Shown here piece after piece: positions 1 to 64,000 of a stretch of DNA of 64,000 nucleotides (within the stretch, counting starts at the first letter, position 1; every line of letters starts with the position of its first letter). Origin of the DNA: Octopus sinensis (lineage: Eukaryota); the NCBI RefSeq assembly GCF_006345805.1, contig NC_043008.1:56606001-56670000 (forward strand), in the 5' to 3' direction. The translations under genes were made by a program, and so were the position numbers. The notes beneath the pieces are model-generated. The model did not search any database. It was not told the origin of the DNA and worked only from the letters and a program-made list of their open reading frames with translations.

Positions 1-904
1 TAAAAGAGTCAATGCTGATTTTAAAAGTATTTCAAAACGCTGCACTTGAAAACCCATTATAAATAAACAAGGAAAAAATATCAGAAATAAAAATTTTGAA
101 GAAAATCTGAATCGTGATATATTGTCTCTCACTATGAAATATTAATTTTAGTTTTCTAGTACTAAACTCATGTAGTTCTTATAAAGACAACAGAAACAAC
201 TAAATGCTGTTTAAAAATTTTTTGGTTTTGGCTTCGTATTCTATATTATTTTTACTTATTATTTAATGTTTATCCCGCATGGGAAGAAAGTGGTTGTCGA
301 AAATTAAAAACCGAAAGATAATCCCAAGAAATTAAAAATAATAAGCACGAAGGCATCTCATATCTCACGATATCCTACTCATAAACGGCAATCGAAGAAT
401 ATGGCATAAAAATTTGTTATATTCGCAATTGAAAATTAAAAAAAAAAATTCTAGCATGATTCAAGAGATATATAAATCCACATACGCACACAAATGCGTA
501 TTCATGTTTTATATATATATACATATGTATACTCATGTATACATAGATTCATACATAATACACGCATATATCTATACTCTCATATGCACACATATATGTA
601 TACTCACACGCACACACAAACACAAACGCACACACATGCATTTGTATATATATTTGGTGACATCACCGTTCCGATATATTTATTTATACATATACATGCA
701 AACACGCATGTTTATATGTGTGCATGGGTGTGTGTACACAAACATAAATACATGTCTGTATACATACATATACACATATACATATATATTCACATACACA
801 CTTACGCACACATTCACAGAGCATTCTCTTCCATTCTTAGTACCAATTCCCATTCTACAAGCCAGTTGTTATCTTACAATTTTTTCTTATCCGGTTTCAT
901 ATAC

Positions 905-918
905 ATACATAAAATAAT

Positions 919-1017
<99 letters not shown>

Positions 1018-1305
1018 GTATATATACATATTATATATATATATGTTATAATACATATATATATATGTATATATATATAATATATGTATATAGGAAACTT
1101 ACTTGGAAGAGGATGTGTGGCGTTTCATCATATAATAACAAAATAATAAATAAAACATATGCATATATATAGATGTATGTACGTACATATATGTATGTAT
1201 ATATGCATATGTTTTATTTATTATTTTGTTATATATGTATATTGATAGACAGATAGATTAGATAGATGGATGGATAGATAGAGATAGATAGAGAGACAGA
1301 TATAC

Positions 1306-1348
<43 letters not shown>

Positions 1349-1635
1349 AAGAAGGAGAGATAGATAGATAGATAGAAATACAAAATGCAGTGAACGAAAA
1401 GACAAAAATCATTTTCATTCGGTCGTTAACATGTGTGACAAAAAAACACTTTTTACGCCATTTATCGTTGTTTTTATTTTTATATGTATATCAAAGTTAT
1501 TCTCTTATTTATATTACCACAAAGTTTTAACATGATCGTCATCATCATCATCGTTATTATTGTTATTATTATTATATTATATTATTATTTATTATTATTA
1601 TTATTTTATTATTATTATTATTATTATCATTATTT
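905..1635. repeat. Microsatellite cluster (TA)n, (GATA)n, (ATT)n
   Basis: Read directly from the sequence. Confidence 0.97.
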
Positions 1636-1974
1636 TGTGCACGATATCGTTTTGTTGAATCTGACAATGATAGGAATTAATATCATCTTTATGGTTATTG
1701 CTATCGATTTGTTGTTGATATTAATGAGATATTTATATATTTAGAGTTGCTAATTCAGATGCTTTTAATGCCGAAGATGGTCGAAAATTTAGACAAAAAC
1801 AAGCAAACAAAAAACATCGCAAAAAAAAGAATACGTAAAAAAATAAAGGAAAAAAAAGGAAAATACAGGAAACAGAAAAAAAATTGTAATGTTCATAATG
1901 ATGAAGATATCGCTTGAAGGAAATGATGGAAAAAAAATAATATTAGTGATATAGATAATGATCGAGAGAGGATG

Positions 1975-2021
1975 ACGAAGATGATGATGTTGACGATGAT
2001 GATGACGACGACGACGACGAC

Positions 2022-2062
<41 letters not shown>

Positions 2063-2193
2063 CGCTACTGTTGATGATGATGCCTGTGGTGATAGATGTG
2101 GGGATAATAAAAATACTACTGCTGATGATGATGATGATGGTGATGATGACAGTGACGACGACGATGATGACGAGGCCATGATGATGTTGTTGT

Positions 2194-2229
<36 letters not shown>

Positions 2230-2357
2230 CGCTACTGTTGATGATGATGCTGTGGTGATAGATGTGGGGATAATAAAAAATACGACTGAGATGATGATGA
2301 TGTGATGATGACAGTGACGACGACGATGATGACGAGGCCATGATGATGATGTTGTTG

Positions 2358-2396
<39 letters not shown>

Positions 2397-2524
2397 CGCT
2401 ACTGTTGATGATGATGCCTGTGGTGATAGATGTGGGGATAATAAAAATACTACTGCTGATGATGATGATGGTGATGATGACAGTGACGACGACGATGATG
2501 ACGAGGCCATGATGATGTTGTTGT

Positions 2525-2557
<33 letters not shown>

Positions 2558-2990
2558 CGATGATGATGATGACGCTACTGTTGATGGTGCTGCCTGTGGT
2601 GATAGATGTGGTGATAATAATAATGCTGCTGATGATGATGACAATGACGACGACGGTGATGACGAAGCTATGATGATGTTGATGATCATGGTGATGATGA
2701 TGATGATGATGAGGATGATGATGATGATGTGACGATGCTGCTGCTACTACCATGTGGTGGTTGTGGTGGTGATGACAATGATGATGATGACAATGACGAC
2801 GATGGTGATGACGAAGCTATGATGATGTGGATGATCATGGTGATGATGATGATGATGATGATGAGGATGATGATGATGATGTGACGGTGATGCTGCTACT
2901 ACCATGTGGTGGTTGTGGTGGTGATGACAATGATGATGATGACAATGACGAAGACGACGACGGAGATGATGACGATGGTGAAGAAGATGA
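1975..2990 (+). repeat. (GAT)n-derived higher-order minisatellite
   Basis: The marker GACGCTACTG recurs at 2061, 2228, 2395 and 2571. A second unit with about a 149-bp period recurs at 2684 and 2833. Confidence 0.9.
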
Positions 2991-3336
2991 CGTCAGCAAA
3001 ACCGACGTCGACGACGTAATGGTGAAACAACACGTAAAGTTGCTGATCATGACAGGAGTGGTGATCCCGATGGTTGTCATTCGCTGCTAGATTTAGTTGG
3101 GAAAACGGCGGTAGCTATTGTTGTTTAGCAACCACCAGTCCCCTAATGAATGTTTTGGATGATTCTCCCGATCACAGGTCAACATTATCTGGAGAGAATG
3201 GCATCTATTGGAAACGAACCCGTAAATGATGGATCTTTGGCATGAATGATAATGTTCGAAGATTAGAGTTCGCCCACGGATTGGAAAGAGTGGTCCGATT
3301 GTGATATAGAAGGTGCTTGGAACTAAGATGGCGAAT

Positions 3337-3569
3337 GCGGGCGAGCTGGCAGAAACGTTAGCACACCGGGCGAAATGCTTACCGGTATTTCGTCTGCCAC
3401 TACGTTCTAAGTTCAAATTCCGCCGAGGTCGACTTTACCTTTCATCCTTTCGGGGTCGATAATTTAAGTACCAGTGACGCACTGGGGTCGATGTGGTCGA
3501 CTTAATCCGTTTGTCTGTACTTGTTTGTCCCCTCTATGTTTAGCCCCTTGTGGGTAGTAAAGAAATAGG
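3337..3569 (+). mobile_element. tRNA-headed SINE, family A (tail A1)
   Basis: GGCGAGCTGGCAGAAACG head, B-box-like GTTCAAATTCC, central GCCTTTCATCCTTTCGGGGTCGATAA-type domain and AAAGAAATA tail. Confidence 0.9.
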
Positions 3570-3861
3570 TATAGTGTACAGTTTATGTTGGTGAGTTTAA
3601 TGTTGGCTGTCTTTAGATGTCAACAGCAGTAATTTGATCTTGATATATCAGTTACGAAAATATATTCATCAATATTGTTATGCAAAATAATGTAACTTAC
3701 CCTATTTTCTACTTCATTCTGAAGCGTAAGTAAAAAAGCCTCCATCACTTTGTCATCTTAAGAGGCCTTCGAAACCTTAGTCATTTGTAAGTTCAATATT
3801 GGGATGACGGAGATCGTCAAGGATTTCTATTTCTTTAAATGCTTAAAGTATTTTGGAGAAT

Positions 3862-4040
3862 GAATATACTTAGGCGAATGCGTGGTTGTGCGGTGAGATG
3901 CTTGCTTCTCAATCACATCGTTTCGGGTTCAGACCTACCGTATAGCAACTTGAGCAAATGCCTTGTGTTAAAGCCATGGGTCGAACAACGCCTTCTAATT
4001 AGATTTAGTAGATGGAAACTGAAAGAGGTACATCGTATAT
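3862..4040 (+). mobile_element. SINE family B, degenerate 5' half
   Basis: Ends at GGAAACTGAAAG and runs into (TATC)n(CT)n(TA)n. Confidence 0.7.
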
Positions 4041-4111
4041 CTATATGTCTATCTATCAATCTATCTATCCATCTATCTATCTATCTATATCTCTCTGTCT
4101 CTCTCTCTCTG

Positions 4112-4171
<60 letters not shown>

Positions 4172-4589
4172 CCATTGTGCCTAAATTATGGATATACAAA
4201 TGCAATATCCCTGCATATCTCACATCTATTTTAATTTTTACACTTCACCCTCTACTTCATATGTTATCTAAATTAACTAATGTTTAACCATTTTCTCACA
4301 TTTTCTCCGATGAAGAGATATAATAAATATCCTGGAAACAGGTGTAAGACCTTCTATTTATAAATGTTCTAAACTCTTTACAGCCTTGGTTTTTTTATCT
4401 CATTCTGAAAACAAAATTATGTATATACATGAAATTATATGACCTACGTTGAACTCCTTATTCGCATAGTCACCGAACCTAGAGTTTAACTATGGTCTAT
4501 CCATAGCATATACTCAGCATTACATGACACCTTTGGGTCTTATTGACACCATTACCTCTCATAACCTATACATACATACATACATACAT

Positions 4590-4636
<47 letters not shown>

Positions 4637-4637
<1 letters not shown>

Positions 4638-4950
4638 AAGGCGAGTGGTTAAAGTGTCGAACTTACGACCGTGAGATTGTGAGTTCGAATCCCGGACCGG
4701 GCTGCGTATTGTGTTCTTGAACAAGACACTTTATTTCACGTTGCTCTAGTTTACTCAGCTGTAGAAAGGAGTTGCGACGTCACTGGTGCCAAGCTGTATC
4801 AGCCTCTGCCTTTCCCTTGGATAACATCGGTGGCGTGGAGAGAGGAGGCTGGTATGCATGGGCGACTGCTAGTCTTCCATAAATAACATTGCCCGGACTT
4901 CTGCCTCGGAGGGTAACTTTCTAGGTGCAATTTCATGGTCATTCATGACC
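4637..4950 (+). mobile_element. tRNA-head + CORE-like + tail X SINE
   Basis: B box GTTCGAATCC, then TTGTGTTCTTGAACAAGACACTTTATTTCACGTTGCTC. An inverted homolog lies at 5691-6002. Confidence 0.8.
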
Positions 4951-4966
4951 ATATGTATACATATAT

Positions 4967-5172
4967 ATGTGACCGAGTGTGTACCGTTGGCGATTTTTTC
5001 CCTCCGTCTTCCCTTCTTCGGATCTTTCCTTTTCCTGTGTTTCTGCCGAAGAGCTCCGCTCGAAACGTTAAACCCTCCTTCTTTTCTTCCTCTCTGAGCG
5101 TGCAATAATATATATTTGTTCCATGTCCTCGCGTGTTGTATTTTCTCTTGTGTTTTCATGTTTGGATAACTT
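4967..5172 (+). mobile_element. About 206-bp hammerhead-bearing repeat (family E, Penelope pLTR-like), copy 1
   Basis: Three similar copies (4967, 10526, 12567) share the 5' end ATGTGACCG and the 3' end GGATAACTT followed by (TA)n. Internal minimal hammerhead at 5039-5073. Confidence 0.8.
5039..5073 (+). ncRNA. Minimal type I hammerhead motif (core variant CUGCCGA)
   Basis: GTTT-CTGCCGA-A-GAGC-TCC-GCTC-GAAA-CG-TT-AAAC. Confidence 0.6.
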
Positions 5173-5180
5173 TATATATA

Positions 5181-5240
<60 letters not shown>

Positions 5241-5245
<5 letters not shown>

Positions 5246-5395
5246 TACATCAACCAGTTCAGGATACTATAACCCCCAGGAGCACTCTTAAACAAAAGTA
5301 CATTTCAACTGTATTTTTAGCGACGTGTTTGTAGAAATATAAATACGATATACTGCTCTGTTCGCGATCGAATAACAAATGACAATGACTAAGTT

Positions 5396-5456
<61 letters not shown>

Positions 5457-5648
5457 TATATATGAATACATGAACAAATTCAGGAGATTATAACCCCCAG
5501 AGGCAATCTTAAACAAAAGTACATTTCACCTATATTTTTAGCGACGTGTTTGTAGAATAATAAATACGATATATTGCTCTGTTGGGGATCGAATAAGAGA
5601 TGGCAATGACTAAGTTTATAATAAAATAATAATAATAATAATAATAAT
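5241..5648 (+). repeat. Diverged tandem duplication with a 221-bp period
   Basis: ATGAATACAT...GACTAAGTTTATAA(AAT)n begins at 5241 and 5462. Confidence 0.9.
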
Positions 5649-5690
5649 GAAAAATAATTTTTCTTACAACAACCTAGCTTGAAGACTAAA

Positions 5691-6002
5691 GACATCCTTC
5701 GGTCATAAATGACTATGTGATTGCACCTAGAACGTTCCCCTCCGAGACACAAGTTGTTTATGGAAAACCAGCTGTCAACCACGCATATCAGCCTCCCCTC
5801 TTTACGCCACTGATGCTGTCCAAGAGGGAGACAACGGCCGAAACAGCTTCGCTCCGGTGATATCGCAACTCATTTCTACAGTAGAGTAAACTGGAGCAAC
5901 CTGAAATACAGTGTCTTGAACACAACACACATCTTGGTCCGGGAATCTAACTCACTACCTCATGGTTGTGTGCCCGATGCTCTATTTACTGAGCCATGCG
6001 CT
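5691..6002 (-). mobile_element. tRNA-head + CORE-like + tail X SINE (inverted copy)
   Basis: The reverse complement aligns along its length with 4637-4950. Confidence 0.75.
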
Positions 6003-6145
6003 TTAACTAGCTTGAAGATAAGATTTCTGCTAACGGTAGTAGTGGTGGCTGTGGTGGCAATCCGTTTTGCAAAATTATGGGAATCCATGGTCTTATTTGT
6101 TTTTTCAAATTATATCTTTTGGTCGACAGTCCTGTCAAAAGCGAT

Positions 6146-6461
6146 TTTTATTTATTTATGCACCCTTTTCAAGCCTAGCCAGGCTCATGGGCCCGGTTTC
6201 CTGGTTTCTATGGCGTATGTGTTCCCCGCAACTGGACGGGACGCCAGTCCATCGCAGCGTAACTCAAGAAACGGGAAGAAAGAGTGAGAGAAAGTTAGGG
6301 CGACAGAGTACAACAGGGGTCGCCACCACTCCCTGCCGGAGCCTCGTGAAGCTTTAGGTGTTTTCGCTCAATAAACACACACAACGCCCGGTCTGGCAAT
6401 CGAAACGGTCATTCTCCGACCGTGAGTCCGCTGCCCTAACCACTGGGCCATTGCGCCTCCA
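6146..6461 (-). mobile_element. tRNA-head + middle Z + tail Y SINE with a 13-bp TSD
   Basis: TGTCAAAAGCGAT at 6133-6145 and TGTCAAAAGTGAT at 6462-6474. Confidence 0.9.
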
Positions 6462-6949
6462 TGTCAAAAGTGATAGTAATATTTTTTTTCTGGTAATCTA
6501 GCTCAATTTGAATTCAGAAAAGAAAGAATCAGAACAGACACTGAAAAGCTACGCGCCCAAAACGTTAACAACTCTGCCATTGCTCTACCTTCGACTGGTA
6601 CATTTTTGTTTGTTCCATTCCTGAAAGGCTGAAGGAAAAAATTCACCTTGGCAGTATTTAAAGCCAGCGCACAGAAAGTTCGAACATAATTGCAAGGCGG
6701 CAGCTTTATTATGTATTTAAGTGTTTGAAAATATAAAAATTGGTAAATTATTTTCTTCGCTAACAAATGAATTTAACATCAATTTTAAAAGGAATTTTAA
6801 CCGTCGTTGGGTTGTACTAATATCTTATCTGGAACATTATAAAGTGGCTGTTGTACATGAATTACCAGAAAAAAAAAAAAAACTCTCGGTGATACTTAAC
6901 AATAGAAGTCGTCAGAAATTCATTGTATCTTCCTTTATTCTTTTACTTG

Positions 6950-7146
6950 TTTCCATCATTTGGCTGCGGCTATGCTGGAGCACCGTCTTGAAGGGTCTTA
7001 GTCGAAAACTCGACCTCAGGTCTTTCTTTTTTTAAAAAGTTAGTTTTTATTCTATCGGTCTTTTTCCGAACCGCTACGTTACAGCGAAATAAACACACCA
7101 ATGCTGGTTGCCAAGCGGTAGTACAGAGTCAAACACAGACATAACG

Positions 7147-7203
<57 letters not shown>

Positions 7204-7598
7204 CGTATATATAGGACGGGCTTCTTTCCGTTTCCATCTACCAAATCCACCCATAAGGATTTAGTTATCCCGAGACTATAGTAGATGATACTTGCCCAAG
7301 CTGCCACACAGTGAGACTAAACCCGGAACCATGTGGTTGGGAAGCAAGCTTCTTACCACACAGCCACACTTGTTCGATTTGTTCGACTAAAACCCTTCAA
7401 GGCGGTGATCCATTATGGCTGCAGTCAAATGATTGAAACGAACAAGTCAGTAAACAAAGAAATATATAATATATATACGACGCGCTTCTTTCAGTTTCTA
7501 TCTACTCACAAGGCTTTGGACGCTACAAAACACACTTGCCCAAGGCGACACATGTGGTTGGGAAGCAGACGCCTTACCACATAGCCACGCCTGTGCCT
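6950..7598 (-). mobile_element. SINE family B (6950-7369) plus adjacent fragments
   Basis: Family B consensus with internal (CA)n(TA)n, a short plus-strand tail fragment at about 7375-7450 and a second 5' half at about 7470-7598. Confidence 0.82.
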
Positions 7599-8514
7599 AT
7601 ATCTATATGTTAATTTGGTAATCGACCATATCCCCTTAAATTTCTCGTGTGCATGAATCTGAAAATATGAATAAATAGCTGTCTTGTCCACAGGGAAATG
7701 TTTGAACAGCGATGTTTACGAAGGCCAGTTGTCTGTTATTTTGTAGGTATCTGGTAAAACAGAACGTTTGGTTATCAATCAGAGGGATGCTGCTCTGAGA
7801 GCCTCTATCGGCTTCATGATGCATTTGTTTCTAAATTTATTTCACATTATTTCCATCATTTCGAGCGCCAAACAGCTATTTTAGAATGTCCATGATGGCA
7901 TTTTCGATTCATAAATTCTAATTCATCAATGTTAAAGTGAAAACCAACGCCACTTTACACTAATGGATGATGGATAAACCTCATTGCTCACACACCGGAG
8001 ATATAATTAATCCAGTTCCCAATAAATTACGATTTAATCCCTACAAATAGACATCATCAGTTCTTAATAACAATAAACATACGCTCGCTCACCAAATACA
8101 GCTTTTATAGTATTTGGGCAAGTTTCAGATTGTCTTTATCGACCCAGGAAAGCAAGCCAACCTCGGCGGAAGTTAATTCTACGCCTACAAACTTACACGT
8201 CTTGCAGACTATGATATGTCATGCTCGAACATTTGTATATGCAGAATTACCGAATCGTTGAAAAGTTCACTTCGCAATGATGATGTGCCACTTTCGATTC
8301 TGCCGCGTGTCATCTTGAGAAAATATCATTTGCTATAGCAAATCAAATTAAACAAACAGAAAGTGTGTAGAATCCCACTGGTAAGATTGTACCTCGAATA
8401 AAATGAACCTCTCTGCTTCCGTCTGAGAATTACAATGAAGGTATATTTATCTGTGGAATATTCAGTCACTTAATCACTAGTTCAATGATTGTAGTGACTT
8501 AATCGAGCAAGTGG

Positions 8515-8910
8515 ACAAGTGTGGCTGTGTGGTAAGAAGCTTGCTTCCCAACCACATGGTTCCGAGTTCAATCCCACTGTGTGACACCTTGGGCAACTAT
8601 CTTCTACTATAACCCCAGGTTGACCAAATCCTTATGAATGGATTTGGTAAACGGAAACAGAAAGAAGCCCATCGTATATATACGTGTGTGTGTATCTATT
8701 TATGTGTCTTTATTTCCCGTTTGCCCCACATCAGCGTTTCATAACCGGTGTTTGTGTGTTTACGTGACAGTAACTTAGCGGTTTGGCAGAAGGATCGATA
8801 AAATAAGTGCAAGGTATAAAAAAGAAGCCCTGGGGTCGATTTGTTCGACTAAAACCCTTCAAGGCGGTGCTCCATTATGGCCACAATAGTCAAATGATTG
8901 AAATGAACAA
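8515..8910 (+). mobile_element. SINE family B
   Basis: GTGGCTGTGTGGTAAGAAGCTTGC...CTGGGGTCGATTTGTTCGACT...CAAATGATTGAAA. Confidence 0.85.
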
Positions 8911-10081
8911 TTCAGCAAACAAATATGATCGGAAATTCTGACCGAGATCCATATATGACTGACCAAATAAATAGCCAGGGTTTCTTTGTATAGTATTATG
9001 CAATAAGCTGTATTGTGCAAACCACACTTGGAGTTGCGTTTTACTGCAACTATCACTTGATTCAAATTAAGCATTTATAACCCAAGTTCAATTTGATTGG
9101 GTGCAGCAAAACATATTTCCAATCGGTCGATCTGCCATCTCAAATACGAGCAACAACAAATTAACAGGAAACTACAAAAGCAGAACGTAAAATGCGTACT
9201 TAATAACTTTATATAATTAAATGCAAAGAATTCTCTTTTGTTTTTTTTTCTCTTTTTATAAGAAAATTATTACTACTTATCTTCATATTCTTCAGAAATT
9301 CGAAAAATTAATATCTCTTTGCATGTGTCATTTTGTATATATGATTATTTGTGATGTTTACTTCTTTTTTGAAAATATTGTCGATAATTAGCGCCACATT
9401 CTTTAGAATTTAGAAAGTGGTAAGTAGAATTAATTATTTTTTTTATATGATTAATTTTATTTCTTTTTTAAATATTATTAGCCTTTGCCTCATTAGAATC
9501 AATTTATTTTTATAATTAATACAGAACAAAATTTACACTTTTAAAAACTGAACTTAACGACATCGTGACGCGTTACTTTTTACTCTATTGTATTCTTTTA
9601 ATTAATTAAGTTTATTATTAGACATTCATAAGTAAAAGTAAGTTATTCCGAGGTGTTTCTTTTAATTATTGTATCATTTTTAATTAATGTATCATTACAT
9701 ACATCGTCCACCCTTTTAATATTTCTTGCAGCAGAATGGTTTCTTTTTATTTCATCACTTACTACATCTAGTTTCTGCTTTTCATATGTATATATTTCTG
9801 ATAGTTCTTTTACATTTTCTAATATAAATATTACTGGTGTTTTTTTTCTTTTTCTCTGAATTTTTATCAATGTAGATCTTTGTATCTTTGCTTTGACTTT
9901 TTGTGCATATTCTTATACCAATCAAATTATCAGCCAACCAACCAACTTAGCAACCACATACCAACCAACCAACCAACCACATAAACACACACTCTCCACT
10001 CACACACTCATATACATTCATACTCAGACACACACGCTACATATAGCGTCTTCCATGCAATACGATAATATACACTGCAGA

Positions 10082-10331
10082 AAGGCGGCGAGCTGGTAAA
10101 AACGTAAGCACGCCGGGCGAAATGCTTAGCAGTATTTCGTCTGCCGTTTCGTGCTTGAGTTCAAATTCCGCTGAGGTCGACTTTGCCTTTCATCCTTTCG
10201 GGGTCAATAAATTAAGTACCAGTTACGCACTGGGGTCGATGTAATCGACTTAACCCGTTTGTCTGTCCTTGTTTGTCCTCTCTGTGTTTAGCCCTCTGTG
10301 GGTAGCAAAGAAATAGGTATTTCGTCTGTCT
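10082..10331 (+). mobile_element. SINE family A (tail A1)
   Basis: Same consensus as 3337-3569. The tail continues into a repeat of its internal GGTATTTCGTCTG. Confidence 0.9.
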
Positions 10332-10525
10332 TATGAGAAACAAGGAGAGAAAACAAATGTGTGTAGTGTCTACCGATCTCTCATGGCGACTCAACTATAT
10401 ATATATTTATATATATATAGTTGTTCCGTAGCGTCTTTAAAACTCACATGAACAATTTCATCCATTGCGCCCAGATATTCGAAGCTAGTTGCTCCTTTTA
10501 TATGCAGCAATAATATATATATTGT

Positions 10526-10732
10526 ATGTGACCGCGTGTGTACCGTTGGCGATTTTTTTTCCTCTGTCTTCCCTTCTCTGGATCTTTCCTTCTCCTATGT
10601 TTCCGACGAAGAGCTCCGCTCGAAACGTTAAACCCCCTTCTTTCTTTCTTTCCTGAGCGTCCAATAGTACTATATTTATTCCACGTCCTCGTGTTGTTGT
10701 GTTTTTTTGTGCTTTCTTGTTTGGATTAACTT
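10526..10732 (+). mobile_element. Family E hammerhead-bearing repeat, copy 2
   Basis: Homologous to 4967-5172 and followed by (TA)n. Hammerhead motif at 10599-10633. Confidence 0.8.
10599..10633 (+). ncRNA. Minimal type I hammerhead motif (core variant CCGACGA)
   Basis: GTTT-CCGACGA-A-GAGC-TCC-GCTC-GAAA-CG-TT-AAAC. Confidence 0.62.
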
Positions 10733-10787
<55 letters not shown>

Positions 10788-12566
10788 TATATATTATATA
10801 TATAATATATATATTATATATATATATATATTATTATTATTGTTCTTGTTGTGGCTGCTGCTGCATGTGAAGGAGCAAGTAGCACAATGGGTGAAGATGT
10901 TTATGTGAATTTTAAAGATGCCGCGGAACAACTAAATTTAAGAAGCAATGGAGAAAAATGGATTAGTTGCATTGTTGGACCTTTGTTTACTCTTATTTTC
11001 TTTAGATAATCGACAGCAGCTGGTGTAAGTCACAGCAAGATAAAGAAGGAAAGCACATGTAAGATTACATGAGCCAATGAAATTCTTTGGAAATAGCAGA
11101 AAAGAAATGCTTGAAAGATATTGAAAATACGCTATTAATCTGTCTTGAAGTTTTCGATATTGGGAATCTCCGATCTTTTAATTGTTTTATATGATTTCAC
11201 ACAGGAGGAAGAACTACACAAACCAGATGGAGATGAAAGAAGAGTGGAGGGTTTTAATGTCAGATGTTGAGTGGTAATTGAATTCTTTATCAATGAAGTA
11301 ACTGATAAGAAGGGTGATTAATGGATAGTTATTTATTCTTATCTATTGATAAACCAGGAGTATCAGCTAAATCATATCACACTGGCCAAGAATTATATTC
11401 TATGTTGCTTCTTAAAAGTTAAAATTGGCGATAGAACTCTACAAAGCGGTGTAACGATGCATGCAAGTAGTATTAAAGTTCCTTATGATGTAAGTGTCGA
11501 AAGAAATGTAACAAGCGAAAATATACTTTCAGAGGAAACGCTTGGCGTTTTAAATAAATAAGAAATACATAAAGATTCAGTGAAATTTAACTTAAAACAC
11601 GGAGCATAATTACACCAATACTCAAACATTAATTATCAAACTGTATTCTTGGTGACGTTATAATGTAAAATCACGAATGAGACGAGCAAGCAATAAAATA
11701 ATTCTCTATTCATTTTTGATTGAATAAATTTGTCAAAGATGGTTCTTCATCAATCAAATATTAAAAAATGTTCCATGACAACTTTTAGATATTCGAAACG
11801 TAGAATAAGACGTTTAAATGGAACCTACATAAGCTTTATAGCTACGACTGCTTATTCACAGAAATGAAAGCCATTAACAAATTATTCATCTTGAGAATTT
11901 CATTTGATTCCGAGCGACACGACCTTACAACTTTTACAGGGAAAGAGGCAACATAGAGTTTTTCCTGCATCTACATGTGAATTTTGTTCTTGAATGCTGA
12001 AGTTAGATACTGAAGATTACAAACGTGAAAAACCATCCCAGTGAATTATTTGTCTTTACAATTTTGTTATAAGGCGAAATAACGTGATCTAGCAATTTCT
12101 GTAGATATAACATGCGGTTCTTGTCTGTCAGAGATATAAATACGAGTTCTTTATTGCACCACAAGTTCATATGATACACCCTCTCGAGGTAAGTAACGCA
12201 GTATTCTCAGCTCTAATATAAAATCCACGATTACGTTGGAGATAAAGATTGCTGATTGTATTTAAAATTGCATCTGTCGCTATTAATGTAATAGTAACTT
12301 TTGGTTTTATGATGAATGCCGACTCAAATAAACTTTAATTATAGCTCACTTCTTGATAGGTACTGCTCAAGTGCATGTACATATATATATGACCATAAAC
12401 GATATTAGCCTCAGCCATACATAGATTAACAGCCACAACCACACACACACACACACAGGTAGTATCATTACACACACACATACACACACACACAGACCTC
12501 CTTCTCTGGCACTCTCCTGTCTTTGAAAGAACTTTTTCTTCACCCATTCCCTTCCGGTCATTCAAT

Positions 12567-12771
12567 ATGTGACCGCGTGTGTATCGTTGGCGAATTTTTC
12601 CTCCGTCTTCCCTTCCTTGGATCTTTCCTTTTTCTATGTTTCTGACGAAGAGTTTCGCTCGAATCGTTAAATCCCCCTTCTTTCTTTCCTTTCCTTAGCG
12701 TCCAATAACATTATACTTGTTCCATGTCCTCGCGTTGTTGTGTTTTTTCTTTGTGTTTTCATGTTTGGATA

Positions 12772-12774
<3 letters not shown>
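12567..12774 (+). mobile_element. Family E hammerhead-bearing repeat, copy 3
   Basis: Homologous to 4967-5172 and followed by (TA)n. Hammerhead motif at 12638-12672. Confidence 0.8.
12638..12672 (+). ncRNA. Minimal type I hammerhead motif (GAAA mutated to GAAT)
   Basis: GTTT-CTGACGA-A-GAGT-TTC-GCTC-GAAT-CG-TT-AAAT. Confidence 0.6.
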
Positions 12775-12812
<38 letters not shown>

Positions 12813-12890
12813 TACCTAGTGGTCAGAATCTCTAAACTCATAGTTATTTCGATCTTGAAAGGATGGACTTGGTGCAAACATAACTGTATC

Positions 12891-12963
<73 letters not shown>

Positions 12964-13301
12964 ATTAATAGTAATTTTTATTGACTTTTATAGCTTTATA
13001 ATTTTATGAACTGAACCATGGTTTTAATTATTATTTTTCATCTCCCTATGTGTTAGTTTTTTTTTAAAAAACTATTAGCCAAATATGTATAATAACTGTG
13101 CTTATTAATATTAATATATACACTGATATATATTTTGTTTTATTTTGTTCTGTTTACCTTGCATTATTGTACCAATGAGTATTATATTATATAAGTGTAG
13201 CATTATGAAGTATATGCATAAGTTTTTATATTTTACATTTTTATATTTTTATATTTATATGTATATGGATAAATAATTTTTTTCACAATTATAACATATT
13301 T

Positions 13302-13415
13302 AATTCTCTGAAGAGTCCGTGGGGCATCCTTGTTAATGCCTCATTTATACCTGCCTTTATGGCTTATAGGTTAAATGAGGTATGACTGCCCTCGCCCGAA
13401 ACAGCTGTCAGATTT
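13302..13415 (+). ncRNA. Type I hammerhead motif with an 83-nt extended stem II
   Basis: AATTCT-CTGAAGA (13308-13314), then a long hairpin including TGCCTCATTTA/TAAATGAGGTA, then GAAA-C-AGCT-GTC (13398-13409)-AGATTT. Confidence 0.68.
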
Positions 13416-13606
13416 GATTTAATACATATTATATTTGAAATTTTATACTTATATCTCTTTGTCTATTTACAATTACTGTATATTTTGTATAATGCCTTTA
13501 CTGATATGTAATGGTGTAATAAAGTATTGATTGGGTATCATCTGATAGTTGATGTTTTATTGATTTAAGTATGTTTCTCCATTCTCTAATTTAGTATTAT
13601 ATATAT

Positions 13607-13678
<72 letters not shown>

Positions 13679-13911
13679 TGTATGTATGTATATATATATG
13701 TATATATGTATATGTACGAATAGTATTATATGTATGTTATATATGTATATATACATGTTCGTATATATATAATGTATGTGTATATTATATGTGGTATATA
13801 TATATATATGTATATATATTATATACGTGCACTACCTCCTCCCCTAGAGTTTCCTGTAGTTTGTATTCTGTGTAAGTTTGATCTCTTAATATATAAATAT
13901 ACATACATATA

Positions 13912-13953
<42 letters not shown>

Positions 13954-14265
13954 TATATATGGGGGGTGTATACTACATAAATATTCGTAATCTAAATCTT
14001 CAGTCTTTCCTTGTTTTTTGTGTTGCATGTATACCACAAAATATATTTTGTATATCAAACCAAAGCTGTTACTTTGAATTCGCTTATCCGCCGAAATACC
14101 TCCTTATCAGCTCACCTGGTATCCTCTAAAAAACAAACTTTAATCCGCGGAGTTGGCTCCTCGTAAAAACATTGGAGTCTAAGTTAGAACCATTTGAACG
14201 ATAGTGTTTTCTAGACCTAGAATACATGGCTATATACATATGTATAATATACTATACACCATGCA

Positions 14266-14498
14266 AAAAGGCGGCGAGCTGGGAGAAACGTTTGCGCGCC
14301 GGGCGAAATGCTTAGCGGTACTTCGTCTGTCGTTACGTTGAGTTCAAATTCCGCCGAGGTCGACTTTCATCCTTTTGGGGTCGATAAATAAAGTACCAGT
14401 TTCACACTGGAGTCGATTTAATCGACTTAATCCCTTTGTCTGTCCGTGTTCGTCCCCTCTATGTTTAGCCCCTGGTGGGCAGTAAAGGAATATATGCT
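14266..14498 (+). mobile_element. SINE family A with a perfect 14-bp TSD
   Basis: CTATACACCATGCA at 14252-14265 and 14499-14512. Confidence 0.93.
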
Positions 14499-15323
14499 AT
14501 ACACCATGCATGCACATTTATACACACACACATGTATAGGCATTTTGATAAATAGATACGTCAGAGAGAGGAAAGGAAAATGTGCGGAATAAAAAAACGA
14601 AAGATCTCATACATAAACTTGTGGACAGACAGAAAGATAAAGAGGGTTATAAGCCGATAGAGAAATGGCAAGATACGAACGTAGAGATATAGATAAATAG
14701 CTCAAAAGAAAAAGACAGATAGGGAGAGACGGGCAGATAGAGACGGAGACAAATGGAGACAGAGAGAGAGAGAGAACTAGTGAGTGTGTTAATGTGTGTG
14801 TGTTGGGGTCTGTACTCTTATTTTCTCCGTTATGTTTCTGATAATGATGCTCATATTGACAAAAATTGCATCGATTAATCATTTTAATTACTCGCCATAG
14901 ACATTTAATTAAGCTATTTGTCTGCTATAAAGATTTTCACGTATGATAAAATTATTTTCTTAATACCCATAATCATTTTTATATGAATAATAATTCTAAC
15001 ATAAATTGTAAACTTTTGGACAAAGGATTTCTGTTTGAGATGAAATTTCCCAAATTCATATAAGACAAGTAAATTAATGTACGCAGCTATGTTCCTGTTA
15101 AGCCACTTAATGCGAGGATCATTAATAAAGCTAACTAGAGATAATTATGCGGCAGATGAAAGCCAGTATTACATTATCATTAATCTTATGTTCCTTGTTA
15201 AAGGACATAAGAAGGACAAAAACGTAGCTATTTCTGCTATCATACTTCGACAAAACTGGTGAAGATTGTGGTTGGTTATGAGGTCCTATGACATCAAAAT
15301 ATGTTAAGATTTATCTCCCACAC

Positions 15324-15486
15324 AGGCGCTGGAGTGGCTGTATGGTAAGTAGCCTGCTTACCAACCACATGTTTCTGACTTCATTCCCACTGCATGGCAC
15401 CTTGGGCAAGTGTCTTCTACTATAGCCTCGGGCCGACCAAAGCCTTGTGAGTGGATTTGGTAGACGGAAACTGAAAGAAGCCCGTC

Positions 15487-15546
<60 letters not shown>

Positions 15547-15764
15547 GTTTGTGTATATGTTTGTGTGTCTGTGTTTGTCCCCTCCAACATCGCTTGACAA
15601 CCAATGGTGGTGTGTTTACGTCACCGTAACTTAGCGGTTCGGCAAAAGAGACCGATAGAATAAGTACCAGGCTTACAAAGAATAAGTCCTGGGGTCGATT
15701 TTCTCGACTAAAGGCGGTGCTCCAGCATGGCCACAGTCAAATGACTGAAACAGGTAAAAGAGTA
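15324..15764 (+). mobile_element. tRNA-headed CORE-like SINE, family B, full length with internal microsatellite
   Basis: AGGCGC.GGAGTGGCTGT head, MIR-core-like CCTTGGGCAAGTGTCTT, internal (CT)n(AT)n and GTAAAAGAG tail. Confidence 0.92.
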
Positions 15765-16447
15765 TACCGAAATAATTAAATACAGTTGCTACTCCACAGT
15801 TTCATATGTATGCATGTATTTATGTATGTATGAACATCTTTGATTAAATTTGTTCTCCAAAGAGGCTGACCTGTGGCTAAACAACCACCACAACAAATAC
15901 AACACAAACAGCAACGACAACACTTATTATATTTTGAAAAGCACCCCGTTATCAAAGATCACATTATCAATACTACCGAAGCTAATCAGCAAACCTTTAT
16001 CGATTAGAAATTGGTTTATACAATTTCAAATAGGTTAGTATAAATCAGCAAGTAATTAGAGAGATTTCATTAACGTAAAAGAAGGTTGCTAATTGGTTGA
16101 ATATATTCCTGAATATATCATTAATGACAATGGAATCGGTCAAACGTATTAAATCGCTTCAAAGTGATAATTGATTCTTTAAATTGATTCTTTATATTGA
16201 TGACTAGCATAGATATATATTTAGATTTAAAAGGATGATTTTAGATCTTCAATAGAATCGAATACCGTTGCGACAAATCGTAAAGAAAAGCATTTCAAGT
16301 ACCCGGTCTTTTAAGATATTAATGATGGGTAACCTAGTCTAGCGAAGTAGGTGCACTATAATTAGGTAGGTGACACGTAGCATGTACAAGGGTCTCAGGA
16401 TCGTAATGTGTCATGTACGTACATGCATACATACATACATACATACA

Positions 16448-16478
<31 letters not shown>

Positions 16479-16487
16479 TAACACATA

Positions 16488-16705
16488 CGAGAAGCTGCTG
16501 AGAAGTTCTTGACTTTGAGTAAAAGAAAATACAGAGGGCTCAGTTAATTATGATTTTACATAATATTTTCGTTCCCCTCTCAGATTCATGCACTTATTAC
16601 AGTAGTCCTTCAGTTTTACTAACCCCTTAAAAAATTCAGCAGGTTGGTCCTCGAACCAGGTCTTTCGTGACACCTTTAAAGCCAGTAACTTTTCAACACC
16701 CCCTC
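16488..16705. mobile_element. Degenerate mariner-type MITE
   Basis: Imperfect TIRs: GAGAAGCTGCTGAGAAGTTCTTGACTTT versus reverse complement GAGGGGGTGTTGAAAAGTTACTGGCTTT. Left TA flank present. Confidence 0.5.
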
Positions 16706-17384
16706 ATCTAAGCATATACATAAACACGCGCGCGCACGTACACATACATACGCACGTACACGCACACACATACACACACATACGCACGCATACGTACACG
16801 CGCACGCACACATACCCACACATATATATACACACAGCACGCTCACACATATCGTTTATAGATACAATATAGTTTGAATCAACATATATATTAATATATA
16901 TATATATATTTGTAAAAAATGAAGTTCGAAAATGCTGCTGTAATATACAATTTTTAATTTTTATATATATACATTATAACATGTTTCAGTTCCTGAAATG
17001 AACTTTATCAAAAAAAGTTATATATAAAAAAAGACAGCTCATGCCGTCAAACACAAGAAATTCATTTATAATACACAACGGAGTCAGACATCTTAGAGTT
17101 CATGTATAGTTGATATATAGTTCATGTATAGTTGATATATAGTTTGAAGTATATGTTCAAAGTGTTCGATGCAGTGGACCACGGTGGCGATACGTATTCA
17201 AAAAAAAAACAGATCAAAGTGGTGGAAAGCGGTCAATACAGAAGATTGATGTTTCCGAAAGAGCGAGGAATTCATTTTTACCTTAAGCAAATGTGATGAC
17301 CCATGGTGGATGTTCGCTGGGTGGTTCTAATGGTTTTTGTGAAGTGTTCGGTTTTATAATGCCTGTTAGGTGGTCAATTCAGCG

Positions 17385-17820
17385 TTAGCGTGACGTCATC
17401 AACGTTTTGACCAATCGTTTCGTTAGGTGGCTTTAGTCAAGTAGAACGGGACGTCATCATTATTTTGACCAATCGCTGCATTATAACTGCCTCTTGTTGG
17501 TTTTCCTGTTTTGACCAGTCGCTTCGTTAGTCAAGTAGAACGGGACGTCATCATTATTTTGACCAATCGCTGCATTATAACTGCCTCTTGTTTTTTCCTG
17601 TCCTGACCAGTCGCTTCGTTAGTCAAGCAGAACGGGACGTCATGCAGATTCTGCCCAATCACGACTTATAGCTACATTAGATCTGCCCCCTGTCTGTACT
17701 TGTTAGGTGACTATTCAAGCAGAAAAGGACGTCATCAATATTCTGACTAATGACGTGTCCTGTTTGTATCCTGTCCATTCTAGCTGAGCTAGACGTCATC
17801 AACTTGTTGACCAATCAGAT
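17385..17820 (+). repeat. About 93-bp tandem repeat with six GACGTCA...CCAAT-type modules
   Basis: Units start at 17433, 17527 and 17619, with degenerate modules on both flanks. Confidence 0.85.
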
Positions 17821-17984
17821 CGGGTCTGACCCTAGCTGTATCGTATGTATCAGGGTCAGATTTGCACGAAAGAATTTTTTTCCCTTTTTTACTTAGGTAT
17901 ATTTCCGTCATATATATATATTATATATATATATATATGCGTGTGTGTGGGTGTGTGTGTGTATGTGTGATTACATCAATTCCA

Positions 17985-18672
17985 GTGTTCAACTGGTGCT
18001 TATTTTATCAATCTCGAAAGGATGAAAAGCAAAGTCGATCACGGTGGAATTTGAACTCTGAACATAAAGACAGACATAGTACTCCTTAGCATTTTGCTCG
18101 GCATGCTAACGAAAGCATAGTACATGGTGTCACATCCACCGCGAATTTTAATGAAGGCTGAGGGCATCGAGTTTCTAATTATCTTTTCAACTAAATGCAC
18201 AAACTGTGTGGCGAGGGGACAGATCTATTACGTCGACACCTGTGTTTCACTGCTACTTATTTTATCGACCCCGCAGGATGAAAGACAAAGTCGACCACGG
18301 CGGAATTTGAACTCAAACCGTATAGACAGACGAATTGTCCCCAAGCATTTTGCCCGGCGTGCCAACGAAAGCATAATACATAGTACCAAATCCACCTCGA
18401 TTGTAAGTGAAGGATGAGGGCCATAGTTTCTGACAACGCCTCTGGTCGCCTTAAGGCGTCGGTCTGGCAGAATTCAGAACGTATAAATGGACGAAAAGTT
18501 TTGCAGCATTTCTTCAGATTGCTATCCCGAGTCAAATTCAGCCGAAGCTGACTTTGGTTTTATCCTTTCAGTGTTGATGAAATAAGTACCAGTTGAGCAC
18601 TGGGTGGGGTTGATGTAATAGACTAGACCCCATTCCCAAACTTTCAGGACAAGGGGCCAATAGTAGAAAGAT
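17985..18672. mobile_element. Cluster of three degenerate family A SINEs (about 17985-18112 minus, 18255-18368 minus, 18497-18672 plus)
   Basis: Recognisable GGATGAAAG.CAAAGTCGAC...GAATTTGAACTC cores in both orientations. Confidence 0.75.
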
Positions 18673-18817
18673 TAATACTGGTTGCCGTCCGTAGATATAT
18701 TTTGCAAAGTAGGCCGAGAATTTTTGATTTTTGTATAAAGTACAACCGGGAAGAAGATATTTCTTTTTCCATAATTCGTAAGAGTGTACTGTGCATGAAA
18801 TAAGCAAACAAGCATAC

Positions 18818-18856
<39 letters not shown>

Positions 18857-18924
18857 TATGCATACATAATACACACTTACATACACACACAGGCACTCTC
18901 TCGCTCTCTCTCTCTCTTACACGC

Positions 18925-18964
<40 letters not shown>

Positions 18965-18977
18965 CATGATCACCGTG

Positions 18978-19036
<59 letters not shown>

Positions 19037-20149
19037 TACATATATATAGATATATAGATGCATAGATAAGTGCATGCAAACATACATGCATATACACGCA
19101 TATATGCCTATATTGCCAAGATGTATATACGTATCTGTCTGTCTTTATAACTCTCTCACATGACTGAGTGGACAATGGAAATAAATGGAGCTAAACACAT
19201 TTATTAGTAGTTACATGTATTATTCAAAACGGTTTAATTCGGATTCCTTGCTACTTCAAGATTCGGCTGTTCCACGAGCGTGAGGAGACAGGTTTCGCCA
19301 GGGGCCTGCGAAACGTAGTATCATAGAATACGAATCAAACTATTTTCAATAATATAATATAAATATAGAAAGAAAGTGAGTGAAAGATAGATAGATAAAT
19401 AGAGAGATAGAGAAGGGGAGAGAGAGGGGAGAGAGAGGGAAGAGGGAGAGGGGTAAATAGATGTATGTATATGCATGTATATCAACATTATAATTATGTT
19501 CATTATTTTGTACCTACTTTTTACCTGGCGGCAAAGGTTAGACATATTTTGTTTGCAGTGTCCTATGATCGGAATATCTTCCTTTTTACCGCCATTTTCT
19601 CCGCTCTTATAAGAAGCGGTTTCATAAGATTTCCATACGATACATATAAAATACATGCATACGTACACTTACACATGAATACGTAAATATATAATATAAT
19701 ATAATATAATATAATATAATATAATATAATATATATGCGTATATGTATGAACGCATGTATACGGATACACATAAATAGACACAAAATCAATGCTTCCCCC
19801 CCACACAAATACACATACACACACATATATATACAAAGTAAAAGGTTAGAGGTAGAGAGAGATGGAGCGACTGAGAGGGAAATATAGAGCAAGAATGGTA
19901 AATTTATAGAAACGTGGATACCTACACAGTTAGCTACAAAGATATTTCGAGAAGGCAAAGTAATTAGGGGCCTATTTTGTGATGTTTTTCTGCATAAACT
20001 TTACATAAAGACTCGTGTTTTTCTTTCCTTTTCACTATTCTTCTTTCCCTTCTTTCTTTCTTTGTCTGTTTCCCTCTCTCCATACTCATGCACAACACAC
20101 ATATATATTTGTATGTATAAATAGTTGTATACATACCTATTTATATATC

Positions 20150-20155
20150 TATACA

Positions 20156-20236
<81 letters not shown>

Positions 20237-20471
20237 TGTGTGTGTATGCATCTATACATGCATACATTATATATATATACATATATATATACATAAATAC
20301 ATACTTATACACACACATGCACGGGCACAAACACACTCACATACATGCATAATATATATATCAAAAGGGAGAGACGAGAGCGAGCGAGATAAAGAAATAT
20401 GTTTTTAGAAATATAAAAGTAAATAAACATTTGAGAGTGTGCATATGTAATAATAATAATAATAATAATAA

Positions 20472-20515
<44 letters not shown>

Positions 20516-20576
20516 TGATAATAATAATAATAATGATAATAATGATAATAATAATAATAATGATAAATGAGAATAA

Positions 20577-20623
<47 letters not shown>

Positions 20624-20929
20624 TAATAATAATGATGATAATAATAATAATAAATTTATATATATATATATAAATATGTGTGTATTGCTCTCACGCGTAC
20701 ATACACAGAGATACAGACTCTTTCTTAACGCTCACCCACACACACGTATATTAATATTTCCCAACAGACATAATAGGTAATAATTTTTTTTATTATATCT
20801 TTATTAGATATAACATTGTCTTGCAAAATAATGGTGTATATTTACAAGTATTCTTGACATTCAATACGCTGTTGGCCCGACGCAATGAAGCGATATTTAC
20901 AAGAACACACAGACATATATACATGTGTA

Positions 20930-20964
<35 letters not shown>

Positions 20965-20976
20965 TATATATATATA

Positions 20977-21009
<33 letters not shown>

Positions 21010-21120
21010 ATACATACACAAATAACTAAATATAAACACATATATACATACATATATATATATATACATACACACACATATATATATATATACACATAAA
21101 TATATATATATACACACACA

Positions 21121-21160
<40 letters not shown>

Positions 21161-21240
21161 AATATAACTATAAATATAATACATATATATATACATATGT
21201 AGACATATATATATATATATATACATTTAAAGAAGCACAT
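20150..21240. repeat. Microsatellite cluster (TA)n, (AAT)n at about 20447-20655, (TA/CA)n
   Basis: Read directly from the sequence. Confidence 0.97.
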
Positions 21241-21679
21241 ATGTGTATATATCTATTGCTATAATACATGTATATTTACGAGTGTGTAATGCATGTACAT
21301 ACATATATACATACATAACACATAGCTCAACATTGGGAAACAGAAGGTAATGATGGCTGTAACAACTGTTCTTTGGACAGATATATATGCTGTAACAATG
21401 GTATTACTAACAAAAAAAAACAACAACAACATTTATAGCAAGAAGAATATAATCATCGATGCAGACACCCATAACATCCGCTCTATCGTCGTTCTTATCA
21501 TCACCATCACCAGCAGCAGCAGGAAAGGTAAAAATAATATACAACAATATCAGCCAGAGTATCCGCAAGAGGAATAGTAATAATAAAAATAAACAATGAT
21601 TACATTAACATAAAAAAAATCAGGAAAACGCAGTATTATTATCGTTTTATCATTATTATTATTATTATCATTATTATCA

Positions 21680-22085
21680 TACTCTCTCTTTTACTCTTTT
21701 ACTTGTTTCAGTCATTTGACTGCGGCCATGCTGGAGCACCACCTTTAATCAAGCAACTCGACCCCGGGACTTATTCTTTTTCTAAGCCCAGTACTTATTC
21801 TATCGGTCTCTTTTGCCGAACCACTAAGTAACGGGGACATAAACACTCCAGCATCGGTTGTCAATCAATGCTAGGGGTATAAACATAGACACACAACCAC
21901 ACACACGCATATATATATATACATATATACGACGGGCTTCTTTCAGTTTCCGTCTACCAAATCCACTCACAAGGCTTTGGTCGGCCCGAGGCTATAGTAG
22001 AAGACACTTGCCCAAAGTGCCACGCAGTGGGACTGAACCCGGAACCATGTGGTTGGTACACAAGCTACTTACCACACAGCCACTC
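21680..22085 (-). mobile_element. SINE family B
   Basis: Highly similar to 37059-37465. Confidence 0.92.
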
Positions 22086-22121
22086 TATTATTATTATTAT
22101 TATTGTTATTATTATTATTAA

Positions 22122-22173
<52 letters not shown>

Positions 22174-22744
22174 TTATCATTATTAATAGTATTGTTGTTG
22201 TTGTTGTTTTTGTCTTTGTTTTATTGTCGTCGTTATTCTTCATCTCCTCCTACTCTACCCCCTCTTTGCCTTCGTCATCGTCGTCGTCGTTGTTGTTAGT
22301 ATAATTATTACCATTAATTCGGTAGAGAGGTGGTAGAATTCTTGGAAATTGTGCTTTACGGTATTTCTGCTAGTTGGTGATACGTGTTCAATTTCAGTAA
22401 TGTTCATGTTTAATTTGTTTGCTTTCCGAATCAGTAAAATAAAATATTTTCCATGTATTTGAGGTCGACGTTCACAACTAACACCCTTCCGTGGAAACTG
22501 TTAGCATTGTACCGCTTAGATGGCATGTTGGTAGAATTTTGAGGTTCGTCATACAAAATGCTTAGGGAGATATCTGCCAGGTCTTTACATTCACATTCAG
22601 TTGAAATCGATCTTATTTTTCATTCTCTGAAGATCATTAAAATGAAATACCATTTGAAGATAGGGTTCAATAGTATCGACTAACCCCCTCTCCAATTTCT
22701 CGACATGTGATCGTTCAACGGAGAAAATATGCCTGCAATTCTAC

Positions 22745-22997
22745 GTGGTGTATAAAATATCCTGTAGCAAATATAAAATGAATTCTAAATGGGAAGTACC
22801 ATCAAACAAGTACACGTACGGATTAAAAACCACCTTAACCGTAAAGCTTCTTCTGTCAAAAAGTACGAACAGGAATGCCACTCAGCGAGAACCATGTTGC
22901 CATTGAAGCCACAGAAAGAAACAATGGGAACCCGAGAATAAAAAAGGCCATATTAATTGGCAAAGTAATCCTCTATATTAAGGACAAATGTAAATGA
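22745..22997 (+). pseudogene. Penelope-like element GIY-YIG endonuclease remnant
   Basis: Frameshifted translation gives VVYKISC, STIKQVHVRIKNHLNRKASSVKKY and VAIEATERNNGNPRIKKAILIGK, matching the PLE GIY-YIG pattern (VVY.I.C ... RI.EH ... R.IKEAI.I). Confidence 0.68.
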
Positions 22998-23196
22998 AAG
23001 CAGCTCAATGTCTACTATAACACCGATATCCTGTGCAAGCAAAGCAACACTTTTCTACGAGTATTACAGATTAGAGAAGTCAGGTCACATAACTCCTTCC
23101 TTGAAAAATTCCAGACGGATCCTAACCAGGAAATATTGAAATATATGATAAAATTACAAACCATCCACTTGCACTGGTTTGGCTTTAAAATATTAT

Positions 23197-23362
23197 AGGC
23201 GCAGGAGTGGCTGTGTGGTAAGTAGCTTGCTTACCAACCACATGGTTCCGGGTTCAGTCCAACTTAATGGCACTTCGGCCAAGTGTCTTCTACTATGGCT
23301 TCGGGCCGACCAAAGCCTTGTGAGTCAATTTGATAGACGGAAACTGAAAGAAGCTCGTCGTA
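23197..23362 (+). mobile_element. SINE family B, 5' half
   Basis: AGGCGCAGGAGTGGCTGTGTGG...GGAAACTGAAAGAAGCTCGTCG followed by (TA)n. Confidence 0.88.
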
Positions 23363-23791
23363 TATATATATATATATACAGAATACACAGACATACATAC
23401 ACAGATACACATGTATACATACATATAAGCGTACGTACAACTATTCATTATGATAGGTACTTTTTCTTTATACATGTTTTGATTTTGTTTTTCTTGTCAT
23501 TAGAACTGGAAGCATTGTGTTATAAAATAATGAAGAATATTTTGATATACATAAACATTCTTGAAATTGGGAAAGGGTTGCTAAATCACGATGAAATGAT
23601 ATTAATATAGACACACATACGTATGTATATACGTACATACATACATACGCACGCCCTCATATATATTAGACACGTAGATAGGGAGAGAGAGAGGAGGGGG
23701 AGAGAAACAGACAGACTGACAAGCAGACATCTTGCTCGATAGATAGACAGATAGGATTACGTACATTTGTCTAGCTAGCTGCATTTATACA

Positions 23792-23855
<64 letters not shown>

Positions 23856-23912
23856 TATGCATACATACACACATATATACGTGTATGTATGTATATGTAT
23901 GTGTAGAGTATA

Positions 23913-25524
23913 CAGTGGCGGCCAAAATGTTCAGAACGGCATTGTTTTCGTCAGAAAAGTAGATATAATTTTTTATCAAAGTTGTTTTATATTCTATAAT
24001 TTTCACAGACAATAAATACGATATTATTTGTTATTGCCTGAGATTGTGGTGTAATTTGAGAGGATAATACAAAAGTTATGGATAATTTAGTGATTTACTG
24101 CAAAACCCATAGCGGCCAAAATTATCAGAACGGTTGCTTTTACTCCGTGTTTTAGTATATTTAATCGGCGAACTCTAATTTTTTGAATTTGTTTACGTGG
24201 CGGTTCGTTTACTAAACATTAGTAAGAATATTTGCAGTGTACTTTGTTAATATAATGCCACTTACTCCGTTACCAATTCGTCAGCAGATTATTAAGCTTC
24301 GAAGGAAGGATAATTGAAGTATTGGATCTATTGCAAATATTGTTAACAAGTCAAAAGTGTTGTACGCGGTATTCTTAAGGTCTACGATGATTGTGGTTCG
24401 TGTGAAGCAAGAAAGTTTACAGGTAGGCCAAGAAAAATGACCAAGAGAGAAGATCGTGCTATGGTAAAGTTGGTTAAAAAGGACAGATTTAAAACTGCTG
24501 CTACTGTTTCTTGGAAAATGAGCATTCTTTTGAAGAAAACTTTATCTCGAAAAACTGTGTCTCGTTGTTTAGTTGATCATGACCTACAAGCAAGAGCACC
24601 TGCAGTGAAGCCATTGATCAGCTCCAAGAATAAAAAGTGTCGTCTTACCTTTGCAACCAAACATGTATTGTGGTCTCAAGAAAAATGGCAAACGGTGCAT
24701 TTCAGTGATGAATCTAAGTTTATGTTATTTGGCTCAGATGGGAAAAGATACATTCGTAGAAAAGTAGGTGAAAAATTGTCGCCTAAATGCCTTAAGACTA
24801 GTGTTAAATTCGGTGGAGGAAGTGTCATGGTTTGGGGGATGATATCTGGAGATGGTCTGGGCCCTTTGGTGAGATTACATGTAAAGGTAAATGCAGGAGT
24901 TTATAAACAACTTGTAAAAGATCATGTCTTGCCTGTGCTGAGAAATTCAACTAAGCGACCACCCATATTCATGCAGGACAATGCCCCATGTCACAAGGCT
25001 AAGGTGGTCATGAACTTACTCAATGCTGAAAAGGTTATTGTTATGGATTGGCCTGCTCAAAGCCCAGATCTCAATCCTATTGAAAATGTATTGAATATTC
25101 TAGGAGAACGTTCGAAAGCCAGAAATCCTAAAACAACTGAGCAATTATGGAATGCCCTTCAGGAAGAATGGAATAAGATCACCCATCAAGAAATCGAAAA
25201 TTCAATTTCCTCATGCAGTCAAAGATGTCAGAGTGTGATTGAAGCTAAAGGGCTTCACACTAAATATTAAATAATTCCAGTATTCTCTGTCATTTTTGAT
25301 TATTTTGTTATTTTTTCAACCGTTCTGATCATTTTGCAGTAAATCACTAAATCATCCATAACTTTTGTATTATCCTCTCAAATTACACCAAAATCTTAGA
25401 CAATAACAATTAATATTGTATTTATTGTCTGTGAAAATTATAGAATATAAAACGACTTTGATAAAAACTTATACTAACTTTTCTGACGAAAACAATGCCG
25501 TTCTGAACATTTTGGCCGCAACTG
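23913..25524 (+). mobile_element. Tc1-family DNA transposon (IR/DR type), full length, 1612 bp
   Basis: Left TIR 23913-24136 starts TA|CAGTGGCGGCCAAAATGTTCAGAACGG. Right TIR 25317-25524 is its reverse complement. The inner direct repeat GCGGCCAAAATTATCAGAACGG mirrors the outer one. Left flank is TA; right flank reads TT. Confidence 0.97.
24255..25270 (+). pseudogene. Tc1 DD34E transposase with two N-terminal lesions
   Basis: The 24437-25270 ORF has FSDESKF, FMQDNAPCH and SPDLNPIE, with 34 residues between D2 and E. The likely true ATG is at 24255 (MPLTPLPIRQQIIKL). There is an in-frame TGA at 24315-24317 and a 1-bp frameshift in the A-run at 24353-24356, after which the frame reads SVVRGILKVY...GRPRKMTKREDR. 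Confidence 0.93.
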
Positions 25525-25615
25525 TTGATTACATATAAATAAATGGTGTTGCTGGTGCTGATAGTGGTTAGACGAAGAGAAAAGCTGGAGAGACTGAAAT
25601 AAGAAGAGGGAAAAT

Positions 25616-25679
<64 letters not shown>

Positions 25680-25697
25680 CAGTAGTAGTAGTAGTAG
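25616..25697. repeat. (GTA)n microsatellite
   Basis: Read directly from the sequence. Confidence 0.98.
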
Positions 25698-26189
25698 AGG
25701 ATGACACATGTTATTCCTCTTCTTAAAACCGCTGGTATTTTGCATTTATTAGAAATCATTATTTAGAAAATCAGAATCGCTCGCCCATTGAACAACTGCC
25801 GTTATTTTGTTACTGGCTTCTTCCTTTTCACTTCAAAATCCCACAAGAGATCAACTTTGATCTTCTTCCTTTATGTATTGATGAAATAACGAACCGATCA
25901 ATCACTGGATTCGATTTCATCGATTAACCTCCACCTTAAATTGATGGCCTTATGCCGAAACGAAGAGCGAGGTCATGCGCTACAAGGCATCGCTGAATCC
26001 ACCTTGGGTAATGGCAGTTTCGCACTATTGAGGTGAAAACCCTCCAGCCTATGGATCTGTTTGGGTTGTCGTTGGTGAGAGTTTTACGAGGGTTGTGTGC
26101 AAATCCTACATCAAGCACTCTTAGTAGCCTTTCGCCCGAAAGGAAACGTTAGAGCTCCACTTTGGCTTGTCCGCCCCGAACACAGAGCA

Positions 26190-26310
26190 TTGGAGCAACA
26201 TAAAATGAAGTGTTTTGTTCAAAGACATAACACGCCTCTCGTTCTGGGAATAGCATCCACGATCTAGCGATCGAGAGTACAACATCATAATCACTATGTC
26301 ACGCGCATTC
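26190..26310 (-). mobile_element. Degenerate CORE-like SINE fragment
   Basis: The reverse complement has GTGTTATGTCTTTGAACAAAACACTTCATTTTATGTTGCTCC. Confidence 0.55.
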
Positions 26311-26460
26311 ATAAAGTACTCCTCAACCGGAATGAGGCCCGGGGGGATGGGATCCCAGGGTCACAATGTGTGTTCGAGATGCTCCCTGAGTTCTGCAATT
26401 CTCATCGATTCACGGTGATGGCTGCGCAGTTCATCGACGGACGAGCCGAATGATTCTCCG

Positions 26461-26502
<42 letters not shown>

Positions 26503-26964
26503 ATATGTATATGTATTTGTGTGTCTGTGTCTGTGTTTCTGTGCGTGTGTGTGTGTATACATATGTGCATATATATATATGTACGTATGTTTGTGTATTT
26601 ATGTTTGTCCCGCAATTGACTGGTAACTGATGTTAGTTTGTGTACGTTCCTGTTATTTAGCGTCTGGGTGATAGCAACCGACAAAATAAGAATCAAGCTT
26701 CAAAGAACAGTCAATTTGTTCGGCTAATCTCTCAAAGATGCGCTCTAGCTCGGTTGGTGTCCAGTGACTGAAAGAAGTAAATGCCTTATGCACTTTGGCC
26801 GCCGGTTTGGCGTTACTGCAAATCAACCTTCCTAGGAATTAGTAAAATTTTCATTGTTCATCATTCGCACAAGTTTTCATATTCGATACAAGTGTAAAAT
26901 ATAATGGTTCCAAAGTTTGGTACACGGCGAGCAATTTTGAGTAGGGAACAAGTCGATTGGATAG

Positions 26965-27110
26965 ACCCATAGTGTTCAACTGGGGCTTATCTAATCGACC
27001 CCGGAAGGATGAAAAGTAAAATCGACCCCGGTGGCATGTGAGCTCAGAACGCGCGAAATGCTGTTAAGCATTTTCGCCCGGCGCGCTAACGATTCTGCCA
27101 ACTCGCCGCC
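26965..27110 (-). mobile_element. Degenerate family A SINE
   Basis: ATCGACCCCGGAAGGATGAAAAG...CTGCCAACTCGCCGCC. Confidence 0.75.
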
Positions 27111-27734
27111 TTTCGTGCAGAACATAATATAATTATGCTGAAGTAATACTTTAATGGTACTTATTTTCATTGACGATTGATGAAAGAAAAACAATGTTTC
27201 TTCCAGTCGAATTTGACCTCGGAATCTAAAGAGCCACAACTAAATACCGAATGGGATTATTCCCTTTCTCACCCACAATTCTAGTAATCCAGCACTTTCA
27301 TATTCGATCGATTATTACCAATATTAGATTGGGCTTATTTCCCAAGGACGACTTTACTCACCATCTCATAATAAACTAATCTTTTAATCGCATTAATCAA
27401 TCAATATGTATCTATGTTGGCGGATATATGTATGAATTAATTGTCAGACATTTCCTAACAATAATCCATAGCGATTATCCGATCTATTGCACATAATATA
27501 AACCACACATCAAATAACAGCTAAATAAACACGCGTAACGGCTTCAGTATTAGAACGTCTTATAATATACAGGCCGGGCCAAAAGTCACGCACAAAATAA
27601 GTTCAATACGCTTCGGAATTGTCAAGAGACCTGCTATAATTTTTTTATTCTAAAACTGAATATAATGCGCAAAATAATGATGAATACACACATACTTGTA
27701 TATGATGAACAAAATGAATAGTAATAATAATAGT

Positions 27735-28350
27735 CCTTTCCTTTCTACTATAGGTACAAGGCCTGAAACTTTGAAGGAGGGAACAGTCAATTAATTCGAC
27801 CCTAACGTATAATTGTACTTAATTTAGCAGCCCCGAAAGGATGAAAGGCAAAAATCGACCTCAGCGGAATTTGAACTCAGAACGCAAAGACCGACGAAAT
27901 GCTGCCAACCATTTTGCCCAGCGTGCAAATGATTCTTACAGCTCGCCACCTAAAATAATCATAATAATAAACCTTTCTACTCTAGGCACAAGGTCTGGAT
28001 TTTTTATGGGGAGGGGGACAGTTGATCACATCGACTCCAGTACTTGGCAGGTACTTAATTTATCAAGTCCGTAACGATGAAAGACAAAGTCGACCTCGGA
28101 GGTATTTGAACTCAAAACGTAAAGGCGGACGAAAATACCTATTTCTTTACTACCCACAGGGGCTAAACACAGAGAGGACAAACAAGGACAGACACACGGA
28201 TTAAGTCGATTATATCGACCCCAGTGCGTAACTGGTACTTATATAATCGACCCCGAAAGGATGAAAGGCAAAGTCGACCTCGGCGGAATTTGAACTCAGA
28301 ACGTAGCGGCGGACGAAATACCGCTAAGCATTTTGCCCGACATGCTGACG
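27735..28350 (-). mobile_element. Tandem array of three family A SINE units (tails A2, A2, A1)
   Basis: Cores at about 27830, 28075 and 28250. The A1 tail is fused directly to the internal GGTATTTTCGTC of the next unit at about 28140. Confidence 0.82.
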
Positions 28351-28740
28351 CTTCTATGGTTCCATTTACTCGAACCGCTAAGTTACGGGGATGTAAACAA
28401 ACTGTCAACGGTTTTCTAATAGTGGTAGGGACAAGCCCAAATACAAAGAATCAAATACACACATATATAATTTCCATCAACCAGATTCACTCACGACGCA
28501 TTGGTCTGCATGGGGTTATAGTGCAAAACACTTGTCCAAGGCGATACACAATGAGACTGCAAGTACGTTGCTGTAAAGCAAGATTCTTGACCACGCATCC
28601 GTGTCTGCACTTATTGTTTTATTGAGTTAACTACTTTGAATAATGTAGTAATTACCATTTAATGACACATCATTTGACAATCAAAGAGACATGGAAACAA
28701 AGCGGCAGGGAGAGAAAGAGAGATTGAAAGATAGACAGAC

Positions 28741-28813
<73 letters not shown>

Positions 28814-30299
28814 GAGAGAGATTATATTGTCGGTGTAGCCAGTAGGTATAAATATTGTTTAAAATTCAACTACGGAAAACGCATTTTAGCAATGTTTAAC
28901 CGGTAACTTACCTCCAATTCTTTGTACATAAAGTACTTTCGACAACATTAATCGGCGTCTCCTTTGACACGACGGCAAGGTGTAATTTGTTATCGATCTA
29001 CATGTTTTAGCGAGTCGAGCGCCTACGCTGGAGCAGAAGCATCGCCTTTGCTTCCTGGGCGTAACTGCAATCCTTTATTTTCGAATCTGAATAACTTGGG
29101 TAAATTAAGGAACGCAATCTTTCAACAACTTATGTAAAACATATTACTGTGAGCTTAACTAAACACTCATAATTTTCACAGTGGTGCCACTGCTTAAATG
29201 TGGTGATCAAAAATATTTAGCTGTGCAAGAAAAGTAAATTAATTTCTATTACAACCACAGGTTCCTCTTTGCAATGGAGAGTCTTTTCTTTAAATCACGT
29301 TACTGCGTATTTGAACAGCTATTTTGGAACGAAGGTGTGTGGATTTCTTTTCAATTCCCAAGTTATTTGAGAGACATAAAAGTGTAATAATTGCACGTTT
29401 ATACGAGTGTTATCCAATACACTTATAAAGACACTCAATTTAGTTTGGTCAAAAGGTCTCCAAGAGATTGGAAAAGTTTTATTAATTGCTGCATCGAAGA
29501 AATATATGTGCTAAGAGATTAACGAATTAACAGTAGCAGTCGATATACTGAGAGATAATTTACAATAAAGATTGCCAATATCAGATTTCTTAATTTTATT
29601 TCTTATTCATTTGTAAAAGGATGGCATTTAACATTGTCTTTGCGACGCAATATAATGTATAGAATTCTTGGTAATATTATATGCATCTGTCTCCAGAATT
29701 CTCTTGACATATTGCTACTCAAATATTGAACATAAGACTTTTAACTATTATATACTTGTCAATATACACAGCTGTTAGATATTTGTGATATATTTATTGT
29801 TTAGCCTTAAGCTATCCCTGATCCAGCAGAACTATGATTAATCTAGCTCTAGTTATAATCATATCTTTATTGAAGCGTTAAATATTTCAAACTAAATTAT
29901 TACTAAATATCATTCCTTTGGGCGTTGTTCTGTTGTTGTTCAGCTTAAGGTACAGCCTGATCCAGAGGAACCATGATCAAAAATGATCTAACTTACTTTA
30001 TTTAGGTACTGAATATATAGAACCACATTATTGTTGTGAGTCTATTACAAGAAAAACAAGTGGAACGCCGTTTGGTAGGAAATAGAAATACTTAACCGCA
30101 CACCATTTCTTCTGTGCATGTGTGGAATTATATCAACATTATTATATATGCGTGTGTCTATACAGATATACATTATCTCCTCTATTTTAATCTCTCTCTC
30201 TCTTTCTCTCTCTGACTGACTGACTCACTCACTCACTCATTCTCCCTCCCCTCTCTCTTTCGCTTTCTACATACACATATATATATATGTATAAATTGA

Positions 30300-30344
<45 letters not shown>

Positions 30345-31461
30345 CTGGAACTACATACACACACACACACACATATATATATACAAATATAAATGCATAC
30401 GTGTATATATTAACATGTATGCATGCATATATATGCACACACGTATACACACACACATATATATATATATATACTTATGCAACTATATATACGAGTATGC
30501 ATGTGTGCAGAGACGCGTATATACACACGCCTCACACATCACACACTCATACACACACTCACGCACGCACTTGTGTGCACACACAAACACACACACACAA
30601 ATATGGGCTTAAGTACGTGTGTAGTTGGAAATGTGCTGGATGTTGCGGAGTATGTGAGAATCGAACCAACGCTTTAGAGTTAATGCTCTTTCATATTAAC
30701 AGTATAGTTCGCTACATGATCAAATATATTATTAGACATTTGTCCAGTCATCTGAATTAGATAATCGAATAAATAAACACAATAAATATTTAACATTAGG
30801 TTTGATCCAAAATTCATTTCTAATCTACAGGTAAACATATATTTGGAATACTACATACTCGCACTCATAAATACTAATGGCTTCATGCATCTATATATAC
30901 GTAAGTGAAGGCTCCTGGTTCAATGCTTTGGGATAGAAATGAACCCATTGACCTGGTGGAAGGTCATACCAATCCGGTCTCACGATAATCGTCGATGCGG
31001 AATCAGTGAGCGCAATATTCTAAGCAAACTTGCACAATCAATATGGCGGTTTTATATCTTTGCTTCTAGCTCTACATATGACGTCACTGAAGGTTTCACT
31101 GGTCTTTAAGTATTCAAGCGTAAAATAAGAACGGGAATTCTATCGAGCGACAACTAGTTATTGCAGTTTGGTTCCTGTTGTTCTTAAGATAGAAATCCTT
31201 TGAAGATGTTTAACATTTCAAGTTGCTGCAGGTCCAAAAGTGGCTTAGTTGTAAAACTGTAAAGCATTTCAATGTATGTAGAAACACGAGCACGTATACG
31301 TTACACACACATGGATATTATATACTTGTATACAGGTATGAATACAAATTATATATTTGTATTCAGGTATGTCTACATATTTGTATACAGGTATGCGTAC
31401 AAATTTGTATATGTGTACATATTTGTATATATACATGTGTGTGTGTGTATACATACACATG

Positions 31462-31747
31462 TGGAGGCGCAATTGGTCCATTGGTTTGGGCAGCGGACAT
31501 GCGGTCGGAGGATCGCGGTTTCGATTCCCAGACCGGGCGTTGTTTGTGTTTATTGAGCGAAAACACGTAAAATCCTCCACGAGACTCCGGCAGGGGGTGG
31601 TGGCGACCCCTGTTGTACTCTTTCGCCACAACTTTCCCTCACTCTCTCTTCCTGTTTCTTGTGTAACGGTGCGATGGTCCGGCGTCCACATACGCCACAG
31701 AAACCGGGAAACCGGACCCATGTGCCTGGTTAGGCTTGAAAAGGGCG
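31462..31747 (+). mobile_element. tRNA-head + middle Z + tail Y SINE
   Basis: Homologous to 6146-6461. Confidence 0.88.
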
Positions 31748-31759
31748 ACGTCTGTGTGT

Positions 31760-31805
<46 letters not shown>

Positions 31806-32112
31806 GTATGTATATATCACGTTATCCCTTCATCGACTAGCCTATTGGATGTTATACATCGCTGGTCACAAGGCACTAACTCAATGAACAGAAATAGTAA
31901 ATAAAAGCACACACACACACATACATGCATGGATATATAAATGATGTGGTTTGCGCAACAACAAGGCGCAGCCAGTCTGCGAATCGTAACCACTATCTAA
32001 CGACTGTAACACACGATTAAGACCTAGACCAAACACTTTCATATACATTAACGCACACACAAATTGTTAAGATGGCTTATTCGCAATTTATAACCAAAAA
32101 GCCACAATTATA

Positions 32113-32288
32113 GACGTCACTAAGGTAACTAGGAGTAAGAGTAACTGATGAGGATTAATCAAATCCGAAATCATCGATGATCTAGCTCTGCCTCCCTTGT
32201 CAGTCATTACCGTGACTAAGAGTTGTTCTGACTCTTATTTCTAGCAATGATGGTGCTTAATATCAGCCTTAGTCACCTTAGTGACGTC
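32113..32288 (+). mobile_element. 176-bp TIR-bounded element carrying a hammerhead ribozyme
   Basis: 19-bp inverted repeats GACGTCACTAAGGT(A/G)ACTA at 32113-32131 and 32270-32288 (1 mismatch), with TA immediately outside both ends. Confidence 0.75.
32132..32195 (+). ncRNA. Type I hammerhead ribozyme with intact core and extended stem I
   Basis: CTGATGA at 32145-32151; stem II GGATT/AATCC with loop AATCA; GAAA at 32167-32170; stem III ATCA/TGAT with palindromic loop TCGA; AUC cleavage after 32182. Stem I is GGAG-TA-AGAG-TAA paired with TAG-CTCT-GC-CTCC. Confidence 0.85.
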
Positions 32289-34328
32289 TACACACCACAC
32301 GCACACATACTCGTTCACACACACACACTCACACGTATTTAATCGCAATAAACTCAGGTCATTATTAGGTGCCTTATTTTACACTATCCTTTCGTGTAGA
32401 TCTTTCGAAAAATATCCTCAGCTTCATGAGTAATACGAGTTAGATAATGATCCTGTCTACTATGCACATAAAGCCTGAAAATTTGGGAGAGGGGACTAGT
32501 CGATAACGATCCTAGATATAACTGATACATAAATTATTTACTCCGAGATGATAAAAAGCGAAGTCGACCTCTGAGAGATATGATCACAGAACGTCAAAAC
32601 GGGATAAATGCCGTTAAGTAACTTGTCCATTGTGCTAGCGATACAGCTAACTCGCTGCTTTAGAATCAATAATAAGAAAGAGGCAGTGAAATTACAAACA
32701 TATACTGTCGGATAAAATAGTTAGCCATATTCCTTCCGTATCTTTAAGTTCTGTGTTCCATTTCCAGTGAGGTTGACTGTGTCTTTTATTCCATCGGTCT
32801 CTATAAAATAAAATACCTGTGAAGTAAATAGAATTGCCCTCTTCCTTCAAAATTGCTGGCTTGTGTTCAAATCTGAAACCATTTAAAGAAGCAAGGCGGC
32901 AGAATCCTTACCGCACCGGAAAAAAAAATCTCCATGTCATTTCTACCATTCTTTGCAATCTGAGTTCATATCCTGCCTTGACTGTCGTCAAGTCAAAATC
33001 GCTGGGACTTGTGCCAAAGTTAGAAAGGATATTATAGCTAAAAGGCTGGAATTTAATATAAATCGCTTTAGCTCTCTGGATTTCAATACGAAATAAGGAT
33101 ATTAGATTTACTTCTGTAAACCTTCCAAAGGGGGTTTACTTATTTCTTTTTGTTTTATTATATGTGTTAATGATAAACTTTATTGTAATGCTACTAATAA
33201 CTATATTAATAATAGTATTAATAACATTATTATAAATATCAGTTTCCCGATTATTACTAACAATAAAACAATTTCTTTTGCCAACCACGAAGTTTTGAGA
33301 GCACAAACGCATCAACACCGGTTGACAAGTGGTGTGGAATGTGACGAGCATAGACGCAGAATCATTCACAAGGCTATAGTAGAAGACGCTTGCCTAAGAC
33401 GTAGCGGAGGGAAACCGAACCAACACCAAGTGGTTATAAAGCAGAGTATAATTAGCGTTTGATATATGTAGACATTTTCGCAAATATTTGTTGGATGACT
33501 ACTCTCCTTGACTCTAATATAGAAGTAGATACTCCCTAATAAGGAAGTAAATATATTAGCGGGTTCCTTATGATGATCACTAGCATACATGATGTTTCAT
33601 TGTTATAGCTTCCACTACGCTAGGAAAAAAATATAGAATCCTTTAGAAACGAACAGATTTTAAATTAATTTAATATTTACTAAACAATATTCATCACTGT
33701 TTCGATGTGTTTTCATGCAGCCATAGTGTGCGCTGTTAGTTCTGGTATCTCTCCATCGTCTGTGTTGTACATCTCTGAAGTTTCTGTCTACTTTCATTAC
33801 ACTGTACAACAAATTTCAGGGTCAAGAACAAAACATAGTTCTCATGTAGATTTTATTATGAAGTTGATTATGTTAAATTCGAATTTTATAACAAAAATTT
33901 CCCATCACATCACATTTTCTTGTAAATTACCGACTTAATACCTATGCAATTTATACAATCTATTGTAATTAATTCATAAATATATTATGAATCGCCATGT
34001 TTGTTCGCATTATATAATGTATTAACTTACATTTTAGTATTTCCTATGTTTATAAAATGTCTCAGGTGTGTCACACTTCAGGTTCTAGCAGAAGTCAGCC
34101 AGCATAGCTGGGCTCTATTAATGTAATGAAATACTATCTAACTAATAAACATAGTCTGTGTTCTTGTGCGTATGAATATGTATTGATAGATATTGTGTAT
34201 ATAAACACACACACACACAGAGTCGTCATTTTATATTTTTAATTCCGTGCATGCGCTTTGTTTTTTATTTTGTCAACTACACAGTATAGTAGGGTCATTT
34301 GGGCACCGTCTGTGAGAAAAACAGAACC

Positions 34329-34815
34329 ATGACGCAATTCACATTGTCGGAAATTTGGAAAGCTCCAATACGAACATTTCAGAGTGTTTGGGTGTCAATC
34401 CGAGGACCGTGCAATCTGAGGACATGTACCAAGAGTGATAAAAATTAAATATCCAGCCCTACATCAAGTACCTGGAGGAGGTAGTGCTGCCCTGGATCAA
34501 GAAGGTGACTGCTGGAAACCCTATGTCTAGCAACAGTACTCTGCACCATGCCACACAAGCAGTCAGACAATTTCTACGACCACATCATCCCTAACATCTG
34601 GCCATCTAACAGACTGCAACCCCCTTGATTATTATGTGTGGAGTATAGTTGAGAGAGAGACCAACAAAACTCCTTGTAACAACAAAGATGGACTGAAGGC
34701 AAGGAGTATGGTAATATTCACCAGCTTAAACAAGGAAACCGACCAGAAGATTTGCAGGAGATTCCGAAGTCGTGTGGAGGCCATGGTTGAAGTCAATAGT
34801 GATTTCATTGAATAA
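34329..34815 (+). pseudogene. Internally deleted, frameshifted mariner/maT-like transposase remnant
   Basis: Manual translation gives an HTH-like fragment (SSNTNISECLGVNPRTVQ), YIKYLEEVVLPWIKKV, PYV*QQYSAPCHTS and DCNPLDYYVWSIVERETNK...CRRFRSRVEAMVEVNSDFIE*. Confidence 0.85.
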
Positions 34816-34951
34816 AATTACTCTTTAGTATTTCAAGATATTTGTATGTAATTTTGGTAAATATATCTGTTAAAATGAGATGTCAGATTTTCATTCTTGC
34901 GTATTTTAGACGACAGTTTATCCTGAAAAAGAAAGAGAGAGAGAGAGAGGG

Positions 34952-34993
<42 letters not shown>

Positions 34994-35744
34994 CAAACAC
35001 ATAAGTGTGTTTGGCTGACTATGAATATAGAATATATTCTTTTACTGATTACAGGTATCTGCCCCTGGCCATACTTTGATACTGATATAAATATGTGTAT
35101 ATTAAAAGATATAGAGAATAACCATTTTCAATGCAACGAATCTGCAACAGGCAGATACTATGGAAGCGATGGAAAGCACTTTTTGCTTGAGGCCAAATCG
35201 AAATGACAAAAACGCTAATAAAAATGTCGGTTAATATACAGAAACGAAAATGGAAGATTTTACCTCCGAAAAGGTCAAGTTCATGAGTGTGCCGAAAGAT
35301 ATTTTGTAATTCTATTTACAATAACAGAATGGACAGTATACATCCAAAAATTATGTTTATTTTTATGTTAGGAATATAGAGTAGGAACCAAGACTTCTTG
35401 TTTGACTTCAGTCGTAAAAATCACCGCTTTAAAATATCGAGCCACTCTCAGCCAAAAGGTTTGGCTTGACTGTTAGCAATAGAGAAGAACTTGATAATGG
35501 TACACAAACAGCAAGTAATAGCGTCGAAACTGGTGCACAAAAGCGACTAGAATTATTTGCTTTATAGGAATTATCTTCTACACTCTCGCTTCCCATTTGT
35601 CATAAGTTATCTATTCTACATCGATTGAAACCTTGTAAACGTACTTCTTAGTCTGTAATTTCGTGGACGAGTTGTTGCCGATCTTAATACTACAACATCT
35701 CCTGTATGAAGTTACAGGTTATCAAGACGTCAACAGAGTCTGCT

Positions 35745-35850
35745 TCTCTCTCTGACCTTGACTATGCCGATGATCTAATCTTCACAGCTCGTTCATTCTG
35801 AGATTTGTAAGACTTGCGAGCTCCCCTTGAATATGCTGCAACCATAGTAG
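35745..35850 (+). pseudogene. RTE-like reverse transcriptase fragment
   Basis: SDLDYADDLIFTARS (YADD at 35763-35774), followed by stops. Confidence 0.6.
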
Positions 35851-36320
35851 AGTTCACGAGAGATATATTCGTCCCAAAATGACTGAATACAGTACCACCA
35901 ACAGAGAAGCCACTTGCCAATTTGTGCAACATCACTTTTTGAAAGGGCGCTGGTATTAACTTTGGAATTAATTACTATGTATTTGATATACTAAGTACCA
36001 GTATTGTACATTTATGATCTAAATTGTGAATGCATCGGGAAAATAATGTTTTACAGTGTAATTGATAATGTGATGGATAACAAGCAATAATCGTCGTAAT
36101 GAAGTTATCGCATCGCCTGGAAGTATTTTACAAACATACAAATATCAATGTTATACTATTCGATAGTTTCTATAATAACCGTTTTTCTCCAAGACGACAG
36201 CAATATGGTCAGAAATCGATGCTCTATTGAATGATCAGTCACGCTTCTGACCAATTGCTTTTAATGATCTGCAGTAAACTCCTCTGTCCAAACATTCAGT
36301 ATATTTTCTTTGAAACCAGA

Positions 36321-36550
36321 TGGCGGCGAGCTGGCAGACACGTTAGCGCGCCGGGTGAAATGCTTAGCGGTATTTCGTCTGTCGTTACGTTGTGAGTTCA
36401 AATTCCGCCGAGGTCGACTTTGCTTTCATCCTTTAGGGGTCGATAAATAAAGTACCAGTTTCGCACTGGGGTCAGTGTAATCGACTTAATCCGCTTGTCT
36501 GTCCTTGTTTGTCCCCTCTATGTTAGCCCCTTGTTTGCAATAAAGAAATA
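36321..36550 (+). mobile_element. SINE family A with a 16-bp TSD (1 mismatch)
   Basis: TATATTTTCTTTGAAA at 36300-36315 and TATATTCTCTTTGAAA at 36551-36566. Confidence 0.92.
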
Positions 36551-37058
36551 TATATTCTCTTTGAAAGCAACTATTGATAAAACATTATAAATTGCAATGT
36601 TCTTACTTTTTATATCATTTCCATGCATTTTCCGTAGGGTTCAGCCTAGGGAATCATCCTGACTATTTTACTGTTTGTGGCAGCTGTCATTGCTTGGCAC
36701 TCCTAGAATTAAGTGGCGACACAACATAAAGACGATAAATCGTATGATCATTTCGAAGTGTTAGCCACAAGGTATATGCAATCCACCGATAAATTCATAT
36801 TACCAACTGTCTGACGAAATTGAAACACAGTTTTCTGGACAGCACTACCGTTCAGATCATTTGATATCTTTTTATTCGTGAGTTGAATACCGAGTAAAGC
36901 AAAGATTTGTACTTTTGTACAAATGACAATTCCGTAAATTCACGTAAACTGAGACAAGAGAAACATCAGATATAGGTGAAATTATGAAATAAAATGTTAT
37001 CAGTTATAAATAATAATATGCATGAACATTTTTTATTTGGTAATATATTGTAGATAAT

Positions 37059-37465
37059 TACTCTTTACTCTTTACTCTTTTACTTGTTTCAGTCATTTGA
37101 CTGCGGCCATGCTGGAGCACCACCTTTAATCGAGCAACTCGACCCCGGGACTTATTCTTTTGTAAGCCCAGTACTTATTCTATCGGTCTCTTTTGCCGAA
37201 CCGCCAAGTAACGGGGACATAAACACACCAGCATCGGTTGTCAAGCAATGCTAGGGGGACAAACACACATTCACATACATATATATATATATACATATAT
37301 ACGACAGGCTTCTTTCAGTTTCCGTCTACCAAAACCACTCACAAGGCATTGGTCGGCCCGGGGCAATAGCAGAAGACACTTGCCCAAGATGCCACGCAGT
37401 GGGACTGAACCTGGAACTATGTGGTTGGTTAGCAAGCTACTTACCGCACAGCCACTCCTGCGCCT
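37059..37465 (-). mobile_element. SINE family B, full length
   Basis: Reverse complement of the 15324-15764 consensus, with a (TAAAGAG)n tail. Confidence 0.92.
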
Positions 37466-38544
37466 AATTAGGTATAATCTACACTTGAAAGTATATTTAA
37501 AGAAATACTAAACTTCATATATGTAATCAGATGTTTGAACAAAACTGTACATAGTTCAAATGAGTTATCATTTAAATTTAGAAGCAAAATGTAGGATTGT
37601 TTTGCATATATAAATAGCGGAAAAAGCTAAAGAGCCTTACTTCTTTTCAGTTACTCCTTTTTATGTTCTGTTTCCAGAAACCGCTATACATCGTGTGGAT
37701 TTCATAATTCGAAGCTAAGTAGCAGTGGAATACCTTTGCCCATAATCTGTGGACTTGTGCTGAAATTACTACTTTATTGCGAAGTATTCATTTACGGCAA
37801 CCATCTTAACACTTGAATAATATACTTTTTCTTCAAATCTTCCTCGATTGAGCATAAATATGATTATAATTATGATTAAATGTTTAGATTCCGTAGAAGA
37901 GACAAATAATTCCTCACATTTTCTGTAAGTTTGGGTGTACAGGAAATTCAAATGTTCTTATTATCCGAGATGAAATAGCTTCATTAACGAGCTGGTCCTA
38001 TATTTTCTAGTCTCTTACGAAAAGCAGTCTGTGAAGCGCGTAAATTAGAGATTGCTTAGTCTAATATTTATACTTTTAAATTACTTATGCGTCATTTTGC
38101 TCAATTTGTGTTCGATTGCCCTCTTTCAGCATTGTCCTTTTGATGCCAAAATTAATTCCAGTCAGTCAACCTCTATCTTTAACTGGGTATATTTGTTCCG
38201 CCTTGAATATTTATACTCCTGACAGAAGAAATCTGATTTAACTATATTAGAATTTTAAATTTACATTCCACCATTTTTTTAATAATATTCGCTGTCTACG
38301 CACAAATTACATTAGCATTGCAAAACTGATTCAGAGGCTATAAATCTTTGTTACTACAACACAATTTACACTATTTTTTAGGGTATCTTTTTATTAAATC
38401 TTTCATTTTCATGCAGGACTGGTACTTATATTTAAGTTATTTCTATCAAATAACTATTTGTACCAGGGATTGAGTACGAAATGTTTATCAATCAGACCTT
38501 AGTTATAAATCTTTATATTTGAGTTGAAGTTAGTCTCAACCACT

Positions 38545-38980
38545 ATATATAAGTGTATATGCATACACATATATATATGTATGTATATATATATATATAT
38601 GTATAAATATATGTGTATACATGTATATATATGTATGTATATATGTTTATATATATATATGTGTGTGTGTGTATAATGTATATGTATGTGTATATGTATG
38701 TATATATATGTATGTACATATATACATTTATGTATTTATGTATATGTATGTATATATATGTATGTGTATATATATATATATATATATTAATATATAAATA
38801 CATATGTATGTATATATTTATGTATATATATATATGTATCTGTATAAATGTGTATATATATATATATATGTATATATATGTATATAAATGCATGTATATA
38901 TATGTGTGTATATATATGTATGTAAATATATGTATATAGGTATATTTATATATATATATTGTGTGTATGTGTGTATAACC

Positions 38981-39013
<33 letters not shown>

Positions 39014-39070
39014 TATATATATGTATACATCTACATATATATCTATGTATCTACATACACACATATATAG
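38545..39070. repeat. Degenerate (TA/TG)n field
   Basis: Read directly from the sequence. Confidence 0.95.
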
Positions 39071-40722
39071 TCTGTTTATTTGACGCGCAATATATTTCTA
39101 ATAAGGTCGGTTTGTGAAATATTTTGTCCATTTCAAATGCCAGGAGCTTTATTCATTTTATTTGTTCTTCATATATCACTTACCATATGTAATAACACTT
39201 TTAAGGAAAACTATATATTGTTTAGTTCGTGTGGTATATTAGTGATAAGTCTCCAAAATATGACTCAATAATAATTTGAATTTAGATTTATTAGATGAAA
39301 TGAAATGGATATTGAATTTGTATTTGATGTATAGGAAAAAATATAGATAATAAAAAGAAACTACACAATTGATTGGTGTGTGAAAACTGTCCTGCAATTC
39401 AATTAGCAGCTTACTGAAGCCAATATATAAATCTGCCTGGAAGATATAATCCACCAACAGTCTCTTGCTGAAATATAGTATTGTGTGAACAGCCTAGCTT
39501 TCTGTTCAGCCAATGAGTAAATATACGAATCTTCCACAAAATCAATCAATATTAAACTAATGTTTATCGAGTTTCGTAGACGTGGATTTTGTGGAAAATA
39601 AGAAATAGAATATATCACGTCGTAAGATTCGAAATATTGGTTTTTCTGAAGGCGAATATTCGCTAGATGTTTGTAGGTTATTGATATAAATATACTTTCA
39701 GATAACGTCCTATTTCTTTATCTAGTGTTCATAGAGTTTGTTGTAAAAAATCCGCCTCTTAAATAACTTAGACAATATCGAAAGCAATAGCTTTTCTTCT
39801 AAGATATAGATAAATATTATCTATACAAAATTAATTGCTATTTGGTTTATCCGAATCCAGGTAAATTTCTATATTTATTTGTATGAATATTTTTCCAAAA
39901 ATATGTAAACAAAAGTACTTAAAAAAAATTAAGAAACAAATAAGTATAAAAAAATGTGTTTATTGAGAAGCTTTTTGTTATTCATACAACATAGCAAAGA
40001 TAATTTTTTTTTCGTCTCCGGGTAGTTCTTTTCGTGCATAGAACACTTCTGCATAAAATAAATCCTCCATAAACAAACAAAATGGTGAAAATTGAATGAG
40101 ACGGATCCAGTATGATCCTCCATGAATTATATTTTGTATATCCTTAAAGCCAGTCGTAATATCATTCATAAGTAATATACAACTATATAACACAAATATA
40201 GTTTTTTCTGAAAATTATTATCAATGCTTTTACCAAAAGAGATCTACCAACAACTGGTTTTACACATTTTACTTAATGTAATCTCAAAAAAAATATATAT
40301 ATACACATTTTCATTTCAAATTTGAGTCAAAACGAAAAAAAATGAAAAAAAAATTAAAGTACATTCGTTGGCACCAAGAGAATTCATAAACACCACAGCT
40401 TAAAATATAGTAGAGCGATTGTAATCTAGCTTTTCTGAATGAAAAAAAAAATGTTTTTTTTTAAAAATGCACTTTTCACTGAAGCGACATAATGAGAGGA
40501 GAGGAAACAACATTTGTTTAAAATTTAATTTGAAAATTATTTATAAGGAGTAGTTCAGGCGATTTTCAGGATCCTCGATTCTGAAGAAAGAAAGGGAGGA
40601 AAACGATCTCAAACAGCCGATATTGTTGAAATGCTGGCAACAGAGCAAACTTAAGAACCAAGTGATAGTGTTCAACCTGGCAACGGGCTATGTCTATCAA
40701 ATACCGCCCAAGTATAGGTATA

Positions 40723-40918
40723 TGTTTCTTAGGACAGACAAACTGATTAAGTCGATTATATCGACCCCCATTGCGTAAGTGGTAATTAATTTATCGACCC
40801 CGAAAGGATGAAAGGCAAAGTCGACCTCGGCGGAATTTGAACTCAGAACGTAACGGCAGACGAAATACCGCTAAGCATTTCGCCCGGCGCGCTAACGTTT
40901 CTGCCAGCTCGCCGCCTT
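40723..40918 (-). mobile_element. SINE family A with a 13-bp TSD (1 mismatch)
   Basis: AAGTATAGGTATA at 40710-40722 and AAGTAGAGGTATA at 40919-40931. Confidence 0.9.
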
Positions 40919-41519
40919 AAGTAGAGGTATAGTCCATCGACCGGCCTCCACACAGTTTCTGTCTTGCCAACACAAGTTTATAGTATTCGTTCGTATATTG
41001 TAATGACAACAATAATTTATAAAAATTAAAATAAAATCATTTTGAACACTGATACATTCAGCATTCCGCCTGTCCCTTTGAAAATCTGGTGTACTCGCAC
41101 GTACCAGATTATTTCACTGACTAGTTTCAGTCAGTAGACTGCAGTCATTCTGGAGCGCAAGCGTTAAGCATTTTCAGTCAATCGTTTCAACGCAGAAACT
41201 TATTCAAGTCTCATAATCATTTTATCGATTGCTATTTATCGAAACGCTTATTTAATTCTCTTTATACAAAGGGACGTAGCATGTGTAAGCACAAGTCGAA
41301 TATCCCGCAAAGAAACAATGACATTAAAGAAAAATAAACACACAGACACACAGAGTCAAATAGACAAACTCACACTTTCACAGATATACAAATATATGTG
41401 TATAGACATATACATGCTAATGTTGAGAGTCTTAGATATATATGGCCCTGTATCGTATAGCAGAAAAAGCATTAACTGATATAAAACCCGATATACATTG
41501 TAGAGTAGATATATATATA

Positions 41520-41731
41520 CAGGGTGTCCCAAAAATATGTATGCATACTTTAACTGTTTTTGCACTTCAACTGCATTTTCACACTTCCAGTATCATTTTA
41601 GAATGAATTTTCTTTGTTCAAAGCTTAATCTGACTGCCATCATTAAATCCTATAGGTTTCATCTGGAAAGAAAAAATATCAAATGAGTTATAAGCTGCTA
41701 AAGTGTGTATACATTTTTTTGGGACACCCTG
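41520..41731. mobile_element. Tc1/mariner-type MITE, 212 bp
   Basis: About 33-bp TIRs (CAGGGTGTCCCAAAAA..TGTAT.CA.ACTTTA) with TA on both flanks and no coding capacity. Confidence 0.9.
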
Positions 41732-41837
41732 TATATATTTGCCGATATCATCTGAGATGACTAGCGGGTTGCACAGCCAAACTAAGTAACTACTATACTG
41801 CATGATAATGTATATGGATATATATATATATGTATGG

Positions 41838-41871
<34 letters not shown>

Positions 41872-42057
41872 TATATATATATACATAATATATATATATA
41901 TATATATACATAAATATATATATATACATACATATATATATATATACATACATATATGTGTGTGTGCGTGCATGCGTGTGTGTATGTGTGTGCGTGCTTG
42001 GGCGTGTGTGTGTACATAGATACATTATTTATATAATGTATGTATATATATATATAT

Positions 42058-42100
<43 letters not shown>

Positions 42101-42193
42101 AGATTATCAGCAATTTCGAATTTTGCGCGATCTCCGTCCTTTTCAGACGAAGCAGAAAGAAGATTGCTGAAACTACGAATTATATGTATATAC

Positions 42194-42264
<71 letters not shown>

Positions 42265-42432
42265 TATATATATATTGAATGCTTTCTCGAGTGATGTTTC
42301 TAGTATATAGATCCACATATGCTGACAGTAACAATAAACTGACCAAACAAAACAGAGTATTATTAATCTTTCCAATAGAGTTGTGTACTTTTTTCCGCCA
42401 GTACACACTAAACTTGTACATACACACACACG

Positions 42433-42468
<36 letters not shown>

Positions 42469-42483
42469 ATTCATATAATATAT

Positions 42484-42609
42484 AGTGTATATTTAAACAC
42501 ATAAGAGGTGTCCATCATAGGACTCCCTTAAGCTAGAAGGAACAGCTAAAGTCCTTCTAGCGTAAGAGAATCCTATGATGGACGCCTCTTATGTGTTTAA
42601 TTGTACACT
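42484..42609. repeat. 126-bp inverted repeat
   Basis: About 58-bp arms with roughly 6 mismatches and loop ACAGCTAAAG at 42542-42551. Confidence 0.9.
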
Positions 42610-42776
42610 GCATTTTATACGAATAATATATAGTCCATTGACTAACTTTTCTATACGGTAGGCCATTGGTAGTAAATCTTTTAAAATCTTTATTATCCTG
42701 ATATTATATATATAGATACATACATATATACATATATATATATATGTGAATTTATATATATATATATATATATATA

Positions 42777-42841
<65 letters not shown>

Positions 42842-42977
42842 GTGCATGTGTGTGCCTATGTACGTGTTTATATACACGAATATATGCATAAGTAAGTATC
42901 ACTTTGAGTTTGGCAATATTTTGGTAACATTTTCCCTTTATTTGTGAAGTTACAACAAAAGCAGTCTAGTACTCAAA

Positions 42978-43558
42978 TTAGGGGCCGTATTTTTCTACCG
43001 TCTTAAGCCACCTTTCTGAAAGTTCTTTGATTCTATGCTCATACCAGTTCTTGTACTTTGAGGTAAAGGACTCCTTCACTGAAGCGTCTATCCACTCTTG
43101 GTTGATGATACGTCGTGGGCGCAGGAATTGAATCACGGAACGGAAGAAGTAATCCGAGGGATCTATATGCTGTGTGCGGCATCGGTTCGATCCTCTCAAG
43201 TTTCAGATGTTAATTCTAGGTCGTTCGAATGGTATGAGGTCTTGTGTTGGCTTGCTACAGAAAAGCTCACCTTTTAATAACCATTTCTGGGTATTTTTGT
43301 CGCATAATTGTATACATCATCCGATACTCTCCAAGTGCAAATCCTCGGATTTGTTGCTTTGGCTTGGAGCACGTCCTTGGAATCCACGTTCATAAATATT
43401 CCTGACCTTGCCTGATCACTGAGTTACTTGCAACTCGATTGAAATTTCTTGAACCATCTGGTTTCTGTATTGTAGCCAGCTGTGACTTCCCCTTTCGCAC
43501 AGCAAAAGTTTTTTGTTGCTTCTGTGGCGGTATGGCCTAATTCGAACTCGAAAAGCAT
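42978..43558 (-). pseudogene. Decayed mariner (Mos1-like) transposase remnant
   Basis: The N-terminal part reads MLFEFELGHTATEATKNFCCAKG...RWFKKFQS. The C-terminal ORF (PSDYFFRS...FTSKYKNWYEHRIKELSERWLKTVE) matches the mariner C-terminal pattern. Confidence 0.85.
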
Positions 43559-44064
43559 AGGGAACCGAATTAGACTGCGTTGCACGTACATCTATGTGGC
43601 TTTCAAATCACAGATGGGGTGAAGCAATGCAGAGTATACCAATGCACCAATTACCACGATACTACCAACTTAAGCGGACACCTTTCGCGGCTTGTGCTGC
43701 TACGGTTACGTGATATACATGCCGCAAAGTAGCGCGTTCTCAAATACTGTAAAACGTTTGACTTTCCTTAATATTTATCACTGGCAACTGTGCGTATGTA
43801 ATGGTGGTTAGACATGTATGGATCTATTTGTATGTAAGTAAAAAAAAATATGCATTTGAAGAAGAGATGGCACCAAAACTAAATTATGTTTGTATTAGCA
43901 AAATATTACATGCAGAATCACGTAGCTGGGTATATAAAATGCTGTAGGTTTCAGTAGTTTGAACTGTTCTTGGCCAATATCTAATTTAGGAGGTGTTGGA
44001 AAGCTAGAAGGAATATTTGTGTCGCAGGTGAATATCATACATGTTTTCCAATAACGGGTGTATA

Positions 44065-44299
44065 CCTATTTCTTTACTATCCACAAGGGGCTAAACACAG
44101 AGAGGACAAACATGGACAGACAAACGGATTAAGTCGATTAGATCGACCCCAGTCCGTAACTGATACTTATGCAATCTACCCCGAAAGAAGGAAAGGCAAA
44201 GTCAGCCTCGGCGGAATTTGAACTCAGAACGTAAAGACAGACGAAATACTGCTAAGCATTTCGCCCGTCGCGCTAAAGTTTCTGCCAGCTCGCCGCCTT
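44065..44299 (-). mobile_element. SINE family A with a perfect 11-bp TSD
   Basis: ACGGGTGTATA at 44054-44064 and 44300-44310. Confidence 0.92.
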
Positions 44300-44785
44300 A
44301 CGGGTGTATAGCTTTATATTTGGTAGTGTTAGTTGACTGTTTATAGATACTGTAGTTGGGGGATGGTTGTTATAACTCAGAAATTTCGTGGGTGGAAAAT
44401 AATGGCACAAGAAAATGAATAGCTATTTAGTAAATGGGTTTTATATTATCTATCATTTTCCGAAATAAATACATATATATTTTTATAGCTATAGTTAATA
44501 ATAATTTAATTTATAATAGTAAGGAGATTGTTAATGTTAATTTTGGTACTGCTGTTGTTGTTGTTGTTGCTGTTGGTGGTGGTGTTTGTGGTGGTGGTTG
44601 TGGTGGAGGTCATTATGATGATAATGGTGATGGTTATGGTGATGATGAAACATGATGTTCCAACCATGTTTACAAGGATGCCAAACCGCCCACTCATATT
44701 TAATTCATCAAAATAACATTATTTATGCGTTTAGTTTTAAATTTTAGCTTATATAAACACACACACACAAACATATACATACATT

Positions 44786-44840
<55 letters not shown>

Positions 44841-45029
44841 TCGGTCCTATCATTTGTTTCTCTTTCTGCAATGTTAATGCAATAATCATTCATGCAAGAA
44901 AAAATTACTCATGCCATTTTCAAGCAAATTTAATCAAAACCTCTTTATTTCTGTCGTTGATTTTGCAAAACTTCAGTTGATAATACAACAGCTTGCCGAA
45001 ATTAACACTTTCCTTTCAGTTAGATCATT

Positions 45030-45184
45030 GCAGTGCTCAACTAGTATTTATTTTATTGACATCGAAAAGATGAAAGGTAAAGTCGACCACGGCGGAATTT
45101 GAACTCAGAATGTATAGACGGACGAAATAACGCTAAGTATTTTTTTTTCCGGCGTGCTATCGATACTGCTAACTCGCCGCCTTA
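45030..45184 (-). mobile_element. SINE family A copy (further degenerate copies at about 32455-32660, 45481-45640, 53685-53845, 63690-63735)
   Basis: GATGAAAGGTAAAGTCGACCACGGCGGAATTTGAACTCAG...CTCGCCGCC. Confidence 0.8.
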
Positions 45185-45210
45185 AATAAGCCTTTGTATT
45201 ATCGACCCTG

Positions 45211-45460
45211 TGGAGGCGCGTGGCTTAGTGGTCAGCATCATGATCGTAAGATTGTGGTTTCGATTCCTGGACCGGGTGACGCGTTGTGTTCTTGAGCAAA
45301 ACACTTGACTTCACGTTGCTCCAGTCCACTCAGTTGGCAAAAATGAGTAACGCTGCGATGGACTGGCATCCCGTCCACCTGGGGAACACATACGCCATAG
45401 AAACCGGGAAACCGGGCCCATGAGCCTGGCTAGGCTTTAAAAGGGCGCATTTATTTTATT
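45211..45460 (+). mobile_element. tRNA-head + CORE-like + tail Y SINE with a 13-bp TSD
   Basis: TATTATCGACCCT at 45197-45209 and TATTATCGGCCCT at 45468-45480. Confidence 0.88.
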
Positions 45461-46247
45461 GAATTCTTATTATCGGCCCTAGGGCCTGAAAGTTTGGGTC
45501 GGGAAGCTAGTCGATTACATCAGCAGCAGTACTTAACATTATCGACCCCGAAAGGATGGAATGTAAACTCGACCTCCGCTTAATTTGAACATACAACGTA
45601 AAGAGCCGGAAGAAACACCGCTAAGCATTATATCCGACGTATTGACGGTACTATCGGCTCTCAACCTTTCAACAGACAAAAATAATGCAAATTGCAATGG
45701 CAGAGAGTTTCAAGGAAATCACTCTTCTAGCATATTCAATAACTCGAGTCCACCTGTTGCAATCTATATATGAACTGCAGACTGCCAATTAGCATGATTA
45801 ATTTATTTAAACAGCAGTTAACGTAATCCGTGTGATTAGTCGATATCCTGTTTATACGATTATTAAAAATGATAATGAAAAACGCCTGGCTGTACTCGAT
45901 TTTAGCTTTATGTATTCGCTGATTTTTAATAATAGTGTCTTCTGTCGCAGGTTAACAACGAGTCGTTCAATGGTTTATAGCGAACCAAGGGAGGATTTCG
46001 AACAAAGTGCATTTCATCCAAACAGCACGGGATTTTCGACTTTTGTATTGTTCAGCGATATACAGTGAAGTTATAATAAAAACACCCGTACACACACACA
46101 CATAAATTATATACAGAACCCGTAAACAGGTCTAACTCGCCGATGCCTCTTTGAGAATATTACCCACAAAAGGTTTTCAGCCAATAAGCTCATGAAGCAT
46201 AAATATCTGTCATCAGCTGCCTATATATATGTATATATTATTTTTAA

Positions 46248-46915
46248 TTACTTCAGTCATTTGAACGTAGCCACGCTGGAGCACCACCTTAAAGTGTTTT
46301 AGTCGAAGAAATCGACCCCAGGACTTATTCTTTGTAAGCCTAGTACTTATGTTATCGGACTCTTTGCCGAAATGCCAAGTTACAAGGACATGAAAACCCC
46401 AGTATCTGTTCTCAAGCGATAGCGGGTGGGGGGGACAAACGGAGACACAGACACACACACACACAAGTACAAACAAACATACATACATAAATACACATGA
46501 CGTGTTGCTTTCGGTTTCCGTCAATCAATTCCACTCACAAGGCTTTGGTTGGCCCGAGGCCACAGTAGAAGACACTTGACCAAAGTGCCACGCAGTGGGA
46601 CTGAACCCGCAATCATGAGGTTGGGAAGCAATCTTTTTACTACGCAGCCATGCCTTTGTTTCAGTGGACTGCGCCCATGGTGGAGCACCGTCTTGAAGAG
46701 TGCTTAATTTCTTGTTTAGTCTAGTACTTATTTTATTAGTTTCGTTTGTCGAACCGCTATATTACAAGGACTTTTACGGTTTCCGTCAACGAAATCCACC
46801 CACAAAGCATTGGCATGTGTAGAAGAGACTCACCACAGGTGCCACGCAGTGGAACTGAACCCGGAACTATGTGGTTGAGAAGCAAGCTTCTTACTACACA
46901 GCCACACCCGCGCCT
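46248..46915 (-). mobile_element. Two adjacent family B SINEs
   Basis: Family B motifs at about 46248-46632 and 46655-46915. Confidence 0.78.
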
Positions 46916-47634
46916 ATATCCACATAGCCATATCTGTTCCTACACGCATAAAACCACACCTGCTTCTATGTAGATATGTACACATATGTGTGTATGTGTA
47001 TGTGTAAGAGTATGTGCCTGCGCTCGCGAGTGTGTGTAGACATACATACGCGCATACACTCACACACACTAAAATACATTATGAGCATTTTTAACAGTTC
47101 TTGTCACACGAATCACATTCACTTAAAATGTACTTGCAAAGCTAAGATGCAGGTCACTGGCCTAGGTTCCGTGTTTTTATAACGAACTTAGAAATACATG
47201 GCTGCCAAGAAAATTTTTTAACATAACGAAAGCTGTTCATGTATTTATTTGTGAAAGCTAAGTATCTCAATAACACCCATTTCTCTTCAGAAAGTTACAT
47301 AATTAACTACATAGAAATTATATATTTAGAAGTCAGGATATACTTGAATTTGTTTTTCATTTCGTTTATTCATATTAAGAAACAATAGGATTTAATTAAC
47401 TAGCAAGCACCTTTAAACAATGATTGTTGCAATTTTAGTACAGACTTTGTTTTACCGTTATCCATTGTTATTACGTTGCTGGACGCTAGCAAGGTAAAAT
47501 ACGTAGTTAAGAAATTTACCTCGCAATCATTAAGTCACAAGTTCCATCGCTCTGTATGGTATGTAAGTAAGAAGCGTTACTGCTAACACGATGGACAAGA
47601 AAAAATTTATATTTAAAAATTTTCCTCATTTCAG

Positions 47635-47840
47635 TTATTGGGTGACAGCCACCCTAGGGTACCACCTTCAAGAGTTTAGCGCGACAAATCGAATCTAGTA
47701 GATAATGTAGAGTATGGTACTTATTCTATCAATCACTTTTGCTGAACCGTCATGTTTCGGGTACGTATACAGACCAAAACCGTTTTTCAAGTAGAGGATA
47801 TGAACACAGAGAAACACACGCATACATGTATATATATACA

Positions 47841-47911
<71 letters not shown>

Positions 47912-48095
47912 GGTTTGTGTGTGTGTTTATAAGACGGTTTTTACACAGTTTCCGTCGACAAAATTCACGTTTCAGGTATTGGTCAGCTCGGGTTATCGTA
48001 GAAGACATTTGTGTCCAAAGTTCAACGCAGTGGAATTGAACCCGAAACCACGCGACTGCGATGCGAGCTTGTGTAGCAAATGGCCATGTCTGCTC
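47635..48095 (-). mobile_element. Degenerate family B SINE with an expanded internal (TA)n
   Basis: Both halves are recognisable around the (TA)n at about 47830-47908. Confidence 0.65.
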
Positions 48096-49199
48096 GTATG
48101 TTTTAAATACTTTACGAATTCAGTTGCGAAACTCTTTTGAATGGACGCTGAATAATGAGGTTTTAACATACAATGACACCTGTAATAGAGTAAATAACCT
48201 AAGTATTACTGGGTTTCATGAATATTTAGCTGTAAAGAATATATTTCATTTACGATGAAAGTATTTTAAAAAGTGATACTTTAACAATTAAATGTATTAA
48301 ACCAACGAAATTTGTTTGCTTCTAAATAAGCCACGTCAATATAAGTTTTAAAAGTCTTGCTAGTGGTAACTTTGTCTTGGCACACTATAGGTTTTGCCAA
48401 ACAGTTAGAATCCGGTAGGCCGTTCGAGATTTCACAAGAATTATAGAGCCTGGTGTACTGTTTCTTGCTGATGTTTATTTTGTTCAATCCTAGATGTCTC
48501 GAACTTTTGGAGATATTATATGGAAAATTTTGATAGTATACATTTTGTTTTTTTTTATTATCATCTAATAGATTGTATTTATGATGTAAAGATTTCTAAG
48601 AAGTTGAATTACGTGTCGAAAATTATATAGCAACCGTATTGTACAGGAGTGAATATAATTATTAACACCGTTTATTTAAAATCACTACTATCAACCACTC
48701 AAAAACTTCCCATGTTATGAATGCAAACCACTTTAAGTTCAGATATTATCTGGTTTGTATTCATTCAGACATTGACAGAAAAGCAATGAAAGCTTCATAC
48801 ATTTGGTTGTTAAAAGAGAATTCAATGACTTTTTATCTTAAGTAGAATATACGTTCCAGAGTTAAACTATATGTTGAATCATTGCTCGAAGGAGACCTAT
48901 ACATTTCTAGTTAAAATTCCATTTCACAACTGCGATACAGAAGTTTCCCGACAGAATTCATAGAATATTTAAGATACACAAATCTTCCACTACATACTCT
49001 TCTCACCCCGAAGCAGTAATCTATATCTATATTTGTGTATATTGGTCTGTGTGTGTGAGTGTTTCTCTTCATTAATATCTTTGTAATTCCATTCATTCAG
49101 ATTCCATAAACTATATTACAGACTTTCGTATAACATATATTCTGAAGTTCAATTAGTCACTATTCACCTTTCATTGATTCTAACGCACTTTACATTCGC

Positions 49200-49845
49200 A
49201 TGCAGTATCCTGTGGTAAGAAGTTTGATTACTGTCCACATGATTCCGGGTTGAGTTTCATTCCGAAGCATCTTGAGCATGTTGTGTCTCCTATACCTGTG
49301 GCTATGGGAGAAAGCAAGTGTTGAGCGAATTTGGTTGTCGGAAACTGAAAGAAGTTTATGGTATATCTATATCTATACCTATGCTTGTGTATGTATACAG
49401 GGTTGGCCAAAAAGTCACTCGGAAGTAAATAAAAATTGTGTAGAAACTTAATATTAAATTTTATTTATTCATTCCAGTTATGAATGTTTAATAATTGAAT
49501 GCTGTACGTCAAAATCACCATTTTTGTCCACATTTGTCTATTTATTAACGAAGTTTCATACAAAATAATTTTTTGCTTTAATCATGGAATTAAATGGTTT
49601 TGATTTACTGTCAGGTGAATTTTGGCCAACTCTGTATATATGTGTATGGGGGTGTCTTTGTGTATGGATTTGTCTACCACCTTTGTTGGACCTTAGATAT
49701 TCGTTGAGTCTGTAGGAATGATTACGACATTTACAAAATTATGTACTGGAGTCTATTAACGAATTGACTCTACAAATGAAAACCTTCTGGGGGTTGTCCT
49801 ACCATAGCCACAACTCCAATGACTGAAACAAGTAAAAGATAGAAG
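49200..49845 (+). mobile_element. Old family B SINE interrupted by a MITE
   Basis: The 5' half ends GGAAACTGAAAGAAG at about 49355. The 3' tail AATGACTGAAACAAGTAAAAG is at about 49818-49840. Confidence 0.65.
49398..49634. mobile_element. Tc1/mariner-type MITE, 237 bp, nested in a SINE
   Basis: TIRs CAGGGTTGGCCAAAAAGTCAC versus the reverse complement CAGAGTTGGCCAAAAATTCAC, with TA on both flanks. Confidence 0.88.
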
Positions 49846-50009
49846 ACAATGAACAAGTCGATTTTATCTAACTTACGGAATGATGATTTTCTTTTTTACG
49901 GTGGCTGCTTCCGTTTTCACCAATGGATTTAATGATACAAGTGATCTAGGTGGTGAAAAAGTCTACAGGAAAACTAATTTGGGGCAACGGATTTATATAC
50001 ATATATATA

Positions 50010-50052
<43 letters not shown>

Positions 50053-50056
<4 letters not shown>

Positions 50057-50305
50057 GAGATTTCACAAAAAAAAAGCAAAAGACGAAGGCAGGTGGTGTA
50101 GGCAACAAACAGATGTATTAGTTTAACACTCGGTAAGTGAAAAAGTCTAACGTTTCGAGCCTACGCTCTTCCACAGAAAGAAACGAGGAGAGAAAATATA
50201 GAATGTGTAGTGGCTATCGATCTATCATGGCGTATGCCGAACAGAGGGACCATACAGGAGTGGTAGGAAGAAGGGGAGATAATTAAGTAGTGGTTATTCC
50301 ACATG
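50053..50305 (-). mobile_element. Hammerhead-bearing repeat (family F) followed by (TA)n
   Basis: The reverse strand of 50146-50179 reads TTT-CTGTGGA-A-GAGC-GTAG-GCTC-GAAA-CG-TT-AGA. A homologous fragment lacking the ribozyme lies at about 10337-10390. Confidence 0.6.
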
Positions 50306-50336
50306 TACATATATATGTATGCATATATATATATAT

Positions 50337-50370
<34 letters not shown>

Positions 50371-50422
50371 ATATATATATAATATACAAATATAATATAT
50401 ATATATATATATAATATATAAT

Positions 50423-50473
<51 letters not shown>

Positions 50474-50474
<1 letters not shown>

Positions 50475-50592
50475 TAAATGTAATATGTGACAATTTTTCT
50501 GTAGACATGATAAAACTCCGAGTTTCGGATGCCGAGGGGGAAACTCAGAGTTTTATCATGGCTACCGAATAATTGTCACATATTACATTTAC
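50474..50592. repeat. 119-bp near-perfect inverted repeat
   Basis: 53-bp arms (50474-50526 and 50540-50592) with 4 mismatches and a 13-nt loop. Confidence 0.92.
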
Positions 50593-50643
50593 AAATAAAT
50601 TTCTCTATTTACATAATATCGATGTCTCTTTCATTCTTTTGTC

Positions 50644-50681
<38 letters not shown>

Positions 50682-50790
50682 TATTTATTTATGTATGTAT
50701 GTATGTATGTATGTATGTATGTATGTATGTATGTATGTATATGTATGTATGTCTATATATATACACACATACATATACATAAACAAATAA

Positions 50791-50861
<71 letters not shown>

Positions 50862-50867
50862 TATAAG

Positions 50868-51200
50868 TGGAGACGCAGTGGCCCAGTGGTTAAGGCAGCT
50901 ATTTGCGGTCATAGATTCGCGATATTGATTCCCAGACCGGACGTTGTCAGTGTTTATTGCGCGAAAGCACCAAAATCTCCACGAAGCTCTAACAGGGCTG
51001 GTGGCGAATCCTGCTGTACCCTTTCACCACAACTTTTTCATACTATCTCTTCCTGTTTCTGCTGTACCTGTATTTCAAAGGGTCCTTCTTGTCACACTGA
51101 ATTTCCCCGAGAACTACGTTAAGGGTACACGTGTCTGTGGAGTGCTCAGCCACTTGCACGTTAATTTCACGAGCAGGCTGTTCCATTGATCGGGTCAACT
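50868..51200 (+). mobile_element. tRNA-head + middle Z + tail W SINE
   Basis: Matches 31462 up to CTCTTCCTGTTTCT and then diverges completely. The right boundary is approximate. Confidence 0.72.
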
Positions 51201-51323
51201 GGAACCCTCGTTGTATATATGTATGTTTATATTATGTAGGTAGGTATCTATCTATGTATCTGTGTATGTATGTATGTATGTATGTATGTATGTATGTATG
51301 TATGTATGTATGTATCTATTTAT

Positions 51324-51384
<61 letters not shown>

Positions 51385-51500
51385 CATCTATCATCTATCT
51401 ACCAGTCTATCTATCTACGTTTTAAAGTGATGTATTTGCAGTAACAGAACCTATGAAATATTTTTCCTTGACAGATAATCCCTCATCACTAAATTTGCGT

Positions 51501-51611
<111 letters not shown>

Positions 51612-52659
51612 CTCCCTCATTAATAACTTTGCACATATATATTTGTATATATATACACATACATACATATTTATTTATACATATGTAAATATATATATAT
51701 TCATATATATGTATATGTATGCGCCCATACACACACATACACACACACATATATGTATATGGTATATATAAACAATATAAGCACAAACAACAGAGATAAA
51801 TCGACCAGATGGATATTCATGCGTTTTGTCTGTGTGTCACAGTACTCAGTGCAATTACGGTGGTTCTGCCAAACTTTTATATCCATGATATATTAGGAAA
51901 AAAATGACATCTACAAAATTTTGTCCTTTTTAAAACCTTAATAGAAATTCTCTCGTTCGGACAGCCAATTTAGATTTATAAACGTCACCTTCTTTTGTTA
52001 TCATGTACATATGAGGATGCATATCGCACTGAAAAACATATATTTCATCAGTGTCACAGTATTTGTGTTGATTTATACAAACACACAGACATACACACAC
52101 ATATACATACGCACATATGAGTAAGACCGTATTTAATACATTTCATATCTATGGTTTGAAATCGAGTTTTTCTGACATGTACGTGTATTTGACAAAAAGA
52201 AAAATAATTACGTTATATAACTAATATACTTATGCGTATTTCCGTTTCTGCTTCCCTCTAATCGATTGGACAATACAAAAAAGACCTCCCCTTCAAAAAA
52301 AAAAAATAAATAAAAAAAAACAAAATCACTCAGACCAGCTCAGGCTTACTGAAAGCAATGTTGACATGGTTTGATATTTCATTGTTTTTTTTCATAATTA
52401 TAATTTATACATTTATTGAAATTTTTTTTTTCATGTTTAAAATATATCACCCAGGGATATCAGATATATCACATACAATTACTTTATTTTTGTTTTTTAT
52501 AGAAGATGTTATTTTTAATTTTATTTTTACGCAATACCAGCGTACAAGTATTGATGGAAAAATATGAATACGTGATATTTTCTCCTTTTTTTTTTAATCC
52601 TTTTTTTCCCTCCGAACAGAATACATCCAATTAGCAAAGCTATGAATTTTTTACAACTA

Positions 52660-53020
52660 TTATTATCATCGTTGTCGTCGTCATTTTCTTCATCATGAGT
52701 GATGGTAATGATCATCATCACGATCAACAAGATCATCATGAAAATCATCCTGATCATCTTCATCATAATCATCATCATCCTCCTGACTGCCATGATTCCC
52801 CTATCTCCTCCTCATCCTCATCACAATCACAATGATGTTCCTGATCATGATCATATATACCGACATCATCATCATCGTCGTCGTCATCGTCAACATCACC
52901 ATTGTAGTCATCGCCGATGTCATCATCATCATCGTCATCATCATCATCATCATTACCATCACCATCGTCGTCGTCGTCATCATCATCGCCCTATTATTAC
53001 TCCTTATCGCCATCATCATT
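52660..53020. repeat. Degenerate (CAT)n field
   Basis: Read directly from the sequence. Confidence 0.93.
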
Positions 53021-53929
53021 TTCTTTTCATACTATAATTATTTTCACTATAAATTTCACGATATTTATTAGTAAGCAAAAAAAAAACAATCAATAGATAA
53101 AATAAATAAATAAATAAATAAACAAATAATAAATAATAAAAATGACAGAGCAAAACCTAGTCATTTAGAATACTGCTGACAGGAGATCATGTTGAAAAAA
53201 ACCCTATAAAAATGGGATTGCATTGATCCTGAGTAATTTTCATTCCAAAATTTAGTGAGTTTCACAACCAATATTTCCTGTTATACGACGGACATCTGTC
53301 GTATTTATTACTGTTTTCTATAATGACATATATTCGTATATGGACACACAATTTATTTCTTGTGAGAAAAATATGTACCAATGAAGATATATGTGTGTGT
53401 ACGTGTGTGTTGACGTCATAAAAATTTTTATAAATTTCGAGATGATAAACATTTCGTTTGCGGATCAGTTAATCTTGGATCAGATAAATCTATAAATAAT
53501 TCTATGTGAATATTGTGTTAAAATCCATTTGGATAGAAAAAAGTTTGCAGATGTGAGTTTCTATCCCAAGGTCAACCTTCGACTTCCATTCAGTGATTTT
53601 TGAAGCGAACATTTATAAAAAGATACAAGGAAAAGATAGAATTCAGGAGTTTAAGAGTTTATCAGGGGAGACACATATATCGGTTTCAAATTTTGGCATA
53701 AGGTCAGCAATTTTAGTGGAGAGGTGGTGCAGTCGATTACATCGAGCCAAGTGTTCACCAGGTACTTATTTCATTGACCCGGAAAGGATGAAAGGTACAG
53801 TCGAGCTCGGCGAAACTTGAACTCAGAATGTAAAGATGGACGAAATGATAGGTGTACTAATACTCTCCCAGCTCGTTCCTTTGGGGAGACATGTTGATAT
53901 GAAGGAAGTACAAAACTGTAATCTCCGTC

Positions 53930-54540
53930 ATTGTAGGATCCTCCAATTTTGTTGTAGTTGTAGCACTCCAGATATTTTTGATGCCCCTGGAAGTCCTCAA
54001 AAGCGATAATGTCCTGGATCCTTGTATGACCTCCTTCATCTTCAAAACAACTTCTACTGGGGTTCTCGTTCAGTTTATGGAAACAAACAAAAATCAGAGA
54101 GTACAACGTCTGGAAAGTAGGAGTGTGAGAGCCAGTATTGATGCCCATTTTTATCAAGTACTAGTTTACTAGGATGCTTGGCAGTGGGAATCCTGGGAAC
54201 AATCTTTACACAAATTTTGCGTAATTTTGCGCATGTTCAGTTCTTCATGAATAATTCTGTGTACAGCCTCCACACTAACTGAACACTAAATGCTGAATTC
54301 TTACCGTCTTTATAGACGGCTTTCATCCAGAAAATTGAGAATATTCTCAACCAGCTCGTATGTTTGCAAGCCTTTCTCTTTCTCACACCTCTCAGCGTCT
54401 CTCATTTCCTCTCTACATTCCTTGAATCTCTCGTGTCAGCCAAGAACTTAATCCATAATCAGTCTGAAGCATTTCATGAGTTTATGTAACGTTTTTCTCC
54501 CCAGTTTAACGGAGAACCTTACTGCATAGCGAGCTTCCAT
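53930..54540 (-). pseudogene. Internally deleted mariner transposase remnant
   Basis: Manual translation gives MEARYAVRFSVKLG, HERFKECREEMRDAERC, VSVEAVHRIIHEELNMRKI, YLIKMGINT...PDVVLSDFCLF and EDFQG..KYLECYN, all mariner HTH or catalytic-domain pieces. Confidence 0.8.
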
Positions 54541-56068
54541 CCCAACTGCATTCTACAAACTAATCATCTATGGCAAGCAGTGCTTAGTAGCCGCCTCTTT
54601 TAATATGGGAGTTGGTAGGTCAGCTAATTAGATATATACTATATATATATATATAATATACATACTAAAATTACATTAATCGAGGTCTGTTATAACTTCC
54701 CCTCCAACAAAGGCCTGAACATTTCTGGAAATCTTGTATTTATAGCTACGTCTGCATCGCATCTTACACACATACACACACACACGCAAACATACACCTA
54801 CATATACCCAACAACAAGAGATATATAATAAAAAAAACTGCAAAAAGTTAAATTATTATGACTTCCTATACACCATCAACATTGCTAAAATAAACGCGAC
54901 AAAAACACATATAACACTTTACTCGAAACGCTTTTACGAATTATACATATTTTCAGAAGGATTCACAATCCTGTAACTTCAAAGCTGGTTTAATAGTTAT
55001 ATCGTTGACGTAAATTTAATGTATGCGCTGTCATATTAATGAGACCTTTGGTGATTTCCCGATAGCTCAGTTATTCCAACTGGAGATCTGTTGTCTCACC
55101 TAAATTGATTTACTGTTTACAAATGTTCTCCATTTATTTTCATTATAGATAAAAGAAAATGTGTTTCGACTAATGAAGTGAATCCCTTAAAAGCTATAAA
55201 AGTCTCAGCATTCCCCTCACAAACATAGTAAACAGAATATGTCTTAGCACGCGGTAGCATAGTTATTAATTTCAAGTAAATTTCACCCAAATATTCTACT
55301 AATAGCAACAGGTGTTGCAGGAATTATCGCATCAAACTCAATAGTAATCAACAAATAAACAATAACATTTTTGAGTATCGAAAAATCTCTGAAAACAAAG
55401 TTAATCAATAATATTTTTTTTTTTACCAGTCTCTGACTATTCAAAGTTCTGAAATATTTTTTCAATATGAAATAAATATATATTACACGCGATTGAACTG
55501 ATGAAAATACCAGGAATAATGGTAGGTGGTAGATAAATAAATGATACACGCTACAAGCCAGTTTTCGTACATACACTAACAACATTGATTCCGCCTTGCT
55601 CTTTGAATATGCAGTGTTGTGCGCATGCTTGCCTGAATGTGAATACATATGTACGAGCATGCCCACGTATATTTACATAGGAGTATGCATGTATGCATGC
55701 ACATATCTATGCAAACATGTTTTGTACACGCATATGATTGGATATTGGAAAGTGACCCACACACACAAATATATATATATATATATATAAATATATATAC
55801 AATTAGATAGATACATACATACATGCATATTCATATATATATATATTATATATATATATATAGAAACGTATATGTGCATATATCCATATAAATATATATA
55901 TATGTGAGTGTGCGCGTATATCCATATATATATATATATATATTTAAAAAGCAGCAAAGAAATTATAAAAAGCTTTTGTGATATCTTTGCTATTTTTTTA
56001 ATAAAGTATATTACTCCGGTATTCGAGTAGTATTTTTCAACTTGGTTCGCATTTGTATGCTTATTTTG

Positions 56069-56128
<60 letters not shown>

Positions 56129-56204
56129 TATATATACATACATACATACATACATACGTACATACATACATACATACATACATACATGCAGATATACATA
56201 TATC

Positions 56205-56291
56205 TCCCTGGTGACTATTTAGCTATTTTTTCCGTGTTAATTTACAAGGGAAAAATACACTTATGTATGTATGTATGTATGTATATATCTA

Positions 56292-56377
<86 letters not shown>

Positions 56378-56439
56378 TGTGTGTATTTTTCCATTGTTTA
56401 AAATTAACACGGAAAAGATAGATAAATAGTTACCAGGGA
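56205..56439. repeat. Foldback element: about 57-bp TIRs around a self-complementary microsatellite core
   Basis: Arms at 56205-56260 and 56381-56439; core (TATG)n(CT)n(TA)n(GA)n. Confidence 0.85.
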
Positions 56440-57222
56440 AAAGTATTTGAATAATACCTGCGGTTAACTCCATGCTACCAAGAATTCACAACGACCTCGA
56501 ATCCACAAGAGTAAACAAGAGAGACAGAGACAGGCAGAAAGAAGGAAATGCCACTTGTATTTAAACACTTGTATTTAAACGCAAATATTCTTTAAAAAGA
56601 AACTTTTCTTGTAATTTTTCCAAAATTCAATTGTCTTCCATACTTACAGTTGAAAAAGTCACAATGACTGAAACCGGTACTGAAATACTTTTTATAAAAT
56701 TACTTTAGCATTTTCTATCTTTACTTTTTTTTCCATATATATATATATATATATATATACACACCATGGCATCTCGCCAATATCTAACAGAACCGATCCT
56801 CCTTCAAACATCTCACAGATTTTCCTGATTATTATACTCTCTATTCCCCGTGGTACAACAAATTGGATACCTACATCATTTCCTCTAATTATCAAGTTCT
56901 TTAGTTTCAAACCGCATCTCACGGATGTTTTGAAATGCGTCATCATTAATGATTCCGCGGTAACAAGGTTTTTGTGTCTGTCGACACCAGACTCCATCGT
57001 CCAGGTCTGATCAGCTTCCAGCTTACATCCGGTTAGAAGTACCCCACTTGATTGTACTCATTATTGAAAGCCAACTACTGGTATTTTATCGAAAACCATC
57101 TAGTGGCCATTTATCCAAAGACAACTAGTAGCCTTTTAGCGAAAGCCAACTAGTTACCTTTTAGAAAGCTTCAGTAATGAAATTTATAGCTCCCCCTCTT
57201 TGCTGTGCTTGTTTATGCACAG

Positions 57223-57427
57223 CTCTACCAGCTTCCGACATTCGGCAAGTTCCAATTTGTGAGCTACTCCATATGTTCTTTCCATGACACACTCAGTTCC
57301 CACGTAATCACCTGCTTACTGGAATTTGTGAAGATCAATATCTGGGCGGAGTTTTGCTGCTACGATGTAATTTAGGAACTTATACTTGTCCACGAGATCC
57401 AATATCATTTGCACGTCTGAGGCTATG
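57223..57427 (-). pseudogene. HERO/NeSL-like restriction-like endonuclease remnant
   Basis: Reads ASDVQMILDLVDKYKFLNYIVAAKLRPDIDL, then after a frameshift SSKQVITWELSVSWKEHME and AHKLELAECRKLVE, fitting the LRPDI..K.V..EL.V.WE pattern. Confidence 0.72.
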
Positions 57428-57872
57428 AAAATAACGTTTAATATATCTTCTATGCTGTATTTTGTAATCACCGGATATAGTTTAACCTAAATTAGGATTA
57501 ATTAATAACATTACTTAAATTTTACTATTTAAACATTTAACTATTGAGTTGGTGTATTATGGAAAAGAGATAATACAAGTACTTTCTTGTACCAGATGGA
57601 AAGAATAACACGATACTGAGTTCAGATTTAAACATTGAAAATAATGAAAGTATAAACGTTTCGGTTTCTAAAGATGAGGTTAATAACAAGAAAATTTATA
57701 CGGAGAACTTGCTTTTGATGTACAGGTATGTAACATATGGAGCATGGTTAATAATCAACGATTTAAACAAGTGTAAACAGAATAGAAAACAACTTGATAA
57801 GCCCAACAGGCTTCAGAATTCAAAGAGTACATCTTAAATCCGAATACAAAGTAACATGTTTTAGTTAGTAGT

Positions 57873-57921
<49 letters not shown>

Positions 57922-57922
<1 letters not shown>

Positions 57923-58477
57923 TGCCCTGATGCAGTACCAGGCAGTGGCTCTCATGGCTTCTGATCTTAACTGATTGGAAGTGTTATCGTGTACATTGTT
58001 TTGTCTTGGTATAAAAGATGGGCTACAGCAAATATTCTGCTCAATACCACAGATTTGCTTGTCAGTTGTTTGACCTTAACCAGTTGAGCATGTCCCTTAG
58101 TGGCTGACGATATGTGCATCTCTGACCACGAGCAGAAGTAGTGGGGGAGCATCATAGCCATGTGTTGAGAGGGATTCTTTGGGGTTTGAATAATTTACCT
58201 CTGGAAACATGGGTGGTTCTTTCAACATCCTTAAACAACCCTTATTCAGGGACCTTTTGAGCGGGATGGGCTACTCAACCTGAAGAAATTTCTAACTGGG
58301 CCCCACCTGCAAGGTCATGTGCTGTTTATCTTGATATGAGATCACCATGTCGCGCACATATGGTTGTGATGCATGTGCCTGGTGTACCCTTATCAGACGG
58401 GTAGTCATGATGGGTATATTGGGCTTCGTATATTTTACCCCAGTGTCACTTTGATGGCATGAACTGCTCTCTCACTC
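57922..58477 (+). mobile_element. About 556-bp non-coding insert flanked by (AAT)n on both sides
   Basis: A GC-richer block with sharp boundaries inside an AAT microsatellite and no long ORF. Strand is assumed from the AAT tail. Confidence 0.6.
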
Positions 58478-58746
58478 AATAATAATAATAATGATGATGA
58501 TAATGATAATGATGATGATGATGATGATGATAATAATAATAATAATAATAGTAATAATAATAATAATAATTTCGGAACCAGGCCAGCAATTTCAGCGGGG
58601 TGGTATCGTCGATTATATCAACTATATATACATATATAAACATAACTATAAATGTATGCATATATGTTTGATTCAACTATGTATTCCATACACACACACA
58701 CACACACTAACATAAGTATATGAGTGCGTGTGCCAAAATTTGAAAC

Positions 58747-58786
<40 letters not shown>

Positions 58787-58859
58787 GTTGTTGTTGTTGT
58801 TGTTGTAGTTGTTGTTACTCTACTGCTTCATAATTTAGATAACAGGTATTTTATCTTGA

Positions 58860-59720
58860 CATTTGGTGGCAACAAAATCCCTCGTATATAGAAAATCTCC
58901 CTTAAGATTCGTGCAGAATATTGGATGGTGAATGGACAGGGTGACAATGCGAATTTCAATTCTAATCTCTGTTCGTCTTTTAGCTAGCGTTTTTGCAAAT
59001 GCATCAATAATTATCTTGGTCTTCCACAAACTCCTCAGATTTCTGACTAGACCCTGATCTTTCAAAATTTCTTAAAATTTATTTGGTGTCAACTCTGCTA
59101 TCATATGAAATAGCAAAATCTATGATCTTACAGTTTGTTTCTTTTGGCTTCTATGATAATATCTGATGCTCTTGCTTCAATAGTATTGTAAGTCCGTATG
59201 AGGTTTTGTAATTCTCATTTTCAATCACATCCTCTAGTACGTGTTCATACCACTTTTCTGTTGTTTTGAAGGAACACGCTCGGCTAACGTCTCAATGCAC
59301 TATTTTGCCTACACAGTGGTGTCTGGGTTTATATTCTTTTCCTCCTATCATACTGCACTCACTCAAAAACTGATTGATACCTTCGTCTCCTTTCCTGCAG
59401 ATTCTACGTTTACTGTCCCACTGCATTTTGTCGATCTTTTCCTATATCATATTTATTTTAAGGACTTGTTCCTGAGCGGATATCATTATTTTTCTGTCAC
59501 TTGTATGAAACTCCCATCCGTCAACCAGAGCCAGAGGAGAAAAGATACATCGAATATTCTCGGTTTGTTGCAGAAATTTCCATTTGATCTGCAGTTCTAC
59601 TTTTTCCCTTTGAATTCACCTACTCTTTCGGTCTCTTTTTGGGTATTTCTGGCTTCCGATAGAATTCTTTGCACAGCATAATTTTTCAAACCCGGCATCG
59701 CAGTCCTAACAGTTTCTTCT
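58860..59720 (-). pseudogene. R4/Dong-like non-LTR retrotransposon 3' remnant (zinc knuckle plus restriction-like endonuclease)
   Basis: Translation gives ISAQEQVLKIN..KIDK..SKRRICRK..SEC..KEYKPRHHCVGKIVH*..KWYEHVLEDVIENENYK, SDIII and CKIIDFA. The 3' end runs into (AAC)n(AAT)n at about 58748-58815. Confidence 0.85.
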
Positions 59721-59833
59721 ACGTTTAATAATCTTCTGCCACATTTCCTCCACGGTAGGTAGAGTTAGTTGCTATTAATTTTCGGTTGGGGTACGCTCTG
59801 CATTGTGAGAAGCTATAGTTATTATTATTGTTA

Positions 59834-59865
<32 letters not shown>

Positions 59866-59989
59866 TTATTATTATTATTATTATTATTATTTTATTTTTA
59901 TTATTAATATTGTTGTTGTTGTTGTTGGTGGTGTTGTTGTTGGTGTTGTTCTTGTGCTTTTTGTTGTTGAAGTTATCGTCTTCATTAAT

Positions 59990-60160
59990 TATAGAGATTA
60001 CAAGCAAGAACTTTACAGATCTCATATTCCAAATTCTCTCAATCCCAAATTTTAAGGGAATGTATCTTCTTAACGTTTCCTTTTCTTTCTCCATGGTCTT
60101 CAAATCAAACGAAGAGGATGGATTAATCGGGAAGCAACTTCGCTTGTCCTTCTCTATGAA
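59990..60160 (-). pseudogene. Second R4/Dong-like endonuclease fragment
   Basis: Reads EKDKRSCFPIN..FDLKTMEKEKETLRRYIPLKFGIERIWNMRSVKFLLVIS and is embedded between (AAT)n and (AAC)n tracts. Confidence 0.65.
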
Positions 60161-60161
60161 A

Positions 60162-60195
<34 letters not shown>

Positions 60196-60490
60196 TATTA
60201 TTATTATTATTATTATTATTATCATTATTATTATTATTATTATTACTGTTCAACAGTAATTATTGTCGTTACGGATATACTTTACGGTCAGACGCTATTC
60301 ACTAGACCGCATCTTCAAGCATAATAATACAAAGGACAGATAAACATGAAACAAGGAATCCATTGACATCCAAAAATATTTGAGAGTAATAGAAGACATA
60401 GAGAAAAGCTATTTACAAAATGACTGCGTTAGATTCAGTAAAATTCAGGGAGGGGGAAAACAACAGCAACACGCACACAGGATGTTGCGT

Positions 60491-60540
<50 letters not shown>

Positions 60541-61299
60541 AAGAGAGAGAGAGAGAAGGGAGGGAGATAGAGAGAAAGAGCGACAGAAATACACAATGAC
60601 AGGCAATGAGGCAGATAGACAGAAAGAGTAAGAGGGAGAGGGCAGAAAGACAGACAGACAGCAAGAAAGACTAAACAAGACGACGTAAATATAATATTCA
60701 TAATTGTATCAGATTTCATATATAGAAGTTATTCGTTAATTGAAGTTTTTTCTGCTTGAAGCCTGTTTACATATTTTCATGTCACGAAAGCATAGGGCAG
60801 TAAGGCGCAGTTTCTGTAATGGGAACTTGCACTTCATAGTATTTATAATTAATTCCATCTCTTAATATTTTGTGGTTTATTTTCTGTATTCGGTGCTATG
60901 AACACGGCACTATTGCGCCTAAATAACAGTTATTAATGTTATATACATTATATTTAACAGACATAGATTTCTTATAGCTGTATGTATGTATATACTTATA
61001 CATACATACATACATACATAACTATATACATAAATATTCATACATTCATTTATATACATACATCCATATATATACATATATACATGAAAAACATAGAAAC
61101 ATACATACACATATGTACACATATCTATATCTATACACACACACACACATATATATACACACATATACATATATGTGTGGGTGTGTGTGTGTGTGTGTAT
61201 GATGCATACAAATATTTCTTTCAACAGGACTTGCGTCGTTCTACTTTTTAAAGTTTTTATGTTAATAATTTTGAATTTCAGAAAATCGTTTCTCAAATA

Positions 61300-61442
61300 A
61301 TATAATATACTTACATATATATGTATATATTTGTGTCCATTTTATACACTCTTACTTTACACACACATAAACACAACACAAACATGTAAATCCACATAGA
61401 GATGAGCAACTTTACTTTGATATATATATTAATATATATTTG

Positions 61443-61494
<52 letters not shown>

Positions 61495-61608
61495 TATATA
61501 CTCATATATATATATATACATATATATATACTCATATATATACTCATATATATATGTGTGTGTGTGTGTATATATATTCATATATATTTGTAGATATATG
61601 TAAATATT

Positions 61609-61647
<39 letters not shown>

Positions 61648-61666
61648 TTGTATATATATATATTTG

Positions 61667-61697
<31 letters not shown>

Positions 61698-61795
61698 TTC
61701 TATATATATATGCATATGCATATATATATATATTTGAATATATATTTGTATATATATATATATTTGCATATATGTATATATATGTATATATATTA
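61300..61795. repeat. Degenerate (TA)n field
   Basis: Read directly from the sequence. Confidence 0.95.
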
Positions 61796-62510
61796 CTGTT
61801 TTTTGCTTTTGTCGTTTTTCTTTCTCACCGAAGAAAGTAACTTAGTGACACCAAATGATGTTCTCAAGATGAAAAAAAATTTGGAAAAGGAAAAATATTC
61901 ATTTCGATTAAATGATTTAAACACAGTTTTTTTGCTGTCAATGTTGTTTTGATTTTTGACATTTTGTTTATTGCTGAATCTTTCAGCAGTTTACAACCTT
62001 TTATTTGATGAATATATTATTGATTCTGATTGTGTTGCTCTCCTTTTTCTGATTGTATTGTCATCATTATTATTATTATTATTATTGTTGTTGTTGTTAT
62101 CATTGTTGCGATGTTTGTTTTTGTTTTTTTGTTGTTGTTATTGTTATTGTTGTTATCATTCTTATTTTCTGTTACCGTTGTATTTTTATGTTTCTCATTT
62201 ATTGCTGCTGTCGTTGGTATTCGTGTCACAGACATACAATGGTTTTTGAGATATCCACGTATTTTGTCGTAGCGAGGATTTCGAATGTGATGGTGGTGAT
62301 ATGTCATTCATCTGACTACCTAATATTCCTCGTTCTTGTTATTTTTGTGAAGACACCGCCAATACGTTCACTGTGATCGATGGTTGCGATTGATGGTGTT
62401 GTAATGTTATTGGGATTCTCATAGAATTTATATTTCATATACTTTTATTTAATTTACCTCCTTCAATTTCAGAACGTAAAACATACACATGTTTCAGGAA
62501 GCCACAGTTA

Positions 62511-62674
62511 TTACAGTTCAACATCATGATCGTCAAACTCATTTCCAAGACTATCTAAAGTTTGTGTACTAACACTGTGTCCGTTAAAACTTTGTGTCTG
62601 TGTAGCATTTGTTGATCGGCTGTAGAGACTGCTGAATGAGCTGGAACGCTTCAGACGCTGCGTCATTTCTACCT
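62511..62674 (-). CDS. Candidate terminal coding exon of an unidentified gene
   Basis: Strong acceptor GTTTTTTTTCTCTTCCTTTTCTCAG|, then an open phase-1 frame VEMTQRLKRSSSFSSLYSRSTNATQTQSFNGHSVSTQTLDSLGNEFDDHDVEL*. Non-repetitive and GC-richer than its flanks, with AATAAA at 62444-62449. No homology recognised. Confidence 0.42.
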
Positions 62675-62923
62675 CTGAGAAAAGGAAGAGAAAAAAAACA
62701 GCTTTAAAACATATATAGACTGTTTAGTCAAATCGGTACGAGGCAAACATCATTGATCGAGAAAATTTTGAGGATGCTGTCACTCTTTTTATTACCCCAC
62801 TTATTGCAAAAGTCTAAGAAGCATTGTCTCAACCAAAAAAAAAATAAATTGACCAGAAGAACATGAGAAAATATCCGTTCCTTGTAAACCTTGCTTTTAG
62901 ATTTGCACCCTATTGAAAATATA

Positions 62924-63221
62924 TACTCTTTACGCTTTTTTACTTGTTTCAGTCATTTGACTGCGGCCATGCTGGAGCACTGCCTTTAGTCGAGCGATGT
63001 TGGGCTGACACACACACACCCACACATACACATACACACATATGTAAATACATATAAACGACGGGCTTCTTTCAATTTCCGGCTACCAAATCCACTCACA
63101 AGGCTTTGGTCAGCCCGTGGCTATAGTGGAAGACACTTGCCCAAGCTACCACGCAGTGGAACTGAACCAGGAACCATGTGGTTGGTAAGCAAATGCTTAC
63201 CACACAGCCACTCCTACGCCT
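62924..63221 (-). mobile_element. SINE family B with an internal deletion
   Basis: Tail and head are intact; the middle of the 3' half is missing. Confidence 0.85.
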
Positions 63222-63742
63222 ATACGAATAAGAATATAATTATCATCATTTTTGTTGTTTAGAACCAGATTAATCATAATGGCGGTTTAACACCGCAAGG
63301 CGTTCCAGCTTTGATCACGCTTTCCTTCTATCAAAAAATCTTGACTTACTCTATTCAATATTTCATTCTTTTCTTAAGTTCGAGTAGTTTGGTTCGAATT
63401 AGGTTTGTCTGCTCTCTCAGATCCTTCATTGTAAATCTGATGAACTGGTCTTTCATTTTCATTAGCCCCCCCATAAAGTTACCCTCCCCACCTCAATTCC
63501 TTCTAGACTTTTTCCACTCTTATTATCTGTAGAGAATGCCATTCCAATCCTACCGGGAAAAAAGAAAATATTTGCTGAAAACAGAGACTTGTGTTGAGTG
63601 ATTGCAGCAGAATGGAATCACGTAAAGACACACAAGGTGGTGTTGAACCGGGTGGCTGGTTAAGTCTCTGAGGAAAGTGGGTCATGGCGCGATTTGAACT
63701 CAGAATGGAAGAAAGCGGGAAATATGCGGTAAGACATTAACC

Positions 63743-63935
63743 AAGAAGAAGGAGGAGGAGGAGGGAAAGAAGAAGAAGGAGGATGAGGAGGAGGGGGAGG
63801 GGAAGAATAAGAAGAATAAGAAGAAGGAGAAGGAGGAGGGGAAGGAGAAGAAGAAGAAGAAGAAGAAGAAGAAGGAGAAGAAGAAGAAGAAGAGAAGAAG
63901 AAGAAGAAGAAGGTGGTGGAGGAGGAGGAGGAGGG
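63743..63935 (+). repeat. (GAA)n/(GGA)n polypurine tract
   Basis: Read directly from the sequence. Confidence 0.95.
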
Positions 63936-64000
63936 GCCTTATCTGTACAATTATCAAACTTATGGTGTACTTCAGAACTAAAGAAATCACGCTTTGATTT

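What the first reader, a model, noticed from the sequence alone, without database searches (positions are those of the whole stretch)
32113..32288. Complete hammerhead ribozyme packaged in a TIR-bounded, TA-flanked mini-element
Seen: every catalytic core residue is present (CUGAUGA, GAAA, AUC). Stem II has 5 bp; stem III has 4 bp inside a perfect 12-nt palindrome (ATCATCGATGAT); stem I extends over 13 positions with a 2x2 internal loop (one A-A mismatch at position 2). The motif sits within 19-bp terminal inverted repeats with TA outside each end. The 3' half has extra hairpins (AGTCA/TGACT, TAAGAGT/ACTCTTA). Established: animal type I hammerheads are known from Penelope pLTRs and from tandem non-LTR retrozymes, and stem I internal loops dock on loop II. 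Inference: a DNA-transposon-like (MITE) architecture carrying a self-cleaving RNA fits neither class. It may be an undescribed mobile ribozyme family, or a structured RNA closed by a terminal stem. I cannot tell whether it has been reported.
Basis: partly seen in the sequence, partly recalled or inferred. Interest (0 to 1): 0.88.

Follow-up and report, generated by a model that had tools for sequence, protein, structure and literature searches.

The report
Lone hammerhead ribozyme motif, inverted-repeat flanked
A single 176-base unit in this animal-type genome carries a complete self-cutting hammerhead RNA motif between two matching inverted ends; it looks most like a stray copy of the small ribozyme-bearing repeats already known from animals, and no second copy could be found to show it is a new kind of mobile element.

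Summary
These are a type I hammerhead with an intact core, a 5-bp helix II, a 12-nt palindromic helix III, and a 13-position helix I with a 2x2 loop and one A-A mismatch. The unit also has 19-nt inverted ends and TA outside each. It is the only descriptor hit in the window, and about 1e-4 such hits are expected per window by chance.

The MITE reading is not established. The element is single-copy in the window, and no relative turned up in any collection I could reach. The TA dinucleotides simply extend the palindrome, so they are not evidence of a target duplication. The unit's boundaries are defined only by the inverted repeat itself.

Size, low GC and strong self-pairing match published non-LTR retrozyme units, and solitary monomers of those are documented. 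The weak palindromic helix III is a known trait of metazoan type I hammerheads. Predicted energies say the monomer misfolds and that helix III forms only between two copies, so a lone copy should cleave poorly.

Rfam does not recognise the motif. I favour a solo retrozyme-like copy (0.40). The rivals are a chance motif (0.28) and a true hammerhead-bearing MITE (0.22). A search of the source genome would decide between them.

The parts
32111..32112 (.). TA dinucleotide outside the left inverted-repeat arm. It extends the palindrome, so it is ambiguous as a target-site duplication.
32113..32131 (+). Left inverted-repeat arm GACGTCACTAAGGTAACTA, made of two ~9-nt sub-repeats (GTCACTAAG / GTAACTAGG).
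32132..32144 (+). Hammerhead helix I, 5' strand (GGAGTAAGAGTAA). It also has an alternative partner at 32231-32244.
   Evidence: (I4)
32145..32151 (+). Catalytic core C3-A9 (CUGAUGA).
32152..32166 (+). Helix II hairpin GGATT-AATCA-AATCC, with a G10.1-C11.1 closing pair.
32167..32170 (+). Core G12 A13 A14 A15.1 (GAAA).
32170..32181 (+). Helix III, a 12-nt perfect palindrome ATCATCGATGAT. The hairpin alone is -0.3 kcal/mol; the duplex between two copies is -15.5 kcal/mol.
32182..32183 (+). C17 and N1.1. The predicted self-cleavage is between 32182 and 32183 (triplet AUC).
   Evidence: inference from the hammerhead numbering
32183..32195 (+). Hammerhead helix I, 3' strand (TAGCTCTGCCTCC).
32202..32216 (+). 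Hairpin AGTCAT-TACC-GTGACT. It contains an internal copy of the terminal GTGACTAAG sub-repeat.
   Evidence: (I2)
32217..32237 (+). Hairpin TAAGAGT-TGTTCTG-ACTCTTA.
32270..32288 (-). Right inverted-repeat arm (reverse complement GACGTCACTAAGGTGACTA).
32289..32290 (.). TA dinucleotide outside the right arm.

Best explanation
The unit is a solitary, probably dead-end copy of a small non-coding, strongly self-paired repeat that carries a metazoan-type (type I) hammerhead ribozyme. It is the kind of unit known as a non-LTR retrozyme or Penelope-associated hammerhead repeat.

How it would work:
- When transcribed on the + strand, the hammerhead would cut between 32182 and 32183.
- Its helix III is too weak to hold the active fold in one molecule. 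The nascent RNA instead pairs the CUGAUGA core with the UCAUC strand of helix III.
- The 12-nt palindromic helix III lets two copies pair into a double hammerhead. The copies could sit in tandem on one transcript or meet in trans. This is the way many animal type I hammerheads work.
- The 'terminal inverted repeat' is then the long closing helix of the compact RNA fold, not a transposase site.
- With only one cleavage site and no partner nearby, this copy could at most nick a read-through transcript inefficiently. It cannot release a circle.

What is shown: the sequence anatomy, the energies and the single-copy state in the window. What is inferred: the family origin, the need for dimerisation, and that the inverted repeat acts at the RNA level.
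For: - The core and all three helices are complete, and this is the only hit in the window. Chance expectation is about 1e-4 per window.
- Helix III is palindromic and weak, as PMC4209133 describes for canonical metazoan type I hammerheads. That paper also reports a conserved G10.1-C11.1 pair and palindromic 15.2-16.2 positions, both present here.
- Helix I runs 7 positions to its internal loop and helix II is 5 bp. That is the published 6/4 geometry lengthened by one on each side.
- The active monomer fold is -11.4 kcal/mol against an inactive MFE of -16.3. The dimer is -43.5 against 2 x -16.3, with a 12-bp intermolecular helix III.
- The helix III hairpin alone is -0.3, the duplex is -15.5, and the nascent trap hairpin is -7.3 kcal/mol.
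- The unit is 176 nt, 41.5% GC and 64-66% paired, with fold z-scores of -5.7 (+ strand) and -6.6 (- strand). Published retrozyme units are 170-400 nt, below 50% GC and highly self-paired (PMC7229834).
- Solitary monomers of retrozyme families are spread evenly over chromosomes in Xenopus (bioRxiv 10.64898/2026.07.22.740005). Most min-hammerheads are dispersed single motifs (PMC4209133).
- The unit abuts a CA-type microsatellite. Penelope-like elements show an insertion bias for microsatellites (bioRxiv 10.1101/2021.04.23.441226). This is weak support, because microsatellites are everywhere in the window.
Against: - No tandem partner and no second copy were found anywhere I could search. Family membership is therefore untested.
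- No reverse-transcriptase or GIY-YIG ORF lies nearby.
- A retro-copy has no reason to end exactly at the two arms of a helix. A perfect 16-nt terminal palindrome with sub-repeats is the classic look of a DNA transposon.
- The - strand folds slightly better than the + strand, which gives no sign of RNA-strand-specific selection.
- Rfam Hammerhead_1 does not report the motif even at E<=10. A control hammerhead scores 16.5 bits.
- The motif deviates from the common consensus by U15.2-A16.2 and by the A-A mismatch at 1.2/2.2.
Confidence: 0.4

Rival explanations
1. The hammerhead resemblance is a chance motif inside an ordinary small inverted-repeat element (a plain MITE or fold-back unit). No ribozyme lineage or activity is involved.
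For: - My null predicts a few equally good motifs per 2-3 Gb genome, and the finding was picked out by a scan.
- The unit is rich in self-complementary GAT/ATC words (GATGA, GGATT, AATCC, ATCATC, GATGAT), so stems come cheaply.
- No Rfam hammerhead model reports it even at E<=10, while a control reaches 16.5 bits.
- There is an A-A mismatch next to the core, and U15.2-A16.2 replaces the usual C-G.
- The monomer MFE is an inactive fold.
- TA-flanked MITEs do exist in this window, for example at 41520-41735.
Against: - All 13 core positions are exact. G10.1-C11.1 is present, and the helix I/II lengths keep the canonical register.
- Helix III is a perfect 12-nt palindrome, as in dimer-type animal hammerheads.
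- Inverted-repeat units cover only about 1% of the window. A chance motif inside one is expected well under once per genome.
- CTGATGA is not enriched in this sequence.
Confidence: 0.28
2. One reading: a true MITE. This would be a non-autonomous DNA transposon moved by a TA-targeting (Tc1/mariner-like) transposase, with a functional type I hammerhead as cargo.
For: - The terminal inverted repeats are 19 nt with one mismatch, and perfect over 16 nt with the TA.
- TA lies on both sides.
- The ~9-nt sub-repeats (GTSACTAAG) occur twice in each end and once internally (I2, I6), like transposase-binding sites.
- The size is typical of MITEs.
- The genome carries Tc1-like transposons and a TA-flanked MITE.
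Against: - There is only one copy and no empty site. No autonomous partner with these ends exists in the window.
- The Tc1 element here ends in CAGTGGCGGCC, which is unrelated.
- The TA is part of the palindrome, so it does not count as a duplication.
- A hammerhead that needs a second copy to fold fits tandem retro-repeats better than dispersed cut-and-paste elements.
- No hammerhead-carrying MITE appeared in the literature searches. I read this as absence of report, not proof.
Confidence: 0.22
3. A stand-alone host RNA feature: a structured non-coding RNA closed by the 20-bp terminal stem, or a cis-acting hammerhead within an intron or UTR of a host transcript. It would not be mobile at all.
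For: - The fold is strong, with z-scores of -5.7 and -6.6.
- Intronic and UTR hammerheads exist in vertebrates (HH9, HH10, Clec2; from my own knowledge).
Against: - No Rfam family matches.
- Both strands fold equally well, as expected from a DNA-level inverted repeat.
- The unit lies between SINE-like repeats and microsatellites, with no recognisable gene nearby.
- Conservation could not be tested.
Confidence: 0.07

Closest known systems
Metazoan non-LTR retrozymes (Cervera & de la Pena 2020, PMC7229834; Li et al. 2026 preprint)
   Same: Both carry a type I hammerhead. The unit size (176 nt against 170-400 nt), GC below 50% and highly self-paired RNA all match. Solitary monomers of such families are known to be scattered in genomes.
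   Different: There is no tandem array here. The unit is bounded by a near-perfect inverted repeat with TA on each side, which is not a described feature of retrozymes. No relative is available for alignment, and expression or circularity is unknown.
Dimer-dependent animal type I hammerheads (newt satellite 2, Schistosoma Sm-alpha, Penelope-like element pLTR min-hammerheads; PMC4209133)
   Same: Helix III is weak and palindromic, so the active fold needs two copies. The G10.1-C11.1 pair and palindromic 15.2-16.2 positions are shared.
   Different: Helix III is longer here (a 12-nt palindrome) than the usual 1-2 bp plus a 2-4-nt loop. Helix II is 5 bp, not the 7-8 bp of PLE min-hammerheads, and it lacks their bulged base after A9. 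No PLE ORF or pLTR is nearby.
Tc1/mariner-derived MITEs (Stowaway-like, TA target)
   Same: It is a short non-coding unit with terminal inverted repeats, TA on both sides and sub-terminal repeats. A clear example lies in the same window at 41520-41735.
   Different: Multi-copy status, empty sites and an autonomous partner are all unshown. The ends are unrelated to the Tc1 element in the window. No MITE is reported to carry a hammerhead.
Rfam Hammerhead_1 (RF00163)
   Same: The core sequence and helix topology (open helix I) are the same.
   Different: It is not reported even at E<=10, against a gathering score of 34 bits. It deviates at 15.2-16.2 (U-A) and at 1.2-2.2 (A-A).

Membership tests
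Hammerhead ribozyme, type I | Conserved core: C3 U4 G5 A6 N7 G8 A9, G12 A13 A14, A15.1-U16.1, H17 | tested here: met
   CTGATGA at 32145-51, GAAA at 32167-70, U at 32181 and C at 32182.
Hammerhead ribozyme, type I | Three helices around the core, with helix I open and helices II and III capped | tested here: met
   Helix II is 5 bp. Helix III is 4 bp including 15.1-16.1. Helix I has 10 pairs in 13 positions.
Hammerhead ribozyme, type I | Reaches the Rfam RF00163 gathering score (34 bits) | tested here: not met
   There is no hammerhead hit at gathering threshold or at E<=10. A control phage hammerhead also fails the threshold, at 16.5 bits, so the model is insensitive to such variants.
Hammerhead ribozyme, type I | The active fold is thermodynamically accessible | tested here: inconclusive
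   The active monomer fold is -11.4 against an inactive MFE of -16.3 kcal/mol. A double-hammerhead dimer is favoured, at -43.5 against -32.6.
Hammerhead ribozyme, type I | Site-specific self-cleavage in Mg2+ | not testable with these tools
   This needs in vitro transcription.
Hammerhead ribozyme, type I | Covariation in helices I-III across family members | not testable with these tools
   No second copy could be retrieved.
Metazoan non-LTR retrozyme | Type I hammerhead within a 150-450 bp unit with GC below 50% | tested here: met
   The unit is 176 bp at 41.5% GC. Criteria are from PMC7229834.
Metazoan non-LTR retrozyme | Head-to-tail tandem repeats (dimers to multimers) | tested here: not met
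   There is one copy only. No tandem repeat overlaps it. Monomeric derivatives of such families are, however, described (bioRxiv 10.64898/2026.07.22.740005).
Metazoan non-LTR retrozyme | Highly self-paired predicted (circular) RNA | tested here: met
   About 64% of bases are paired when folded as a circle and 66% when linear. The z-score is -5.7.
Metazoan non-LTR retrozyme | Expressed as linear and circular RNA | not testable with these tools
   No transcript data are available.
Metazoan non-LTR retrozyme | Sequence relatedness to a retrozyme family or PLE pLTR in the same genome | not testable with these tools
   The source genome is not held by any tool. Window ORFs are not on record.
MITE (Tc1/mariner-type) | Terminal inverted repeats at the exact ends | tested here: inconclusive
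   The inverted repeat is real, but the 'ends' are defined only by the repeat itself. No independent boundary is available.
MITE (Tc1/mariner-type) | TA target-site duplication | tested here: inconclusive
   TA is present on both sides but is self-complementary, so it cannot be told apart from a longer palindrome.
MITE (Tc1/mariner-type) | Multiple dispersed copies with constant ends, and empty sites | tested here: inconclusive
   None is in the 64-kb window or in 84 kb of a related assembly. The whole genome is not searchable here.
MITE (Tc1/mariner-type) | Autonomous element sharing the inverted-repeat ends | tested here: not met
   The only transposase-bearing element in the window (23912-25525) has unrelated ends, TACAGTGGCGGCC. 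The ends occur nowhere else in the window.
Penelope-like element pLTR hammerhead | Lies in a repeat flanking an RT / GIY-YIG ORF | tested here: not met
   No such ORF lies within +/-5 kb, and no long ORF other than low-complexity ones.

The most novel reading that the evidence does not exclude
The unit is one member of an undescribed family of TA-targeting miniature DNA transposons whose cargo is a working type I hammerhead. That would be the first case of a self-cleaving ribozyme spread by cut-and-paste transposition rather than by retro-elements or RNA circles.
Probability: 0.2. Interest if true: 0.75.

Novelty: new member of a known kind. Interest (0 to 1): 0.4.

Why it matters
Type I hammerheads are already known by the thousand in animal genomes, in tandem retrozymes and in Penelope-like elements. 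One more copy is therefore not surprising in itself.

Two things would make it worth a follow-up. First, the literature held here reports no hammerhead or retrozyme family from cephalopod-like genomes. Second, if genome-wide copies keep the same inverted ends with fresh TA duplications, the hammerhead would be linked to DNA transposition for the first time. That would widen the known ways ribozymes spread. Both questions are settled by a routine BLAST of the source genome, so the finding is cheap to resolve.

Tried and rejected
- **Rfam.** I ran the whole window at gathering threshold, then 801 nt and 176 nt at E<=10. No hammerhead family was reported. The weak SCARNA7 and CPEB3 hits are low-complexity or chance matches. 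Control searches on phage hammerheads show the type I model is insensitive, reaching only 16.5 bits against a gathering score of 34.
- **Copies in the window.** Exact and 3-mismatch pattern searches, blastn at word size 7 with two scoring schemes, and nhmmer --max all found only self matches and microsatellite noise.
- **Public DNA collections.**
  - The metagenome scan for CTGATGAGGATT..AATCCGAAA gave 27 loci. None shows similarity to the element beyond the searched helix II/core pattern, and most look like phage-type hammerheads just upstream of a start codon.
  - The viral scans (ends, hammerhead) and the prokaryote-genome scan gave nothing.
- **Protein route to hidden copies.**
  - The 41-aa open frame found no candidates in the word-indexed search.
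  - In the full HMMER search its only hit was a false positive on a 4191-aa repeat adhesin.
  - A six-frame concatenation of the element gave no hits.
- **Sampling related genome sequence through the Tc1 transposase.**
  - Relatives lie on long ENA contigs of ERZ21867824.
  - Four loci totalling 84 kb were fetched.
  - They share only the Tc1 element with the window and hold no copy of the unit.
  - They are probably from another species, so I stopped.
- **Finding the window's own contig.** Four window ORFs were looked up and none is on record.
- **Link to the neighbouring Tc1 element.** I rejected the idea that the unit is a deletion derivative of it, because the ends are unrelated.
- **Larger element.** I rejected an 11-nt direct repeat (32077 / 32339) as evidence for a larger retroposon. 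Such a match is expected by chance at roughly 0.1-0.3 for this search space.
- **GAT microsatellite origin.** I checked whether GAT microsatellites inflate the core motif. They do not.

Full report
**What is there.**
- On the + strand, CTGATGA (32145-51) is followed by a 5-bp hairpin, GGATT-AATCA-AATCC.
- GAAA (32167-70) comes next, then the perfect 12-nt palindrome ATCATCGATGAT (32170-81), and then C (32182).
- The 13 bases before the core (32132-44) pair with the 13 after the C (32183-95) at 10 positions. There is an A-A mismatch at the second position and a 2x2 internal loop at positions 8-9.
- This is a complete type I hammerhead with predicted cleavage between 32182 and 32183.
- The unit is closed by GACGTCACTAAGGT[A/G]ACTA in inverted orientation (32113-31 and 32270-88), with TA outside each arm.
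- Each arm is built from two ~9-nt sub-repeats, and a further copy lies inside the unit (I2 and I6).

**Is it more than chance?**
- My own descriptor asks for an exact CUGAUGA, helix II of at least 3 bp, GAAA, helix III of at least 3 pairs including A15.1-U16.1, and UH. It finds exactly one hit on both strands of the window, and it is this one.
- In 52 Mb of first-order Markov sequence with the window's composition, relaxed hits occur at 0.26 per window and none is as good as this. Multiplying the observed marginal frequencies gives roughly 1e-4 per window.
- That is small for one window but still means a few such motifs per 2-3 Gb genome. A scan that reads many windows could therefore meet a chance example.
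- CTGATGA is not enriched by the GAT microsatellites of this sequence: 9 seen against 9.3 expected.
- Only four non-low-complexity perfect inverted-repeat pairs (arm at least 14 nt, within 400 bp) exist in the whole window, covering about 1% of it. The hammerhead lying inside one of them argues that motif and inverted repeat belong together.

**Rfam.**
- No hammerhead model reports the motif at the gathering score, nor at E<=10 when only 801 or 176 bases are searched.
- As a control I searched phage-type hammerheads recovered from metagenomes that share the same helix II. In an equal 176-base search, one of them reaches only 16.5 bits with Hammerhead_1 (gathering score 34) and 27.6 bits with RAGATH-1-hammerhead (gathering score 56.3).
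- The library is therefore insensitive to such variants, but the present motif still scores lower than the control.
- The likely reasons are U15.2-A16.2 in place of the usual C-G, and the A-A mismatch beside the core.
- I count this as mild evidence against the motif, not as a refutation.

**How it would work.**
- As a 64-nt domain, the active fold is worth -11.4 kcal/mol. The minimum-energy fold (-16.3) instead pairs the UGAUGA of the core with the UCAUCG strand of helix III. The same mispairing appears in the fold of the whole unit.
- The helix III hairpin alone is marginal (-0.3 kcal/mol). The trap hairpin that forms first during transcription is -7.3.
- Two copies together fold into a double hammerhead at -43.5 kcal/mol, against -32.6 for two separate monomers. 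The intermolecular helix III is 12 bp and worth -15.5 on its own.
- This is the behaviour described for canonical animal type I hammerheads. In PMC4209133, helix I of about 6 bp and helix II of about 4 bp interact, while a short palindromic helix III prevents monomer cleavage and allows an active dimer in tandem repeats.
- Here helix I runs 7 positions to its internal loop and helix II is 5 bp, which is the same register lengthened by one.
- I infer that a solitary copy would cleave poorly.

I think that goes too far.
- Animal non-LTR retrozyme units are 170-400 nt, below 50% GC and highly self-paired (PMC7229834, PMC7761336).
- Monomeric derivatives of retrozyme families are scattered evenly over Xenopus chromosomes (bioRxiv 10.64898/2026.07.22.740005).
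- Most min-hammerheads are dispersed single motifs (PMC4209133).
- The present unit is 176 nt, 41.5% GC and 64-66% paired, with fold z-scores of -5.7 and -6.6.
- On that view, the inverted repeat is simply the longest helix of a compact RNA.

Against this view:
- A retro-copy has no reason to end exactly at the two arms of a helix.
- The sub-repeated ends look like transposase-binding sites.
- A clear TA-flanked mariner-type MITE lies in the same window (41520-41735).
- The - strand folds at least as well as the + strand.

The TA dinucleotides cannot decide the matter. TA is self-complementary, so it merely lengthens the palindrome to TAGACGTC...GACGTCTA. The boundaries of the 'element' are known only from the inverted repeat itself.

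**Search for relatives.** The decisive test is whether a family exists and how its copies end. I could not carry it out.
- The unit is unique in the window, and its flanks match only microsatellites. The SINE-like repeats on either side do not include it.
- A metagenome scan for the helix II/core pattern returned 27 loci. None shows similarity to the unit beyond that pattern, and most look like phage-type hammerheads.
- Viral and prokaryote scans returned nothing.
- Translations of the unit found no called ORF in the protein collections. The one hit, a 4191-aa repeat adhesin, is a false positive.
- The Tc1-like transposase at 24437-25270 has about 80% identical relatives on long contigs of ENA assembly ERZ21867824. 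The 84 kb fetched around four of them share only that transposon with the window and hold no copy of the unit.
- The source organism is therefore unidentified.
- All these negatives are weak, because no tool here holds the source genome.

**Verdict.**
- I favour a solitary, probably inactive copy of a retrozyme-like, dimer-dependent hammerhead repeat (0.40).
- A chance motif in an ordinary inverted-repeat unit comes next (0.28).
- A genuine hammerhead-bearing MITE follows (0.22).
- A stand-alone host RNA is least likely (0.07).
- As it stands, this is a new member of a known kind. Literature searches found no report of hammerheads in cephalopods or in MITEs. That makes the MITE reading interesting if a genome-wide search supports it.

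Noticed in passing
window 23912-25525: A Tc1/mariner-type transposon with 194-nt terminal inverted repeats (94% complementary) ending TA|CAGTGGCGGCC. It carries a 277-aa ORF (24437-25270) whose relatives are 338-342 aa with HTH_Tnp_Tc3_2 and DDE_3 domains, so this copy is short at the N-terminus. Copies about 85% identical lie on long contigs of ENA assembly ERZ21867824.
   Followed up: partly
window 26316-26469 (-): An orphan 5.8S rRNA-like stretch (53.7 bits, above the Rfam gathering score of 42) with no SSU or LSU rRNA beside it. It sits between (TA)n and (CA)n runs. It may be a pseudogene, a retro-copy or a 5.8S-derived repeat.
   Followed up: no
window 41520-41735: A clear TA-flanked miniature inverted-repeat element with ends CAGGGTGTCCCAAAAA (mariner-type). 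It shows that such elements are present in this genome.
   Followed up: partly
window 50474-50592: A 119-bp fold-back unit with 22-nt perfect inverted ends (GTAAATGTAATATGTGACAATT) and an internal hairpin.
   Followed up: no
window 31408-31747 and 32519-32662: SINE-like repeats bracket the hammerhead unit. Copies of the first lie at 6163-6461 (-) and 50812-51066 (+). Copies of the second lie near 28229, 10173, 40776 and 3341. Neither family includes the hammerhead unit.
   Followed up: partly
window 1971-2992: A roughly 1-kb (GAT)n array with a 152-bp higher-order period. The window as a whole has 137 tandem-repeat rows and is 34% GC.
   Followed up: no
window 17433-17694: A tandem repeat with a 92-94-bp period (2.3-2.8 copies, up to 95% matches), of unknown nature.
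   Followed up: no
L023 101-124 and 318-341 (metagenome contig TARA_R100000773_G_scaffold5003_2); also L003, L016, L017, L024: These look like phage-type hammerheads with the same helix II (GGATT/AATCC) as the window motif but no other similarity. In L023 two of them lie 217 nt apart, each just upstream of a ribosome-binding site and an ATG. Rfam Hammerhead_1 gives one only 16.5 bits, below its gathering score.
   Followed up: partly
P0001 (4191 aa): The only 'hit' of the 41-aa translated query in the representative library is a giant repeat adhesin. Its score is summed over many weak repeat matches, with no single matched stretch. It is a false positive worth remembering for short queries.
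   Followed up: yes
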